DNA of 63,514 nucleotides, filler included, from Chthonomonadaceae bacterium (lineage in GTDB: Bacteria > Armatimonadota > Chthonomonadetes > Chthonomonadales > Chthonomonadaceae): the NCBI GenBank assembly GCA_035650735.1. It is 8 parts of 8 records of this genome, joined end to end, with 100 filler letters (N's around TTAATTAATTAA, not from the genome) between each part and the next. Parts side by side here need not be neighbours in the genome. Positions count along the whole stretch, not along the records: positions 54,585 to 59,764 come from DASRGZ010000012.1; 7 more parts are not named here. One strand, 5' to 3'. The notes below the pieces were generated by a model that was not told where the DNA came from, ran no database searches, and was given only the letters and a program-made list of their open reading frames with translations. Made by a program: the position numbers and the translations under genes. Shown here in pieces: positions 1-63,514 of the stretch; the stretch's first letter is position 1, and each line of letters starts with the position of its first letter.

Positions 1-10
1 ACCCGGCTGT

Positions 11-160
11 GCCCGGCCCTAAAGGACCGGGCTGTGGGCGGCAAGCCCCCTGAAGGGGGCTAACCTTCCTTCTTATAGCTCCTATAGGGGGCTAACCCAC
101 CCCTCGTAGCCCGCTTGAGCGGGCTTGCCGTCCGCAGCCCACCCCTTCAGGGGTGGCTGC
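11..160. repeat. REP/REPIN-like inverted pair of GC-rich palindromes
   Basis: Hairpins GCCCGGCCCTAAAGGACCGGGC and AGCCCCCTGAAGGGGGCT (11-61) are mirrored by AGCCCGCTTGAGCGGGCT and CACCCCTTCAGGGGTG (107-156). The linkers GGGCTGTGGGCGGCAAGCCC and GGGCTTGCCGTCCGCAGCCC are imperfect inverted copies. Confidence 0.7.
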
Positions 161-205
161 CAGAAGTTAGCGTACACACTCCGAGAGCAGGAGAAGTTCA
201 CGTCG

Positions 206-592
206 GTGCGTCTCTTTGTCCTCTCCAATCGCAGATTGGCTCGCGCGCAAGCCGCGTTCGTGGCGCTGCTCTACGTGTTTCTCTGCACGTTCGGCACGCT
301 GACCCATACGCACGCCACGCTGCGCGGGGAGACGGAGTCGGCGGGGTTTGCTGCCTCCGTCTCTGAAAGCAAAGCACCCCGCCAGGCGGCGATCTCCGCC
401 GGGCGAGTCCATCCCCAGATCGCTTACTGCGGATTCTGCGAGTGGCAGGCCAACAGCGTCTCCGCCGCTTTGACGCCTTTCCACATCACGCGCCCGGTTC
501 TCCGGCGCGTCCTTGTTCTGCTGCCTCTGCCCGCCCTGCTGCACTCCACCTATCTAGCGGGCTTCTCCTCGCGCGCGCCGCCTCTCGCGTAA
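206..592 (+). CDS. DUF2946-like (CutF/CruR-type) exported leader protein with CxxC and C-terminal RAPP motif
   Basis: GTG at 206 with AGGAG upstream. Hydrophobic N-terminal segment followed by HTH (His-x-His), then CGFC (428-439), and the protein ends SSRAPPLA*. Lies directly upstream of the TonB operon. Confidence 0.75.
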   Translation: MRLFVLSNRRLARAQAAFVALLYVFLCTFGTLTHTHATLRGETESAGFAASVSESKAPRQAAISAGRVHPQIAYCGFCEWQANSVSAALTPFHITRPVLRRVLVLLPLPALLHSTYLAGFSSRAPPLA

Positions 593-630
593 CCCCTACT
601 CTACTTCCTTAGTTCTCGCCACCGCCAGGC

Positions 631-692
631 TGCTTCAAAAATAGCCCTTGTGCGCGGACGATTTCTGTCCGCTTTCGTGCTGTTTTGAGGCA
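631..692 (+). promoter_or_regulatory. Long stem-loop between RAPP leader and exbB
   Basis: TGCTTCAAAAATAGC pairs with GCTGTTTTGAGGCA (G-U allowed) and encloses an inner GCGGAC/GTCCGC stem. Confidence 0.45.
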
Positions 693-854
693 ACGCCGTT
701 GTGTGCGGCCCTGCCGAGCGCGTCACCGTTACGCCTGTCTGCCGGCAGCGTGCTTGTTTACCTGCCGTCTGGTGTGGGCTACATTCTGAGGGATGAAAGC
801 GACTTGCTTTGTTCATCCTTCCGCCTTCCTCCTTCATCCTTATAAAGAGAGGCC

Positions 855-1487
855 GTGTTCATGTCTGCCGTCCTGACCTTTATCAAAAACGGCGGGGTGA
901 TGATGTACCCGCTGATCCTGTGTTCGATTGCATTGATTGCCATTGCCATCGAGCGCGCTATCTCCTTGCGCAAGGCCGCAGTGGACGGAGATAACCTGCT
1001 CGATATGGTGAAGGCTACCTATAAACCAAACTCCGAATCCGACAGAGCGAAAGCCATTGCCATCTGCGAGAGCATTGGCGGGCCGGTGGGCCGCATGTTC
1101 GCGCGCGGCCTGAAGAATGCGCACCGCCCTGCCGACGCCATTGAAATGGCGATGGAGCAGGAGGCCGCCAACGAGATTCCGCAGTTGGAAGCGTATCTGC
1201 CTGCCCTGAAAACCATTGTCAATATCTCGCCGCTGCTGGGACTGCTTGGCACCATCGCAGGCATGATCGCCTCGTTCCATGCCGCCTCGCAGAGCGGCCT
1301 GTCGAACCCGACGCAGGTGCTCGCCGGCATCTCCGAGGCCCTGGTTTCGACGGCGACCGGCATCAGCCTGGCGGTGCTTGGCTTCCTTTGCTATAACTAC
1401 TTCGCCAACCTGTCCAAGAAGATCGTCGAGGACATGGAGTACTATGGCTCGGAGCTGGTCAACTTCCTGACCGGGCGCGTGGATTAA
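855..1487 (+). CDS. exbB: MotA/TolQ/ExbB proton channel protein
   Basis: Motifs GGVMMYPL, PLLGLLGTIAGMI and GISEALVSTATG. Start is GTG 855 or ATG 861. Confidence 0.9.
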   Translation: MFMSAVLTFIKNGGVMMYPLILCSIALIAIAIERAISLRKAAVDGDNLLDMVKATYKPNSESDRAKAIAICESIGGPVGRMFARGLKNAHRPADAIEMAMEQEAANEIPQLEAYLPALKTIVNISPLLGLLGTIAGMIASFHAASQSGLSNPTQVLAGISEALVSTATGISLAVLGFLCYNYFANLSKKIVEDMEYYGSELVNFLTGRVD

Positions 1488-1501
1488 GGGGGCAGACGCC
1501 G

Positions 1502-1921
1502 ATGGCAATGCGGAAACGGGTGCGCATCGCGCGCCGAAAGCCCGTTGAAGAGGCAGAGATTATCGTCATTCCCATGATTGACGTGATGATGTTCCTGCTC
1601 TTCTTCTTTATGGTGGCCTCGCTGGCGATGGTCGTCCAGAGCGGCCTGCCGGTCAACCTGCCCAAAGCCTCTACCGCGAACGAGCACTCTTCGCAGAACG
1701 TGACCATCACCATCATGGCCGATAATCGCATCTTCCTCAACACTAAGCCGACGACCCTGGAGAACATAAAGACCGGCCTGGAGGCGCTCAAGGTCGGCGC
1801 GAACAACCTGGTCATCATCAACGCCGATAAGCGCGTGCTGCACGGGCTGGTGGTCGGCGCCATGGATGAGGCGCGCAAGGCGGGCGTCACCCGCTTCGCC
1901 ATCGCCACCGACCGGGGGTAA
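1502..1921 (+). CDS. exbD: ExbD/TolR biopolymer transport protein
   Basis: Motifs IIVIPMIDVMMFLLFFFMV, VNLPKA and INADK. Confidence 0.92.
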   Translation: MAMRKRVRIARRKPVEEAEIIVIPMIDVMMFLLFFFMVASLAMVVQSGLPVNLPKASTANEHSSQNVTITIMADNRIFLNTKPTTLENIKTGLEALKVGANNLVIINADKRVLHGLVVGAMDEARKAGVTRFAIATDRG

Positions 1922-1927
1922 CACGCC

Positions 1928-2764
1928 ATGCGACGCAGAAGACACCAGAAAAACCCGCTCCTGATGCGTATTATAGGCATCTCCATCCTCGTGCATATCG
2001 TGGCGCTACCCGTCCTGGCGCATTTCGGGACGTTCAAAAGGATACAGCAGCATTTCATCGAGACGCGCATGGTGGTGCTGCCCCCACCCCAGCCGATAAA
2101 GGAGAAGCCGGAGGTCAAGAAAGTGCAGCGCACAGCGCACAAGCCTGCACCGACCGCCAAAAAGAGCGCTTCCACGACGCCGCACCAACATCAGGCGGCC
2201 CACAGGAGCAACCTGAATCAGCCGAAGGTCATTGCCAGCGCGGGCAATGCCGGCGGGGAAGAAAACAACAGTGAGTCGACGGTAGACGCCAACGGCACCG
2301 GCAAGGCGGGCCAACTGCCGACGGAAAAGGCAGACACCACGCCGCCGACGGTCAAGCAAGAGACGCCGCCTCCGCCAGAGAAGAAGGAGGAGCCTAAGCC
2401 GACGCCCGCGCCGCCCCAGATCGCCCGCAATGAGGCGCCCAAAGAGGAATCGCCCAAACCCGCGCCGATGCCGGAGGTCAAGAAAGCGCCGGTCTTTGTG
2501 GAGGCCGAGGCTATCTACGCGCCGCAGCCGACCATTCCCGACGACCTGCGCAGCGATGCGCTGGACAAGACCTTCGTCGCCGAGTTCACCGTCTCGCCCG
2601 ACGGCACGCCAACCGACATCAAGGTTTCCCAATCCACCGGCAACGACGAGCTGGATCGCCTCGCCCTGGAAGCGGCCCGGAAGTGGAAGTTCAAGCCGGC
2701 CACCCGCGACGGCCAGCCCATCGAGAGCCGCGTGCGCCTGCATATCGAGTTCCAGGTGAGTTGA
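1928..2764 (+). CDS. tonB: Energy transducer TonB
   Basis: N-terminal TM with SxxxH (ISILVH), Pro/Lys/Glu-rich linker, and TonB C-domain (STGNDELDRLALEAARKWKFKPA). Confidence 0.9.
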   Translation: MRRRRHQKNPLLMRIIGISILVHIVALPVLAHFGTFKRIQQHFIETRMVVLPPPQPIKEKPEVKKVQRTAHKPAPTAKKSASTTPHQHQAAHRSNLNQPKVIASAGNAGGEENNSESTVDANGTGKAGQLPTEKADTTPPTVKQETPPPPEKKEEPKPTPAPPQIARNEAPKEESPKPAPMPEVKKAPVFVEAEAIYAPQPTIPDDLRSDALDKTFVAEFTVSPDGTPTDIKVSQSTGNDELDRLALEAARKWKFKPATRDGQPIESRVRLHIEFQVS

Positions 2765-4205
2765 TGCTGCGAGGTAGATTACCTAACCCCCCGACCCCCA
2801 CTGCTAGGGTCGGCGCTCAACGGTTCGCGCCTCCGCCTAACGACCCTAAGAGGGAAGGGAGGGACCCGACTTCGTGCGCTTCTCCTGCACTTCCCCACTC
2901 TTTTTGCCGTACAAAGGCGAGAGGGCAGAGATGGCATTCAAAGCTCCGCACCTCCGTCCCAGAGGAAAAGGGTTTGAGGGATGAGGGGGCGAGCAAGGGA
3001 GCGTATCAACCTGGGCCACCCCCTTCCCTTCCAGGGAGGGGGGCCGGAGGGTTAGGTGCAACACCAGGGAAGGGGGCCGGGGGGTTAGGACTCCTTCTCC
3101 TGCTTTTGCTGCTCTGCTGCCGGGCGCAGGCGCGTGGATTGGAGCGGGTGCGCTTTGTGGTGGTGGATGCGGTCACGCGCCAGCCTGTCGCCGGGGCGCG
3201 CGTGACTATCGAGGATGGGGCCGGCGTCCGTCCGGTCTGCACCCTCATCGCCGGTTGGGAGCCATCAGGCAAAACGCCGATCTTTAATCTGCGGGCCTGG
3301 ACGGTGGATTACATGGCGGGCGGCGTCTCCCCAACCGTCATCGTCCTGCCGGTCGGGACCGGCGTAACGCTCCAGGGGCAGACGCAGCCGCCCGTCAAGG
3401 AGATCTATATCAAGGTGACGGCCACGCGCCTGATCCCCCAGCACGCCAACCCCATTGCGCCCGGAACCACGCTCAACCGCCAAGAGATCACCAGCAAGGC
3501 CGGCGTGGGCGGCAATATCAATCGCGTGATCGAGGGCACGACCGGCGTGGCCTCCGACTCCGCCGGCCAGCAGCACGTCCGGGGCGAGCACGCCGACATC
3601 TCCTACGTGGTGGACGGCGTGCCGCTGCCCGATACGCTTTCCGGGCGGCAGGGATCGGTCGTTGTGCCCGCCACCATCCAGCGGCTGGAGATCCTGACCG
3701 GGGGCTTTGCGCCGGAGTTCGGAGGGCAGACCGCTGCCATCCTCAACGTCACGACGCTCCCCGGCGTGCGCAAAGGTCGCAGCAACCTGGCCTTTCAGGG
3801 TGGCAGCTACGACACCACAAACGGCGACTTCACGGCACTGGGGCCTCTGGGTAAGTACGCCAACTACGTGATCGATCTTGCCGCCACACGCACGCGCAAC
3901 TGGCTGGAGCCGCCCCAGCCCGACGACCAGACGGCGCACAACGCCGGCTCCTCCTTAAGCTACTTCACCAAGCTGCACTATACGCCGGGCCGCCGCGACA
4001 TACTCAACCTGACCCTGAGCCGCAATCCCGATACCTTCCAGGTCGCCAATCGGACTGGACTGCCGGCCTCGTTCGAACAGGCGGGACAGGGCTTCGGCTT
4101 CCTGGGCCTGCGCAACGCCAACGGTGTTCGCCCGGATGTGACCTCGGAGAACGCCGACCTGCTCGGCGCGCAGACTATTCCGCTGCCCTCCCAGCAGGCG
4201 GCGGG
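2764..4205 (+). CDS. TonB-dependent receptor, N-terminal part (plug); truncated by contig end
   Basis: ATG overlaps the tonB stop (TGATG). Signal h-region L8CCRAQA. Plug motifs HVRGEHADISYVVDGVP and LEILTGGFAPEFGGQTAAILNVTT. Confidence 0.85.
2782..3089. repeat. CCTAACCCC...GGGGTTAGG palindromic repeat (family A), inside the TBDR reading frame
   Basis: Same termini and CCCCTTCCC/GGGAAGGGG arms as the copies at 7197 and 40670. Contains a family B element at 2800-2844. Confidence 0.85.
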
Positions 4206-4305
4206 NNNNNNNNNNNNNNNNNNNNNNNNNNNNNNNNNNNNNNNNNNNNTTAATTAATTAANNNNNNNNNNNNNNNNNNNNNNNNNNNNNNNNNNNNNNN
4301 NNNNN
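4206..4305. other. Artificial contig linker (first of seven)
   Basis: N-run, TTAATTAATTAA (stops in all frames), N-run. Identical at the six other positions given in the summary. Confidence 0.98.
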
Positions 4306-4339
4306 ATTGGGCTTGGATTGGGGCATAATCCGGATGCAT
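4306..4339 (-). CDS. 5' end of an unidentified gene (MHPDYAPIQAQ...), truncated by contig end
   Basis: AAGGAGG about 10 nt upstream of an ATG on the minus strand. Confidence 0.4.
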
Positions 4340-4618
4340 GTGCAAGCGACCTCCTTACGGGTAATTGAGCCTGGTAACTCACATCTACCGCAGGAGGTCG
4401 CTTGTGTCGAGTCATGCTAAAATTCGCGATGACTCATGTTTGCCATAACCAGGTTTCTCCTTATGCCGTCTGCGCCTTCTGGCCGGAGAGTTTCCGGAAA
4501 GCGCAGGAATACCGTGCCCGCCGCCGAATCAGACAGATACAAGCGTGCTCCTGGCAGCGTCGCCACGAGCGTCTGCCCCACACGGGGAGGGAAACGCAAA
4601 TCCGCAAGGAGGTTCTCC

Positions 4619-7153
4619 ATGAAGGACTACGAACCGCTTGATCTGTCTGCACTCTATAACGCCGGGCCGGAGGTCTGCGGCCCGGAGCGCAAGCCGGCCC
4701 TCGGCGCGCAGACGTTTCACGGCCTGCCGTTCCAGATCGGCGAGGGCGAGCGCAGCTTTATCGCCTTTGGTCCCAAGACGTCCAATCCCCCGCAGCCCCT
4801 CTCCATTCCCATCGGGCAGACGGCGCGGCGCATCCTCTTTGCCCATGTGCTGCTGGAAAGCCGCCTCCATGAGGGCGACCCCGTAGGCCGTGAGGTCGCG
4901 CGCTATGCCTTCGTCTTTGCAGATGGCGAGCGCGTGGAAGTCCCCATCCGCGAGCGATTCGAGATCGCCGTCATCCCGACCGCCTGGGGCGAGCTGCCGT
5001 TCCTGGCCGTACCGGATAGCAAAGACAGTCTGGCTGACCGCTATCAGGGCGAATGGGGCGCGACCGGCTTCCGCCAGACCGAGGCGCGGCAGGCGTGGCC
5101 GCGCGACTACTACCTCTGGGCCTGGGAGAACCCGCGTCCCGATGTCCCGGTGGATAGCGTGGAGATCGTTCCCGCAGAGGCCGAACCCCTCTCCTTCCTG
5201 ATTGCCGCCATCACGCTCGGCCACGTAGAGGAGGAGCCGTTCCGCCGCAGCGCCGGCCTGCCCGTCAAGCTGACCCTGCCGAAAGAGGAGGACACCGCCA
5301 AGCCGTTCGCTCTGGCCGTCGAGGTGGATCGCGGCGTCGCCACCTACCCTTACGCCCTGCCGGAGCAGCCCGCCGACGCCTTTATCGGCGACCCGCAAAA
5401 AGGCTGGGGCGAGAAGCAGAACCCGGCCAATAGCCCGGCCTATACCGAGATAGCGGCCATCCCCTCCGCTACCGTCACGGTCAAGCGCAACGAGGAGACA
5501 TTGGGCAGCGCCAACTGGGGCGAGTTGGAGGAGAAGCGCGTTGTGGAGACGGAGCGCGTCCGCTTTGAGGTCGTGGATACCGGGCGCAACTGGGTGCATA
5601 CGACCGTCGTGGACGCCGATACCGAGCAGCCCATCCCCTGCCGCATCCACTTCCGCGCCCCCAACGGCATTCCCTACGCGCCGCACGGCCACCACGCCCA
5701 CGTCAACTCCAACCTGGGCACCTGGCACATTGATGTGGGCGGCGACGTGCGCCTGGGCCAGATCACCTATGCCTATATAGACGGCAAATGCCAGGGCTGG
5801 CTGCCGCGCGGAGAGGTTATCGTGGATGTGGCGCGCGGCTATGAGTACGAGCCGCTGCGCGCCAGAGTCGAGATCCAGCCCGGCCAGCGCGAACTGACTC
5901 TGCACCTCAAACGCAACGACAACCTCAACGCCGAGCGCTACTTCAGCGGCGACACGCACGTGCACTTCCTCTCCACGCAGGGCGCGATCACCGAGGCCGC
6001 CGCCGAAGACCTGGATGTGGTGAACCTGCTGCTCTCGCAATGGGGCCACCTGTTCACCAACACGGAGGAGTTCATCGGGCGTCCGGTGGAGTCGGGCGAC
6101 CGGGAGACCATCGTCTACGCCACGCAAGAGAACCGGCAGCATCTGCTCGGCCATCTGACCCTATTGGGCCTGAAGGAGCCGGTCATGCCCTGGTGCTCGG
6201 ACGGCCCCAGTGAGGCCGAGCTTGGCGGCAACCTGGAAACCACGCTCTCCTACTGGGCCGACGCCTGCCACGCACAGGGCGGCACCGTCGTCATTCCCCA
6301 CCTGCCCAATCCCAACGGCGAGCCTGCCGCCCTCATCGCCACCGGACGCGCCGATGCCGTCGAGATGCTAGTGCATAACCCCTTCTTCCACCTGGAGTAC
6401 TACCGCTACCTCAACGGCGGCTATCGCCTGCCGCTGGCAGGGGGCACCGACAAGATGGACAGCGGCGTGCCGGTCGGCCTCTACCGCACCTACGCCTACA
6501 TCCCGCCCGACGAGCCGTTCACCTATGACAACTGGTGCAAGGCGCTGCGCAGCGGCAATACCTTCCTCTCCGGCGGGCCGCTGCTGCGCTTCACGGTCAA
6601 CGGCGAGCCGATAGGCAGCACGGTCCGGCTCGGCAGGGACGGCGGCACCGTGGAGATCGAGGCCGTGGCATCCAGCATCTTCCCGATCCACACGCTGGAG
6701 ATCGTGCAGGGCGTGGGCTGCCAGGGCGGGGGCGGGGAGCAGTTCCGCATCGTCGCCTCTACGGAGGAGGCCAACGGTACACGGGAGCTGCGCCTGCAAA
6801 CCACGCTCAAGATAGACGGCACGACCTGGCTGTGCGCCCGCTGTGCCGGGCCGAACTATACCGCCGTTAAGCACTATGATAGCTGGGGCCGGGGCATCAT
6901 GGCGCACACTTCACCGATCTACCTGGCCTGCGGCGGCGACTATGACCTGTTCAGCCCGCAGACCGCCCACTACATGCTGACTCTGCTCGACGGCAGCCTG
7001 CAATACATCCGGCAGCGCGCTCCGCAGTGGCGGCCCGGCACGGTCACGCACCACCACGGCGAGCACGACCACCAGGCGTTCCTGGAGCGCCCGTTCCAAG
7101 AGGCTATTGCCGCCCTGCACCAGAAGCTGCACGAGCACGGCATCCCGCATTAG
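4619..7153 (+). CDS. CehA/McbA-family (PHP-like) metallohydrolase
   Basis: GGAGG RBS. Metal-binding motifs SGDTHVH, QENRQHLLGH, VVIPH and AGGTD, plus the C-terminal AHTSPIY typical of this family. Confidence 0.75.
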   Translation: MKDYEPLDLSALYNAGPEVCGPERKPALGAQTFHGLPFQIGEGERSFIAFGPKTSNPPQPLSIPIGQTARRILFAHVLLESRLHEGDPVGREVARYAFVFADGERVEVPIRERFEIAVIPTAWGELPFLAVPDSKDSLADRYQGEWGATGFRQTEARQAWPRDYYLWAWENPRPDVPVDSVEIVPAEAEPLSFLIAAITLGHVEEEPFRRSAGLPVKLTLPKEEDTAKPFALAVEVDRGVATYPYALPEQPADAFIGDPQKGWGEKQNPANSPAYTEIAAIPSATVTVKRNEETLGSANWGELEEKRVVETERVRFEVVDTGRNWVHTTVVDADTEQPIPCRIHFRAPNGIPYAPHGHHAHVNSNLGTWHIDVGGDVRLGQITYAYIDGKCQGWLPRGEVIVDVARGYEYEPLRARVEIQPGQRELTLHLKRNDNLNAERYFSGDTHVHFLSTQGAITEAAAEDLDVVNLLLSQWGHLFTNTEEFIGRPVESGDRETIVYATQENRQHLLGHLTLLGLKEPVMPWCSDGPSEAELGGNLETTLSYWADACHAQGGTVVIPHLPNPNGEPAALIATGRADAVEMLVHNPFFHLEYYRYLNGGYRLPLAGGTDKMDSGVPVGLYRTYAYIPPDEPFTYDNWCKALRSGNTFLSGGPLLRFTVNGEPIGSTVRLGRDGGTVEIEAVASSIFPIHTLEIVQGVGCQGGGGEQFRIVASTEEANGTRELRLQTTLKIDGTTWLCARCAGPNYTAVKHYDSWGRGIMAHTSPIYLACGGDYDLFSPQTAHYMLTLLDGSLQYIRQRAPQWRPGTVTHHHGEHDHQAFLERPFQEAIAALHQKLHEHGIPH

Positions 7154-7196
7154 CGCTTCCCTGCCGTTCTCGATAGCGGGCGAATGAGTTCTTTTA

Positions 7197-7596
7197 CCTA
7201 ACCCCCCGGCCCCCTTCCCTACTCGCTCATTCCTCGCTAGGGAAGGGGGGGACCCGACTTCTTTTCCCCCTTCTCCCTGCTAGGGAGAAGGGCCGGGGAT
7301 GAGGGGAGAACCTAGCTTCTTCTCTCCCCTCTCCTAGAATTGGGGATCGCCAGGCGGAGGCCCGAACCATTGCAGGGCCGACCCTGGCAGTAGGTTGGGG
7401 GTGGGGGCCGCGCCCCTCTCCCGCAGCGTGGATCGCCAGGCGGAGGGGTGTCGCAAGGCGGAGCCGGAGGCCGTAACTCCGGCGACCCTTGCAGTGGGCC
7501 GAACCATTGCAGGCCCGACCCTAGCAGTCCGTTGAGCGGCGTCCCTTGCCGTCCGTTGAGCCCCGACCCTGGCAGTAGGGGGATAGGGGGTGAGGG
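7197..7596. repeat. Family A modular palindromic repeat with nested family B elements (7346-7391, 7432-7576)
   Basis: Repeated CCCCT(T)CTCCC-N-GGGAGA(A)GGG-N-GGGGTGAGGG units, closely similar to 40670-41031. Confidence 0.9.
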
Positions 7597-7643
7597 CTTT
7601 AGCCGCCCGAAAGGAAAACGCTCGAACGAACAGGAGCCGCTCC

Positions 7644-9470
7644 ATGCTCAGCCGATACAACCCGATAGAGGTCGAAGCCGCCTTGCAGGCCGCTTCCGTC
7701 CCGCCGCCGTTTCCCCCGGCTGCCGACCGTGCGGCCTGGCAGGAGATACGCTCTGCAATCGGGGAAGACAAGGCCGCGCGGATTGTCGCGCAGGCGGGGG
7801 CCGAGGCGCAGCGTCCTGTTCCGGCTCTGCCTGCCACGCTCTATCTGGACTGCCAGCGCACCGGCGAGCGCAAGGGGTATGAGATTCCCTACTCGGTCCG
7901 TCGGAGTATGCTGAGCCGCCTGGCGCTGGCCGAGTGCCTGGAAGGGCAGGGCCGCTTCCTCGATCCGCTGCTGGATGTCGCCTGGGCGATCTGCGAGGAG
8001 AGCAGTTGGGCCTATCCGGCCCATCAGATCACCCTGGCCGACGTGGAGCGGCCCGTCCTGGACCTGGGCGCGGCGATGACGGCGCTGGACCTGGCGGAAC
8101 TGGACCTGCTGCTCGGCTCCGTGCTCGACCCGGCGCTGGGCCGACGCCTCCGCTACGAAATCAACCGCCGCTGCCTGACGCCCTATCTGACCCGGCACGA
8201 CTACTTCTGGCTGCATAATCATGGGGAGAGCACCGTCAACAACTGGACGGCGGTGTGCAGCGCGGGGGTCGTGGGCGCGGCGCTCTACCTGGAGCCGGAT
8301 CGGGCGCGTCTGGCCGAGATCGTGGCGCGCGCCGCCCGCTCCCTGGACGACTATCTCTCCACCTTCGACCCGGACGGCGGCTCTACGGAAGGGCCGGGGT
8401 ACTGGGCTTACGGGTTCGGCTACTATGTCCTGCTGGCTCACCTGGTCGAGCAGCGCACCCAGAACCAGGTCAGCTTCCTGGAAGGCGACCTCGTGCGCCA
8501 GATCGCTCAGTTTCCCCTGCGCACAATGCTCAGCTCTGACCATTACGTCAACTTCTCCGACGCCCCGCGCGACATCCATTTCCACCCGGCGCTGCTCTGC
8601 TACCTGGGCCGTCGGCTCGACCTGCCCGACCTCCTGCGCTTGGCCGGTCAACAGCCCGCCGATGCCGATTCCACCGGATCGCTCGCCTGGGAATTGCGAC
8701 GACTGGTCTGGCGTCCCACCCCGGAGCCATTGGAAAAGTTCATTCCTACGCGGCACGACTGGTTCCGGGGCATGATGTGGATGATCGCCCGCTACGATCC
8801 AGTAGATCCGAACGCGCTTGTCCTGGCCGCCAAAGGCGGGCACAACGATGAGATGCACAATCATAACGATGTCGGGACCTTTATCGTGCATCTTGGCGGC
8901 GAGTCGATGATCGCCGATGTCGGCTGCGGACGCTACACGCGCGCCTACTTCAGCCCCACCCGCTACGAGCACTTCGCCGCCTCCGCGCTGGGCCATTCCG
9001 TCCCCGTTCCCAACGGGCAGGTGCAGCGGCCCGGCAGGAACTATGCCGCCGCCTTGCGGGAACATCGCGCGGACGCGACCATAGACCTGCTGGCGCTGGA
9101 GATGAAGGACGCCTATCCTGCGGAGTCGGACCTGGCCTCGCTGTGGCGAACCATCGCCCTGCATCGGGAGCCGCCGCGCGGGCGCGTGGAGTTGGTGGAC
9201 GAGGTGCGCTTTGCTACTGCGCCCGGACATCTGGAGAGCGTGCTGACGACGTTCGGGCAGGTGGAGATCGGCGCGGACGCGGTGCTGCTGCGGGGCGAGC
9301 ATGGGGCGCTGCGGATCGGCTTTGATGCCGCGACGGTTACGCCGCGCGTGGAATGGGTGCCGCAGGTGGACCTGGCGGAAGGGCCGAGGGATGTGCAGCG
9401 CGTCGTGTTTGCGCTGTCAGAACCGGCGCGCGAGGCCGTCATTCGCCTCGACATTCAGCCCGCCGGATAG
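7644..9470 (+). CDS. Heparinase II/III-family protein (putative oligosaccharide lyase)
   Basis: AGGAG RBS. Motifs ICEESSWAYPAH, NNWTAVC, DGGSTEGPGYWAYG and KGGHNDEMHNHNDVG. Confidence 0.85.
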   Translation: MLSRYNPIEVEAALQAASVPPPFPPAADRAAWQEIRSAIGEDKAARIVAQAGAEAQRPVPALPATLYLDCQRTGERKGYEIPYSVRRSMLSRLALAECLEGQGRFLDPLLDVAWAICEESSWAYPAHQITLADVERPVLDLGAAMTALDLAELDLLLGSVLDPALGRRLRYEINRRCLTPYLTRHDYFWLHNHGESTVNNWTAVCSAGVVGAALYLEPDRARLAEIVARAARSLDDYLSTFDPDGGSTEGPGYWAYGFGYYVLLAHLVEQRTQNQVSFLEGDLVRQIAQFPLRTMLSSDHYVNFSDAPRDIHFHPALLCYLGRRLDLPDLLRLAGQQPADADSTGSLAWELRRLVWRPTPEPLEKFIPTRHDWFRGMMWMIARYDPVDPNALVLAAKGGHNDEMHNHNDVGTFIVHLGGESMIADVGCGRYTRAYFSPTRYEHFAASALGHSVPVPNGQVQRPGRNYAAALREHRADATIDLLALEMKDAYPAESDLASLWRTIALHREPPRGRVELVDEVRFATAPGHLESVLTTFGQVEIGADAVLLRGEHGALRIGFDAATVTPRVEWVPQVDLAEGPRDVQRVVFALSEPAREAVIRLDIQPAG

Positions 9471-9541
9471 CGCTCCCCGCAATGGCGGCCTGGCACAATG
9501 ACCCACCACTGCGGAAGCGTGACCAACCCAATATCCGACCT

Positions 9542-11035
9542 TCAGACGGCGGCCCCACGACCGGGCGCGGTACGGCGGGCCATCTGCGGGCCATGCGTCG
9601 TCTCCCAGCATCCCTTGGAAGTCGGAAAGATCTTGCCAGGGTTGCACAGGTCGTTGGTGTTGAAGACGCGCTTGAGCCGGGCCATCAGCTCCAGGTCGGC
9701 GTCCGAGAAAAGCCAGGCCATCGCCTCCATCTTCTCCACGCCGATGCCGTGCTCTCCCGTCAGCGAGCCGCCCACCTCCACGCACAGCTTCAAAATCTCC
9801 TCCCCGGCGTGTATCACATTTTGCACCTGCTCCGGGTCGCGCTCGTCGAACATCAGGTTCGGATGCAGGTTGCCGTCGCCGGCATGGAAGACGTTGCCGA
9901 CCTCCAGGCCGTGCCGCGCGGCGATCTGGCGCACCTGGCGCAGCACCTCCGGCAGCCGGGTGCGCGGGATGACGCCATCGTGAGTGACCATGCTCTTGCC
10001 CAGCCGCCCCAGCGCGCCGAACGCCTGCTTGCGCGCCTTCCAGAGCAGGGCGCGTTCTAGCTCCGTTTTGGCCTGGCGTACCTCCCGCGCACCGTTCTGC
10101 ATGGCAATCTCCCTGGCCCGCTCCGCCTCCTCGTCCAGCCCGACCTCCAGGCCGTCTACCTCGATGATCAGCACGGCCTCGGCGTCCATCGGGAAGCCCA
10201 GATGGAAGGCGTCCTCGCACGCCTTGATGATAAACGTGTCAATCATCTCTAAGGCGGCGGGCAGGATGCCGGCGGCGATGATGTCGGAGACGGTCTGCGT
10301 GGCGGCGTCGGCGGTCTCGAAGACGGCCAGCAGCGTACGCACCGACTGCGGCAGCGGCGTCAGGCGGACGATGACCTCCGTGACCAGCCCCAGCGTGCCC
10401 TCCGAGCCGACGACCAGGCCGACCAGGTCGTAGCCGGGCGCGTCCTCCTCCTTGCCGCCTAAATGCACGATCTCGCCGTCGGGCAGCACCAGCGTCAGGC
10501 CGGTGACGTGGTTGGTGGTGACGCCGTACTTGAGCGTGTGCGGCCCGCCAGAGTTCTCGGCGACGTTGCCGCCGACGGTGCAGGCCCCCTGGCTGGAGGG
10601 ATCGGGCGCGTAGTGCAGGCCCTCCGCCTTGACCGCCTTCGTGAGATAGACGTTGACGCACCCGGCCTGCGCGATCATGCGGCGGTTAGGAATATCTATC
10701 TCCAGGATCTTATTGAGGCGCGTCGTGGCAATGACCACACCGCCGCCGATGGCCGTTGCGCCCCCGGAAAGCCCCGTCCCGGCCCCACGCGGCACGAACG
10801 GCACGCCCAGCCGGTTACAGAGCTTGACGATCTCGGCGACCTGCTCCGTATTCTGCGGCAGGGCGACGGCATCAGGGTAGCGCTTTTCGGGCGCGTAGGC
10901 GTCGCAGTCATAGGCGCGCAGCGCCGTCTCGCCGGTCAGGACGCCCTCGCGTCCAACGATGGCGACGAGCGCGCGCTCCAGTTCCTCGGCAAACGGCGGT
11001 TTTGGTGGTCGTCGTGTTGTAGCAGCGGAAGCCAT
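9542..11035 (-). CDS. glcD: FAD-linked oxidase, glycolate oxidase subunit GlcD-like
   Basis: Motifs PRGAGTGLSGGA, YAPDPSSQ, GGPHTLKYG, FHAGDGNLHP and GEHGIGVEK. Confidence 0.85.
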   Translation of the reverse strand: MASAATTRRPPKPPFAEELERALVAIVGREGVLTGETALRAYDCDAYAPEKRYPDAVALPQNTEQVAEIVKLCNRLGVPFVPRGAGTGLSGGATAIGGGVVIATTRLNKILEIDIPNRRMIAQAGCVNVYLTKAVKAEGLHYAPDPSSQGACTVGGNVAENSGGPHTLKYGVTTNHVTGLTLVLPDGEIVHLGGKEEDAPGYDLVGLVVGSEGTLGLVTEVIVRLTPLPQSVRTLLAVFETADAATQTVSDIIAAGILPAALEMIDTFIIKACEDAFHLGFPMDAEAVLIIEVDGLEVGLDEEAERAREIAMQNGAREVRQAKTELERALLWKARKQAFGALGRLGKSMVTHDGVIPRTRLPEVLRQVRQIAARHGLEVGNVFHAGDGNLHPNLMFDERDPEQVQNVIHAGEEILKLCVEVGGSLTGEHGIGVEKMEAMAWLFSDADLELMARLKRVFNTNDLCNPGKIFPTSKGCWETTHGPQMARRTAPGRGAAV

Positions 11036-11083
11036 AGAATCTCCTGTTACTGTTAATGATTATAGACGGGCATCAAGGGAGCA

Positions 11084-11545
11084 TTATCGTTTCTGCGGCA
11101 GCCAATCTTCAATATAGTAGTCGCCGCTCTTGCCGATGCGGTAGGTAACGGTTATGGTATCGCCGATTTTCGTTCGTGCCCATTTATCCTCATCTGTCGT
11201 GTTCAGGATAGCCGAGCGGTTATTAAGGCGGAATTCCAGGAACAGAGCGCCGCTGCCTAACGGAGGGCGAAAGCCGCTCAGAGCGGATTTGCTGTTCCCA
11301 AACCAAGCACTCTTCCAGATAACAACCGCGCTTCCTACCTGCAAAGGCGCATCCGCAATGTCCTTCTCGCGCTGCCTGACGATAACGCTAAGCACTACCG
11401 GCGTCGAAACGATAACGGTCGCTACTGCCACGAGCAAAAGGGGAAAGCCCGCTTCATACACGGTTCTAGCCCAGGACGGTTTTGCCGTAGGGTCTGCGGC
11501 GCGGCGGCGAAAAAAGGAGGGCGATTCCTGGTCTGGCGCTGTCAT
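11084..11545 (-). CDS. Hypothetical single-pass membrane protein
   Basis: One TM segment and a C-terminal IGDTITVTY strand. Start overlaps the upstream stop (ATGA). Confidence 0.6.
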   Translation of the reverse strand: MTAPDQESPSFFRRRAADPTAKPSWARTVYEAGFPLLLVAVATVIVSTPVVLSVIVRQREKDIADAPLQVGSAVVIWKSAWFGNSKSALSGFRPPLGSGALFLEFRLNNRSAILNTTDEDKWARTKIGDTITVTYRIGKSGDYYIEDWLPQKR

Positions 11546-12072
11546 CTGGCTGTCCTCCGCGGGGCAGGAGCCTTGACAGGCTGCTGAGATGGCTCGACAG
11601 CGGCAGGCGCTGCCGTCACGCGCGGCAGTTGCAGCCAGGCCGTCAGCGCGGCCACTCCTGCCAGCAGCGCGATCTGCGCGATAGCCAAGCCGATCAACAA
11701 AGCGTTTATCCCTCCGCCAGGATAGAACACGCCTGGGGGCGGGCGGCTATAGCGCGCATATTCGGCCAGCAAGAGAGCGCCAAATGTGAGCAACTGCCGA
11801 ACCCCATCGCCGATAAAGCGCGCACGGTCGCCCTGATAGCGTCGCCGCAGCAAAAACTGTACGCCGATCATCATGAGACCGCACAACTCGATCCAGCGTC
11901 CTAACCGAGCTTGCGGCCCACCGAATATAGCGTTGGCCTCATTGAACGTTAGTCTTGGTCCAAGTTGCACGGTCGGTATAATCACGAACCAAAACGTGAC
12001 TAACCCGCCGAGCCATACCGCCAGAGCGAGTGCGTGCAGCGTATCCAGAATGAGAGGTACGGCGCGTTTCAA
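11542..12072 (-). CDS. DUF4149/CopD-like four-TM membrane protein
   Basis: N-terminal LHALALAVWLGG and four hydrophobic segments. Confidence 0.6.
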   Translation of the reverse strand: MKRAVPLILDTLHALALAVWLGGLVTFWFVIIPTVQLGPRLTFNEANAIFGGPQARLGRWIELCGLMMIGVQFLLRRRYQGDRARFIGDGVRQLLTFGALLLAEYARYSRPPPGVFYPGGGINALLIGLAIAQIALLAGVAALTAWLQLPRVTAAPAAVEPSQQPVKAPAPRRTAR

Positions 12073-12196
12073 TTCGTTATACGCTCACGAACGAAGTCAC
12101 GGTTAGCGGAGTGGAACCGAAAACTTCCGAACCATGCTCCAGTGTGGTTCCCTATATATCGGCATCTTTCCTCCACCAATGTCCTATTCTGAGGAT

Positions 12197-12318
12197 CAGG
12201 GTCCTTCCATTCACGGGGCTTTTGCGTTTTTGGCGTCCGCCAGGACGCTTGGCCGCAGGCCCTAGAGCCGGGTATTTTCAATGCCCGGCGTCGAGTGCCG
12301 GGAAACGGAAGGACCCTG
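12197..12318. mobile_element. 122-bp MITE (family D) with CAGGG...CCCTG ends and 9-bp target-site duplication
   Basis: Perfect 12-bp TIR CAGGGTCCTTCC/GGAAGGACCCTG. TCTGAGGAT on both sides (12188-12196, 12319-12327). Related copy at 37726-38185. Confidence 0.9.
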
Positions 12319-12440
12319 TCTGAGGATAGTCGGCGCAGGAATCCTATGGCATTCCGCAGAATGTAGGGGTAAGTCTGGACTAGCCGGATGCCTGGCCTTT
12401 AATCAAGCCAGCGTAGAATTGAAGCACTGCAAGGAACGTC

Positions 12441-13604
12441 ATGCCATCGCGCCTGCCCCACACCCTGCACCTTTATGGCCTTGCCCTGGGCCTGCTTCTG
12501 ACTGCCTGGGTCGTCCTCGGCCTCGGACGATGGCTCTGGCTACGCCTGCCGCGTGCGTGGCAGAAGCCGACACAGGCGGCAGCCGGCTACGCCTTCCTAT
12601 CCCTCTTCGCCGTCGTCTTTGTCGCGCCGTTCCTGTGGATGCTCTCTACGTCGCTGAAAGTGGATACCCAGATATTCAGCCCGGATATCCGCTGGCTGCC
12701 TACGGTCCCCACTGTCAAAGAGAGCCTGGTGGACAGCAACGGCCTCGTCAAAGAGTCCTATGTTCCTGTAAAGACCCTACTGGAGGCCAGCCATACCGTG
12801 CGCGTGGCCGTGCTGGAGGAACTGGAGAACGGCAAGAGCCGCGTTCGTCGGCTCGACGGGCTTGGCGCTGGCGGGAGCGCGGATCAGGTCGTGGACTCCG
12901 CGCGGCTGAAAGATATCCAAACCATTGCCCCCCAATGGCATAACTACCCAGACGCGCTCAACTCGTTCCCCTTCGTAACCTACACCATTAACACACTCAT
13001 TATCTGTGTCGTAACCATGATCGGCACCGTGCTGTCGGCGGCGCTGCCCGCCTATGGCTTCTCACGGCTGCGCTGGAAGGGCCGGGACGCCCTGTTCTTC
13101 CTGCTGGTCGCTACCATCATGCTGCCCCCACAGGTCACGATGCTGCCCGTCTTCCTGATCTTCCGCTGGCTGGGCTGGACCGGCACCATGCTGCCCCTGA
13201 CGGTGCCCGCTTTCTTCGGCTCGGCCTTCTATATCTTCCTGCTGCGCCAGTTCTTCCTGACCATCCCCCAGGAGCTCTCCGATGCGGCCCGCATAGACGG
13301 CTGTAGCGAGCTTGGCATCCTCTGGCGCATCCTGGCGCCTATCGCCCGGCCTGCGCTGGCCACGGTCGCCCTGCTCTCCTTCACCGCCGCCTGGATGGAC
13401 TTCACCGGCCCTCTGATCTACCTGCATGACGAGCGCACCTACACGCTGGCCGTCGGGCTGCTGGCCTTCCTAGGCCGGCACAGCGGCGAGTGGAGCCTGC
13501 TCATGGCCGCGGCGACCGTCATGACGCTGCCGATGCTGATCCTGTTTTTCTTTGCGCAGCGCACCTACATTCAGGGTATCGCGCTTACCGGCCTCAAAGG
13601 CTGA
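12441..13604 (+). CDS. Carbohydrate ABC transporter permease (MalG-like)
   Basis: Motif PFLWMLSTSLK, EAA loop (IPQELSDAARIDGCS), and C-terminal FFFAQRTYIQG. Confidence 0.9.
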   Translation: MPSRLPHTLHLYGLALGLLLTAWVVLGLGRWLWLRLPRAWQKPTQAAAGYAFLSLFAVVFVAPFLWMLSTSLKVDTQIFSPDIRWLPTVPTVKESLVDSNGLVKESYVPVKTLLEASHTVRVAVLEELENGKSRVRRLDGLGAGGSADQVVDSARLKDIQTIAPQWHNYPDALNSFPFVTYTINTLIICVVTMIGTVLSAALPAYGFSRLRWKGRDALFFLLVATIMLPPQVTMLPVFLIFRWLGWTGTMLPLTVPAFFGSAFYIFLLRQFFLTIPQELSDAARIDGCSELGILWRILAPIARPALATVALLSFTAAWMDFTGPLIYLHDERTYTLAVGLLAFLGRHSGEWSLLMAAATVMTLPMLILFFFAQRTYIQGIALTGLKG

Positions 13605-13819
13605 CAGAAGGCAGCCTGCGGATCACCGGGCTTCTGCCCTTCGCCTCTCTAACTCGGCCCTCTGCCTGCCGCAGGGTCCCCTAAAAATTAGGGGCAAAAT
13701 TGCCATAATGAGAAATGATAGGGCGTTCAAGATTCCGTAGCCAGCCCTCTTCTCTGCGCCCGTAATCCACAACGTATCGCCGCGATGCCTTGCGCCTTCG
13801 TGTGAGGAGAAGTTTACCC

Positions 13820-14467
13820 GTGACATTGCCTACCGCACAGGAAACCATCCCCGCCTCGGTCCAGGATCTGGCCGAGGTCGGAACTCTCCCCTCCACAGCC
13901 GTCGTGCCGGCTGCTGCCCAGGCGCCTGCCTCCTACTCTGTACCGCCACCAGACGCCGCCCAAAACCTCGTGACCCATGCCCTGACGCAGGCCGCCGCTG
14001 CCGCCGCGCTGCAGGAGGTAACGGCCCTCCGCCAGCAGCTTTCGGAGGAACGCACCGCACACGCCGTCCAGCGCGCCAACGCCGAGCAGGCCCGTCGCGT
14101 CGCTGAATGCCAGCGCGCTTTTGCCGAGGCGCTACTCGAACACCTGGCGCACCCCTGTTTTGGCCTGGATCGCGACGGCTGCGTGACGCAATGGAACCCC
14201 GCCATGGCGCGATGGTCGGGCCTTGCCGAGGTCGAAGTGATTGGCAAATCGCTGACGGAACGGATCTGCGCGCCGCTGCGCGCCCCGCTGGCACAACTCA
14301 CCCGCGCTGCCTTTGGTTCCCGTGCTGCTGCCTTGACTCCCCGCACCCTATCCGGCCCGCTGCCCTTCCTGCCCGGCCTAGAGGCCGCCCGGCTTACAGT
14401 GATTCCTCTCTCCCGTATTCCCGGCTGCGTGGAAGCCGCTATGGTGCTTGTCGAGCCGCAGTCCTGA
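13820..14467 (+). CDS. Coiled-coil plus PAS-domain protein
   Basis: GAGGAG RBS before GTG. PAS signature FGLDRDGCVTQWNPAMARWSGLAEVEVIGKSL. Confidence 0.7.
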   Translation: MTLPTAQETIPASVQDLAEVGTLPSTAVVPAAAQAPASYSVPPPDAAQNLVTHALTQAAAAAALQEVTALRQQLSEERTAHAVQRANAEQARRVAECQRAFAEALLEHLAHPCFGLDRDGCVTQWNPAMARWSGLAEVEVIGKSLTERICAPLRAPLAQLTRAAFGSRAAALTPRTLSGPLPFLPGLEAARLTVIPLSRIPGCVEAAMVLVEPQS

Positions 14468-14549
14468 CGCAGCCCTGTTGTCTGCCGTCGCGATGCGGCC
14501 CGCCTGCCGATGCCCGGGGCGCGCACCCTAACTTCCTCACCTGATAACC

Positions 14550-14687
14550 CTCACAATATATCCCCTTCGGCCCTCCCGCTTACCATATCCCCTACATCCT
14601 ATCCCCTACACCCTATCCCCTACACCCTATACCCTACACCCTATACCCTGCTCACAATATATCCCCTTCGGCCCTCCCGCTTACCAT
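14550..14687. repeat. 37-bp perfect direct repeat flanking a CCCTA(C/T)(A/C) heptamer tract
   Basis: CTCACAATATATCCCCTTCGGCCCTCCCGCTTACCAT at 14550-14586 and 14651-14687, with heptamers between. Confidence 0.9.
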
Positions 14688-14823
14688 CGTGAGCAGGAAC
14701 CGGCATGGTGTATCAAAGCGCACAAATCGCGATAACTCCCCCGGGACACGGTCGTCTATTGGAGCAAAGCATACGCAACCCAGCAATTGTCAGCAGTATG
14801 CAAATTCCCGAGGAGGAGAGGCA

Positions 14824-15759
14824 ATGCGTTCAGAATTGCCCTGGATGGAACCCAAGTCTCCCTGGGCGCGGATCGGCCCATCCGCTCTGGCCCTGGCTAT
14901 TGTGGGCCTGGGTGTCGGCGGCGCCGTCCGAATCGTGCTCGCGCAAGACAGCGCGGCGGTCAGCACCGTCGCGAAAGCGGCCCCCAATATCCCCCAGGCA
15001 GTACCGCTCCAGATAGAGCCCCCCCCGCCGCCAGCTTCCGAGGCGGAGAAGGCGCAAACGCCCAGCGATGCAGAACGGCAAAAGCTCCAGCAAGAACTGG
15101 ACTCCCTGTACGCGCAGCGAGCGCAGTTGGACAATCGAATCGCCGACGTGCGCAGACGGCTGGGAGACCGGAATCGTAACCGAATCAGCCTGCGCTCCCG
15201 TCCGGGCGATGGCAACGTCTATGCGTTCGCTCTCCCAGATGCTTCCCGCCTGACCCCAGAGCAGCGTAAGCAGTACGAAGAGGCGATGCGCGCGGCGCAG
15301 GAGGCGATGCGGAAAGCCCAGGATGTCCTCCAAAAATCGCTGGCTGAGAAGGGACGAGAGTTCCGATTCGTCGTGCCGCCGACTCCGCCCGTGCCCGCGC
15401 TGCCTCCGGGTGCCTGGCAGGCCCAGCCGTTCCGATTTGAAGGCCCTGGCGCGGATGCCAGGGCCAGGGAATGGGACGCGCGGATGAAGGAGTTCGACGC
15501 GCGCATGCGGCAGTGGGAGCAAGAATTCCACGCCCGCATGGACAAGTGGCAGCAGGAATTCGAGCGGAGGATGCGCGAGCAGTTCCGCGACGAGAACAAG
15601 GCCCGGAAAGGTAGCAAGGAGGAAGGCCCCGTCATCGAGCCAAAGGAAGAGAAAAGCGAGGAGCGTGAGGAGCTAGAGCCGGTCCCAACGCCCGAACCGT
15701 CTCCCAGGGGCACGTCCGTCCCGCGCCCGCGTGCGTATTCCGGCCGCGATGCCATCTAA
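14824..15759 (+). CDS. Hypothetical membrane-anchored or exported coiled-coil protein
   Basis: GAGGAG RBS. N-terminal TM, Pro-rich linkers, and repeated (E/K)W/FxxRM helical units. Confidence 0.7.
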   Translation: MRSELPWMEPKSPWARIGPSALALAIVGLGVGGAVRIVLAQDSAAVSTVAKAAPNIPQAVPLQIEPPPPPASEAEKAQTPSDAERQKLQQELDSLYAQRAQLDNRIADVRRRLGDRNRNRISLRSRPGDGNVYAFALPDASRLTPEQRKQYEEAMRAAQEAMRKAQDVLQKSLAEKGREFRFVVPPTPPVPALPPGAWQAQPFRFEGPGADARAREWDARMKEFDARMRQWEQEFHARMDKWQQEFERRMREQFRDENKARKGSKEEGPVIEPKEEKSEEREELEPVPTPEPSPRGTSVPRPRAYSGRDAI

Positions 15760-15775
15760 CCCCTGAGACACAAGC

Positions 15776-15808
15776 AAAAGCCCCTGGAGAGATAACTCTT
15801 CAGGGGCA
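15776..15808. terminator. Stem-loop, probable intrinsic terminator
   Basis: AAAA-GCCCCTGGAGAG-ATAA-CTCTTCAGGGGC just after the stop codon. Confidence 0.55.
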
Positions 15809-16060
15809 TAAACAGTCCTAGAGAAAGGTTTTGTGTGGACCCTGCCTCACTTAGCCCTGCTTGCCTGCCTGCCTCTTGCTCACCCAACCTATCGACCTGG
15901 GATGCTGCCTTAAGTCCCACAGGCATCCAGAAAAACCCTGCGGTCTTTGCTAGACGCTCTNNNNNNNNNNNNNNNNNNNNNNNNNNNNNNNNNNNNNNNN
16001 NNNNTTAATTAATTAANNNNNNNNNNNNNNNNNNNNNNNNNNNNNNNNNNNNNNNNNNNN

Positions 16061-16518
16061 TACATGGGCGGGTGTGTGGCGTCAATGGGGTCTTTGGTGA
16101 CGGGCGTATCGTCCTGGGCGCCCTGGGCGATCCAGCGGCGGAACAGGGCGATGTCGGCGGGAGGCAGCGGCGGGCCGCCTTTAGGCATGAGCGTGCGCTT
16201 GCCGGTCAGGTAGTCCAGGAGGGGACTGGCCTCCGGCTTGCCGGGCTGAAACGCCGGGCCGTGCTCGCCGCCCTTGCGAAACTCGGCGTAGGTGGTCAGC
16301 ACCAGCTTGCCGCCCGCCGACGCGGGCTGATGACACATCTGGCATTTGGCCTGGATGAGCGGCCAGATCTGCTTATGGTAACTGACTTTCCCGGCTTTGA
16401 TGGCTGGTTTCGGCGTCTTCGCCTGCGCGCTCACCCCTGATGCCGCCATGGCTAAACTCAAGGCGATCAACGCGCCCGCGCTTGCCGACCGCAGCCATCC
16501 TACATACCTTCCACGCAT
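16061..16518 (-). CDS. Planctomycete-type cytochrome c domain protein (PSCyt1), 3'-truncated
   Basis: Signal peptide, VSYHKQIWPLIQAKCQMCH heme motif, PGKPEAS, MP and RRWIAQGA. Confidence 0.85.
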
Positions 16519-16755
16519 ACTCCTGCCTCTCCCGTAGCCATACGGCCACTGCAAACTCAGAGTCATAGCGCCCAAAACTTACCACTTTGCCCCATTATAA
16601 CGGCTTTGGCAACCGAGGGTCAACCCTAATTTCCTGGCCGTGCGATTATCGAGGAGCAACCTCACGGCTTACGTTTCTATATATTATGGCCAATTCGTCG
16701 GGTTCTGGCTCTTATCCTCGGTCTATGCTATAATTTCGCTGGAGGTAGAGATGCC

Positions 16756-17346
16756 ATGACCGCCATACCGACACGCCACATGACGTTAGAGGAATTTCTT
16801 GCGCTGCCTGAGGGGCCGCCCCACTACGAGTTCGAGGAAGGAGAACTGATTCCATTGCCCTCGCCCACACTGGATCACCAGGATATCCTTCTAGCCCTCG
16901 CTATGGCGCTCAAGCAGTTTGTTGATGCCCGCCAGCTCGGACGCGTTTTTATGGAGGTAGATGTCTATCTTCCCGACGGGCGCGTTCTCATTCCTGACCT
17001 GGGCTTCCTTTCCGCCGAACGGTTCTCTCTCATCAATCCGGTGGATCGTAAGATCCACGGCACGCCCGATCTCGTCGTAGAGATTACCTCGGAGGACCCG
17101 ACCCGCGACCGGATTCATAAATTTTCCGTCTACTTCAATAACGGCGTGCCCTGGTACTGGATCATCGACTCGGCCACGCTGGCGGTTGAGGAGTACAGGG
17201 CGACGCCGGAGGGCTACCTGCGCGTCTCTAGCGTCGGTCCGGGAGCAGCGTTCCAGCCCCGCTTGTTTCCGGGCTTTGCCGTTAATCTCGCCGAGCGGTT
17301 GGAGGTTGCGGCCCCGGAGACTGAGGCCGAGCCGCCGCAGGATTAA
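16756..17346 (+). CDS. Uma2/DUF820-family putative endonuclease
   Basis: Motifs MTLEEFLALPE, PSPTLDHQ, IPDL, PDLVVEITS and GVPWYWIID. GGAGG RBS and TGCTATAAT extended -10 upstream. Confidence 0.9.
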   Translation: MTAIPTRHMTLEEFLALPEGPPHYEFEEGELIPLPSPTLDHQDILLALAMALKQFVDARQLGRVFMEVDVYLPDGRVLIPDLGFLSAERFSLINPVDRKIHGTPDLVVEITSEDPTRDRIHKFSVYFNNGVPWYWIIDSATLAVEEYRATPEGYLRVSSVGPGAAFQPRLFPGFAVNLAERLEVAAPETEAEPPQD

Positions 17347-17439
17347 TCTGGCACGTGTCCATCCCGTATGCTATACTAACGGGGATCTATCCCACTTTCA
17401 TTTGCCTTCTTGCATCTTAAGCGCAGGAGAATCCGCCCT

Positions 17440-18705
17440 ATGGCTCTGCCGGAAGTTTCCTATACCCGCCGTCCCACCCGCCCGGTGCGCGTCGGCGACG
17501 TCATCATCGGGGGCAATCATCCCGTCGTCGTCCAGTCCATGATCACCGAGGAGACGCACAACGTCTCCGCAGCCGTCGAGCAGATCATCGCCATGCACAA
17601 AGCCGGCTCGGAGATCGTGCGCGTCACCACGCCCAACCTGGCCGAAGCCCGCTGCCTGGCCGAGATCAAGGCGCAACTGCGGAAGCGGTATCAGGATGTG
17701 CCACTGGTAGCCGATGTGCATCACCAGGGCACCGAGATCGCCGTCGAAGTGGCGAAATACGTGGATAAGGTGCGCATCAATCCAGGGCTGTTCGTGTTCC
17801 GCAAGCGCGTGCAGCGCACCGTCGAATACTCGCAAGCCGAGATCGAGGAGGAGCTGGAGGCCATCGAGCAGGCATTGCTGCCGGTCATCGAGGCGTGCAA
17901 GGCGCGCGACATCGCCATGCGCATCGGCGTCAACCACGGCTCTCTGGCCGAGCGCCTGATGGTCATGTACGGCGACACGCCCGAAGGCATGGTCGAGAGC
18001 GCGATTGAGTACCTCCAGATCTGCGAGCGGCACGACTTCCGCAACCTGGTGATCTCGCTTAAGGCGTCGCGCGTGCCCGTCATGCTGCAAGCCAACCGCC
18101 TGATGGCGCGGCGCATGGCCGAGCTGGGCATGGACTATCCGCTGCATCTGGGCGTCACCGAGGCGGGCGACGGCCAGTACGCGCGCATCAAAAGCACGAC
18201 CGGCATCGGCACGCTGCTGGCGGAGGGCATCGGCGACACCATCCGCGTCTCCCTCTCCGAAGACCCCATCGAGGAGCTTTCGGCCTGTTACGATATTTTG
18301 CAGGCGCTGGGCCTGCGCCGCACCAAAGTCGAGTTCATCGCCTGTCCCTCCTGCGGGCGCACCAAGTTCGACCTGCCGACGGTCAACGCCCAGATCAAGG
18401 CGGCCACCGCCCATCTTGGCGGCAACATCAGCATCGCCGTGATGGGCTGCATCGTCAACGGCCCCGGCGAGATGGCCGATGCCGATTACGGCTATGTAGG
18501 CAAGGCGGGCGGCAAGATCTCGCTCTATCGCGGGCGCCAGGAGGTCAAATCGAATGTCCCGCAGGAGCGGGGCGTGGAGGAGTTGATCGCGCTCATCAAG
18601 GCGGATGGCCGCTGGGTAGACCCGCCGGAAGGCTATCAGCCTCCGGAGCCGCCGCAGTCCTTTAACGAGCGCATCAAGGTCAACATCCCGCTCATCTCGA
18701 AGTAA
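17440..18705 (+). CDS. ispG: (E)-4-hydroxy-3-methylbut-2-enyl-diphosphate synthase
   Basis: Motifs [44 protein letters not shown] and [11 protein letters not shown]. Confidence 0.97.
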
Positions 18706-18797
18706 TTCCTTCTCGGCATGAAGGCATGGGTTGCTTCTCACGATGCGCTTACGGACAAGTTCCTTCAAGTAATTCCTTCTCGGTATGAAGGCATGGG
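18700..18797. repeat. 31-bp direct repeat (1 mismatch) covering the ispG stop codon, 36-bp spacer
   Basis: AAGTAATTCCTTCTCGG(C/T)ATGAAGGCATGGG at 18700-18730 and 18767-18797. Confidence 0.85.
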
Positions 18798-18884
18798 GCC
18801 TGGCGGTTGTATTGTGGCTTTCCTCCCCCGTTCATAGCACGGGGGCCTTCTAGCCGCGTTGGGTAAACGCATGCAGCCCAATCT

Positions 18885-19802
18885 ATGTCTAAACTCCTGA
18901 CCTGCTTCCAGGAAACCTTTCTCCTGTCGCTGTTTCCGCAAGGGACACGCATCACGGCGGTCCGCTTCATGCAGACAATGACGCCCTGCCCGCTTTACGT
19001 GCGGGTTGCCTTGCCGGATGCCACCGAGGCAGAAGTCGTGCTGCGGATAGCGCGCAACAGGGAGGGCGTGGCGAGGGAGGCCATCATCTTCCCGGTTCTG
19101 GCCCGGTTCGGTCTGCCTGTACCGAGCGTGCTGGCAGGGCCGGTTTTGGACCCGGATGCGCCGGAAGCGGGTTCTATGACGGTCAACAGCCTTCTGCCGG
19201 GAGAGACCTTACAGGCCATCAGTTGCGCCTCTGCCGCAGGGCTGGAATTGGCGATTGGGCTGCTCATCGAAGCGGTATCCCGCCTGCATCAGCTCACAGA
19301 GCCATTACGCCAGCAAGCGGCAGCGCAGCTTCTGCCCCGCAAAACGCTGCTATCGGACCTCCAGTTGCTTATTCATAGCGGAAACCGGTGGGTGCAGGAG
19401 CCTCTCTTTGAAGAGGCCGTGAGCCGTCTTCTCCCCATTGTCGCCGCCATTCAGACACCGCTCGTATTCTCCAACGGCGACTATCAGCCTGCCAATTTCC
19501 TCTCAGATGGCAACCGCTTGACGGGGTTTGTGGATTTCGAGAAGGCTTGCTTTGAAGATCCCCTGATTACTTTTGCCAGGTATCCAACCTATGCCCTGGA
19601 CCCCCTCAATAAAGCGGAGATTGTAGACCGTTATCTGAGAGCGCACGGCTATTCAGACTACGACTTCGCTTCCCGCCTGGCTGTCTTCTGCCTGCGTACC
19701 CTCTGCACGAAAGTTCCTGTGTCTGGCGGAAATACCCAACAACAAGAGCGCCGAGAGCATGTCCTGGGCCTGTTAGGCAAGGCTCTGGCTGCGCTGAATT
19801 GA
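18885..19802 (+). CDS. Aminoglycoside phosphotransferase/choline kinase-family protein
   Basis: Brenner-like motif SNGDYQPANFL and GFVDFE. Confidence 0.8.
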   Translation: MSKLLTCFQETFLLSLFPQGTRITAVRFMQTMTPCPLYVRVALPDATEAEVVLRIARNREGVAREAIIFPVLARFGLPVPSVLAGPVLDPDAPEAGSMTVNSLLPGETLQAISCASAAGLELAIGLLIEAVSRLHQLTEPLRQQAAAQLLPRKTLLSDLQLLIHSGNRWVQEPLFEEAVSRLLPIVAAIQTPLVFSNGDYQPANFLSDGNRLTGFVDFEKACFEDPLITFARYPTYALDPLNKAEIVDRYLRAHGYSDYDFASRLAVFCLRTLCTKVPVSGGNTQQQERREHVLGLLGKALAALN

Positions 19803-19926
19803 CGAAAAAATCTAGCTCAGAGCACGCTCCAGCCCGTTTTAGCGACATTTGCTGCGCTCGCGGGTGCTGGCAGCCCCCGGTCTGCGGAGGCAGGAAACAT
19901 TTCTGCAAAAATCTACTCCTGCTCCC

Positions 19927-19957
19927 TTGACAAAGATATTTTGCTTATGTAAACTAT
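19927..19957 (+). promoter_or_regulatory. Sigma70 promoter with overlapping candidate MarR operator
   Basis: TTGACA-17-TAAACT (19927-19955). Imperfect palindrome ATATTTTGC-TTAT-GTAAACTAT (19936-19957). Confidence 0.7.
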
Positions 19958-19990
19958 GTGGAAAGTCGAACCTTCAGGAAGATCAAACTA

Positions 19991-20626
19991 ATGAGCGATC
20001 CGGAACGTATCCCTTCCTCCGGTGGGCGCACCGGAAAATCCCAGAGCCATCTTCCCTGCGCGACTGCGGGGGAAGTGCCCCTCAGCCGTGCCTGGTTTCG
20101 GGTCGCGCGCGCCATGATGTTCGATGAGACGCCCATTCCCGAACTCGACGCCCTGCCGCTGGCCCAGCTGCGTCTGCTATGGACGGTGCGCCATTGGCAG
20201 GACGCGACCATGAAAGATTTCAGCGAGCGGCTGAGCGTCTCCCAATCTACCGTTACGCAACTGGCGGATCGCCTCGTGCGGCGCGGCCTGGTGGAGCGGC
20301 ACACCGATCCGGAAGACCGGCGCGTCGTGCGCCTGCGCGTGAGCGCGCAGGGGCATGCCCTTCTGGAGCGGGCCGAGATGCAGCAGCGGCAGACCTTTCG
20401 CGCCGTCTGGGACGCGCTTTCTATACCGGAGCAGCAGGAGGTGCTGCGCGCCCTGGAGGCGCTGGGCAAAACGGCCGAGTCCGTGCGGGCCGCGCAGGGC
20501 CGACCGCTGCCGTCCTGGTCGGAGTCCTGCCGCCAGGAGACGCCTGCCGTTTCCGAGGCGGCGCAGCCGCAGCCGGTGGTGAATCTGATGGCGCGGCGGG
20601 TGCGCGGGCGCGCTGCCCGTGGGTAA
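19991..20626 (+). CDS. MarR-family transcriptional regulator
   Basis: wHTH segment LSVSQSTVTQLADRLVRRGLVER...DPEDRRVVRLRVSAQG. Confidence 0.9.
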   Translation: MSDPERIPSSGGRTGKSQSHLPCATAGEVPLSRAWFRVARAMMFDETPIPELDALPLAQLRLLWTVRHWQDATMKDFSERLSVSQSTVTQLADRLVRRGLVERHTDPEDRRVVRLRVSAQGHALLERAEMQQRQTFRAVWDALSIPEQQEVLRALEALGKTAESVRAAQGRPLPSWSESCRQETPAVSEAAQPQPVVNLMARRVRGRAARG

Positions 20627-20775
20627 TGCCGCCGCAAGTTTTTCGAAGTTGGCGAAACGCAGCCCGGCCAGGCACGTCAAAAGAGGAGGCGCCCCGGCGT
20701 TTCTGCCCGGAACGGCGTTGCGGGCGCTCAGTTCTCCCAACTTCCTAACCCCATATCCGAAAGGAATCGCGACTC

Positions 20776-22407
20776 ATGAATCGTCCCGTCTGCTTCCGTG
20801 CCGTTGCCCTTGCCTCAATGGTCCTGGTTGAGCTTACGGGCGCGGCGGTCGCAGCCGAGCAGCCACCGTCTGTCACACCGGCCCGGCAGACCGAGACCAA
20901 CCAGACGCCTCCGCCGCAGTCCCCGCCGATGGGCGCGACCCAGCCGCCCCCGGCCCCGACGGGTGGAACCGCGCCGCAAACCGGAAATGGAGCGCAGAAC
21001 AACAGGGTCACGCGCGTGGGGCGCCCGCAAACACAGATGACTCCTGCCCAGCAGCGCTACGGCCTGCCGCGCAATCCCATCGTCGGCGGGCCGGTGGATA
21101 CCGATCTGAGCAAGCCGCTTTCCCTGGAGCGTGCCGTGGCCATCGGGCTCCAGCAGCAAAATGCCATCGCCATTGCCAGTACCCAGGCGCAAGCGGCCTC
21201 GGCGCGGCTGGTGCAGGCCCGCGCCAACTACTATCCTCAGATCACGCCCAGCTTTCAATACACCACCAGCCTGCGCCCTGGTGGACGCGTTTTCATTAAC
21301 GGCACCAGCTTTGGCGGCGCGGCCTCTTCGGAGACCGTCACCGACGTCATTGTGGCCCGCCAGCTTATCTGGGATACCGGCAGAAGGGAAGCCACCGTCG
21401 GCCTCAACCGCCGCAGCCTCTTCTCCGCCGAATATAACCTGGCCGACCAGCGCCAGGCCGTCATTCTCAACGTCATCTCCAGCTATTACGAGGTGCTGCG
21501 TGACCAGGAGCTGGTGCGCGTGGAGGAGGAGAACGTGCGCCGCTCGCAAACCACTCTCGAATCCATCCGTGCGCAGGTAGAGGTCGGAAACGCAGCCCAG
21601 ACCGACACCCTGCAGGCCGAGGCCGACCTGGCCAACGCGCAGGTGGCGCTGCTACAGGCGCGCAATAACCTCGACGTCGCCCAGGCGACGCTCAAAAACG
21701 CGATGGGAGTGATCTCCGACCAGCCCTTAGCCCTGTCAACGCAACCGCCCACCCCCAGCACCGTCCCGGATACGAGCGGGGTGGACCACTATACCCAGGT
21801 CGCCTACGCCAACCGCCTCGATCTCAAGGCGCAGCAGGAGCGCATTAACGCGCAGGGCTATAATGTGCGGCTGGCTAACATTGACAACGGCCTCAGCGCT
21901 ACCGCCGACGTCACCGAAGGCTACCAGTTAGACCCGGATGCAGGCGAAGAGCGCCAGTTCAACGTCTTATTCTCCTATCCGCTCTTCAACGGCGGCAGCA
22001 CGCGCGCTGCCGTGCGCGAGAGTAAGGCCACGCTGGAGCAGGAGCGGCGCACGCTGGATCAGCTTGAGCAAAACGTCCGCCTGGATGTCGAGCAGTCCTA
22101 TGTGACGCGCGAGCAGGCCCGCCAGCGCATTGTCGCCAGCCAGACGGCGGTGCAGGCCGGCCAGACCAACTACAACGCCGCGCTGGAAAAACAGCGCAAC
22201 GGCCTGATCAATATCCTGGACGTGCTTAACGCCGAGGCCCAGCTTGTCAACGCGCAGGTCAATCTTGTCCAGGCCATCTACGATTTCTATATCGCCGATG
22301 CCCGCCTGCAGCGCGACATTGGCCTCAACGATCCCAACTACGTTCCTAACGTGCCTGATTTCAAGCGGGCTGTGGTGCCGCCTCCGCCGGCGCCCGCCAA
22401 ACCGTAG
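20776..22407 (+). CDS. TolC-family outer membrane efflux protein
   Basis: Signal peptide, LSLERAVAIGLQQ, ARANYYPQI, YPLFNGG and two OEP repeats. Confidence 0.9.
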   Translation: MNRPVCFRAVALASMVLVELTGAAVAAEQPPSVTPARQTETNQTPPPQSPPMGATQPPPAPTGGTAPQTGNGAQNNRVTRVGRPQTQMTPAQQRYGLPRNPIVGGPVDTDLSKPLSLERAVAIGLQQQNAIAIASTQAQAASARLVQARANYYPQITPSFQYTTSLRPGGRVFINGTSFGGAASSETVTDVIVARQLIWDTGRREATVGLNRRSLFSAEYNLADQRQAVILNVISSYYEVLRDQELVRVEEENVRRSQTTLESIRAQVEVGNAAQTDTLQAEADLANAQVALLQARNNLDVAQATLKNAMGVISDQPLALSTQPPTPSTVPDTSGVDHYTQVAYANRLDLKAQQERINAQGYNVRLANIDNGLSATADVTEGYQLDPDAGEERQFNVLFSYPLFNGGSTRAAVRESKATLEQERRTLDQLEQNVRLDVEQSYVTREQARQRIVASQTAVQAGQTNYNAALEKQRNGLINILDVLNAEAQLVNAQVNLVQAIYDFYIADARLQRDIGLNDPNYVPNVPDFKRAVVPPPPAPAKP

Positions 22408-22482
22408 CTCGTCGCTCGGGACGCCCTATCGCGTCCGATTGGCCCGCCTCGATAGCCCGGCGGGCGGAAGGAAGTCTCTACT

Positions 22483-24252
22483 ATGATCAAGCGCGCCATC
22501 ACCATTATGGTCGTGCTAGCCGTTCTTATTGTCGGCGGCCTCTTTACCGCCAAAAGCCTGCGCGCCAGCGCAAGCAAAGATCCCAATCAGTATCGGATCG
22601 CTGCCGTGAAGCGGGATATGGTCAAGAAGACCGTCACCGCCACCGGCATCCTCACGGCCTGGACGACCGTAGACATCAAGAGCAAAGCCGGAGGCCGGAT
22701 CGACCGCCTGGCGGTGGATGAGGGAAGCATTGTCAAGAAGGGAGACCTGATCGCCCAGATCGATCCTTCCGATACCCTGCTGACCTACAACACGGCCAAG
22801 GCGGATATCGAGGCCAATCGGGCCAAGGTGGACGAAACCGCCAAAACGCTGGCTTTGCAGCAGAAGCAGACTCGCGTTTCCATCGAGACGGCGCTGGCCA
22901 ACCTGAACTCGGCGAAGGCGGCGGCGGCCTCGGCGAGAGCGCGCTACGAGTCGGCCAAAAACCAGGCGGATGCGCAGAAGGATCTGACCGAGGCCACCGT
23001 CGAGAATGCCCGGGCGACCCTGGCGGCAGAGCAGGAACGCCTGAACCAGTTGGTCAGCGCCTCCCATCCGCAGGAGAACGCCAGCGCGCTGGCGGCCCTG
23101 CATCAGGCCGAAGCCAACGCCAAGAACGCCGAAGTGCAGTGGCGGCGGCAGAAGGCGCTGTTGGACAAGGGCTTCGTGGCCCAATCCACGGTAGACCAGG
23201 CGGAAGCGGCCTACGAAGTCGCCAAAGCGACGCTGGAGAGCGCTCGCGAGAAGATGAACACCATCCAGCCGGAACTCGATGCCGATCTGAAGGCGCAGCG
23301 GGCGCGCGTTCGCCAAGTGCAAGCGGCGTTAAATCAGGCGGAAACGGGCCGCGTGGATGTCAAGCTCCGCCAGCAGGCGGCGCAGGCGGCATGGGCAGAC
23401 TACCAGCAGGCGCTCGCAGGAGTTCGGCAGGCGCAGGCCAAGGTGGAAGAGGCCAGGGCGGAACAACTCAACAACGTTATCCGCAGGACCCAGATCGCTC
23501 AAGCCATTGCCGCTGGCGCCCGCGCCCAGGCGACGATGGTCAATGCCAAGACCCAGCTCGATCAGACTCGCGTGGTAGCCCCCAGCGATGGGATCATCCT
23601 CAAGAAATACGTGGAGCAGGGAACCCTCATCACTTCGGGCGTCTCCTTCAACTCCACCGGCACCAGCATCGTCCAGCTTGGAGACATCTCCCGCATGTAC
23701 GTGGATGTTCAGGTGGATGAGACCGACGTGGCCAACGTGGATATGGACCAGAAGGTAGACATCACCTTCGATGCCTACCCCACTACCCCCTTCGAGGGCA
23801 AGGTCATCAAGGTCGACCCCCAGGCCGTGGTGGACCAGAACGTCACCACCGTGCACGTGCGCGTCGAAGTGGATAACTCCGTGCCCTCCTACCGGCTGCT
23901 CAAGCCGGGCATGAACGCCACCTGTGAGTTCATCGTGGACAAGAAGGACGATGTGGTGGCCGTTCCCAACGAGGCGTTGAAGACCGACGAGAATGGGGGC
24001 CACTATGTCGAGATAGCGGTAGGAGGGAAGGTGGCTCCGGCGGACAAGGACAGCGAGAAGGACCCGAACCTGTTGGTGGACATCAAGAAGGTGAAGCGTC
24101 CTATCGAGATAGGTCTGGAGGGCAACGACTTGACGGAGGTGGTGAGCGGGCTGAAGGAGGGGGATCGCGTGATCACCCAGACGATAGAACCGAGCACCAA
24201 CATACCTGGCGGCAATCCGTTCGGCGGTGGCAGAGGGCCAGGGCGCAGGTAA
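22483..24252 (+). CDS. Efflux periplasmic adaptor (MacA/HlyD-like) with long alpha-hairpin
   Basis: Motifs VDEGSIVKKGDLIAQID, APSDG, VDETDV and LKPGMNA. Confidence 0.9.
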   Translation: MIKRAITIMVVLAVLIVGGLFTAKSLRASASKDPNQYRIAAVKRDMVKKTVTATGILTAWTTVDIKSKAGGRIDRLAVDEGSIVKKGDLIAQIDPSDTLLTYNTAKADIEANRAKVDETAKTLALQQKQTRVSIETALANLNSAKAAAASARARYESAKNQADAQKDLTEATVENARATLAAEQERLNQLVSASHPQENASALAALHQAEANAKNAEVQWRRQKALLDKGFVAQSTVDQAEAAYEVAKATLESAREKMNTIQPELDADLKAQRARVRQVQAALNQAETGRVDVKLRQQAAQAAWADYQQALAGVRQAQAKVEEARAEQLNNVIRRTQIAQAIAAGARAQATMVNAKTQLDQTRVVAPSDGIILKKYVEQGTLITSGVSFNSTGTSIVQLGDISRMYVDVQVDETDVANVDMDQKVDITFDAYPTTPFEGKVIKVDPQAVVDQNVTTVHVRVEVDNSVPSYRLLKPGMNATCEFIVDKKDDVVAVPNEALKTDENGGHYVEIAVGGKVAPADKDSEKDPNLLVDIKKVKRPIEIGLEGNDLTEVVSGLKEGDRVITQTIEPSTNIPGGNPFGGGRGPGRR

Positions 24253-24321
24253 GGCGAAAGGCGGAAGGAGGAAAGAGACTTTGCTTTCTTCCTCCTTCCA
24301 CCTTTAGAAGAGGGTACGAAC

Positions 24322-25533
24322 ATGTTGGTAGGATTGACTTCGGCCCTGCGCGGGCTGGCAACCAACAAACTGCGCTCCTTTTTAACGATGCTGGGCGTCA
24401 TCTTCGGGGTGGCGGCGGTCATTGTCGCTGTGGCGCTGGGCCAGGGGTCGCGCGACGCTTCCATGCGCCGCTTCCAGAGGCTCGGCACGACAACGCTGAC
24501 CGTCTTTCCCGGACGCGCCAGCAGCAGGGGCATCAGCTTCGGGCAGGTCAATACGCTTAAGTATGAGGATGCGGCGGCGATCTTGCGCGCCTGTCCTTCC
24601 GTGCGGCGCGTCTCGCCAGAAAAGAGCGGCTTCCTGCAGGTCAAATACGGCGATAAGAACACGAACACGACCGTCTACGGCACCGGTGCCGATTTCCCGA
24701 TCATTCGCAAATTCGATTTTCGAGAGGGCGCCTATTTTACGGACCAGGACGTAAAAGCCAAGCGGATGGTCTGCGTGCTCGGCTGGCAGGTGTATAAGGA
24801 CCTCTTTGATAGCGGCCCCTGTGTCGGTCGCCGGGTCTATATCAAAGGCCAGAGCTTCAAGGTGCTGGGGCTGTTCGCCGAGCGCGGCGGCGGCGGCTTT
24901 CAGAACGAAGATGACCGCGTCTATGTGCCCGTCACGACGGCCTTGCGCCGCCTCTTCGGCTCGGAAAACGTGCTGAGCGGCATGAGCGTACAGGGACGCA
25001 GCGAGTCGCTGATGCAGAAGGCCCAGCAGGAAGTGGACGATGTGCTGCGCAAGCGGCATAAGATCGGCGAGGGCAAACCCAGCGACGCCATCATCTTCAA
25101 CGCGGCGACGGCGGCGCAGACCAGCAGTGAGCAGGCCGCCGACTTCGAGCAGTTGATCAACTGCCTGGCGGCGGTGGCGCTGATTGTGGGCGGTATCGGC
25201 ATCATGAACATCATGCTCGTCTCCGTCACCGAGCGCACCCGCGAGATCGGGGTCCGCAAGGCCATCGGGGCCAAGCGGCGCAACATCCTCTCGCAGTTCC
25301 TGCTGGAGGCCCTCTTCCTGTCCCTGACTGGAGGGCTGATTGGAGTGATCTGTGGGATCCTGTTCACCATCTATGGGCTGCCCCGTCTGAAACCGGATTG
25401 GGAGACGACCCTGACGCTGATGCCGACGTTTGTGGCGTTCGGCTTCTCGGCCCTGGTCGGTATCTTCTTCGGGTTCTACCCGGCGCTCAAGGCGTCGAAA
25501 CTGAACCCCATCGAGGCGCTACGCTACGAGTAA
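24322..25533 (+). CDS. MacB/FtsX-like ABC transporter permease
   Basis: Motifs NKLRSFLTMLGVIFGV, GGIGIMNIMLVSVTERTREIG and C-terminal LNPIEALRYE. Confidence 0.93.
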   Translation: MLVGLTSALRGLATNKLRSFLTMLGVIFGVAAVIVAVALGQGSRDASMRRFQRLGTTTLTVFPGRASSRGISFGQVNTLKYEDAAAILRACPSVRRVSPEKSGFLQVKYGDKNTNTTVYGTGADFPIIRKFDFREGAYFTDQDVKAKRMVCVLGWQVYKDLFDSGPCVGRRVYIKGQSFKVLGLFAERGGGGFQNEDDRVYVPVTTALRRLFGSENVLSGMSVQGRSESLMQKAQQEVDDVLRKRHKIGEGKPSDAIIFNAATAAQTSSEQAADFEQLINCLAAVALIVGGIGIMNIMLVSVTERTREIGVRKAIGAKRRNILSQFLLEALFLSLTGGLIGVICGILFTIYGLPRLKPDWETTLTLMPTFVAFGFSALVGIFFGFYPALKASKLNPIEALRYE

Positions 25534-25605
25534 CGGCAAGGCACTACTCATCACCACTGCGGCGCCGGCAATCCTAGAGGCCGGCGCCCACGCAGGAGAA
25601 GACTC

Positions 25606-26220
25606 ATGAAACGGATGCAGGCTGTATGGTTGGGGCTGGCGACGCTGCTGGTCGCCAGTGTATGCGCCGTGAGCGCGCCGCGCGCGCAGGCACAGGGGAA
25701 CTTTGGCGGGGGGCAGATACCCCCGCAGATGATGGCCCGGATCAAGGAGTGGCAGAAGTGGCGCGAGGCCAATAAGAATCTCTCCAACCTGGGCATGATG
25801 GTTATGCAGGTGCGCGAGACGGACAAGGATCCCGCCACGCGGCTGACCAAGCCGCAGGCCACCAAGATCCTGAATATTATCCGGCCCTGGCGCAACAAGC
25901 CTACGATGACCAACGACCAGGCCAGGGAGGTCTCCAAGCAGATCGGCGCTGTGCTCACCGTCAAGCAGCTTAAGAAGATGAGCACTATCCAGCCGCCCTG
26001 GGCGCGTCGTGGCGGCGGCGGTGGCGGTGGCGGTTTTGGCGGCGGACGGCCTGGCGGTGGTCCAGGCGGCGGCGGTCCGCGTCCCGGCGGATTCACTTTC
26101 CCCGAACCGCCCAAGCACGGGTATAACCCGTTGAACCCGGATACGATGCCCTTCCCCCAGATGCGCGCGCAGGCCCGCAAGAGCATGGATGAGTTCCTGG
26201 CCGATCTGGCGAGGCGCTAA
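25606..26220 (+). CDS. Hypothetical secreted protein with Gly-rich segment
   Basis: AGGAG RBS, signal peptide ending AQA, helical body and a poly-Gly/GGRPGG tract. Confidence 0.75.
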   Translation: MKRMQAVWLGLATLLVASVCAVSAPRAQAQGNFGGGQIPPQMMARIKEWQKWREANKNLSNLGMMVMQVRETDKDPATRLTKPQATKILNIIRPWRNKPTMTNDQAREVSKQIGAVLTVKQLKKMSTIQPPWARRGGGGGGGGFGGGRPGGGPGGGGPRPGGFTFPEPPKHGYNPLNPDTMPFPQMRAQARKSMDEFLADLARR

Positions 26221-26246
26221 AGGTTAAGGAGGCGGCCCTCACCCTA

Positions 26247-26451
26247 CAGCGGCAGGCTCAACCCTGCCGCTCGGGGGCGCAAAGCGCCCGTCACCCACCT
26301 ACGTGGGCGAAACTCTCTGCCTGCGTAGGCAGCAGGGCTGCCCCTAGAGAACGATGGTGACGCCCCTGGCGTTGTCAACGGGTATTCTGCCCGCGTCGGT
26401 GTCGCAGGGCGGAGGGCCGAATTATTGCAGGCCCGACCCTGGCAGTCAGCA
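26247..26451. repeat. Family C composite element (hairpin-ended), truncated by contig end
   Basis: Shares its left ~80 bp with 52189-52459. 26310-26450 matches the reverse complement of 59624-59764 with one mismatch. Contains a family B element at 26401-26446. Confidence 0.85.
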
Positions 26452-26551
26452 NNNNNNNNNNNNNNNNNNNNNNNNNNNNNNNNNNNNNNNNNNNNTTAAT
26501 TAATTAANNNNNNNNNNNNNNNNNNNNNNNNNNNNNNNNNNNNNNNNNNNN

Positions 26552-27813
26552 TATAGTGGCCCAGTTTGTCAAGACACCCGACAGGCATTTTGTAAGTTAG
26601 GGTCTGCTCCTTTCAGCTCGTCTTCTTGAGTGGTGCCGAAATAGACTTCGGCGGGCGGGCGATACCCCAGCGATGGATGGGGACGCTTCTCATTATAGTA
26701 GCTCAGGTAACGGCACAGCCCCTGCCGTGCCTCCCGAGGCATCGGATAGTCATGGAGGTAAACTTCCTCATATTTGACCGTTCGCCATAACCGCTTGGTA
26801 AAGATGTTGTCCATGGCGCGCCCCCGACCGTCCATCGAGACGGCCACCTGCTTGGCCAGCAGCCGATCCACGAATTGGGGGCTGGTGAAGTGGCTGCCCT
26901 GATCACTGTTGCTGATGGCTGGGGGCGCTCTCTCCAAAGCCCGATCCAGACACGCCAGCACGAACCCGATTTCTAGCCTCTGGCTGAGTTCCCAACTCAC
27001 CACATAGCCTGAGTACCAGTCCAGGATCGCTACCAGATACATCCAGATACATCCAGCCAGACAGCAAGCGGACATAAGTGATGTCCACTCCCCAGATGTG
27101 ATTGGGGTAACGCGCCGGCACGCCCCGCAGCAGATACGGATAGCTCCGATGCTCCGGCGCAGGCTGACTCGGATCGGGCTTGGGATAGATCGCCTCCAAT
27201 CCCATCTCCAGCATGTAGGCTCGCACCGTTTTGCGGTCCACCCGCATCCCTTCTTCTCGGAGCAGATGGGCCAACCGCCGCGCGCCCAAGCAGGGATCGT
27301 GAGTAAAGAGTTCATCCCTCCGATGCTTGATCGCCACCTCCCGCGCATCGGAGGGGCGGGGCACATAATACAGACTGGAGCGGCTCAACGACAACAGAGC
27401 GGCTTGCTCCGTCAGCGGCAGTTGAGCGTCCGCCCGCTCAATGAGCCTCACCCGCTCGGCCCTCCTCAGGATCGAGGCCAGATTTTTTTTCAGCCAGGTC
27501 ACTTGGGTGCTGAGCCGACCGATCTGGGCATAGAGTTCTTCGAGTTGCTGTTGATGGGCCGCTTGCTCGGCAGCCCGTTTGCTTTCGCGCTCAAAGAGCG
27601 AGGGCAACCCTTGGAGCGCGGTGGTTTTCCAGGCGCTGATCTGGTTGGGGTGAATGCCGTTCTCGGAAGCAATTTGAGCGATGGTTTTCTCTTCTTTGAG
27701 CGCTTCGGCGACGATTTTGGCTTTGAAAGCGGGGGGAATGCTGTTTTCTCATGGCACTTTCAGTCTAACTTATTTCTGCCGCTTTTCGTGTCCAAATTTC
27801 CTGGGCCATTATA
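26552..27813 (-). mobile_element. IS3-family insertion sequence, inactivated
   Basis: IRs TATAGTGGCCCAG...GACA and TGTC...CTGGGCCATTATA. OrfA (ATG 27752) has an extra C in a C-run. A8 slippery site near 27483-27490. Integrase motifs WGVDITY, NSDQGSHF and LWRTVKYEE. A 10-bp duplication near 27033-27052 shifts OrfB. Confidence 0.93.
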
Positions 27814-27845
27814 AAGATAAAGCACACAGAAGCATGGAGAGAAAA

Positions 27846-29250
27846 ACACTATCCTTGCACTTTTGCAGTTAAGCCTTGAAGGCACGGCTCGTTCTGAGGG
27901 AAAATGGTAAGCGCCAACCCACCATATTCCGAGGAGCGAGCCATGCCTCTACCTATTACCTGTGCAACAGAGGCACTTTGTCAATGCGTTTCTGCCTTTG
28001 CAGAGCATTTCAGCAAGCCCCAGCGCAAGTACTTTGCGACCGTACTGCTGGCGCTGCTGCTCTGTGAGGAACGCAGAACCCTCACCGCCTTACTGCGCAG
28101 AATATTAGACGCTCGCTCGCTCTCAGGACTGTCGCGCTTCTTTGGGCGCGCTCCCTGGTCGCAAGAAGAGGTGGCACAGACCTGGCGCAAACGCTTTGAC
28201 CCCCAAGTGCGTCCTCTGGTCCTCGCCGCCCATCAACAAAAAGAGCAGACACGTCCCAAAAGGCGGGGCAGACCCAAGGCAACCGTCGTGACAGGTTACC
28301 TTCTTCTGGATGACAGCACCCATCCTAAGAGCAAGGGACGCAAGATGGGCGGATTAGGAAGACATTGGTCGTCTACCCAAAAGGCGCAGGTCAGCGGACA
28401 CAGCCTCTTTCAGGCCCTGTATGTGCTGGAGGGACGCCAGTGTCCCCTGTCGCCGAAAATGTAGTGCACCAAGAGCGCCTGCCAGAAGTTAGCGCAACCC
28501 TTTAAGAGCAAGATTGATCTGGCCATTGCGTGTGTAACCGACTTTGAACCCGTCGAGCAGACACAAACTCAGGCCCTTGTCGACTCCTGGTTTGCCTGCC
28601 GCAAACTCTGGAGAGCGGCCAAGAAACGCGGCTTTGCCATCAGCGGCGGACTCAAGTGCAACCGCAAACTGCGCCTTGTGGATGCGGAGGGCAACTCCTT
28701 TTACTGCTCCCTGGCTGAGTATGCCGCCACACTCACACCAGAGCAGTTTACCGAGCATGTCTGGCCCTCGGCTTCGGGAGGCAACGCGGTGTTTGGGCAT
28801 CGGGTGCGCACCTTTGTTAAAAAACTGGGTGCCTGTCAGGTACTGATCGTGCGTGCTAGGGCGGATGCCTCCCTCAAGCAGACCCGCTATTTTGTCTCGA
28901 TTTTGCTGGAGGCCGACACACAGACGCTCTTGGATATTCTTGCGCTCCGCTGGGGGATCGAAACCTTCTTGGACGACTTGAAAGAACTGTTTGGCAGCGA
29001 TCATTATCCAATGATGAGTGCCAAAAGCACTCTGCGATTTTGGACGCTTGCCTGTTGCGGATATGTCTTTTTGGAAGAGCAACGGGCACTTCGTAAGGCG
29101 GCAGGCTCCTTGCTAGGAGTGATCCGCCGACAACTTTACAACGAGCATTACAGCCGCTTACTGGAGTGGCTGAGACAAGGTTTTCAGGACGGCGCTGTGC
29201 CACAGGAGATGGTTCAGCGGCTGGCTGCCTGAAAAGTGCAAAGATAGTGT
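27846..29250 (+). mobile_element. IS701-family element; transposase 27943-29232 with one in-frame TAG (28462-28464)
   Basis: IRs ACACTATCCTTGCACTTTT/AAAAGTGCAAAGATAGTGT. DDE motifs LLDDS, LVDSWF and RWGIETF. The frame continues across the TAG. Confidence 0.88.
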
Positions 29251-29398
29251 GGCCTAGTATAAGCCCTATCGAACAAGGAAACATCCGCCGCATGGCCGAT
29301 TGTGGAGCACGCAACGCAAATGGCAGAAGCGAGATTGACCTCACTAATTTCGTCTATACACTAGCAAATTATGTGGATAGCTCAGCTCGCGCAAGCGC

Positions 29399-31291
29399 CT
29401 ATCGGGCGCGCAGGGCATTCAGGATAGTCGCCAGGTCCAGAGCTTCCTGCAAGAGCGCGCCGACTGCCGGGGGAATGGCGCCCAGGCTGGCCAGGAGCAT
29501 CAGGAAGATACTGGCTCCGATACCGAAGAGGATACCCTGCCGTGCGACCCCGACCATCCGGCGTCCGATTGAGATCGTATCGGCGACCCGCTCCATGTTT
29601 TCTACGGTGATGACTACGTCCGCGGCATCGGTAGCAATTCCCGCGCCATAACCGCCCATAGCCACGCCGACGCTGGCCGCTGCCAGCGCGGGCGCATCAT
29701 TGATGCCATCCCCTACCATCATGACCGGGCCATCCGCCATGATTTCCCGAATCGCCGCCAGTTTGTCCTCTGGGTGCAGCCGTGCCCGAACCTCCTCGAT
29801 CCCGACTTTAGCTGCCACCGCCAGCGCTGTCTCTGGCGTATCGCCCGTCAGCATGAGCAGGCGCGCGATGCCCAGCCGATGCAGCCGCTCTAGCACTTGC
29901 GGCGCTTCCGGACGGAGCTTATCCTCAAAGAGAAGCATCCCGACCGGCAGGGAGTCCACGGCGACGTAAGCGACCGTATAGCCCTGTGCGCTCAGTTGGG
30001 CGCGCTCACGCCGGTGCTCCTCCGTTACCAGGATGCCTTGCGAGCGCATAAAGCGCTCGGAGCCAGCGGCGATACGCCAGCCCTGTACCGTCCCGCTAAT
30101 GCCAATGCCAGGAACCTCATGGATGTCTGTGGCAGGCTCCAGCGTCAATCCGCGCTCGCGCGCAGCCTGTACAAGCGCGTTTGCCAGTACGTGAGCAGAG
30201 AACATCTCCACCGCAGCGGCTGCCGACAGCAGCGCATCCGGCTGGGTCCAGGGGGGACGGGCGTCGGCAAAGCAGCAGATGCCGCTTAATGCGGGCGTGC
30301 CGACCGTGATGGTTCCGGTTTTGTCAAAGACAACGGCCTGGACGTTGGCCGCCTGCTCGATGGCGGCGCCGTTCTTGACGATGATGTTCAGGGAAGCTGC
30401 CCGATTCATGGCGGAGAGGACGGCCAGAGGGGTGGCGATAATCAACGGGCAGGGCGTGGCGACCACCAGGACAGAGAGGGCGCGGACGCTGTCGTGGGTC
30501 GTCAGCAGAGTCAGCGCCGAGATCGCCAGGGTCAGCAGCGTGAAGGCAGGCGTATAGTGATTGGCCAGCCGGTTGATGGGAGCGCGCTCTCCCTGCGCCT
30601 GCTGGACCATCCGCACGATCAACTCATATTTGCTCTGTGCGGCGGTATTGATCGTGCGGATGCGAAAATGGCCAGAGAGGTTGATCGTGCCGCTAAAGAC
30701 CCGGTCGCCGGGCAGTTTGGGGAGCGGAACCGGCTCGCCCGTGAGCGCGGCCTCATCCACGTTGCCCTGCCCCTCCATCACCACGCCATCCGCCGCGATG
30801 ATGTCGCCGGGGCGCACCAGGAGAACATCTCCGATAGCCAGGTCTGCCGCCGGCACATCCACGAAGGTGCCGTCCTGCTGGCGATGCGCGATGCTGGGGG
30901 CGCGGCGGAGCAGGTTCTCCAGGCTGCGGTTGGCCCGCCGCAGGCCGTAGTCTTCGAGCGCCTCGCCACCCGATTGCATCAGGACCACCAGCGCGCCCGC
31001 CAGATACTCCCCCAGGAGGATGGAACCCAGGATCGCCAGGGTCGCGATCGCGTCCACATGAAAACGTCCACGCGCCATGTTGCGGATGGTCGCCCAGGTC
31101 AGCGGTATCCCTCCGCCGAGGGCGACGACAGCAAAGACGCGATGCGCCGCCGGGGGCTTAAACGGGAACAGCAGCGCGCCCAGGAGCAGGCCGAGGGCCG
31201 CCAACGTGGCGACCGGATAGGGGCCTGGAAGGGCGAACCGAGCCTGTGTTGCTCGCTTCTGGAGGGAAGGCGGAGCGGGCAAGCTCAACAC
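29399..31291 (-). CDS. Heavy-metal P1B-type ATPase (P1B-5-like)
   Basis: Motifs LTGEP, ATPCPL, DKTGT, GDGINDAP and last-TM QEALD. GTG start overlaps the upstream stop. Confidence 0.9.
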   Translation of the reverse strand: MLSLPAPPSLQKRATQARFALPGPYPVATLAALGLLLGALLFPFKPPAAHRVFAVVALGGGIPLTWATIRNMARGRFHVDAIATLAILGSILLGEYLAGALVVLMQSGGEALEDYGLRRANRSLENLLRRAPSIAHRQQDGTFVDVPAADLAIGDVLLVRPGDIIAADGVVMEGQGNVDEAALTGEPVPLPKLPGDRVFSGTINLSGHFRIRTINTAAQSKYELIVRMVQQAQGERAPINRLANHYTPAFTLLTLAISALTLLTTHDSVRALSVLVVATPCPLIIATPLAVLSAMNRAASLNIIVKNGAAIEQAANVQAVVFDKTGTITVGTPALSGICCFADARPPWTQPDALLSAAAAVEMFSAHVLANALVQAARERGLTLEPATDIHEVPGIGISGTVQGWRIAAGSERFMRSQGILVTEEHRRERAQLSAQGYTVAYVAVDSLPVGMLLFEDKLRPEAPQVLERLHRLGIARLLMLTGDTPETALAVAAKVGIEEVRARLHPEDKLAAIREIMADGPVMMVGDGINDAPALAAASVGVAMGGYGAGIATDAADVVITVENMERVADTISIGRRMVGVARQGILFGIGASIFLMLLASLGAIPPAVGALLQEALDLATILNALRAR

Positions 31292-33168
31292 GCTGCCCCT
31301 TGCGCCCCAGAAGCCTCGAACCGCAGGCACAGATGGACGCTATCCTGGGTTCCGTGGGCCGTGACAACGAAGCCGTAACGCAGCAGCAGGTCAATCATCC
31401 TAACGTTATCCGCCTGCACATAAGCCTCAAATCCTGCCAGATGCTGCTTCTTCCCCACTTCCAGCAGCGTGCCCATCAGCAGCGTGCCGATCCCTTTCTC
31501 CTGCCAGTCATCGCGCACTGTGAAGGCTAACTCCGCCATGCGCGTCCTCTCATCCAGATAGTAGCGGCCCACGCCCAGTATCTCCTCGCGGGCCTCTCTC
31601 TGCCGCACGACCACCAGCGCCATCTCGCGCTCGTAATCCACATTGACCAACTTCATCCGCTCGCGGCGCGGCAGCGATTTGATCATATGGCCGTAGCGGC
31701 GGAAGACGGTCTCCTCCGAAAGCTGGTAGTGGAACTCGCGCAGAGGCTCTTCATCGGTGGGACGGATCGGACGCAGGAGGACCGGGGTGCCATCACGCAG
31801 GCGCGCAGGCTCCTCAAACTCCTCCGGATAGCGCGGGATGAGGGCCTGGTCGGTCTGATCCGGTGGAACAAGATGACGCTCTTTGGCCGCCGCGAGGAGT
31901 TCGCGGCGAAAGTCGGGATGCGCGATGCGGATTAACGCCAGCGCCCGCTCACGCAAGCTCTTGCCGTGCAGGTAAGCGACGCCCCACTCGGTGACAACAT
32001 AGTGGACGTCGCCGCGTGAGGTCACCACGCCCGCGCCCGGCTTCAAGGCAGGCACAATTCGGGAGATCATGGTTCCGTCCGGCAGGGTGGCCGTCGAAGG
32101 GAGCGCAATGATGGGCCTGCCGCCCTGGCTGCGGGCCGCGCCTCGGATGAAGTCTACCTGCCCGCCGATGCCGCTGTAGAACCGCTCTCCGATGGAGTCG
32201 GCGCAGACCTGGCCGGTCATATCCACCTCAATGGCGGCGTTGATGGCGACCATCTTGGCGTTTTGGGCGATGACGAAGGGATCGTTGACATACTCGGTGG
32301 GATAAAACTCGACCGCCGGGTTATTGTCCACAAACGCATAGAGCGCCTGCGTTCCCATGCAGAAAGAGGTCACGATCTTGCCCGAATGCAGGCTCTTGTA
32401 ACGGCCCGTCAGTACGCCCGCCTTCACGAGCGGGATTACCCCGTCGCTCAACATCTCGGTGTGGATGCCCAGATCCTTCTTTCCTGTCAGTGAAGCCAGC
32501 ACCGCGTCCGGGATCGCGCCGATGCCCATCTGCAATGTCGAACCGTCCTCGATCAGGTCGGCGATATAGCGGCCAATCCGCTGTGTGACCTCACTTTGGG
32601 GCGTGGGCGCCAGTTCTAGCAGCGGGCGATCACTCTCGACGAAGGCATCTATCTCACTGACATGCAGAAAGCTGTCGCCGAGCGTGCGGGGCATCTGCCG
32701 GTTGACCTCGGCGATGACGTAGCGCGCGCTCTCGACGGCGGCTTTGACGACATCCACCGAGACTCCCAGGCTGCAATAGCCGTGCGCGTCGGGCGGGGAT
32801 ACCATCACCAGGGCATAATCTAACGGGACCTGCCCCTTGCGGAAGAGGGCTGGAACCTCGGAAAGAAAGATGGGGGTGTAGTCGGCGCGGCAAGCGTTGA
32901 CGGCCTCGCGGACATTGGCGCCGATGAAAAAGGCGTTGTGGCGAAACTGGTTTTCAAACTGCATGGCCGAGTAGGGGGCCGTTCCCAGGGTCAGGATATG
33001 GACGATCTCGGTATCGGCGAGGCGGTCGGCGCGGGCCGTGAGTGCGTCCACCAGCGTCTGGGGCTCGGCGCAGTTGCTGCCCACAAAGACCCGCTGCCCG
33101 GACTTAATCGGGGCAACGGCCTGTGCCGCGCTCATTGTGCGTTGGTCATAAATCTGCTGCCAATCCAA
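31285..33168 (-). CDS. Acetyl-CoA hydrolase/4-hydroxybutyrate CoA-transferase fused to a C-terminal GNAT domain
   Basis: Motifs LQMGIGAIP, HTEM, SGIGGQVDFIRGA and VVTEWG, then LRPIRPTDE...AELAFTVRDDWQEKGIG. Confidence 0.9.
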   Translation of the reverse strand: MDWQQIYDQRTMSAAQAVAPIKSGQRVFVGSNCAEPQTLVDALTARADRLADTEIVHILTLGTAPYSAMQFENQFRHNAFFIGANVREAVNACRADYTPIFLSEVPALFRKGQVPLDYALVMVSPPDAHGYCSLGVSVDVVKAAVESARYVIAEVNRQMPRTLGDSFLHVSEIDAFVESDRPLLELAPTPQSEVTQRIGRYIADLIEDGSTLQMGIGAIPDAVLASLTGKKDLGIHTEMLSDGVIPLVKAGVLTGRYKSLHSGKIVTSFCMGTQALYAFVDNNPAVEFYPTEYVNDPFVIAQNAKMVAINAAIEVDMTGQVCADSIGERFYSGIGGQVDFIRGAARSQGGRPIIALPSTATLPDGTMISRIVPALKPGAGVVTSRGDVHYVVTEWGVAYLHGKSLRERALALIRIAHPDFRRELLAAAKERHLVPPDQTDQALIPRYPEEFEEPARLRDGTPVLLRPIRPTDEEPLREFHYQLSEETVFRRYGHMIKSLPRRERMKLVNVDYEREMALVVVRQREAREEILGVGRYYLDERTRMAELAFTVRDDWQEKGIGTLLMGTLLEVGKKQHLAGFEAYVQADNVRMIDLLLRYGFVVTAHGTQDSVHLCLRFEASGAQGAAC

Positions 33169-33199
33169 GGCGACTACTCCTTTGGAATAGGACCGACGA

Positions 33200-34264
33200 T
33201 CAAGGCCGGATCGCGACCTTTATTACACCGTCCCTCCGCTCCCCAAACAGCCCGTAGGCTTCCTTGATGTCGTCCAGCGAGAAGGTGTGAGTCAGCAGCG
33301 GTGTCAGATCTACTCGCCCGTTCTTGACGGTTTCCATCAAGCGGCGCATGCGCTCTTTACCGCCCGGGCAGAGCGTCGTCACGACTTTGTAGTCGCCTAT
33401 GCCGGCCGCGAAGGCGTCGTAAGGTACCTGCAGCTTGCCTGAGTAGACGCCCAGACTCGACAGCGTGCCCCCCGGTCGCAGACAGCGCAGACAATTCTCG
33501 AATGTCTCCTGTGTTCCCAGGGCTTCTATCGCCACATCCACACCCCCGCCCGTCAACCGTTTCACTTCTGCGACCACATCCTGCTCTTTAAAATTGAGCG
33601 CCACGTCCGCTCCCATCCGCTTCGCCATCCCCAAACGGACAGGGTCGCTGTCCACACCGATGATGAGCGATGCGCCCATCAGCCGCGCGCCCGCTGTAGC
33701 GCACAGGCCAATCGGCCCCTGTGCGAAGACGACGACCGTATCGCCGATTTTGACCTGGCCTGCTTCCGCCCCACTAAACCCCGTCGAAGCAATATCGGCA
33801 AGTAGCACGACTTGTTCATCGCTCACTCCCTGCGGGATTATGGCAAGATTTGCCTGCGCGCTAGGAACGAGCAGATATTCCGCCTGCGCGCCGTTGATGG
33901 TATTGCCGAACCTCCAGCCGCCGAGGGCTTGAGTGTCCTCACCGTGACCGCACTGAGCCCAATGGCTGGAGAGACAAGCGCGGCACTGTCCACAGGGCGT
34001 GATCGCGCCGACCAGCACGCGGTCACCGACTTTGTAGCCGGTGACGCCCGGTCCTATTTCTTCTATGATCCCGACCGGCTCATGTCCGATCACCAGTCCC
34101 GGCTTGACGGGGTACTCTCCGCGCACAATATGCAGGTCGGTTCCGCATATCGTCGTCAAGGTGATTCGAATGACTGCCTCTCCTACTGAAGGATGCGGCT
34201 TTTTCACTTCTTCAATGCCGATGTCATTGACACCACGAAACACATTAGCGCGCATCGTTCCCAT
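33200..34264 (-). CDS. Zinc-dependent alcohol dehydrogenase (MDR family)
   Basis: Motifs ICGTDLH, GHEPVG, CGQCRAC...C and AQGPIG. Confidence 0.93.
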   Translation of the reverse strand: MGTMRANVFRGVNDIGIEEVKKPHPSVGEAVIRITLTTICGTDLHIVRGEYPVKPGLVIGHEPVGIIEEIGPGVTGYKVGDRVLVGAITPCGQCRACLSSHWAQCGHGEDTQALGGWRFGNTINGAQAEYLLVPSAQANLAIIPQGVSDEQVVLLADIASTGFSGAEAGQVKIGDTVVVFAQGPIGLCATAGARLMGASLIIGVDSDPVRLGMAKRMGADVALNFKEQDVVAEVKRLTGGGVDVAIEALGTQETFENCLRCLRPGGTLSSLGVYSGKLQVPYDAFAAGIGDYKVVTTLCPGGKERMRRLMETVKNGRVDLTPLLTHTFSLDDIKEAYGLFGERRDGVIKVAIRP

Positions 34265-34327
34265 GCTCTATCTGCCTTTCCTGACGCACAAATTCCTACT
34301 TCTCCTGAGACGGCTCTTGGCCTTCCC

Positions 34328-34981
34328 TCAGCTTACGCTTGAGGCGAGAGCGTCCGCGTGCCGTTGTGCCCGCGCCTCGGCGCGCTGCTTGATCTCCAAG
34401 AGCATCTTGCGTTCCATGATGAAGTGGGCCGGTTCGAACACGGTATAGTGCGTGACCCGACCGAGCAGGCCGGGTATCCAGTCCCCGCCCCGGCTCCGGA
34501 TAATCAAGCGTGTCGTCCGTGCGTCCTGTTCCTTGAGGTGGAAGCCCCATATTCCCGGTTCGCCGGTGCTGCTGCCGAGCACGAGCGTGCGGCCCGGTTC
34601 GACCAGGACAACAGGCAGCGGCGGTGCTTTAGGATGCAGCCACACGTTGTCCCCAACCTGAATGTGCTGCCACGCTGGAACGATCTGCTCCGCGTTGCGC
34701 ATATGACAGCCGACCAGGTTTTCCAGCCAGGCATAGCTGTAGAACCCACCTCTGTCTTGACCGATCTGAACCAGCCACGGCCAGACCTGAGCAATAGGCG
34801 CGTGAATGGTGATGGCATGCGTTATCTGTTGCTTCGGATGAGGCACGAGGTCATCACCGGGCAGGGGTTCCTGAACCTCAGCCTCCGTCGCCCCCCAGCG
34901 CAGATGCCAGGGCCGCACGATCCACCAGTAGGCTAAGCCACTGCCCAAGAGAGCCAAGGGCAGGGAATTCCACAGGGACAT
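34328..34981 (-). CDS. SRPBCC-like hypothetical protein
   Basis: Motifs WGATEAEVQEPLPGDDLV, VWPWLVQIGQDRGGFYSY and HFIMERKML. Confidence 0.75.
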   Translation of the reverse strand: MSLWNSLPLALLGSGLAYWWIVRPWHLRWGATEAEVQEPLPGDDLVPHPKQQITHAITIHAPIAQVWPWLVQIGQDRGGFYSYAWLENLVGCHMRNAEQIVPAWQHIQVGDNVWLHPKAPPLPVVLVEPGRTLVLGSSTGEPGIWGFHLKEQDARTTRLIIRSRGGDWIPGLLGRVTHYTVFEPAHFIMERKMLLEIKQRAEARAQRHADALASSVS

Positions 34982-35132
34982 GGATGGGTTCTCCTTTCCT
35001 GTTCGAATGCGTTACGTTGCCAGTATAGCGGTTTGGCTCCTTGAAAACATCCGCTAAATGGCCGATTGTAATACGGTTTCGGTGACGACGCATCGAAGAG
35101 GCGAGGTACTTTGCCTTTTGGCACGCCAGCGT

Positions 35133-35753
35133 TTATCGCACATGAAGGGTGAGCTTGTCGCCTGGAGCAGAGCGAACCGTTCCAGCGTTAACGAACTCAG
35201 CGGTCCACTCCTTCAGGAACTGATCGAGTGCTTCCCAATCCGTATACTCGGTATTTCGCGAGGTGTCAATGGAAGTGCCCGATAGCCTGGCAATCAGGCG
35301 GATCATGAACCGGAGGAACGGACCATACTGGCGATACATGAGTGCGCCCGCGACGGGAAACACGCGTGCCGGGCGCCAGCCGGTCTCCTGGATGAACGCC
35401 TCGATCATTCGCTTCACCTTTGCAGTGGAGCGCTCACGGGCGGCTGGAGAGGCAGCACGGTCCTCGGCACCCGCTTCGGACGCGCTCACCGAGAGAAATA
35501 CGGCCCGCATCCACTCCAGTTCGGATCGGTGTGACTGGACAAAGGCGACAATCTCCGGCTCGTGCTTGCCGAAGTGGACCGAAGCGGCGAGGATAGCAGC
35601 CTCATAGCGCGCGAACGTGAACTTCAGTGGGAGCGTCGCGGCATCTAGAACGTCCGCATCAAATCCGTTCCTGCAGAGCGCGGCTCCGACATACTCAGCG
35701 ATACGGCGCGTCTGCCCTTCCCGCGTAGCATACAGAACGAGAATTGGTTTCAT
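35133..35753 (-). CDS. HemG-like flavodoxin (menaquinone-dependent protoporphyrinogen oxidase family)
   Basis: Motifs LYATREGQTRRIA, VAGALMY and EYTDW. Confidence 0.85.
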   Translation of the reverse strand: MKPILVLYATREGQTRRIAEYVGAALCRNGFDADVLDAATLPLKFTFARYEAAILAASVHFGKHEPEIVAFVQSHRSELEWMRAVFLSVSASEAGAEDRAASPAARERSTAKVKRMIEAFIQETGWRPARVFPVAGALMYRQYGPFLRFMIRLIARLSGTSIDTSRNTEYTDWEALDQFLKEWTAEFVNAGTVRSAPGDKLTLHVR

Positions 35754-35824
35754 AGCATCTATCCTCCCAGGCTGTTTATAGCACGCCGAGCGCGGTACGG
35801 ACATCCCCACTTTGACGGATTCTG

Positions 35825-36335
35825 CTAACGCCCCGGTGCCGCAGGGGAGCGCGGAACAGTTCTACCCGGCAGCCGCTTCGGCTGCGGTGTGGCTTTGTCC
35901 TGATGCCTCCCCACTAGGCGTGGTCCGGGACGACCGGATAGCAGGAGCGGAACCCCGGCCAAGCTGGCGACGAGCAGGCCGGCGTCTTCGGGGACGCCCA
36001 GCCGGAGGGCCGCGTTAAAGCCCACCAAGGCCCAGAGGAAGGGAATGACTAGCAGAGAGGCCGGCACGCTGCCCTCCGCCCACAGGAGCAGCCCGAAGGT
36101 GAAGATCACCGTAGGGCAGGGGGTCAGGCCGAAGCTGGGCGAGAGCGGATAGCCATGCCCCAGGATTGCCCCTAAGACGGGGTAGGCCAGCAGGGCGTAC
36201 AGCAGGAACAGGCTGCCCACGAACGCCCGCAGGGACGTGCCCAGGCGGAAGGCGATGTCGGGGCGCCTGGTTGCGACCCACACGAACAGACCCGATTGCA
36301 GCAGGAACAACGCACCGAAACCCAACGCCGCCCAG
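35825..36335 (-). pseudogene. DUF6064-like membrane protein, 5'-truncated
   Basis: Motif YPLSPSFGLTPCPTVIFTFGLLL. The N-terminus is replaced by IS1182 sequence. Confidence 0.65.
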
Positions 36336-37598
36336 TCGATCTGAAAGTGGAAACATCCAAACCCTGACCGGCCTTGGCTTGCCAGTGTAAATCCGGGCGC
36401 GTCGGCCCCAGCAGATCCACTCCAAACTCTTTGTGGCTGGAGACCAACAGGTCGGCATCCAAGTAGCCGGTGTCCACAATATGGGTTTTGGGCAGCAGGT
36501 CTTTATCCTTGAGCGCCTGATGTACCTAAGGCGTTGCTTCGCCATCGGCTATCGGTGCGGCAGTCGTCGCGACATGAGTAATCAGCGGTGGTGTCTCGTC
36601 TTCGCAGGTCTCGGTCAGATGCACTTTGTAGCCAACCCAGCAGGTATTGCCTTTCTTGCACAGATGCGCGTCCGTATCGTAGAGCGAACTCAGAAAGCAG
36701 GTGGCGGGAGGGATGTTGTCCGCTTCCCGCCATTCTAATCCTTTCTGTGTCTGCTGATAATTCTGCACCCAGATCTGGCGCATTCCCTGAACCGCTGGCA
36801 ATTGGCGTAACGAGATAGGCGCATGGGGAGTATAGACCGCGTTCAAGAGCGCCAGGCCGTCCGCGCCGATGGTTTGTGCCAGTGCCTGACGCTCCTCCGG
36901 CTTGGCAGGCAAGCGCTCCGGTTCAAAACGGCGCACATAGCGTTTGGCCCATTCCGGTTGCAGACGAGTGCGTAGCCAATCGGGATCCGCAACGGCGAGC
37001 GCATCCAGCGTGGCACGCATCGTCTCCAGTACCAGTTCGTAGCGATTGATGGCCCGCACGGCTGCCAGCACATGGGTGGAGTCGGCGCGCTGTTTGCCGC
37101 CTGCCTTGAGTAATTTCTTCTCTCGACACCAGGTAAGCAAGGTGTCCAGTAGCAGATGTTCGGCATTCCCTTCCAGCAAGCGAGCACGGAACTCGCACAA
37201 CACCGAGGGATCGAAGCCAGGATCTTCCAACTCCAGGGAGAGCGCGTATTTCCAGTCGATACGACTGCGCACCGCTTCTGCGGCCTGCTGATCGGAGAGG
37301 CCTTCGGCGAACTGCATGATGGTCACCAGTGCCAGACGCCAGGGCGCTTCAGCAGGCTGTCCTCTGCATGGAAACAGGGGAGCGAAGATTTCATCCTGAA
37401 ACAGAATGCCCAGTTGATCGCGCAAGGTGAGGTAGGGATTGCCTTTGGGGAAGGCGGCTTTGGCCATGCGTACCGTCAACTCAGGAACCGGATCGACAGG
37501 TCTTTGTTGCAGGGACATAGAGTGCCTCCTCGAAAATCAAGAACGCGCTCCTGTTCTGCAGGACGGTTCAAGCTTCCTCCGAATTCGCCAGTGGTATC
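36335..37598 (-). mobile_element. IS1182-family element, truncated; transposase from 37518 with in-frame TAG at 36526-36528
   Basis: Motifs AAFPKGNPY, RIDWKYALSL, RADSTHV, WVGYKVHLTETC and VDTGY. Probable left end GATACCACTGGCGAATTC at 37598. The 3' part is deleted. Confidence 0.9.
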
Positions 37599-37725
37599 TA
37601 AAGAAGTGGCAGAACCCTCTGCTGATTACGTATAGCAAGCGGCTTGGAATACGGCACGTTCAGTCAGGAGTCCTCCTGGCCTTTCGGACAGGAGGCTTTG
37701 CCGTAGGAATGCCCTGCTCCCCTGG

Positions 37726-38185
37726 CAGGGTTATTCAATTCTCGGCGCTGTTGCGTTTTTGGCGTCCGCCAGGACGCTTGGCCGGAGTCGTAGAGCGCCG
37801 GAGGTTGAAAACCCCGATCCGTGCCGGGCACGGAAAGTACCCGGCTAGAGGGCGGCTGCGCCGCCGACCGTCCTCCCGGACGGAATAACCTGGCTTTCCT
37901 GTGCGTCCGCCAGGGCGCTTGGCCGTAGGCCCTGGAGACGGGGGTTGAAAACCCCCGGCGTGCCGGGGCGGTTACGCCGCCAACCGACTGCAAGGGATGG
38001 CACTTCGCACGCTCGCTTTGCCTTGCGACTGTGGATGGAACCACCTGGCTTGGCTGTGCGTCCGCTAGTCGCAAGGCCGAGCCGCGAACCGTTGAGCGGC
38101 GTCCCTTGCAGTCGCTTGGCCGTAGGCCCTGGAGACGGGTACTTTCCGTGCCCGGCGTCGAGTGCCGGGAAACGGAAGGACCCTG
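37726..38185. mobile_element. Expanded family D MITE: three tandem internal units, two carrying family B inserts
   Basis: Starts CAGGGTTATTC and ends GGAAACGGAAGGACCCTG as in 12197-12318. The GCGTCCGCCAGG(A/G)CGCTTGGCCG unit occurs three times. Confidence 0.8.
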
Positions 38186-38231
38186 CCCAGCGGCCGGGAA
38201 GTGAGCCGAGGAGAACGGTCCGATTGAGTGC

Positions 38232-38323
38232 CTACCCTGCTAGCCACTGGTCCAGCCATGCGAACGCCTCCGCCTGCATCGGGCCGTCGAGCTTGTGACC
38301 GCCCGGATACAACGAAAGGCGGA
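38232..38323 (-). CDS. 3' end of an alpha/beta hydrolase (dienelactone hydrolase-like)
   Basis: RLSLYPGGHKLDGPMQAEAFAWLDQWLAG*. Truncated by the linker. Confidence 0.6.
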
Positions 38324-38423
38324 NNNNNNNNNNNNNNNNNNNNNNNNNNNNNNNNNNNNNNNNNNNNTTAATTAATTAANNNNNNNNNNNNNNNNNNNNN
38401 NNNNNNNNNNNNNNNNNNNNNNN

Positions 38424-38747
38424 TGGGGCGGCGAGTTCGGGCGCACGCCCACCGTCGAGCTGCCGACCCCCGGAGCCAACGCCGGCAAACAGAACGGGCG
38501 CGACCACAACCACTACGGCTTTTCGATGTGGATGGCGGGCGGGGGCATCAAAGGCGGCCAGGTCTATGGCGCCACCGACGAGTTCGGCTTTAAGGCTGTG
38601 GAGAACCCCGTCCACGTCCACGACCTGCACGCCACCATCCTGCGTCTGCTCGGCTTCGACCACACCAAGCTCACCTACCGCTACGCCGGGCGTGACTTCC
38701 GCCTCACCGATGTCTACGGCAACGTCATCGAGCCGCTGATCGCGTAA
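38424..38747 (+). CDS. DUF1501-family protein, C-terminal fragment
   Basis: WGGEFGRTP...GRDH...AGGGIKGG...[10 protein letters not shown]...RLTDV. Confidence 0.9.
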
Positions 38748-38771
38748 CAACTACAAAATATAATAAAAAAC

Positions 38772-38813
38772 GCAAGCCCCCGTCTCTTCCTGATAGAGTA
38801 ACGGGGGCTTTGC
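38772..38813. terminator. Bidirectional intrinsic terminator
   Basis: AAGCCCCCGT...ACGGGGGCTT stem between convergent genes, with an A-run on the left. Confidence 0.65.
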
Positions 38814-38863
38814 CGTTGGCGGCTCGGTATTAATTCATCCAAGTTTATCAGGCGTGGGGAGTG

Positions 38864-39310
38864 TCACTGTTTCTGGTAAACCAGCGTGATGTCCTGGAAG
38901 GTGCCATTGCTGAACTTGAAGTTAAACGTGTTGTTACCTACATTGGCCATGTTGACGGCCACGGAAGTCCCGCTTCCGGTCGGAGTAAAGATGAGCGTCG
39001 AGCTGCTGAGCTCGTAGGTTCCATGGCCGCCGAGGGCGCCGCTGTCCACGCCCGTCATGACATAAGTGCCATCGGCGTTAAGCGTCAAGTCATCCGTCGC
39101 GCCGCAGGAGAAGGTGGTATTGGCGTTGGTGGCGGAACCGGGGCAGGTCGCTCTCGTTCCTGTGCTGCTGATGAGGCCGACATTGCGGTAGGTGCCGGTA
39201 ACGCCCTGGTTGGGGTTATGGCTGCTGCTGCCGCCGCCACAGCCAAACAGAGCCAGACAAGGCAACAGTGCTGCCGCCCCAAGCAAGGCCAAACCTTTTC
39301 TAAAAGACAT
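38864..39310 (-). CDS. Lipoprotein, lipocalin-like beta-barrel
   Basis: Lipobox LFGC, Gly/Ser linker, and GTY...LTLNADGTY...GTY. Confidence 0.7.
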   Translation of the reverse strand: MSFRKGLALLGAAALLPCLALFGCGGGSSSHNPNQGVTGTYRNVGLISSTGTRATCPGSATNANTTFSCGATDDLTLNADGTYVMTGVDSGALGGHGTYELSSSTLIFTPTGSGTSVAVNMANVGNNTFNFKFSNGTFQDITLVYQKQ

Positions 39311-39551
39311 TCATTCCTCCCTAAAGTGATTGCTATGAGGTTCCCGGCGGCAAATTCTCCTGACAGACTGCCGGCCGGTATCCTATCCTGGTTATCGGTA
39401 GAAAGAGCCGGCTTTCTTCAGACGTCTCGGAAGTTGTGCCGTTTTAAAAAGAGGAAATAGGATTATCTAGCAGTGGGAGGTTTCCTGTGGCAGATGCGTT
39501 TTCAAACTCAAAGCGCAAAGGGCTAGGCTGTTGGCAAGCCAGCCTAAGGCG

Positions 39552-40652
39552 CTATGGATTGCGCCAGGGAAGTATGCGCTGCTGCAGTTCCGCCTCGGCG
39601 AGTTCCAGACCTAAACCGGGCGTATCGGGGAGCGTGAAGAGGCCATTGACAGGACCGAGCGGGCGCGTGAAGACCACATCCTGTGTGCCCGATTTGTCGT
39701 TGTACTCACAGGGATAGTGCGCGTGGGCCAGGGCGGCGACGAAGTGGAGGTTGGCCCGATGGCCGACCGAGGGCTGGGTCTGGTGGGGTACGAGATCCAC
39801 GCCATAGGTACGCGCTAAGACGGCCATATCCATCAGGCCGGTAAAGCCGCCGGTCTTGACGATGTCGGGCTGCACGATTTCTACTCCGGCTTCGATCAGC
39901 CGCTTGACGCCCTGCAACGTGTACTCCTGCTCTCCGGCGGCGACGGCGATATCCAGGGCGGCAGCTACCTTCGCAAAGCTCTCCATGTGGTAGTGCTGGA
40001 CGGGCTCCTCAAACCAGGCATAGCCTAGCTCCTCCAGCGCTCTGCCGACGCGAATCGCTCCCTGCACCGAGTAGCCATTGTTGGCGTCAAAGGCCAGCGG
40101 AAAGGCATCGCCGACCAGCTTGCGCACGGCGCGGGCTTTGGCGATGTCGCCCGGAATATCTCTGTCGCGCTGGGTACGGTCGCCGTCAAAGCGAATCTTG
40201 ACCAGGGAAGGCTCCAGCCGCATCCATTCCTCCACGACACGGCACACCTCCTCCACGCTGCGGCCCGCGTTATTGCCGACAGAGGCGTAGAACGGCAGTT
40301 GCGTGCGCCAGGCGCCGCCCAGCAGCTTATAGATGGGCTGGCCCAGGAGCTTGCCCTTCAGATCCCAGAGCGCGATGTCCACTGCCGCCAGGGCGCCCGC
40401 CAGTGCGCCGTCCGGCCCAGTCTTGATAAAGGCATGGAACAGCCGATCTTGCAGCAAACGCACGTCGAGCGGGTCGGCGCCGAGAAGATGAGGTGTGAAG
40501 GTGCGAATTAGCTCCAGCGAGGCGTTGCCGTTGTGCATCGGGCTGGCTTCGCCCAGGCCGCACTCCCCGGCATCGGTCCAGAGGCGCACCCACGCGCTCT
40601 TGCCTCGTCCCCAATCTACATGAAAGACCTCCACCTTCGCGATCTGGGCCAT
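39552..40652 (-). CDS. Mandelate racemase/muconate lactonizing enzyme family protein
   Basis: Motifs DIALWDLKGK, DAN, WFEEP, AGE, QPD and PGLG. Confidence 0.92.
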   Translation of the reverse strand: MAQIAKVEVFHVDWGRGKSAWVRLWTDAGECGLGEASPMHNGNASLELIRTFTPHLLGADPLDVRLLQDRLFHAFIKTGPDGALAGALAAVDIALWDLKGKLLGQPIYKLLGGAWRTQLPFYASVGNNAGRSVEEVCRVVEEWMRLEPSLVKIRFDGDRTQRDRDIPGDIAKARAVRKLVGDAFPLAFDANNGYSVQGAIRVGRALEELGYAWFEEPVQHYHMESFAKVAAALDIAVAAGEQEYTLQGVKRLIEAGVEIVQPDIVKTGGFTGLMDMAVLARTYGVDLVPHQTQPSVGHRANLHFVAALAHAHYPCEYNDKSGTQDVVFTRPLGPVNGLFTLPDTPGLGLELAEAELQQRILPWRNP

Positions 40653-40669
40653 GCTTTTCTCCTTATTTA

Positions 40670-41031
40670 CCTAACCCCCCGGCCCCCTTCCCTTCTAGGG
40701 AAGGGAGTGACCCGGCTTCTCTTCCCCCTTCTCCCTTGCAGGGAGAAGGGCCGGGGAGGAGGGTAGAACTTGGCTTCCCCGTTCCCCCTCTCCCGCAGCG
40801 TGGATCGCAAGGCGGAGGGGTGTGGCAAGGCAGAGCCGTGTCGCCAGGTGTCGCAAGGCGGAGGCAAGGGCCGTAACCTTGCCGACCCTTGCAGTCCGTT
40901 GAGCGGCGTCCCTTGCAGTAGGGGGTTAGGGGGTGAGGGCGACCCTACCCCCTACACCCTACCCCCTACACCCTATCCCCTACACCCTATCCCCTACCCC
41001 CTACACCCTGCGCGAGGGGCCGGGGGTGAGG
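40670..41031. repeat. Family A repeat with multiply nested family B elements (40804-40919) and heptamer tract (40943-41009)
   Basis: Colinear with 7197-7596. Contains CCCTACA/CCCTATC tandem units. Confidence 0.9.
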
Positions 41032-41901
41032 TCACGCAAACCGATTATGCAGGGCCTTTAAATCCAATCGGCCCGAAATATCCGCCGCCAGGGCCGCGTT
41101 CGCAAGTACCTCCTCGGTCCTGCGCATGCCGACCACGACGCAATCTACTTCCGGCGTGGAGAGGACAAACTGGATCGCCAGTCGGGTCACTTTGTCCTGA
41201 TCCAAGTCGGGGAAGGCGGCTCCTAGCAGCTTTTGCAGGAAGCCGCAGGTCGTCGGGCGCATCGTCGTCACGCCCAGGCCCAGCGATTTTGCCAGCGGAA
41301 TGATGCCGGTCGGCGCGCGCTGATAGTCGCAGGCAGCCTGATAGATGAGGTTATAGGCGATCTCCAGCACATCGAAGCGGCCCGTGCGCAGCAGATGCTC
41401 CAGCGCGCCGGAAGGCCCCTCCGCCGTGATACCGGTAAAGCGGCAGAACCCCTGCGACCGCATGGCGTCGGCCCAATCCAGCACGCCCGAGGCCAGAATG
41501 CGATCCGCCAGGGCGTCATCAAAGACGCCGCCGTGCAGTTGCAGCACGTCCACATAGTCGGTGCGCAGGCGCTGGAGGCTATGCCGCAGGCCCTGGGTCT
41601 GCCGTTCCGGCGTAAAATCCTCCCGGAACGGATACTTGGTTGCCAGAAACACCTGCGAGCGCCGGTCTGCCAGCGCCGCCCCCAGCAGCCGCTCCGAGCG
41701 TCCCTCGCCATAGCCAGGCGCCGTGTCGAAGTAGTTGATGCCCCGCGCGACCGCCTCCCGGATCGCCCGCAGCGCCTGCTCCTGGAACTCTGCGCTATCG
41801 CGATCCTCAGGGCTCAAATAGCCGGGGATACCGATAGGCGCACCGCCAAAGCCGATGGCGGAGACTTTCAGGCCCGTCCTGCCCAGCGTGCGATACTCCA
41901 T
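41032..41901 (-). CDS. Aldo/keto reductase
   Basis: Motifs LGRTGLKVSAIGFG, INYFDTAPGYG, ATK and SLQRLRTDYVD. Confidence 0.93.
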   Translation of the reverse strand: MEYRTLGRTGLKVSAIGFGGAPIGIPGYLSPEDRDSAEFQEQALRAIREAVARGINYFDTAPGYGEGRSERLLGAALADRRSQVFLATKYPFREDFTPERQTQGLRHSLQRLRTDYVDVLQLHGGVFDDALADRILASGVLDWADAMRSQGFCRFTGITAEGPSGALEHLLRTGRFDVLEIAYNLIYQAACDYQRAPTGIIPLAKSLGLGVTTMRPTTCGFLQKLLGAAFPDLDQDKVTRLAIQFVLSTPEVDCVVVGMRRTEEVLANAALAADISGRLDLKALHNRFA

Positions 41902-42087
41902 TGCTCCCTATACGCTCCCCTCCGCGCCCGTTGCGCTTTCCCGGCGGCGCGTATCTCGCCGCTCTGGCCGCGTCGCTTTTAGGTTGGCCTGGAGGCGGCC
42001 CTTTCCCTGCCCGCAGGCTGCCGGGCCGAGAAAAGAATTGGATTTGGGCTCAGATCGGCCCTCGGCGGAAACGCCGCCGGGGAAGGC

Positions 42088-42116
42088 TTGACAGCAAATG
42101 CGCGGTGATTTATAAT
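42088..42116 (+). promoter_or_regulatory. Perfect sigma70 consensus promoter
   Basis: TTGACA-17-TATAAT. Confidence 0.85.
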
Positions 42117-42319
42117 GGGGAAGTCCGCGGCCCTACAAACAGGGAACGCTTGTGGTTTCCGGATGTGCGTCTGCGCCCCGGCGCCGATGCCCCCACCGCG
42201 TAACCCTCGCTGCGGTTTGATCGTCGAAAGTAGGGGGACTCTTCCCCTCTCAATGGCTGGCCTGAGGCCCACGACCTCAGGCAATCTGCGTTTCCACCGA
42301 ACCAGGGGGTTAGTGACCA

Positions 42320-44059
42320 ATGAAGTTACTGCCTATTTCTTGCCGTGCAGCCTCCCTAGCCCGCATCCCCGCGTTTGCGGCTGGATTGCGGCGTGGGCTG
42401 CGCGTTTGCGCCGTATTGTCCGCCCTCGCGCTGCCCATTGGGTTCCTGGCGCTTGGGTCCGCGCGCGCCGCCGAGCCACACGCGGCGCCCGCTGCGGCGC
42501 CTCAGGAGGAGCCGACCGCCGCAGCGGCCGGGGGCTCTCTCACTATGCCGCTGGCCGTCTACTGGAAGTATACCGGCGATTTCTACGGTAACAATCCGGC
42601 GGCCCCCATCGTGACCGAGGATACGGCCTATTTTGCCACCGGCAACCGCGTCTATGCCGTCAACCTTAAGGATGGCTCGCTCAAGTGGCGCTATCCCGGC
42701 GATACCACGATGGCTAACTTTGTCCAGACCACGCCCGCCGTCAATGACGATTCGCTCTTCATCGGCACCGGCGACGGCCTCTATGCCCTCAACCGCGCTG
42801 ACGGTAAGCTGCGCTGGCCGCAGCCCTTCCACATCAAGAATGGGGTCACCGCCTCGCCGATAGTCGTCGGAGATACCGTCTACTTTGGCGGGGGCAATGG
42901 CCGCATCTATGCCCTCAACGCCAAAACCGGCGATCCCCCCGTCGGAACCTGGCAGCAGGGCGTGGACGCTGGCGGCGATTTCAGCTCCGATTTCTCCGTC
43001 GGCGGCGACATGCTCTACTACATTACCGGTGGACAGGACCTCCACGCGGTCAATCTCACCTCCGGTCAGCACCGCTGGCTGCAGCGCCTGCCCGCCCTGA
43101 CGCGCGGGAGCGTGAGTCCGGTCTTGAGCGGCGAGTCGATCTATATCGCGGCGGGCAACTCGATCTCCAGTTGGCGGGCCAACAACGGTCAGCAGCGCTG
43201 GTATCTGCCGCTGCCCAGTGATGCCGCGACCGCGCCCGCTGTGGACGCCAACGGCAACCTCTATATCATTACCTCCGACCGCAACATCTACGCGGTGGAT
43301 AAATCCGGTCGAGGACTCTGGCATCAGGCGGCCAAAGTGGACTTCGAGGTTACGGCCCAGCCGATTGTGGACGGCAACCTGTTGTTCGTGGGCACCACTC
43401 AGGGCGGCGTCTATGCCTTTGATACGGCGACCGGCGCGCTCAAGTGGAACTACCTGATCCATCCCTCGGCCCGCGACGCCAACGCCCTGCCCGCCTTTAC
43501 CAACGTCTCCTCGCGCCCGGCGGTCTCCGGAGGCACCTTCTACGCCCTCACCGACGACGGCACGCTGACGGCGTTCCGCCATGATGCCGCCGACGACACG
43601 CCGCCGACCGTCAGCGACATGCTCCCGACACCGGGAGATTACATCAACGGCCGCCCGCCGCTGCACTTCGGCGCGCGCATCACCGATATCGGCTCGGGCG
43701 TCAATGAGAGCACCATTACCGTTCGGCTCGACGACCAGACGATCCCGCGTCGCCCTCCAGGACGCGAGAACCAGGATAAGTTCGGCTATACCTATAACCC
43801 GGATGAGGGCACCATTGACTTCTACACGGTCGAGACCAGCGTTGGGAGGTCCAATGCGCTGCCGGACGGGCATCACAGCGTCACCGTCTCTGCCACCGAC
43901 TGGATGGGCAACGTCACGAACAAGACCTGGACGTTCTACGTGGACGATACGATCCCGCGCCGTACGGCCCGCACGCAGGGGCGGGGAACCACTCCTGGTC
44001 GCTTCCCCGGTCGCTTCCCCGGCGGAGGTGGCCCGGGCGGCAAAGGCGGCGGCGGCTAG
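42320..44059 (+). CDS. Secreted PQQ-like beta-propeller (BamB-like repeats) with C-terminal Ig-like domain
   Basis: Repeated YAxx...G.L(K/R)W blades, then DDTPPTV...DGHHSVTVSATDWMGN...WTFYV and a Gly-rich tail. Confidence 0.8.
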   Translation: MKLLPISCRAASLARIPAFAAGLRRGLRVCAVLSALALPIGFLALGSARAAEPHAAPAAAPQEEPTAAAAGGSLTMPLAVYWKYTGDFYGNNPAAPIVTEDTAYFATGNRVYAVNLKDGSLKWRYPGDTTMANFVQTTPAVNDDSLFIGTGDGLYALNRADGKLRWPQPFHIKNGVTASPIVVGDTVYFGGGNGRIYALNAKTGDPPVGTWQQGVDAGGDFSSDFSVGGDMLYYITGGQDLHAVNLTSGQHRWLQRLPALTRGSVSPVLSGESIYIAAGNSISSWRANNGQQRWYLPLPSDAATAPAVDANGNLYIITSDRNIYAVDKSGRGLWHQAAKVDFEVTAQPIVDGNLLFVGTTQGGVYAFDTATGALKWNYLIHPSARDANALPAFTNVSSRPAVSGGTFYALTDDGTLTAFRHDAADDTPPTVSDMLPTPGDYINGRPPLHFGARITDIGSGVNESTITVRLDDQTIPRRPPGRENQDKFGYTYNPDEGTIDFYTVETSVGRSNALPDGHHSVTVSATDWMGNVTNKTWTFYVDDTIPRRTARTQGRGTTPGRFPGRFPGGGGPGGKGGGG

Positions 44060-44071
44060 AGCGTAAGGAAT

Positions 44072-44338
44072 CTCACCTCCGGTTAAGACCCCCACCCCTT
44101 CATCCCCTCCCCCAAGAACAGGGGAGGGGAGAGTCTGAGCTTCTCGGTTCCCCCTCTCCTAAAGCTAGGGGTCGCAAGGCGGAGGGGTGTGGCAAGGCAA
44201 AGCCGTGTCGCTAGGTGTCGCAAGGCGGAGGCAAGGGCCGTAACCTTGCCGACCCTGGCAGTGAGGCGAACCATGGCAGCCCCGACCCTTGCAGTCCATT
44301 GCAGGCCCGACCCGAGCAGTGGGGACAGGGGGTGAGGG
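44072..44338. repeat. Family A repeat with nested family B elements (44171-44320)
   Basis: CCCCTCTCCT arm interrupted by four left ends and three right ends of the 45-bp element. Confidence 0.9.
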
Positions 44339-44434
44339 CTGTTAGACCATAGGTAAGGCAGCTACCAGGCTCTTTCTGCGTGGCCCAGCTTCCAGGTGGA
44401 ACCGGGCCGTGCTTTTCCCAACCCTAAAACTCCG

Positions 44435-45715
44435 ATGACTTCCCGCACCCCCTCGGAAACACCTGATTATGTTCCCGTACCGCCTGCCGGGGACGCGCTG
44501 CGCGCCTGGCTGCGGCTGGCCAACATGCAGTTCACCGCCTGCCTCACGACGGCGCTGCTGACACGATTTGCTGGCGACCCACAGGCCATCTTTGCGGCAG
44601 CGGATGCCGAGCTCGATGCCGTGCCCGGCTTCCAGGCCCGCCATCTGGTGCGCCTGCGTGATCCGGCGCTGGAGGCCAGCAGTCGGCAACTGGCCTGGGT
44701 GGAGCGCCACGGCGTCGCGCTCGTGCTGCACGGCCAGCCGGAGTATCCGCGCCTGCTACGGCATATCCCGGACCCGCCGCCCATCCTGTTTGTGCGCGGC
44801 TCCCTGACGGAGGCCGACCGGTTCAGCATGGGCATTGTCGGGTCGCGGTATGCCACGCCCTATGGCCGCGCGACGGCGCTGCGCCTGGCGCGGGAGCTGG
44901 CGGAGCAGGGCGTGGTTGTGGTCAGCGGTGGGGCGGTGGGGATCGATACGGCGGCGCATCAGGGCGCGCTGGCAGGCGGTGGGCGTACCCTGGCCGTCCT
45001 GGGCTGCGGCCTGGATGTGAACTATCCGCGCGAGAACCAGGCCCTCTTTGAGCAGATCACGGCCCAGGGCGCACTGATCACGGAGTATCCGCTGGGCGCG
45101 CAGCCGGAAGCATGGCGCTTTCCGCTGCGCAATCGGATTCTAAGCGGGCTCTCCCTGGGCGTACTGGTGGTCGAGGCGCCCCGGCAGAGCGGCGCGCTGA
45201 TCACGGCGGCGCGCGCCGCTGAACAGGGCCGTCCCGTGATGGTGATCCCCGGCAACATAGACCGCCCCTCCAGCGAAGGCTCCAATGAGCTACTGAAAGA
45301 GGGCGCCGCGCCGGTGACCTGTGCGGAGGATGTGCTGCGCGGCCTTAACCTGATGACGGCTCCGGCGCGTCCCCAGCATCAGCGCGCCCTGGATCTGGTT
45401 CTGGAATCGGCAATGGCAGAGCCCTCTGGCGGCGAGAGCGCTTCCGCGCCGTTCGCCTCGCAGCAGGAGTGGGGAATTCCCGGTGAGGAGGGAGCCGCGA
45501 CGCGATCCCAGGCCGCGCGGGACCTGCTGGCCCGTCAGATGCCGGAAAGCCAGCGCAAGCTGCTGGAGTGCCTGTCGTTGACGCCCCGGTACATTGATGC
45601 CATCGCGCAGGAGGCGGGAATGACGACGGTACAGGCGGGCGTGGAAATTACATTGCTCGAACTGAGCGGCCAGGTGCGCCGCCTGCCCGGCAATACCTAC
45701 ATCCGGGCCTTGTGA
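44435..45715 (+). CDS. dprA: DNA-processing protein DprA
   Basis: Motifs YPRLLRHIPDPPPILFVRG, IVGSR, VSGGAVGID, FPLRNRI and SGALITA, plus a C-terminal wH domain. Confidence 0.96.
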   Translation: MTSRTPSETPDYVPVPPAGDALRAWLRLANMQFTACLTTALLTRFAGDPQAIFAAADAELDAVPGFQARHLVRLRDPALEASSRQLAWVERHGVALVLHGQPEYPRLLRHIPDPPPILFVRGSLTEADRFSMGIVGSRYATPYGRATALRLARELAEQGVVVVSGGAVGIDTAAHQGALAGGGRTLAVLGCGLDVNYPRENQALFEQITAQGALITEYPLGAQPEAWRFPLRNRILSGLSLGVLVVEAPRQSGALITAARAAEQGRPVMVIPGNIDRPSSEGSNELLKEGAAPVTCAEDVLRGLNLMTAPARPQHQRALDLVLESAMAEPSGGESASAPFASQQEWGIPGEEGAATRSQAARDLLARQMPESQRKLLECLSLTPRYIDAIAQEAGMTTVQAGVEITLLELSGQVRRLPGNTYIRAL

Positions 45716-45784
45716 GCCGCGTTTCCTGCCGTGCCGGGTAGGTTCCATGCCCGGCGCTGAGGAAGCGTTCTCGGCCCGGCGTAA

Positions 45785-45823
45785 AAAAGCAAGCCTGCAA
45801 TACGGTGATTGCAGGCTTGCTTT
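45785..45823. terminator. Bidirectional intrinsic terminator
   Basis: AAAGCAAGCCTGCAAT-ACGGTG-ATTGCAGGCTTGCTTT between convergent genes. Confidence 0.8.
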
Positions 45824-45931
45824 CAAATGCACCCTATGAATCTCAGGTCGCCTTTGACCTGGGATTGCCCGGAGCATCCTTCGGCCCTACCCCTTCAGAC
45901 GAAGGCGGAAGGGCCGAAACCACCAGGGACA

Positions 45932-46033
45932 TTAGGAGGCATCGCGGCCAGGCTGATAGCCCGTGTTGTTGCCATCGTCGGTCTTGTCGTGATCCGGGAT
46001 GGTGCAGTGAATGGTGATCGGCCCCTGGTTGTT
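45932..46033 (-). CDS. 3' fragment of a gene, possibly a pilin-like C-terminus
   Basis: NNQGPITIHCTIPDHDK...GRDAS*. The C-x4-H pattern is only suggestive. Confidence 0.35.
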   Translation of the reverse strand, partial: NNQGPITIHCTIPDHDKTDDGNNTGYQPGRDAS

Positions 46034-46156
46034 NNNNNNNNNNNNNNNNNNNNNNNNNNNNNNNNNNNNNNNNNNNNTTAATTAATTAANNNNNNNNNNN
46101 NNNNNNNNNNNNNNNNNNNNNNNNNNNNNNNNNCGAAGAACCTGGGAGTAAGGCTG

Positions 46157-46267
46157 CTCCCCTCTCCTTTAGAAGGAGAGGGGCGGGGGGTGAGGGCGAC
46201 CCTATCCCCTACACCCTATCCCCTACACCCTACACCCTACACCCTCACCAGGGCCGGGGGGTTAGGT
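46157..46267. repeat. Family A unit plus CCCTACA heptamer tract
   Basis: CCCCTCTCCTT/AAGGAGAGGGG, GGGGTGAGGG, heptamers, then GGGGTTAGG. Same layout as 40920-41031. Confidence 0.85.
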
Positions 46268-46274
46268 AAGGGCG

Positions 46275-46868
46275 CTAAACCGCCTGTAAGGTGCGCTCAC
46301 GCTCGGCGGCGTGCTGCCGGGTATGCTTGCCCTCGGCAAACTCCTCGATCATCTTCTGGTTGAAGGCGGGAATGTCATCGGGCTTGCGGCTGGTCACCAG
46401 GCCGTTATCGGTGACGACCTACTGATCCACCCAGTTCGCGCCCGCATTCCGCAGATCCACTTGAATTGATGGCCAGGAGGTCATCGTGCGGCCCTGCACC
46501 ACCCCGGCATTGATCAGCGTCCAGGGGCCATGGCAGATCGCGGCTACGGGCCTGCCTGCATCAAACATCGCCCGAATGAACTGAATGGCCTGCGGATAGA
46601 GCCGCAGCTTGTCGGGGTTCATGACGCCGCCTGGCAGCAGCAGCGCATCGTAGTCCTCAGGTTGTGCGTTGTCCAGCGGCACCTCCACCGGGAACTCGTC
46701 GCCCCATTTATCATGCTGCCAGCCTTTGACCTTGCCCTGCATGGGCGAGACGATAAACGTCTGCGCGCCCTCCTGCTCCAGGGCCTTCTTCGGCTCGGTC
46801 ATCTCGACCTGTTCGAAGCCATCCGCGACTAGAATCGCAACTTTGTGTCCCTCAAGTCTACCTGGCAT
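46275..46868 (-). pseudogene. PfpI/DJ-1-family type 1 glutamine amidotransferase-like protein with in-frame TAG at 46419-46421
   Basis: Motifs DGFEQVE, LPGG and AICHGP. The family C-terminus [20 protein letters not shown] continues in frame after the TAG. Confidence 0.85.
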
Positions 46869-46987
46869 TTTGTCTTACCTCCACAAGAACCGGGCAGCGC
46901 TCAGACTGCCGCGCCGCCCATTGTGTATTGTGTTATGCGCCCGCTATGGGAGACATCCTGGCCTCCCGCGGCGGGCTACAGCTTGTG

Positions 46988-47662
46988 TTAAACCCTCCCG
47001 ACATCAAATAGACGCCGCATATCGGTATCGCCGAGGCTGCGCGCGATCAGGCCCAGCCCGATAGGCGCCAGCGCCGAGCCGATCACGCCGCGCTGCCGCG
47101 CGCCGTAGATCGCCAGGACGCTCCCGGCGACGCTGGCTATCAGCCGCGCCATCGGTGACCACTGCGCCGTTCTCGGCCCGGCTTGCGCGTTCAGGGGTGT
47201 CTGCGTATCCCGCAATCCCGGCACATGGTCCGTCCGCTCATGGATCTCCAGTTGATTCTCCAGGCCGGCGACGCCGCGCACCGAGGACACGCAGCGGATC
47301 AGCGTATCCAGCTCGCTGGCCGGGATGGGGCCGCTTAAGATCACGCGCCCATTATCGGCGGTGACCTGGATGGCGCCGGGATGGGAGACATAGTGCCCCA
47401 TCTTGGAGCGCACGCGCGCCACCAGCTTCTCATCCGAGGCCGGTTCCAGCGAGAACAGAGACAGGGTTGCAGCCAGCAATCCCTGCGCGCGGTTGTTCAG
47501 GTCGCGTGTGGTCGCGCCAAAGGCATCGTTCGCCTTATGGGCAAGGTGCACCATTTTGTCGCGCAGCAGAGAGCGGCGGGTTCTTCCCATCTCCGGATCT
47601 AAGAGATACATCGCGCCCGCGCCAATGCCAAGACCATAGAGCAGGGCCATCGCCTTATTCAT
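46988..47662 (-). CDS. BON-domain membrane protein
   Basis: GAGAMYLLDP..GRTRR N-terminus and BON motif SDEKLVARVRS...GRVILSG...VRGV..LENQL. Confidence 0.8.
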   Translation of the reverse strand: MNKAMALLYGLGIGAGAMYLLDPEMGRTRRSLLRDKMVHLAHKANDAFGATTRDLNNRAQGLLAATLSLFSLEPASDEKLVARVRSKMGHYVSHPGAIQVTADNGRVILSGPIPASELDTLIRCVSSVRGVAGLENQLEIHERTDHVPGLRDTQTPLNAQAGPRTAQWSPMARLIASVAGSVLAIYGARQRGVIGSALAPIGLGLIARSLGDTDMRRLFDVGRV

Positions 47663-47709
47663 CGTCGTATCCTAATCCTGATCTCTATCCTGTTCCTGAA
47701 AGGGCTACA

Positions 47710-48618
47710 TCAATAATCCACCATCACCGGCTCATCCTTCTGCTGCCAGCCCATCACCGCCGTATCATGGAGCCAGAAGAGCGGTCCCTGCCCCTTCTTG
47801 CTCTCGTTGGCGTCCTTTTCCACCAGCGGGCGCACTTCTTCGATCAGTTGGGCCTCTTCTTCCTCGGACAGCGGGCGAAAGTTGGCGGCGATGTCGGCGA
47901 TCTGGTCTATCTGGATTGGCACATCCATGCCGACAATCGCCAGAGAGACGCCGGGCAGTCCCAAGGAGTAGCGCAGGGCCAGTTCCACGTTCTTGAACTG
48001 GCCGTGCCCCAGCGTCTTCATGGCGATGACACCGACATTGCGCTCCCTGGCCTCCGGCAGCAGAAACGTCTCCGGGCTGGTCACCAGGCGATCCGCCATG
48101 CCGAGCGCAACCAATACAGTATCAAAGGGATACTGCGTCAGGGCATGCCCCAACAGCTCCGGCCGCGCGTGGCCCGTAATGCCGATAAAGCGTGCCAAGC
48201 CTTGTTGACGCGCCTGTTCCAGAGCGTGAACCGCGCCGTCCGGAGCCAGGGCCTGCTCTAAATCGGCCCAGGCGCTTACCGCGTGGATCTGTACCAGGTC
48301 CACATGGTCGGTCTGAAGCTTTGTAAGCGATTGCTTTAACTCGTCCAGCACGCCGTCCATGCTGCGCTTGTTGACTTTGGTCGCCAGGAAGACCTCATCG
48401 CGGCGGGTGCGCATTACCTGGCCAATATGCGGCTCGCTGCCATAGTCCGGCGAGGTATCCAGATAGGTGATGCCGAGGTCAATCGCGTGGTTAAGGCAGC
48501 GGGCGGCGTGCTCCGGCGTGATATGCTGCTTGCCAAGAGGCGCCGTGCCATAGCCGATAAGCGGAACGGTCACGCCGGTTGCGCCGAGCGGGCGCGCTGG
48601 CTGAAGCCTGGCGGGCAT
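47710..48618 (-). CDS. Aldo/keto reductase
   Basis: GGAGG RBS. Motifs GITYLDTSPDYG, FLATK, LQTDHVDLVQIH and IGITGH. Confidence 0.92.
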   Translation of the reverse strand: MPARLQPARPLGATGVTVPLIGYGTAPLGKQHITPEHAARCLNHAIDLGITYLDTSPDYGSEPHIGQVMRTRRDEVFLATKVNKRSMDGVLDELKQSLTKLQTDHVDLVQIHAVSAWADLEQALAPDGAVHALEQARQQGLARFIGITGHARPELLGHALTQYPFDTVLVALGMADRLVTSPETFLLPEARERNVGVIAMKTLGHGQFKNVELALRYSLGLPGVSLAIVGMDVPIQIDQIADIAANFRPLSEEEEAQLIEEVRPLVEKDANESKKGQGPLFWLHDTAVMGWQQKDEPVMVDY

Positions 48619-48915
48619 TGAGAAACCTCCTTCAAAGGACTGGGCCGGGTTTACATGGGCTGCCCTGCGCCCCAAATTACACGGTCAAGACGGATTCTCC
48701 AAAAACAAGGTTCCGCTTCCTGATAGTCTGCCAGAGTGAGAACCTTGTAGAGAAAATCGCGCCGGACTGCAACTTTCTCTGCGGAGGACTGGTCATCCAT
48801 TTGGAACGTGCCGTCCCAGGATTAAGTTACCTGGAGAAGTTACCTGCGCCGGGAGCCGATACGAAGGGAGGAACACACCCTGAAAAGCCAACCGCATGGC
48901 CAGGACCTCAGCACC

Positions 48916-49569
48916 GTGAGCAAAGTCACCGGCTTTGTGACGCGCGGCGCGGGGCTACAGCGCGAGCTGCTGGTCTTCCGCCATCCGCTGGCGGGCGTGC
49001 AGCTTCCCGCCGGAACGGTCGAGCCAGGGGAGGCTGCCGAGGCAGCAGTCCTGCGCGAAGTGTGGGAAGAGACCGGCCTGAAGGATGTGCGTCTCCAGAG
49101 GAAACTGGCGACGATAGAGGAGCTGACGGAGCCGAAGGCGCGGATGCTGACGCGCGTGGTGCGCTTCCACTCCGAGCCGGATGAAGCCGCCCCCTGCCTG
49201 GATATTCCTCTCGGCGGCGGCATGGTCGTGCAGCAGCTTGGCCGGGGCAACGTCGTCCAGCTTCAGGAGACCACCATCCGCCACGCCCGCGTCGTCTATA
49301 CGGTGTACGACCTCCAGGGAGAGCGGCTGATTGTCTCCGAAATCGTCACCGGCTGGGTTCCCGCCGAGGCGCTGGCCGCGCGTGTGCAACGGCATCTCTT
49401 CCATCTGCAATCCACCGCCCCGACGCCCGACCGCTGGACATGGAAAGGCGACCTGGACTTAGATTTTCAGCTCTACTGGGTTCCGCTCTCGCAAAATCCC
49501 GGTCTGATGCAGTGGCAGGATAGATGGCTGGAATGCGTTCTTGAGCAGCTACAAAATGCGGAACGGTAG
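48916..49569 (+). CDS. NUDIX hydrolase
   Basis: Nudix box PAGTVEPGEAAEAAVLREVWEETGL. Confidence 0.85.
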   Translation: MSKVTGFVTRGAGLQRELLVFRHPLAGVQLPAGTVEPGEAAEAAVLREVWEETGLKDVRLQRKLATIEELTEPKARMLTRVVRFHSEPDEAAPCLDIPLGGGMVVQQLGRGNVVQLQETTIRHARVVYTVYDLQGERLIVSEIVTGWVPAEALAARVQRHLFHLQSTAPTPDRWTWKGDLDLDFQLYWVPLSQNPGLMQWQDRWLECVLEQLQNAER

Positions 49570-49955
49570 AGAGAGGCGTTACGTCTTCTTTCGGGTCGAG
49601 ATTGACAGACGACAGCAGGCGCGGTCATACTATAAGCGTTTGCGACTCTGAAGGAAAGGAGAAGGGGCGCGACAGAGCGCGCAGCCCATAAGCGACGAAA
49701 ATGGTATATCTGCGGATGTCAGCCCTGTTCCCGGTGCTTCCGCCGGGGAGCCTGCTCATGGCTCCCATGCGTCCGGACTCTGCCGTCCCCGCCTGCTGCC
49801 TGTCCTTCGGAGGTTGCTGCCGCTAGAGATTTCTCTCTTCCACAACCGCTTTCCCAGAGGCTACGGGCGCGACGCAGAGCAAGGCGCAGCCCGTAGCTTT
49901 TTTTGCAACTCATGGAGGCTTTTGTCTCACGCCGATTGTGTGCCAGGAGGAACGA

Positions 49956-52157
49956 ATGTCAAGGCTCGAACCTGCGTATCATGCAGAAGAAGCGCATGAA
50001 GCAGCGCTCGCTCACAACGAAGAGGTGTTAATCCGGCTAGACGGCGACTTTGCCGAGGATGGCACGTTCGGCCATCGCATTCTTGAAGTCACACGCTCCC
50101 TGATCCGGGTGCTCGACCCAGGCGGCGCCCTCTCCTTCCAGATTCCCATCGAAGAGGTCAAGTCGGCCCGCAACGAGCCGCTGGTGGGCGGCGGACGGCT
50201 GGAGGTGACCACCAAGACCGGAGAGATCGTCCCGATCATCACCTACTCGCAGACGGTCGCGGCCAAGTTTTCGGAGGCGGCGCGCGGCATTGAGCAGCTA
50301 GCCAAAGGCGAGCCGCTCCTGATCAGTATCAAGCAGGAGCGCACCCGCTGCCCCAAATGCAACCGCCTCCTGCCGGAGAAGGACGGCATCTGCCCGGCCT
50401 GCATCAACCGGGGCAAGACCCTGCTGCGCGTCGCCCGCTACCTCAAGCCCTACCGGAAGCAAGCGGTCGCCCTGGCGCTCTTGTCGCTGGTAACGACGGG
50501 GCTAAACCTGATTCCGCCCTACATCCAGGGCACGCTGATCAACAAGGTGCTGGAGGCGCACCGAAACCTGGGGATGCTCTGGGTGTTGATGGGGCTGTGG
50601 CTGGCGGTGCTGGCGGTCAATATTGGCATCCAGATCGCCAGCGGACGCCTGATCGCCCATCTGGCCGGCCATATCGCCGCCGACTTGCGCAGCAGCCTCT
50701 ATCGCGCCATCGAGTTCCTGCAACTGACCTACTTCGATAAGAAGCAGGTCGGCGCGATTGCCAGCCGCGTCACGCAGGACACCGACCGCGTGTGGGGCTT
50801 CCTGGTTGAAGGCGTTCCCTACTTCCTGACCAACGCCCTGCTGGTCGTGGGCATCCTGGGCTTCCTGCTGCACATCAACTGGAAGCTGACGCTGTGCATC
50901 ATGGCTCCGCTGCCCATCATCGTCGGCATCAGCGGCTACTTCTGGAAACCGGTATCGCAACTGTTCCACCGGGTCGGCCAGAAGTGGGCGCGGTTCCATA
51001 TGAACCTCAACGAGGCGTTGACCGGCATCCGGGTCGTGAAGGCGTTCGCGCAGGAGGACTACGAGAACGATAAGTTCCAGCAGCGCAACGTTGAGTTGCG
51101 GGAGGCAGGCGTCCGCGCCGATAGCCGCTGGTACACGATCTTCGGCGTGATGACCTTCTTCACTGGCCTCGGCACGCTGATCAACTGGGCGGTCGGCGGC
51201 TACATGGTCTATACACACCAGATGAACTTCGGCGACTTCTGGATGATCAATGCCTACCTGGGGCTGGTCTATGGGCCGCTTCAGTGGTTTGCGATGATCA
51301 ACAACTGGTTCAGCCGCGCGATGGCCGGCGCGGAGCGCATCTTCGAGGTCATGGATACGGAACGGGAAGCCTACGACGCCGCGCACGAGCCTCACTCGAT
51401 TAGCGGCGAGGTGACCTTTGACAACGTGCGCTTCGGCTACGACAAGTCCAATCCTGTTCTCAAGGGGATCAACTTCACGGCCAGCCCCGGCGAGATGATC
51501 GGCCTGGTGGGCAAGTCCGGCGCGGGCAAGTCCACGACCATCAACCTGATCTGCCGCTTCTATGAGCCGGATGCGGGCAGCATCCGCATTGACGGCAAGG
51601 ACTACCGGGAGATCGGCCTGCAGGATATGCGCCGCCAGATCGGCATCGTGCTGCAAGAGCCGTTCCTGTTCAACGGAACCATCGCGGAGAATATCGCCTA
51701 CGGCAAGCCGGGCGCGAGTTTCGAGGAGATCGTCGAGGCCGCCAAAGCCGCTAACGCCCACAACTTCATCCTCTCCAAGCCGGACGGCTACGATACGATG
51801 GTGGGAGAGCGGGGCGCCAAGCTATCGGGCGGCGAGCGACAGCGTATCTCGATTGCCCGCGCCATCCTGCATAACCCGCGCATCCTCATCCTCGATGAGG
51901 CGACCTCTTCGGTGGATGTGGAGACGGAGAAGCAGATCCAGGAGGCCATCGCCCGCCTCATCTCAGGCCGGACGACATTCGCCATCGCGCACCGCCTGAG
52001 CACGCTGCGCAATGCCAGCCGCCTGATCGTGCTGGAGAAGGGCGAGATCGCCGAGATGGGCACGCACGCCGAACTGATGGAGAAGAAGGGCGTCTTCTGT
52101 AATCTGGTCGAAACTCAGAGCGCGGTCAGCCAGATTATTGGCATCGGGGCGGAGTAG
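49956..52157 (+). CDS. ABC exporter (fused TMD + NBD) with N-terminal extension and CxxC-x10-CxxC
   Basis: AGGAGG RBS. CPKCNRLLPEKDGICPAC, six TM segments, GKSGAGKS, LSGGERQR, ILDEATS and IAHRLST. Confidence 0.93.
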   Translation: MSRLEPAYHAEEAHEAALAHNEEVLIRLDGDFAEDGTFGHRILEVTRSLIRVLDPGGALSFQIPIEEVKSARNEPLVGGGRLEVTTKTGEIVPIITYSQTVAAKFSEAARGIEQLAKGEPLLISIKQERTRCPKCNRLLPEKDGICPACINRGKTLLRVARYLKPYRKQAVALALLSLVTTGLNLIPPYIQGTLINKVLEAHRNLGMLWVLMGLWLAVLAVNIGIQIASGRLIAHLAGHIAADLRSSLYRAIEFLQLTYFDKKQVGAIASRVTQDTDRVWGFLVEGVPYFLTNALLVVGILGFLLHINWKLTLCIMAPLPIIVGISGYFWKPVSQLFHRVGQKWARFHMNLNEALTGIRVVKAFAQEDYENDKFQQRNVELREAGVRADSRWYTIFGVMTFFTGLGTLINWAVGGYMVYTHQMNFGDFWMINAYLGLVYGPLQWFAMINNWFSRAMAGAERIFEVMDTEREAYDAAHEPHSISGEVTFDNVRFGYDKSNPVLKGINFTASPGEMIGLVGKSGAGKSTTINLICRFYEPDAGSIRIDGKDYREIGLQDMRRQIGIVLQEPFLFNGTIAENIAYGKPGASFEEIVEAAKAANAHNFILSKPDGYDTMVGERGAKLSGGERQRISIARAILHNPRILILDEATSSVDVETEKQIQEAIARLISGRTTFAIAHRLSTLRNASRLIVLEKGEIAEMGTHAELMEKKGVFCNLVETQSAVSQIIGIGAE

Positions 52158-52188
52158 GCGCCCTATCCCCAACTGACCTCACCCCCGG

Positions 52189-52459
52189 CCTAAAGCGGCA
52201 GGGTTCAGCCTGCCGCTCGGGGGCGCAAAGCGCCCGTCGCCCACCTACGTGGGCGAAACGGTCTGCCTGCACAGGCATCGCAAGGCGGAGGGGTGTGGCA
52301 AGGCAGAGCCGTGTCGCTAGGTGTCGCAAGGCGGAGGCAGGGGCCATAACCTTGCCGACCCTGGCAGTCAGCGGGCCTGGCTAGGCGGAGGTTTCGAACC
52401 GTTGAGGAACCGACCTTAGCAGAACCCCACAGCGGCAGGCTGAACCCTGCCGCTTTAGG
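52189..52459. repeat. Complete family C element: 29-bp perfect TIRs that are themselves hairpins; contains family B nests (52277-52368, 52377-52423)
   Basis: CCTAAAGCGGCAGGGTTCAGCCTGCCGCT ... AGCGGCAGGCTGAACCCTGCCGCTTTAGG, sitting inside family A ends. Confidence 0.88.
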
Positions 52460-52497
52460 GGATTAGGTCCAACACGAGGCAAGAGGAGCAAAACGGC

Positions 52498-52977
52498 ATG
52501 AGTATCAACCCGGCGGATTTGAAGCTGTTCTATGCGCCCAAAGATCGCCTGCGCCTGACGGTGGGCATGGAGAAGTCCTATCCGACCGTCAAGCCGGTCT
52601 GGGCGGCCCCGCTATCGCGCCCGAATAAGTATCTAGCTCTGCTCGATGGCAAAGGCGAAGAGATCGTGACGATTCGGGAGCCAAAGGAGCTGCCAAGAGA
52701 GTCCTGGGAGGCGGTGCAGGAGGAGCTGCGGCGGCGGTATCTGACCGCGACCGTGACGGCGGTTCGGCACGCCCGTGTGGAGTTTGGCGCGACCTACTGG
52801 AGCGTGGAGACCGACCGGGGCGAGCGCGATTTCGTCACCCAGAACCTGCAAGAGAACGCGCAGTGGCTCTCCGAGCATCACCTGCTGCTGCTGGATGTGG
52901 ACGGCAACCGCTTTGAAATTGTTGATGTGCGCGCACTGGACGCTCGCAGCCGGTACTATATCCACAGTATCTTATAG
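52498..52977 (+). CDS. DUF1854-family protein
   Basis: Motifs PLSRP..YLAL, EELRRRY, WSVETDRG and DVDGNRFEI..LD..SR. GAGGAG RBS. Confidence 0.85.
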   Translation: MSINPADLKLFYAPKDRLRLTVGMEKSYPTVKPVWAAPLSRPNKYLALLDGKGEEIVTIREPKELPRESWEAVQEELRRRYLTATVTAVRHARVEFGATYWSVETDRGERDFVTQNLQENAQWLSEHHLLLLDVDGNRFEIVDVRALDARSRYYIHSIL

Positions 52978-53040
52978 ATTGTGCGCTATTGGCCTCAGTG
53001 TTTCGCCGGAGGGGAGAGTACTGGGCGGTTCCTGGCAGAA

Positions 53041-54484
53041 TCACTGAGGCTGCTCACCGTATGTGACGGTATAATAGCGGCCCACCGGAATATCCGCCCA
53101 TGTCTGCGTAGAGCCATCCGGCCAACGGATCGTGACGCTATCCAGCGAGGCGGTGCCCAGGCCAAAATGCACGCGCGGGTCCGAGGAGGATAGATAGGAG
53201 CCGCCTGGCTGACACTGCCGAACGCGCCTCTGTCCTCCTGCCCGAAGCGTTATCACCGCGCCGTAAGCATCGCGGTTGCTGCGTCCCCCTCCAAGCAATC
53301 GAAAGCCAACCCAGCTACCTTCAGGCGTGACGCTCTCGTTATGCAAAAGCTGGGGCCTGCCCTCGCTATCTACGACAAGCACATCCACACGGCCATCATT
53401 GTCATAATCTCCGACGGCCAGGCCGCGCCCGACAATGGGAGGCAGCCTCCCCAGCCCGGCGCTTCGGGTCGCATCCTCAAAGGTCACGTGCGGGCCTCTT
53501 CGATTGTGCAGAAAGAGCGTAGGCTGGCGATAGGTCGCCTTCTCGAATCTCTGAATATTGTCCTGGACGTGTCCATTGGCGATCATCAGGTCGAGCCAGC
53601 CATCGTTATCGGCATCGAAGAACTTACAGCCCCAGGCGACATAAGGTAAGGTAGGCTTCTCGACCCCCACGCTATCGCTTACAACCTTGAAGAGACCTGA
53701 GCCGCCGTTGTGATAGAGGCATTTGGTTTCATTGCCGAAAGTGGTCACAAACAGGTCGAGTCGGCCATCGTTATCGAAGTCGCCCCAATCGATTCCCATG
53801 CCCGCATGGGTTTCGCCGTAGTTATCGAGCGCGATTCCGGCCTGCATTGCGAGGTTGATAAATCGGCGCTTGCCTCGGTTCCTGAAGAGGTCGCCTTCCA
53901 TCAAGTCGTTGGCAACGGCGAGGCTAACCCGTGAGGAGAGGTCGTAATCGGCAAAGGCGACCCCAAGCCCTTTACCGTGCGCATGTATTCCCCATTGCTC
54001 GGTAACGTCCCGGAAATGGTAGCCGCCTTCGTTATGGTAGAGCACTCCCTTGAGAGCATCGTAATCTCGCGGCCCGCAGCCGGTGAGTTCGCCATGGTAC
54101 GGGCATAGCTGTGGGTACGTATCTGGCCCGAACTTCACATAGTTGGCAACGTAGAGGTCGAGGAAGCCGTCGCCGTCAAGGTCGGCAAATCCGCAGGAGG
54201 TTCCCCAGGGCTGGGGCTTTAGACCGGCCCTGCGCGTCATGTCCTCAAAGCGCTGACCTTGATCATTGTGCAGCAGCAATCCGGTGCGCCATCCGCTGAT
54301 ATAGAGGTCGTCGTAGCCATCGTTGTCTATATCGCCTACCGCGCAGCCTAAGAAGTGCCCGGAGAACTTCTCCAACCCGACAGCCGCCGTCACGTCAGTA
54401 AAATGGCCCTTGCCGTCGCCTTTGTAGAGGGCAAGCTTGGGTCCGACCAGCAGAATATCGAGGAAGCCGTCGTTATCATAATCC
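53041..54484 (-). CDS. CRTAC1-family protein (FG-GAP repeats + ASPIC/UnbV), 5'-truncated
   Basis: Repeated GDxDNDGxxDL, then NRDAYGA and GGSYLSSSDPRVHFGLG. Confidence 0.9.
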
Positions 54485-54590
54485 NNNNNNNNNNNNNNNN
54501 NNNNNNNNNNNNNNNNNNNNNNNNNNNNTTAATTAATTAANNNNNNNNNNNNNNNNNNNNNNNNNNNNNNNNNNNNNNNNNNNNGGGTTT

Positions 54591-55280
54591 TTATTTGACG
54601 ACGGCAGGCTCCTCGGCCTCGGGGAGTTGCAGGGGATCCGGCTTTTCAGGCTTGAGGTGGTGCCAGAGCCAGAATCCGAACAGGGCCACAAGAGCGATCC
54701 CGATGACGGCATCCGCGCCGTGGAAATACTTTTTCAAGTCGTCGAGGTGGCTGGCAAACTGAACGCCGACATAGGCTAGCAGGTAACACCAGGGAACGGA
54801 GCCAAGGAAGGAGAGAGCCAGAAACGGCCAGAACGGCATCCTGGCAATGCCCGCCGGAAGCGAGATGAACGTCCGCACGACGGGCAGCAGACGCGCCAGG
54901 AAGATGGCCGCCGCTCCCCGCTTCTCAAACCACGCTTCGGATTTCTCCACGTCACGCCGCTTCAGCAGGATATACTTGCCGTATTTGAAGATGAACTCTC
55001 GGCCACCATAAGCGCCGACAAACCAGGCCAATGCCGAGCCGAGCGCGCAACCCAGTGCCCCCGACAGAGCAACCAGATGGAAGTTCAGCGGATCGCGCGG
55101 CGGCGTCAGCGTGGCCGCAATGCTGCCCAGGGTCAGCGCGCCCGCGAAAGGCATGATGACCTCGCTCGGCAGGGGAATGCAGGCGCTTTCTATCGCCATT
55201 AGCAGGATGATCCCGGCGTAGCCGCCGCTGCTGATGACGTTCTTGATCCAGTTGCCAACTATGGTTAAGAGATGTTCCAC
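54591..55280 (-). CDS. DedA-family membrane protein
   Basis: Motifs LMAIESACIPLPSEVIMPFAG and RLLPVVRTFISLPAG. GAGGT before GTG 55280. Confidence 0.92.
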   Translation of the reverse strand: MEHLLTIVGNWIKNVISSGGYAGIILLMAIESACIPLPSEVIMPFAGALTLGSIAATLTPPRDPLNFHLVALSGALGCALGSALAWFVGAYGGREFIFKYGKYILLKRRDVEKSEAWFEKRGAAAIFLARLLPVVRTFISLPAGIARMPFWPFLALSFLGSVPWCYLLAYVGVQFASHLDDLKKYFHGADAVIGIALVALFGFWLWHHLKPEKPDPLQLPEAEEPAVVK

Positions 55281-55317
55281 TACATTTACCTCGCAATCTT
55301 CCCTGTGCGGCCTCCCA

Positions 55318-55554
55318 CCTAACCTCCCGTCCCCACTGCTAGGGTCGGTGCTGCACACGCTCGCACCACTGCCAGAGTCGGCCCTACAATGGACTGCAAG
55401 GGTCGGCAGGGTTACGGCCCCTGCCTCCGCCTTGCCACAGCCCTCCGCCTTGCCACACCTAGCGACCCTACGAGGGAAGGCGGTGCCCCGGCTTCTCCTC
55501 TCCCCTCTCCTTGAGAAGGAGAGGGGACGGGGGCGCGGTCTTCCAGGGTGAGGG
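55318..55554. repeat. Family A repeat with a complete three-layer family B nest (55335-55466, minus orientation)
   Basis: Three right ends followed by three left ends in bracket order. Confidence 0.9.
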
Positions 55555-55561
55555 CGGCGCG

Positions 55562-56884
55562 CTACTTCTGGTGCGGCACGCCCGGCTCGTGACCCGCCAA
55601 TTCACCGACCGCTTCCCAGTCCGGCTCCGGGGCCAGCATGGCGGCGGGCGCCTCTTCGGGCGGCAGCGCCTGCTGCCGAACGCGCTCATAGACGGCCACC
55701 ACTTTCTGTGCCATTACCGGCGGCGTATAAAGCTGTGCGTTGTGAAGCCCATTGGCCCGCAGCGTCTCTCGAAGTTTCCTGTCCTGCAAAATCTGTACCA
55801 CGCGCGCCGCGAACGCCTCCTGTTCCTCCAGAGGGACGCGGAAGCCGTCTTCCCCGTCGCGTACCGTTTCCGGCGCTCCCCCGGCATCCACCACCACGCA
55901 GGGCAGGCCCGCTGCCCGCGCCTCCGCGATCACCAGCCCTTGCGTCTCCGAGGGCGAGGGGAAACAGAAGACATCGGCGGCGGCATAGAGCGAGTCCATC
56001 TGGCGGCGCGGCGTCGGCCCCAGGAAGAGCACGGCATCGCCTGGCAGGAGCGCCTCCGCCGCGCCCTGAAGCTCCTCGGCAGAGGGGCCGCCCCCGGCCA
56101 GGGCCAGTCGTGCGTTCGGCACGTGCGCGCGTATCCGCGCGAAGACCTCCAGCAGCCAATCCAGGTTCTTCTCCCGCGCGAGCCGACCGGCGTAGAGCAG
56201 GAGCGGCGTGTCCGGAGCGATGCCCAGGCGCTCCCGTGTACAGCGGCGTGCCTCTTCGCCGATCTGGTCGGGGGCCGGCAGGGGCACGCCCGTCGGGATG
56301 ACCGCGATGGGCCGCTCGACGCCCATCTCCCGCAGCGCCCGCGCCGCCACCTCCGACGGGCAGATGATCTCGGCGCAGCGGTTATAGTACCAGGGCAAGT
56401 AGTGTTCCAGGAGACTCTGGGTCACGGCGTCCGGCAGCAAGGGAAAATAGTGGCTGTACTGCGTGTAGAGCGTGTGAAACGTAGTCACCAGCGGCACGCC
56501 GCGACTGAGCGCCAGGTTGGCCCCCGTCAGCCCCAGCACGAACGGCGTATGCGTATGGACGATGTCCAGGCGCAGGCGGTTAAAGTAGGGCGCGAGCGCC
56601 AGGCGCGGCAGGAAGGGAAACGCCAGCGGATATTCCCGGTTGAAGACCGAGACAAAGGAAGGAAAGCGCAGCACGTTGGTTTCCGTCCCGCGTTGCTGCT
56701 GGTGGGCCGGCGCGAACACTACGACGTGGTGGCGCAGGGCGCGCAGCTCCGCCATCAGCGTCAGAACGGAGGTGGTGACGCCGTTTTGTACTGGATGGAA
56801 GCTCTCGGAAAAGATTCCAATGCGCAGTGTGCCCGCATGTCGAGGCTCGGCGTTGGTCGCGTGGGCAGGAGGCAGATGGGTCAA
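55562..56884 (-). CDS. GT4 glycosyltransferase (diacylglycerol glucosyltransferase-like)
   Basis: Motifs FSESFHPVQNGV, HTHTPF, FHTLY, GRLAREKN and SETQGLVIAEA. Confidence 0.9.
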   Translation of the reverse strand: MTHLPPAHATNAEPRHAGTLRIGIFSESFHPVQNGVTTSVLTLMAELRALRHHVVVFAPAHQQQRGTETNVLRFPSFVSVFNREYPLAFPFLPRLALAPYFNRLRLDIVHTHTPFVLGLTGANLALSRGVPLVTTFHTLYTQYSHYFPLLPDAVTQSLLEHYLPWYYNRCAEIICPSEVAARALREMGVERPIAVIPTGVPLPAPDQIGEEARRCTRERLGIAPDTPLLLYAGRLAREKNLDWLLEVFARIRAHVPNARLALAGGGPSAEELQGAAEALLPGDAVLFLGPTPRRQMDSLYAAADVFCFPSPSETQGLVIAEARAAGLPCVVVDAGGAPETVRDGEDGFRVPLEEQEAFAARVVQILQDRKLRETLRANGLHNAQLYTPPVMAQKVVAVYERVRQQALPPEEAPAAMLAPEPDWEAVGELAGHEPGVPHQK

Positions 56885-56893
56885 CGGATTACC

Positions 56894-58387
56894 TCAGGAC
56901 GCCGAGAGGTCGCCAGGCGCGGCGTCCGGGGCGGCCTGGTCTGCGCGGGCCGCCTTCTGGCCGGCGTTGGTGCGGGCGGAGGCGCGGCGCGCGGCGCGCT
57001 CGGCCTGCCGATCCGCCTCGATGGCTGCCTGCTGCGCCTCCAGGAAGGCCAGGATGTCGGAGAGCCGGAAACGCCGCTGGCGTGTCTCTTTGTCCTTGCT
57101 GGATTCGCCCCGGGTGGAGCGATCCGGCTCTTTGCGGTAGTGGGTCAGGATGCCCTTGTTGGTATAACGGCGCACGGTGGTCGGGCAGACGTTGAGCAGG
57201 CGTGCCGTGTCTTCCAGGGAGAGGATCGGGTCCAGCAGGCGTTCGATCAATTCGCGCCGCTTCTCCTCGAAGGGCCGTTTGTAGGAGTGCTGGGCGATCT
57301 CCTGCTCTTCACGCTCCAGGGCCAGCAGAGTCTGGACGTGCTTGGGGACTTTGGCCCACAATTCCGCCGCCGAGAGGCCGGAGGGCACGCTCTGCGGGCG
57401 CACGTTGCGGGCGTGGCGTGCGCGCCGCTGCGGGACGCGGTAGGCGCGGGGCGCCTCGGCGGGCGCTGCGCCGCTTTCGGCGTTCGGCACGACGCTGGCC
57501 GCTGCGGCCGCAGACGATGGGGCAGGCGCCTCCTCTCTCTCCGGCGTCACCGATTCGGCGGGAGCGGTCACGGCGACTTCGGCCACCACGACCTCTTGCG
57601 CCTGGTTAAGAAGGGGCGTCTCCGGGGCGGGCGCGGCGCTGGCGGCTTCCTCCGGCGTCCCCCTGCGGGAAGGCGGCAGGTAATTGGAGAACGAGGGGAT
57701 ATCGGCATCCAGCTCGGAAATCGGATCGAAGGCGATGGGTGAGGCCGTCGTTTCGACGGTGGGGCCGTCGGGTCGGGAGGCCGGAGCGGGCGATTGCAGG
57801 TCCATCCCCTTGCTCTGCGGCCTGGAAACGCGGAAGACCGGAATATCTACCGGCTCCGACGCTTCGCCTCCCTCCTGTTTGGCCGCGAGAAATTCCGGCA
57901 CGTCCCAGCCGATTTTGCCCAGTTCCGGGCGCGCGGTAAACCGGGGCGTGTCCGCTTCCTCTGCCTCGGGCGCCGGTGCTGCCTCCGGGGAGCTATCCAG
58001 GCGGGAAACCGACGGCGCACGGAAGACGGGTATGGCTTCGGAGTCGTCGGCGCGCAGCACCGGCACGTCCTGCGTTTCGGCAGGCGCCTCCTCCGGGCTG
58101 GCCGGGGCAGGCCGGAAGGCGGGAATATCGGTGGGGCAGTCGGCAGCCTGGGGCGGGGCCGACTGCGCCGCTGCGGCAGGCTCCGGCGCGGCGGGCGGGA
58201 AGATGGGGGTCGGTGCCTCGTCCAGCGGCAGCGCGATCTGCTCGGAAGCCTCTACGGGAAGCGGCGTCAGCGGAGGGGCCGGCTCGCTTTCAGGCTCTGG
58301 CTCGTCGTCCAGGAATTGGGATTCGATATATTTCTGCCACTCTTCCAGTCGCACTTGGCGTCGTTCCTCCCAGGAAAAATCGCTCAC
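56894..58387 (-). CDS. Long Pro/Ala/Glu-rich disordered protein with C-terminal MerR/excisionase-like HTH
   Basis: LSLEDTARLLNVCPTTVRRYTNKGIL...RRFRLSDILAFLE. Start overlaps the queA stop (GTGA). Confidence 0.75.
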   Translation of the reverse strand: MSDFSWEERRQVRLEEWQKYIESQFLDDEPEPESEPAPPLTPLPVEASEQIALPLDEAPTPIFPPAAPEPAAAAQSAPPQAADCPTDIPAFRPAPASPEEAPAETQDVPVLRADDSEAIPVFRAPSVSRLDSSPEAAPAPEAEEADTPRFTARPELGKIGWDVPEFLAAKQEGGEASEPVDIPVFRVSRPQSKGMDLQSPAPASRPDGPTVETTASPIAFDPISELDADIPSFSNYLPPSRRGTPEEAASAAPAPETPLLNQAQEVVVAEVAVTAPAESVTPEREEAPAPSSAAAAASVVPNAESGAAPAEAPRAYRVPQRRARHARNVRPQSVPSGLSAAELWAKVPKHVQTLLALEREEQEIAQHSYKRPFEEKRRELIERLLDPILSLEDTARLLNVCPTTVRRYTNKGILTHYRKEPDRSTRGESSKDKETRQRRFRLSDILAFLEAQQAAIEADRQAERAARRASARTNAGQKAARADQAAPDAAPGDLSAS

Positions 58388-59424
58388 ACGATCAGCATCG
58401 CATCACCGAAGCTGAAAAATCGGTACTCCTCCCGGATCGCCTCCTCATAGGCGCGCAGCACGTTTTCCCGGCCCGCAAACGCGGCCACGAGCATCAGCAG
58501 CGTGGAGCGCGGCAGATGGAAGTTAGTGATGAGGGCCTCCACAACGCGGAAGCGATAGCCCGGCGTGATGAACAGGCGGGTCTCTCCGACAAAGGGCCGC
58601 ACGCGCGCCCGGCCTCCGGCAGTGACTGTCTCCTCCGGGTCGGCGGCGCTTTCCAGGGAGCGGACGCTGGTCGTGCCGACGGCGAAGATGCGGCCCGGCG
58701 TCGTGTTGATGATCTGCGCTGTCTCCTCAGAGAGCGCCACCGTCTCCGCGTGCATCTCGTGCGCCTCGACCTCTTCCGTGCGCACGGGCCGGAACGTGCC
58801 GACGCCGACATGGAGGGTGAGACGCGCCAGCCGCACGCCCATGGCCTCCGCACGGGCCAGCAGTTCCGGCGTGAAGTGCAGCCCGGCGGTCGGCGCGGCG
58901 GCGGAGCCGTCCTCCGCGGCGTAGACCGTCTGGTAGCGCTCTTCCTGATCGGCGGGCAGCGGCGTATGGATGTAGGGCGGCAGCGGCGTCGTGCCCTGGT
59001 GGGCCAGTTGGTCGCGCGTGCGCCGGTCCGCAAATTCCAGGATGCGCCCGCCCTCCGGGGTCGTGGCAGCGATGCGCGCCGTGACCGGCGGCGTGCCGAG
59101 TATCTCCACCGACCGGCCAGGACGCAGCGACCGGCCCGGCTTGACCAGGGCCTCCCAGCAGGTCTCGCCAACCGGATGCAGCAGCAGGACTTCCGCCGGC
59201 TGCCCACCCTCGCGTCGGGCCTCCAGGCGGCGGGCTGTCACGCGCGTATCGTTGAGGACGAGCGTATCGCCCGGGCGCAGATAGGCCAGCACGTCGGCGA
59301 AGCGGCGATGCTCGATTCGCCCATCCTGGCGGTGAAGCACGAGCAGGCGGGACTCGCCGCGCGGCCCGGGAGTCTGAGCGATCCGTTCGGGCGGCAGAGT
59401 GTAATCAAAAAGGTCTGTGCGCAT
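58384..59424 (-). CDS. queA: S-adenosylmethionine:tRNA ribosyltransferase-isomerase
   Basis: Motifs FDYTLPPERIAQ, PLPPYI, YQTVYA, AAPTAGLHF, LHVGVGTF, TNFHLPRSTL and FFSFGDAM. Confidence 0.97.
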   Translation of the reverse strand: MRTDLFDYTLPPERIAQTPGPRGESRLLVLHRQDGRIEHRRFADVLAYLRPGDTLVLNDTRVTARRLEARREGGQPAEVLLLHPVGETCWEALVKPGRSLRPGRSVEILGTPPVTARIAATTPEGGRILEFADRRTRDQLAHQGTTPLPPYIHTPLPADQEERYQTVYAAEDGSAAAPTAGLHFTPELLARAEAMGVRLARLTLHVGVGTFRPVRTEEVEAHEMHAETVALSEETAQIINTTPGRIFAVGTTSVRSLESAADPEETVTAGGRARVRPFVGETRLFITPGYRFRVVEALITNFHLPRSTLLMLVAAFAGRENVLRAYEEAIREEYRFFSFGDAMLIV

Positions 59425-59543
59425 AGCACCTATTTCTACGACTACAACGCCAAGGAATGCGCCCGCCGGGTCGCCGTCCGCGTATCCCGTTAATTGTAAC
59501 GGGGCGGCAACACGATTGTCAACCCTTTTGTGCAGGTTTATTG

Positions 59544-59764
59544 CGGTAGGCTGAACCCTGCCGCTGTGGGGCTCTGCTAGGGTCGGTTCCTCAACGGTTG
59601 GGAGCCTCCGCCTAGCCAGGCCCGCTGACTGCCAGGGTCGGGCCTGCAATAATTCGGCCCTCCGCCTTGCGACACCGACGCGGGCAGAATACCCGTTGAC
59701 AACGCCAGGGGCGTCACCATCGTTCTCTAGGGGCAGCCCTGCTGCCTACGCAGGCAGAGAGTTT
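59544..59764. repeat. Family C element (reverse orientation), truncated by contig end; family B at 59573-59619 and 59628-59673
   Basis: Matches the reverse complement of 52369-52453 and of 26310-26450. Confidence 0.85.
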
Positions 59765-59864
59765 NNNNNNNNNNNNNNNNNNNNNNNNNNNNNNNNNNNN
59801 NNNNNNNNTTAATTAATTAANNNNNNNNNNNNNNNNNNNNNNNNNNNNNNNNNNNNNNNNNNNN

Positions 59865-61145
59865 GGCCTGCTCTCCTTTACCCTCCTGCACGCGGGACAG
59901 GACTTGCACAACGCCAATCCCCCGGTGGACGTGCTGAACTTGCCGGTGGATAACTCTATCGAGTACAACCCAACCTCAACCCGCAACATTCACCACGTTC
60001 AGATCTACAGCAGCCTGACCTACCGGCGCGGGCGGCACGAGTTCAAGACCGGCCTGCTCCTGGACGACCAGAACGGCGACGAGACCTATAATATCGTTCC
60101 GGCCAGCCGACTGGCCCTGGACGAACTGGCGGCCCTCTCCCCGGCCCTCGCGCCGCCCGGCACGGTGCAGACGGACGCGCAGGGCAACCCGATTGTGGAC
60201 GTGAACGGCAATCCGGTCTATGTTCCCGCATCCGGGGCCGTGCCCACGCTGAAGGTGCATCGCTCCGGCTTCTACCGCGCCGCCTACGCCCAGGATACCT
60301 GGCAGGCTTCCCACCGCCTGACCGTCAACTACGGTCTGCGCGCCGACTGGTACAAGCAATCCCAGAACCTGGGCCAGCCGATCACCAATGTCATTATCCT
60401 CTCGCCCCGCCTTAACTTCTCCTATAACCTGGACCGGCTGACGACGGCGCGCTGGTCGTATAACCGCCTGTTCAACACGCCGCCGCTGGCGCAGGGCGCG
60501 ATCCTCGGGCAGCCCATCCAGCCTGAGACCTTAGACCAGTACGATGTGAGCATGGAGCGCCAGGTCGGGCCGGGGCAAACGGTTTCCCTGGCCTACTATA
60601 TCAAGCAGATACGCAACCAGGTGGATACCGGCCTGCTCATCCCCGGCAGCCAGATCGGCATCTACTCGGCCGTCAACTTCCAGTACGGCGGCGTGCATGG
60701 CGTGGAATTCGCCTATGAGCTGACCCCGCCCAAGGGCACCGGCCTGGATGTCTCCCTCAACTACACCTACTCTGTCGCCCGTCCCAACGGCGTGGACAAC
60801 ACCGGCGCCCCGGTGCCCGACTTCAATGACCACGACCAGCGCAACACCGTCGGCCTGGACCTCGGCTACACCTGGAAGAGCGGCGCCTCGGTTTCGATGA
60901 CCATCAATCATGGCAGCGGCCTGGCAAGCAGTCCCATTCCACCCAGCGACAAGCGCATCCCGCGCACCCGCGTGGACCTGCACCTGACGACGGGGCCGCG
61001 CCTGTTGTGGGGGCATGGCGGTCTCGGCCTGGACGTGGTAAACCTCTTCGACGACCGGACGGTGATCAACTTCCAGTCGGCCTTCAGCGGCACCCGGTTT
61101 CAGCAGGGCCGGAGCATCCTGCTCTCCCTCTTCGCCAACTTCTGA
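59865..61145 (+). CDS. TonB-dependent receptor, C-terminal beta-barrel part, 5'-truncated
   Basis: Motifs YAQDTW, NYGLRAD, LSPRLN, NDHDQRNT and NLFD, ending in Phe (SLFANF). Confidence 0.88.
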   Translation, partial: GLLSFTLLHAGQDLHNANPPVDVLNLPVDNSIEYNPTSTRNIHHVQIYSSLTYRRGRHEFKTGLLLDDQNGDETYNIVPASRLALDELAALSPALAPPGTVQTDAQGNPIVDVNGNPVYVPASGAVPTLKVHRSGFYRAAYAQDTWQASHRLTVNYGLRADWYKQSQNLGQPITNVIILSPRLNFSYNLDRLTTARWSYNRLFNTPPLAQGAILGQPIQPETLDQYDVSMERQVGPGQTVSLAYYIKQIRNQVDTGLLIPGSQIGIYSAVNFQYGGVHGVEFAYELTPPKGTGLDVSLNYTYSVARPNGVDNTGAPVPDFNDHDQRNTVGLDLGYTWKSGASVSMTINHGSGLASSPIPPSDKRIPRTRVDLHLTTGPRLLWGHGGLGLDVVNLFDDRTVINFQSAFSGTRFQQGRSILLSLFANF

Positions 61146-61290
61146 CCGTATCCGCAAGCCGCCGCGCCGCGCATTGACATTCGCCAAATCCGACGGATCT
61201 TGCCTTGCAGGTAGCTCTGGCCGTCCGAAGTGGCGGCGTAATCCGCGCCCGAAGCGCAAATATCGAGGCCAAGATACATCGTCCGTCTCC

Positions 61291-61319
61291 TTTACAATCA
61301 GTATACCTGATGGTATACT
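61291..61319 (+). promoter_or_regulatory. guaB promoter with overlapping perfect palindrome
   Basis: TTTACA-17-TATACT with TG extension. AGTATACC-TGAT-GGTATACT at 61300-61319. Confidence 0.65.
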
Positions 61320-61321
61320 AA

Positions 61322-62896
<1,575 letters not shown>

Positions 62897-62939
62897 CTAC
62901 TAAGCAGAATTGCGGAAACATTCTCGGCGTCTCTCACGT

Positions 62940-63380
62940 CTAAAGGGTGTCGCATGTTAACCAAAAGAACTGGTCCAGATTTTGTACATCGCCCCCGCCC
63001 CTAAAAGGCGGGGGCTTTTTTGTGAGGCTAGGGTTAGCGATACGCCGCAAGGTAAATGTAGCCCCGTCCAGGATGGGCAAAACCAGCTCATAGCCATACA
63101 TGAGCGCCATTCCCACCAGCGGTTCCGCGCCCATTTCGTAGATGGAGACAGTTCACGATTGGCCGTCCCATAGCACCGTTGCTTCGTAGATATCGAAAAC
63201 CGTTTCACACCCGTCTGCTAGAAGCGCACGCCCGAACCGTTGCCAGCGCAAACCGAGGGTTGTGATAAAATCAGGCGGCAATGAAAGCCAGCCATCAAAA
63301 CTGGTGTCTATAATAGCGTCACGTTCGTGTTCTTGCCCGTTAGCGTCACGGACCGCGAGGCGGATAACCGCTTCGCGAAC
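62940..63380 (-). pseudogene. Clan AA aspartic protease (AF_0612-like), degraded
   Basis: REAVIRL...AIIDTSFDGWLSLP...LADG...WDGQS*TVSIYEMGAEPLVGMALM. In-frame TGA at 63153-63155, DTG changed to DTS, no clear start. Confidence 0.7.
62991..63021 (+). terminator. Intrinsic terminator
   Basis: GCCCCCGCC-CCTAAAA-GGCGGGGGC-TTTTTT. Confidence 0.85.
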
Positions 63381-63514
63381 GGCGGCGCGTGCTTCGGCAT
63401 CGGCGCTACACGCGACCCGAACTGCTGGCAACCGGCCCCAACCGGCTCTGGAGTTGGGACATCACCAAGCTCAAAGGGCCAGGCAAATGGCCCTACTACT
63501 ATCTGTCTGTGAGC

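Follow-up and report, generated by a model that had tools for sequence, protein, structure and literature searches.

A two-tier hairpin repeat that replaces three target bases and nests within its own copies in a Chthonomonadaceae genome

How did three copies of a hairpin repeat of about 45 bp come to lie one inside another at positions 55335-55466, and what kind of element inserts into itself in this way? The window, meaning the whole stretch of DNA analysed (63,514 nucleotides from a Chthonomonadaceae bacterium, assembly GCA_035650735.1), consists of short draft-assembly contigs chained by runs of N, and 55335-55466 lies inside one contig. A preliminary description had proposed the repeated unit and placed its copies along the window, and matches to the two arms fall at the sites it gave. 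The unit, here called E, consists of an L arm (ACTGCNAGGGTCG), an inner hairpin of 18-19 nt and an R arm (CTCCGCCTNGCGAC), with a total length of 45-46 nt. Both conserved arms together form an outer stem of 6 bp with one position free, and an asymmetric internal loop (GTCG / CTCCG) separates this stem from the distal hairpin, which is exchangeable. Allowing at most one mismatch, the L arm ACTGCNAGGGTCG was matched 19 times in the window (0.48 expected), and the R arm CTCCGCCTNGCGA was matched 18 times (1.11 expected). In the unit alignment, E begins with ACT and ends with GAC. Searching the window with a covariance model of 88 distinct units gave 10 strong hits to complete units (53-69 bits) and also detected the variants at 59573, 52377 and 37987. 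Outside the site itself, the window holds the following copies:

2800..2844, + strand: single unit in host repeat b; its hairpin B is 18 nt long (59.4 bits)
7346..7391, - strand: single unit with hairpin B and outer pair C:G, in host repeat a (69.4 bits)
7432..7576, - strand: unbalanced nest, two R arms against four L-type arms, with its innermost unit at 7450-7495
26401..26446, - strand: single unit at a contig end, followed by a run of N (55.4 bits)
37987..38029, + strand: divergent variant unit, weak match (23 bits)
38068..38112, - strand: variant unit with L arm ...GGGACG (53.1 bits)
40804..40919, - strand: nest containing additional truncated R arms, with its inner unit at 40850-40895
44171..44320, - strand: nest lying upstream of dprA, with its inner unit at 44217-44262
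52277..52368, - strand: unit at 52323-52368, then a train of truncated and complete R arms
52377..52423, - strand: variant unit, TCTGCTAAGGTCG ... CTCCGCCTAGCCAG (28.3 bits)
59573..59619, + strand: variant unit of the same sub-type as 52377 (38 bits)
59628..59673, + strand: single unit with hairpin B, GGCC-TGCAATAATTC-GGCC; empty hosts read CCC (64.5 bits)

Across the 6.5-Mb draft genome (G000) of this soil or mine bacterium, E is a high-copy, extragenic repeat, with 219 exact units and 482 arrays, 455 of which lie in intergenic DNA according to a crude gene call. The remaining 27 arrays are near ORF ends or in doubtful ORFs of that gene call and were therefore taken as intergenic as well. Compensatory base changes had been proposed for both stems of the unit, and the two stems fared differently. 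The inner stem keeps its pairing through changes on both sides, with pairs 14-32, 15-31, 16-30 and 17-29 formed in 82, 85, 81 and 85 of the 88 distinct units, four to five pair types at each pair, and a covariation score of 0.352 compared to 0.073 after shuffling (0 of 500 shuffles as high). The outer stem does not covary: its variable pair is standard in only 40 of the 88 distinct units and in 83 of 242 simple units genome-wide, where the commonest state is C opposite T (80 of 242) and only T:A is enriched (33 observed, 12.9 expected). In E, structure matters and the sequence of the inner helix does not. In other organisms, identical arms enclose different hairpins; one 7-bp stem with an ACGA loop, for example, occurs there in four compensated versions. 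Because the inner stems are compensated, and because the arms stay constant across organisms while the hairpin is swapped, E appears to be recognized as a folded single strand.

The bracketing at 55335-55466 proved to be a true three-level nest, as had been described, in which E3 lies in the inner hairpin of E2 and E2 lies in the R arm of E1:

55309..55334, + strand: host repeat b, left part, CCTAACCTCCCGTCCCC
55335..55347, + strand: L arm of E1 (outermost), ACTGCTAGGGTCG, exact match
55348..55366, + strand: inner hairpin of E1, type C, GTGC-TGCACACGCTC-GCAC, read from the sequence
55367, + strand: opening C of the E1 R arm, after which E2 plus A stands in place of TCC(G)
55368..55380, + strand: L arm of E2, ACTGCCAGAGTCG, one mismatch
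55381..55392, + strand: 5' part of the E2 hairpin, type B, GCCCTACAATGG
55393..55438, + strand: E3 (innermost, intact), covariance-model match of 61.3 bits
55439..55442, + strand: 3' remnant of the E2 hairpin B, AGCC; intact units have GGCC-type ends, and here the first G is A
55443..55456, + strand: R arm of E2, CTCCGCCTTGCCAC, one mismatch
55457..55466, + strand: remainder of the E1 R arm, ACCTAGCGAC, read from the sequence
55467..55500, + strand: host repeat b, right part, CCTACGAGGGAAGG...

E3 is composed of an L arm, a type A hairpin (GCAGGG-TTACGGC-CCCTGC) and the R arm CTCCGCCTTGCCAC, and its predicted fold is a two-tier hairpin (-12.5 kcal/mol, z -2.3). In E1, the A at the variable R-arm position pairs with the T of the L arm. 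Each level of the nest has the same kind of junction. Empty paralogues of host repeat b (75 empty and 49 filled copies) read ...CCTAACCCCCCGGCCCCC TTC CCTACGAGGGAAGGG..., and E1 occupies the place of TTC. The junction found at 55367, C[E]ACCTNGCGA, was counted 156 times genome-wide. At 55393, TTC(G) of an intact hairpin B is replaced by E3 plus A; 12-nt spacers between L arms like that at 55381-55392 occur 142 times, and 158 of 163 tabulated 4-nt spacers between R arms start with A.

The same rule holds genome-wide. Empty host copies, all of them paralogues and none an orthologous pre-insertion site, contained exactly three extra bases in 120 of 148 comparisons at 43 filled sites; that is, empty sites are three bases longer than the joined flanks. 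Filled copies differ from empty ones by E plus this constant replacement, which supports the reading that E is inserted as a discrete unit. E enters DNA in one orientation and replaces three target bases, an outcome that we regard as unusual. The replaced triplets include TTC, TCC, CTC and CCC as well as others, and most are pyrimidine triplets ending in C. In addition to the three replaced bases, the junction signature includes an A where empty sites have a G 3' of E; genome-wide avoidance of GCGACG was considered as the cause of the missing G after E and was rejected (observed/expected 0.98). The base preceding E is C in 492 cases, G in 444, T in 131 and A in 24, and no conserved tetranucleotide or other word was found in the left flank. 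At the 3' end, E reads GAC (463), GAT (210) or CAC (118), mostly ending in C, and the last base (C, T or G) tracks the host type: E ends in GAT in host a, in GAC in host b, and in GAG where it replaces GCG. Given this tracking, some host-plus-E composites may have spread together.

The preliminary description had also characterized E as a parasite of other repeats, with every copy inside another repeat or inside itself. Counting an array as within a repeat if at least one flank is repeated at least five times, 436 of 454 arrays (96%) lie within other repeats, compared to 84 of 400 random intergenic points (21%), and both claims are upheld by these figures. Empty and filled copies were found for at least 10 host repeat types unrelated to one another, with empty/filled counts of, for example, 75/49, 50/11, 106/25 and 8/17. 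The hosts include the REPs that flank both RAYT-like genes of this genome; the unit at 38068-38112 sits in the REP family flanking one of these genes, Y1_a, where empty copies read TCC. E targets almost only other hairpin repeats and defined sites in its own copies. Within its own copies, E replaces TTC on the 3' side of hairpin B, TCC where the R arm begins, or a CTC or TTC of hairpin C, and insertion at these self-sites produces the nests, every one of which is explained by the three-base replacement rule. Genome-wide, hairpin B is intact in 141 cases and interrupted in 119, and type C hairpins were found only between L and R arms. Arrays follow the order L...L R...R (LR 180, LLRR 81, LLLRRR 37), compared to only 5 with the order LRLR. 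Spacers between L arms measure 11-12 nt (187), 19-20 nt (141), 16 nt (42) or 8 nt (25), and those between R arms measure 4 nt (166), 14 nt (77), 0 nt (41) or 8 nt (34); both kinds agree with the three-base rule. Balanced bracketing is not universal among nests, as the surplus of L-type arms at 7432-7576 illustrates.

Complete nests, delimited by their outermost L and R arms, also spread as single units and may take foreign sequence along, as seen in a nest of approximately 190 nt that carries a 29-nt foreign spacer and occurs 14 times with differing flanks and hosts. A contig of another genus is 100% identical to this composite over 141 nt, and the rest of that contig has no match in G000. The three-base replacement, the defined self-target sites and the spread of whole nests were absent from the preliminary description. 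Composites that spread as units, the last base of E that tracks the host type, and unbalanced numbers of L and R arms, which show secondary recombination, could also point to E being a module of larger repeats that is not itself mobile and whose arms and hairpins are shuffled by gene conversion. However, E is found in at least 10 unrelated host families that each have many empty copies, it occupies defined sites inside itself, a single host type holds units with all hairpin types, and 18 of 454 arrays lie in non-repeated DNA; we consider such a module improbable.

The nests might instead be artefacts of assembly, as E arms are found at 63 of 448 contig ends, the ~190-nt composite interrupts the assembly at 12 of its 14 occurrences, and no single k=31 contig from the public runs bridges 55417-55503. 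Against this, contigs of three runs from three studies match the left part of the site with 0 differences over 54600-55416 (two runs) or 54600-55374 (one run), confirming the left half of the nest, with the qualification that two of the three runs may be the source of the assembly. Moreover, hundreds of nests obey one junction rule, and a nest of like kind is present in a different organism (L062); the likelihood that the nests are artefacts is negligible. Near 59570-59620, joints in the run contigs showed 6-8 other letters, which come from paralogous host repeats. The k=31 contigs of four public runs contained no presence/absence variants of E and no empty variant at 55335-55466. In three of the four runs (X2, X3 and X6), the k-mer depth of E was approximately 1900-2200, compared to approximately 12 for the flanks. 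In a genome of the same genus (G001), the flanking genes align at 78-80% and the spacer is unalignable; the intergenic spacer is likewise unalignable in a metagenome relative, which offers no orthologous empty site.

Compared to the 219 exact units in this genome, only 2 of 40 relatives contain E, with one copy each, and looser matches number 278 here, with none in a phylum-wide sample of 400 other genomes. This distribution bears on whether selection maintains E as a functional signal in RNA or DNA, such as a terminator, a stabiliser of mRNA or a site for protein binding. The intergenic location of 455 of 482 arrays, the excess of arrays in convergent (88) over divergent (50) spacers and the stable hairpin fold would all suit a signal. 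However, E is nearly absent from relatives, nesting destroys the hairpin or arm of the receiving unit, orientation in co-directional spacers has no bias (116 sense, 137 antisense), and no Rfam match was obtained inside 55335-55466 even at E<=1 (search of 55250-55600); a selected signal is exceedingly unlikely. At the gathering score, Rfam returned 0 matches in the whole window. No replication-strand bias was seen, in what is a weak test because GC skew does not track gene orientation in this genome.

The preliminary description had placed E outside any described family and inferred that it is non-autonomous, and both points stand. With respect to the first, there is no Rfam match and the REP tag classes do not fit; full-text searches of the literature yielded no description of this family, of Armatimonadota repeats or of bacterial hairpin repeats with target-site deletion, and a HIP1-type cyanobacterial signature is absent. 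With respect to the second, only two L...R pairs lie 200-6000 nt apart, and both were rejected as autonomous copies, being chance or degenerate arm matches around ordinary genes. The genome contains three Y1_Tnp matches, none with E arms within about 2 kb. The two RAYT-like genes, Y1_a (with HVP at the expected HUH motif position) and Y1_b (without the first third of the domain), are flanked by REP families and not by E. Of the 41 genomes compared (G000 and its 40 relatives), 24 have a homologue of Y1_a, among them the E-free G016 and G022. A link between these RAYT genes and E was rejected on the Y1_Tnp search, the flanks and the homologue distribution. No IS110 DEDD transposase was matched in the genome.

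Taken as a whole, E is probably a non-autonomous mobile hairpin DNA that is moved in trans and is active now or was until recently. The best available candidate for the type of enzyme is a HUH/Y1 (RAYT-like) single-strand endonuclease, a tentative choice; no gene is linked to E. Such a trans-acting enzyme would recognize the arms and a distal hairpin, whatever the sequence of the latter, probably while the DNA is single-stranded and folded; the enzyme would cut on either side of E and on either side of the target triplet and then swap the two. An enzyme that reads only two short arms and any hairpin would allow E to carry cargo and to insert into its own copies. Y1 transposition of IS200/IS605 elements leaves the target intact, and to our knowledge no three-base replacement has been described for it. 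It is conceivable, if rather doubtful, that E represents an undescribed kind of DNA movement in which a hairpin-specific enzyme exchanges E for a three-base target, giving target-site replacement and neither duplication nor clean insertion. In the passages of PMC8266576 on the E. coli TnpA-REP protein, the enzyme cuts single-stranded REP DNA 5' or 3' of the hairpin and joins the cut DNA to a 3'-OH, which is necessarily that of a C. This is a precedent for the HUH reading, E itself ending in C in most copies.

Movement as double-stranded DNA, with a break staggered by three bases and loss of the overhang producing a target-site deletion, is unlikely. The target loss is indeed constant at three bases, strand bias went undetected in the weak GC-skew test, and no HUH gene is linked to E. 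However, the stretches between L and R arms contain no transposase gene, and folded single strands would more readily account for a distal hairpin that is needed but free in sequence. Precedent is also lacking, in that we know of no bacterial DDE or serine enzyme that gives a fixed small target deletion. If E were copied via RNA by a reverse transcriptase, a small fixed deletion would be understandable, as target-primed insertion can remove a few bases of the target; the A in place of G just 3' of E could then be a non-templated addition, and compensated stems would suit an RNA template. However, no RVT_1 (reverse transcriptase) match was found in the genome, which is 97.6% complete, and orientation relative to genes is unbiased, and we consider copying via RNA very unlikely.

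Among known systems, E can be compared with REP/REPIN-RAYT elements, which are likewise short, high-copy, extragenic hairpins thought to move in trans on single-stranded DNA, which need their structure and co-vary in sequence, and which have undergone lineage-specific expansion; two REP-RAYT sets are present in this genome. However, E lacks a GTAG or CGTC tag, is a two-tier 46-nt hairpin instead of a single stem-loop of 20-40 nt, forms same-strand nests (L^mR^n) with no inverted dimers in contrast to the inverted pairs of REPINs and BIMEs, adjoins no Y1 gene where REP/REPIN copies flank a single-copy RAYT gene, and replaces three target bases. E uses REPINs as targets and so behaves as their parasite. 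For CGTC-tagged REPs, passages of Di Nocera et al. 2013 (PMC3733652) describe 8-9 bp stems starting with A/T pairs, 4-5 nt loops, a CCA tail, short unpaired ends and no dedicated transposase, and report that other palindromes are regular insertion sites for some REP families. E, also a hairpin repeat, shares the short unpaired ends and the lack of a dedicated transposase, but has neither such stems and loops nor the CCA tail. On the other strand, E starts with TGTCGC, GGTCGC or GATCGC, and CGTCGC is rarest (G after GAC in 8 of 463).

IS200/IS605 elements and their miniatures resemble E in hairpin-dependent recognition, orientation-specific insertion and the lack of target duplication. Their insertion point lies 3' of a fixed tetra- or pentanucleotide, which survives intact, and they have two different subterminal hairpins (passages of PMC8266576, together with general background), whereas E is one composite hairpin with no conserved left flank and removes three bases. 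Classical MITEs (DDE) differ in having terminal inverted repeats and a target-site duplication, and E makes no duplication. An integron attC site is a folded single strand in which two paired boxes are separated by an unpaired central spacer and followed by a variable terminal structure, a layout formally like the outer stem, internal loop and inner hairpin of E. The core sites of attC read RYYYAAC ... GTTRRRY, and no such core is present in the invariant arms of E, whose copies are dispersed and form no cassette arrays. Small dispersed repeats of Nostoc and other cyanobacteria (SDR4-6, 21-27 nt), reportedly described by Elhai et al. in 2008, are said to be non-coding, to be inserted in other repeats and in each other, with no mobilising enzyme known, and to include some hairpins with compensated changes. 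The SDRs differ from the 46-nt E in size and in phylum, and they are not known to have fixed arms around an exchangeable hairpin or to make a three-base replacement.

The multiplication of very short bacterial repeats is a long-standing question, and even for the RAYT link of REPs we know of no in vivo transposition mechanism. E makes this multiplication testable, as it offers a 46-nt substrate with defined arms, hairpin exchange in natural variants, a sharp junction signature, defined self-target sites and a natural cargo-carrying composite; with these, an oligonucleotide assay and a search for the enzyme are feasible. If the proposed mechanism is true, a hairpin-guided "cut and swap" enzyme with small sequence needs would be of interest as a tool. 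E elements are also the reason why the G000 assembly is in 224 contigs.

The triple nest at 55335-55466 is built from a 46-nt hairpin unit, here called E, which consists (in the orientation of 55335) of a left (L) arm, ACTGCNAGGGTCG, an exchangeable inner hairpin (H; types A, B and C) of 18-19 nt, and a right (R) arm, CTCCGCCTNGCGAC. A full parse bore out the preliminary description of this stretch as a three-deep nest: the outermost unit, E1, stands in place of TTC in a copy of a repeat termed host b, E2 stands in place of TCC(G) within the R arm of E1, and E3 stands in place of TTC(G) within the type B hairpin of E2. The nest lies wholly within a single contig, C12, of the source draft genome G000 (224 contigs, 6.52 Mb, 63% G+C). 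Its neighbors are two minus-strand genes, one for a GT4 glycosyltransferase, whose stop faces the nest, and one for a VTT-domain protein, whose start faces it from the other side. N runs mark the contig joins, so stretches that adjoin in the window may lie apart in the genome. The DprA encoded in the window matched best to MAGs annotated as Chthonomonadales or Armatimonadota (50-52% identity), and the source is accordingly read as Armatimonadota-like.

Composition of the window
63.5 kb: contigs C2, C3, C4, C5, C6, C7, C12 and C26 of the draft genome, with N runs between them
4206-4305, 15961-16060, 26452-26551, 38324-38423, 46034-46133, 54485-54584 and 59765-59864: joins, as paired N runs with a 12-base linker

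At up to one mismatch, L arms number 19 in the window (0.48 expected) and R arms 18 (1.11 expected); a covariance model built on 88 distinct units found 10 strong complete units there, along with the weaker variants listed in the preliminary description. Across G000 there are 595 exact L and 493 exact R arms (931 and 908 at up to one mismatch) and 219 exact L-H-R units; arrays with at least one arm of each kind number 482, totalling 1,708 arms and 0.63% of the genome. In three of four public sequencing runs (X2, X3 and X6; short contigs), E k-mers reached a depth of ~1900-2200, compared to ~12 for the flanks. An L-arm sub-family ending in ...AAGGGACG, usually with the hairpin CCGCTCAACGG... 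and with CTCGGCC or CTTTGCC as its partner R arm, occurs at 38068-38112, 7529-7563 and 40896-40919 and is located in the REP family adjoining Y1_a, a RAYT-like Y1 gene of G000.

Single units are predicted to fold as a two-tier hairpin. The four inner-helix pairs were paired in 82, 85, 81 and 85 of the 88 distinct units, with 4-5 standard pair types each; two-sided changes filled 167 cells (52.5 in shuffles), and the covariation score was 0.352 (0.073 shuffled; equally high in none of 500 shuffles), although these events are not independent, since copies are related by descent and composites multiply. Shifting the partners by one column reduced pairing from 89% to 33-60%. All four G/C combinations were found in the type B stem, besides the different hairpins of other organisms, and the inner hairpins occur almost exclusively between L and R arms. 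E needs the distal hairpin but not its sequence. The covariation previously claimed for the outer stem did not hold up. Its single variable pair is standard in only 40 of the 88 distinct units and in 83 of the 242 simple ones. Among the latter, the commonest state is C opposite T (80) and T:A alone is enriched (33 vs 12.9 expected); the position is read as free. Arm invariance in the alignment arises by construction, as the arms were set by search patterns; conservation is better gauged by the 595 exact copies among the 931 with up to one mismatch.

Empty sites were sought by searching G000 with the joined flanks of 87 simple units lying outside other E units, 51 of which had junction-spanning paralogues. 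All empty sites compared are paralogues. Strict anchoring left 148 comparisons from 43 filled sites, and in 120 of these the empty copy carried exactly three extra bases. Insertion of E is discrete and oriented, with replacement of three bases.

Triplets replaced by E in its host repeats
Host b: TTC
Hosts a and a': CTC (count unsure in host a, because the length of its C runs varies)
Hosts k and d: TCC
Host e: CCC
Host c: CCT
Two further hosts: GCG

Within a 9-bp stem of host b, TTC is matched by GAA, which makes the empty form the original and not a scar. E ends on the triplet's third base in 23 of 36 clear cases, and the minimal form could thus be two bases replaced by 45; host a and the TTC self-target that closes hairpin C do not conform. 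After the triplet, filled sites read A where empty sites read G: the base following the GAC tail is A in 322 cases, C in 92, T in 41 and G in 8, and 158 of 163 tabulated 4-nt R-R spacers start with A, while three hosts retain the G and there the tail is GAG. Since GCGACG is not avoided genome-wide (observed/expected 0.98), the G-to-A effect belongs to the element. In two orthologous-site comparisons the spacers could not be aligned, as they turn over too fast. One rival explanation for the exchange is an enzyme that cuts double-stranded DNA with a stagger of three bases.

The nests obey the same rule as the host repeats, with four self-targets within E.

Self-targets and the spacers they produce (number of cases)
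TTC, 3' side of hairpin B: L-L spacer 11-12 nt (187); R-R spacer 4 nt (166)
TCC, start of the R arm: L-L spacer 19-20 nt (141); R-R spacer 14 nt (77)
TTC, end of hairpin C: L-L spacer 16 nt (42); R-R spacer 0 nt (41)
CTC, middle of hairpin C: L-L spacer 8 nt (25); R-R spacer 8 nt (34)

Hairpin B is intact in 141 cases and interrupted in 119, and the R arm is intact in 691 and interrupted in 156. Array orders are bracket-like (LR 180, LLRR 81, LLLRRR 37, LLR 57 and LLLRR 32, with just 5 LRLR); the unbalanced arrays may stem from deletions between direct repeats, which arise through nesting. Nests also spread as composites. One of ~190 nt is present in 14 copies with different flanks and host types, and carries between two E-like parts a 29-nt spacer (ATCAACATCAAGG...) unlike anything else in E. 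It is thus the entire nest, from outer arm to outer arm, that spreads, and it can bring cargo along. Contig ends truncate twelve of the 14, the copies being too alike for the assembler.

Contigs carrying the composite
C40, C62, C63, C105, C126, C131, C147, C155, C171, C187, C194, C195 and C206 of G000: composite nest, ending many contigs

A contig from a genome of another genus (L004, G019:C128) also has the composite, with 100% identity across 141 nt, and the remainder of this contig has no match in G000; this could reflect horizontal spread or mis-binning.

Besides its self-targets, E prefers hairpin repeats. At least one flank was repeated five or more times in 436 of 454 arrays, compared to 84 of 400 random intergenic points, and E has a fixed orientation relative to its host repeat, lying in the pyrimidine-rich strand. 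Every host family occurs both empty and filled (empty/filled 75/49, 50/11, 8/17 and 106/25). Two host families are REP-like repeats flanking RAYT-like Y1 genes, and E replaces TCC between their two hairpins. At least five families of C-rich/G-rich hairpins, distinct from E itself, host E (window 55467-55535, 7300-7345, 40700-40803 and 44100-44170); examples are CCCTCACCCCC...GGGGAGGGG, CCTAACCCCCCGGCCCCCTTCCCTACGAGGGAAGGG and CTGCCCACCTACGTGGGCAG, with tens to >100 copies each. A second rival is hitch-hiking of E on the repeats that host it, combined with gene conversion. Intergenic arrays make up 455 of the 482 by a crude gene call covering 81.6% of the genome; the 27 'genic' ones lie at the ends of ORFs or within ORFs that are themselves doubtful. 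Convergent spacers hold 88 arrays and divergent ones 50; in co-directional spacers 116 are sense and 137 antisense, and E showed no orientation preference relative to genes. These placements also bear on a third rival, E as a functional signal.

We infer that a trans-acting enzyme would recognize the E arms and the folded hairpin, cut at both E boundaries and on either side of the triplet to be replaced, and then exchange the pieces. No gene is enclosed by an L...R pair in G000, where a multi-copy gene could be missing because the assembly is a draft. The Y1_Tnp profile gave three matches in G000, none adjoining E, including two RAYT-like genes outside the window.

RAYT-like Y1 genes
G000:C166:80029-80526, minus strand: Y1_a, with DHVP at the expected HUH position
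G000:C166:12640-12915, plus strand: Y1_b, spanning profile positions 39-121 only, the first third of the domain being absent

Either gene lies between blocks of a REP-like hairpin family of its own (31-108 BLAST matches in the genome per block). Among 41 genomes (G000 plus its 40 relatives), 24 have homologues of Y1_a, some of them lacking E. Neither the IS110 DEDD domain nor RVT_1 had a match in G000, the latter search bearing on a fourth rival, reverse transcription. A DUF772 transposase-domain ORF (IS5-like; window 36526-37518, minus strand) lies ~470 nt from two variant units at 37987-38112, with no established relation to E. CGATCG is strongly avoided in G000 (544 vs ~6090 expected, ratio 0.09), which suggests a PvuI-like restriction system, present or past; GCGATCGC occurs only 37 times.

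In PMC8266576, TnpA-REP is described as cleaving single-stranded REP DNA on either the 5' or the 3' side of the hairpin, with joining of the cut end to a 3'-OH, obligatorily a C. Most E copies end in C. This would be the nearest chemistry on record, as a resemblance to E and not a link. REP and REPIN elements are defined by a tag, inverted dimers and a flanking RAYT gene, all three of which E lacks; IS200/IS605-type elements keep their target whereas E does not; classical MITEs have the target duplication that E lacks; the defining features of CGTC REPs (PMC3733652) are not those of E; and the core sites of integron attC are absent. Rfam had no match for E, and a full-text literature search found no description of the family. 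In spirit, E comes nearest to the small dispersed repeats of cyanobacteria reported by Elhai et al. 2008 (cited in PMC3116915).

Beyond G000, the exact unit was found in two of 40 relatives, one congeneric and one from a different genus, with one copy each; exact L arms numbered 4 in G001 (same genus), 5 in G010 and 2 in G019, with none in G016 or G008. With a looser pattern, G000 yielded 278 copies and a sample of 400 other genomes from the phylum yielded none. Among metagenome contigs, a scan returned at least 127 stretches, and 80 loci were fetched among the matches listed, most of them 100% identical to G000 and probably from its source. Eleven came from other organisms, and all kept E's two arms with different inner hairpins: four versions, each fully compensated, of a 7-bp stem that has ACGA as its loop (one of them in G001's copy, L006), ATGC...GCAT, and GTTC...GAAC where E has GAAC...GTTC. 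One of these loci, L062, holds a nested E array.
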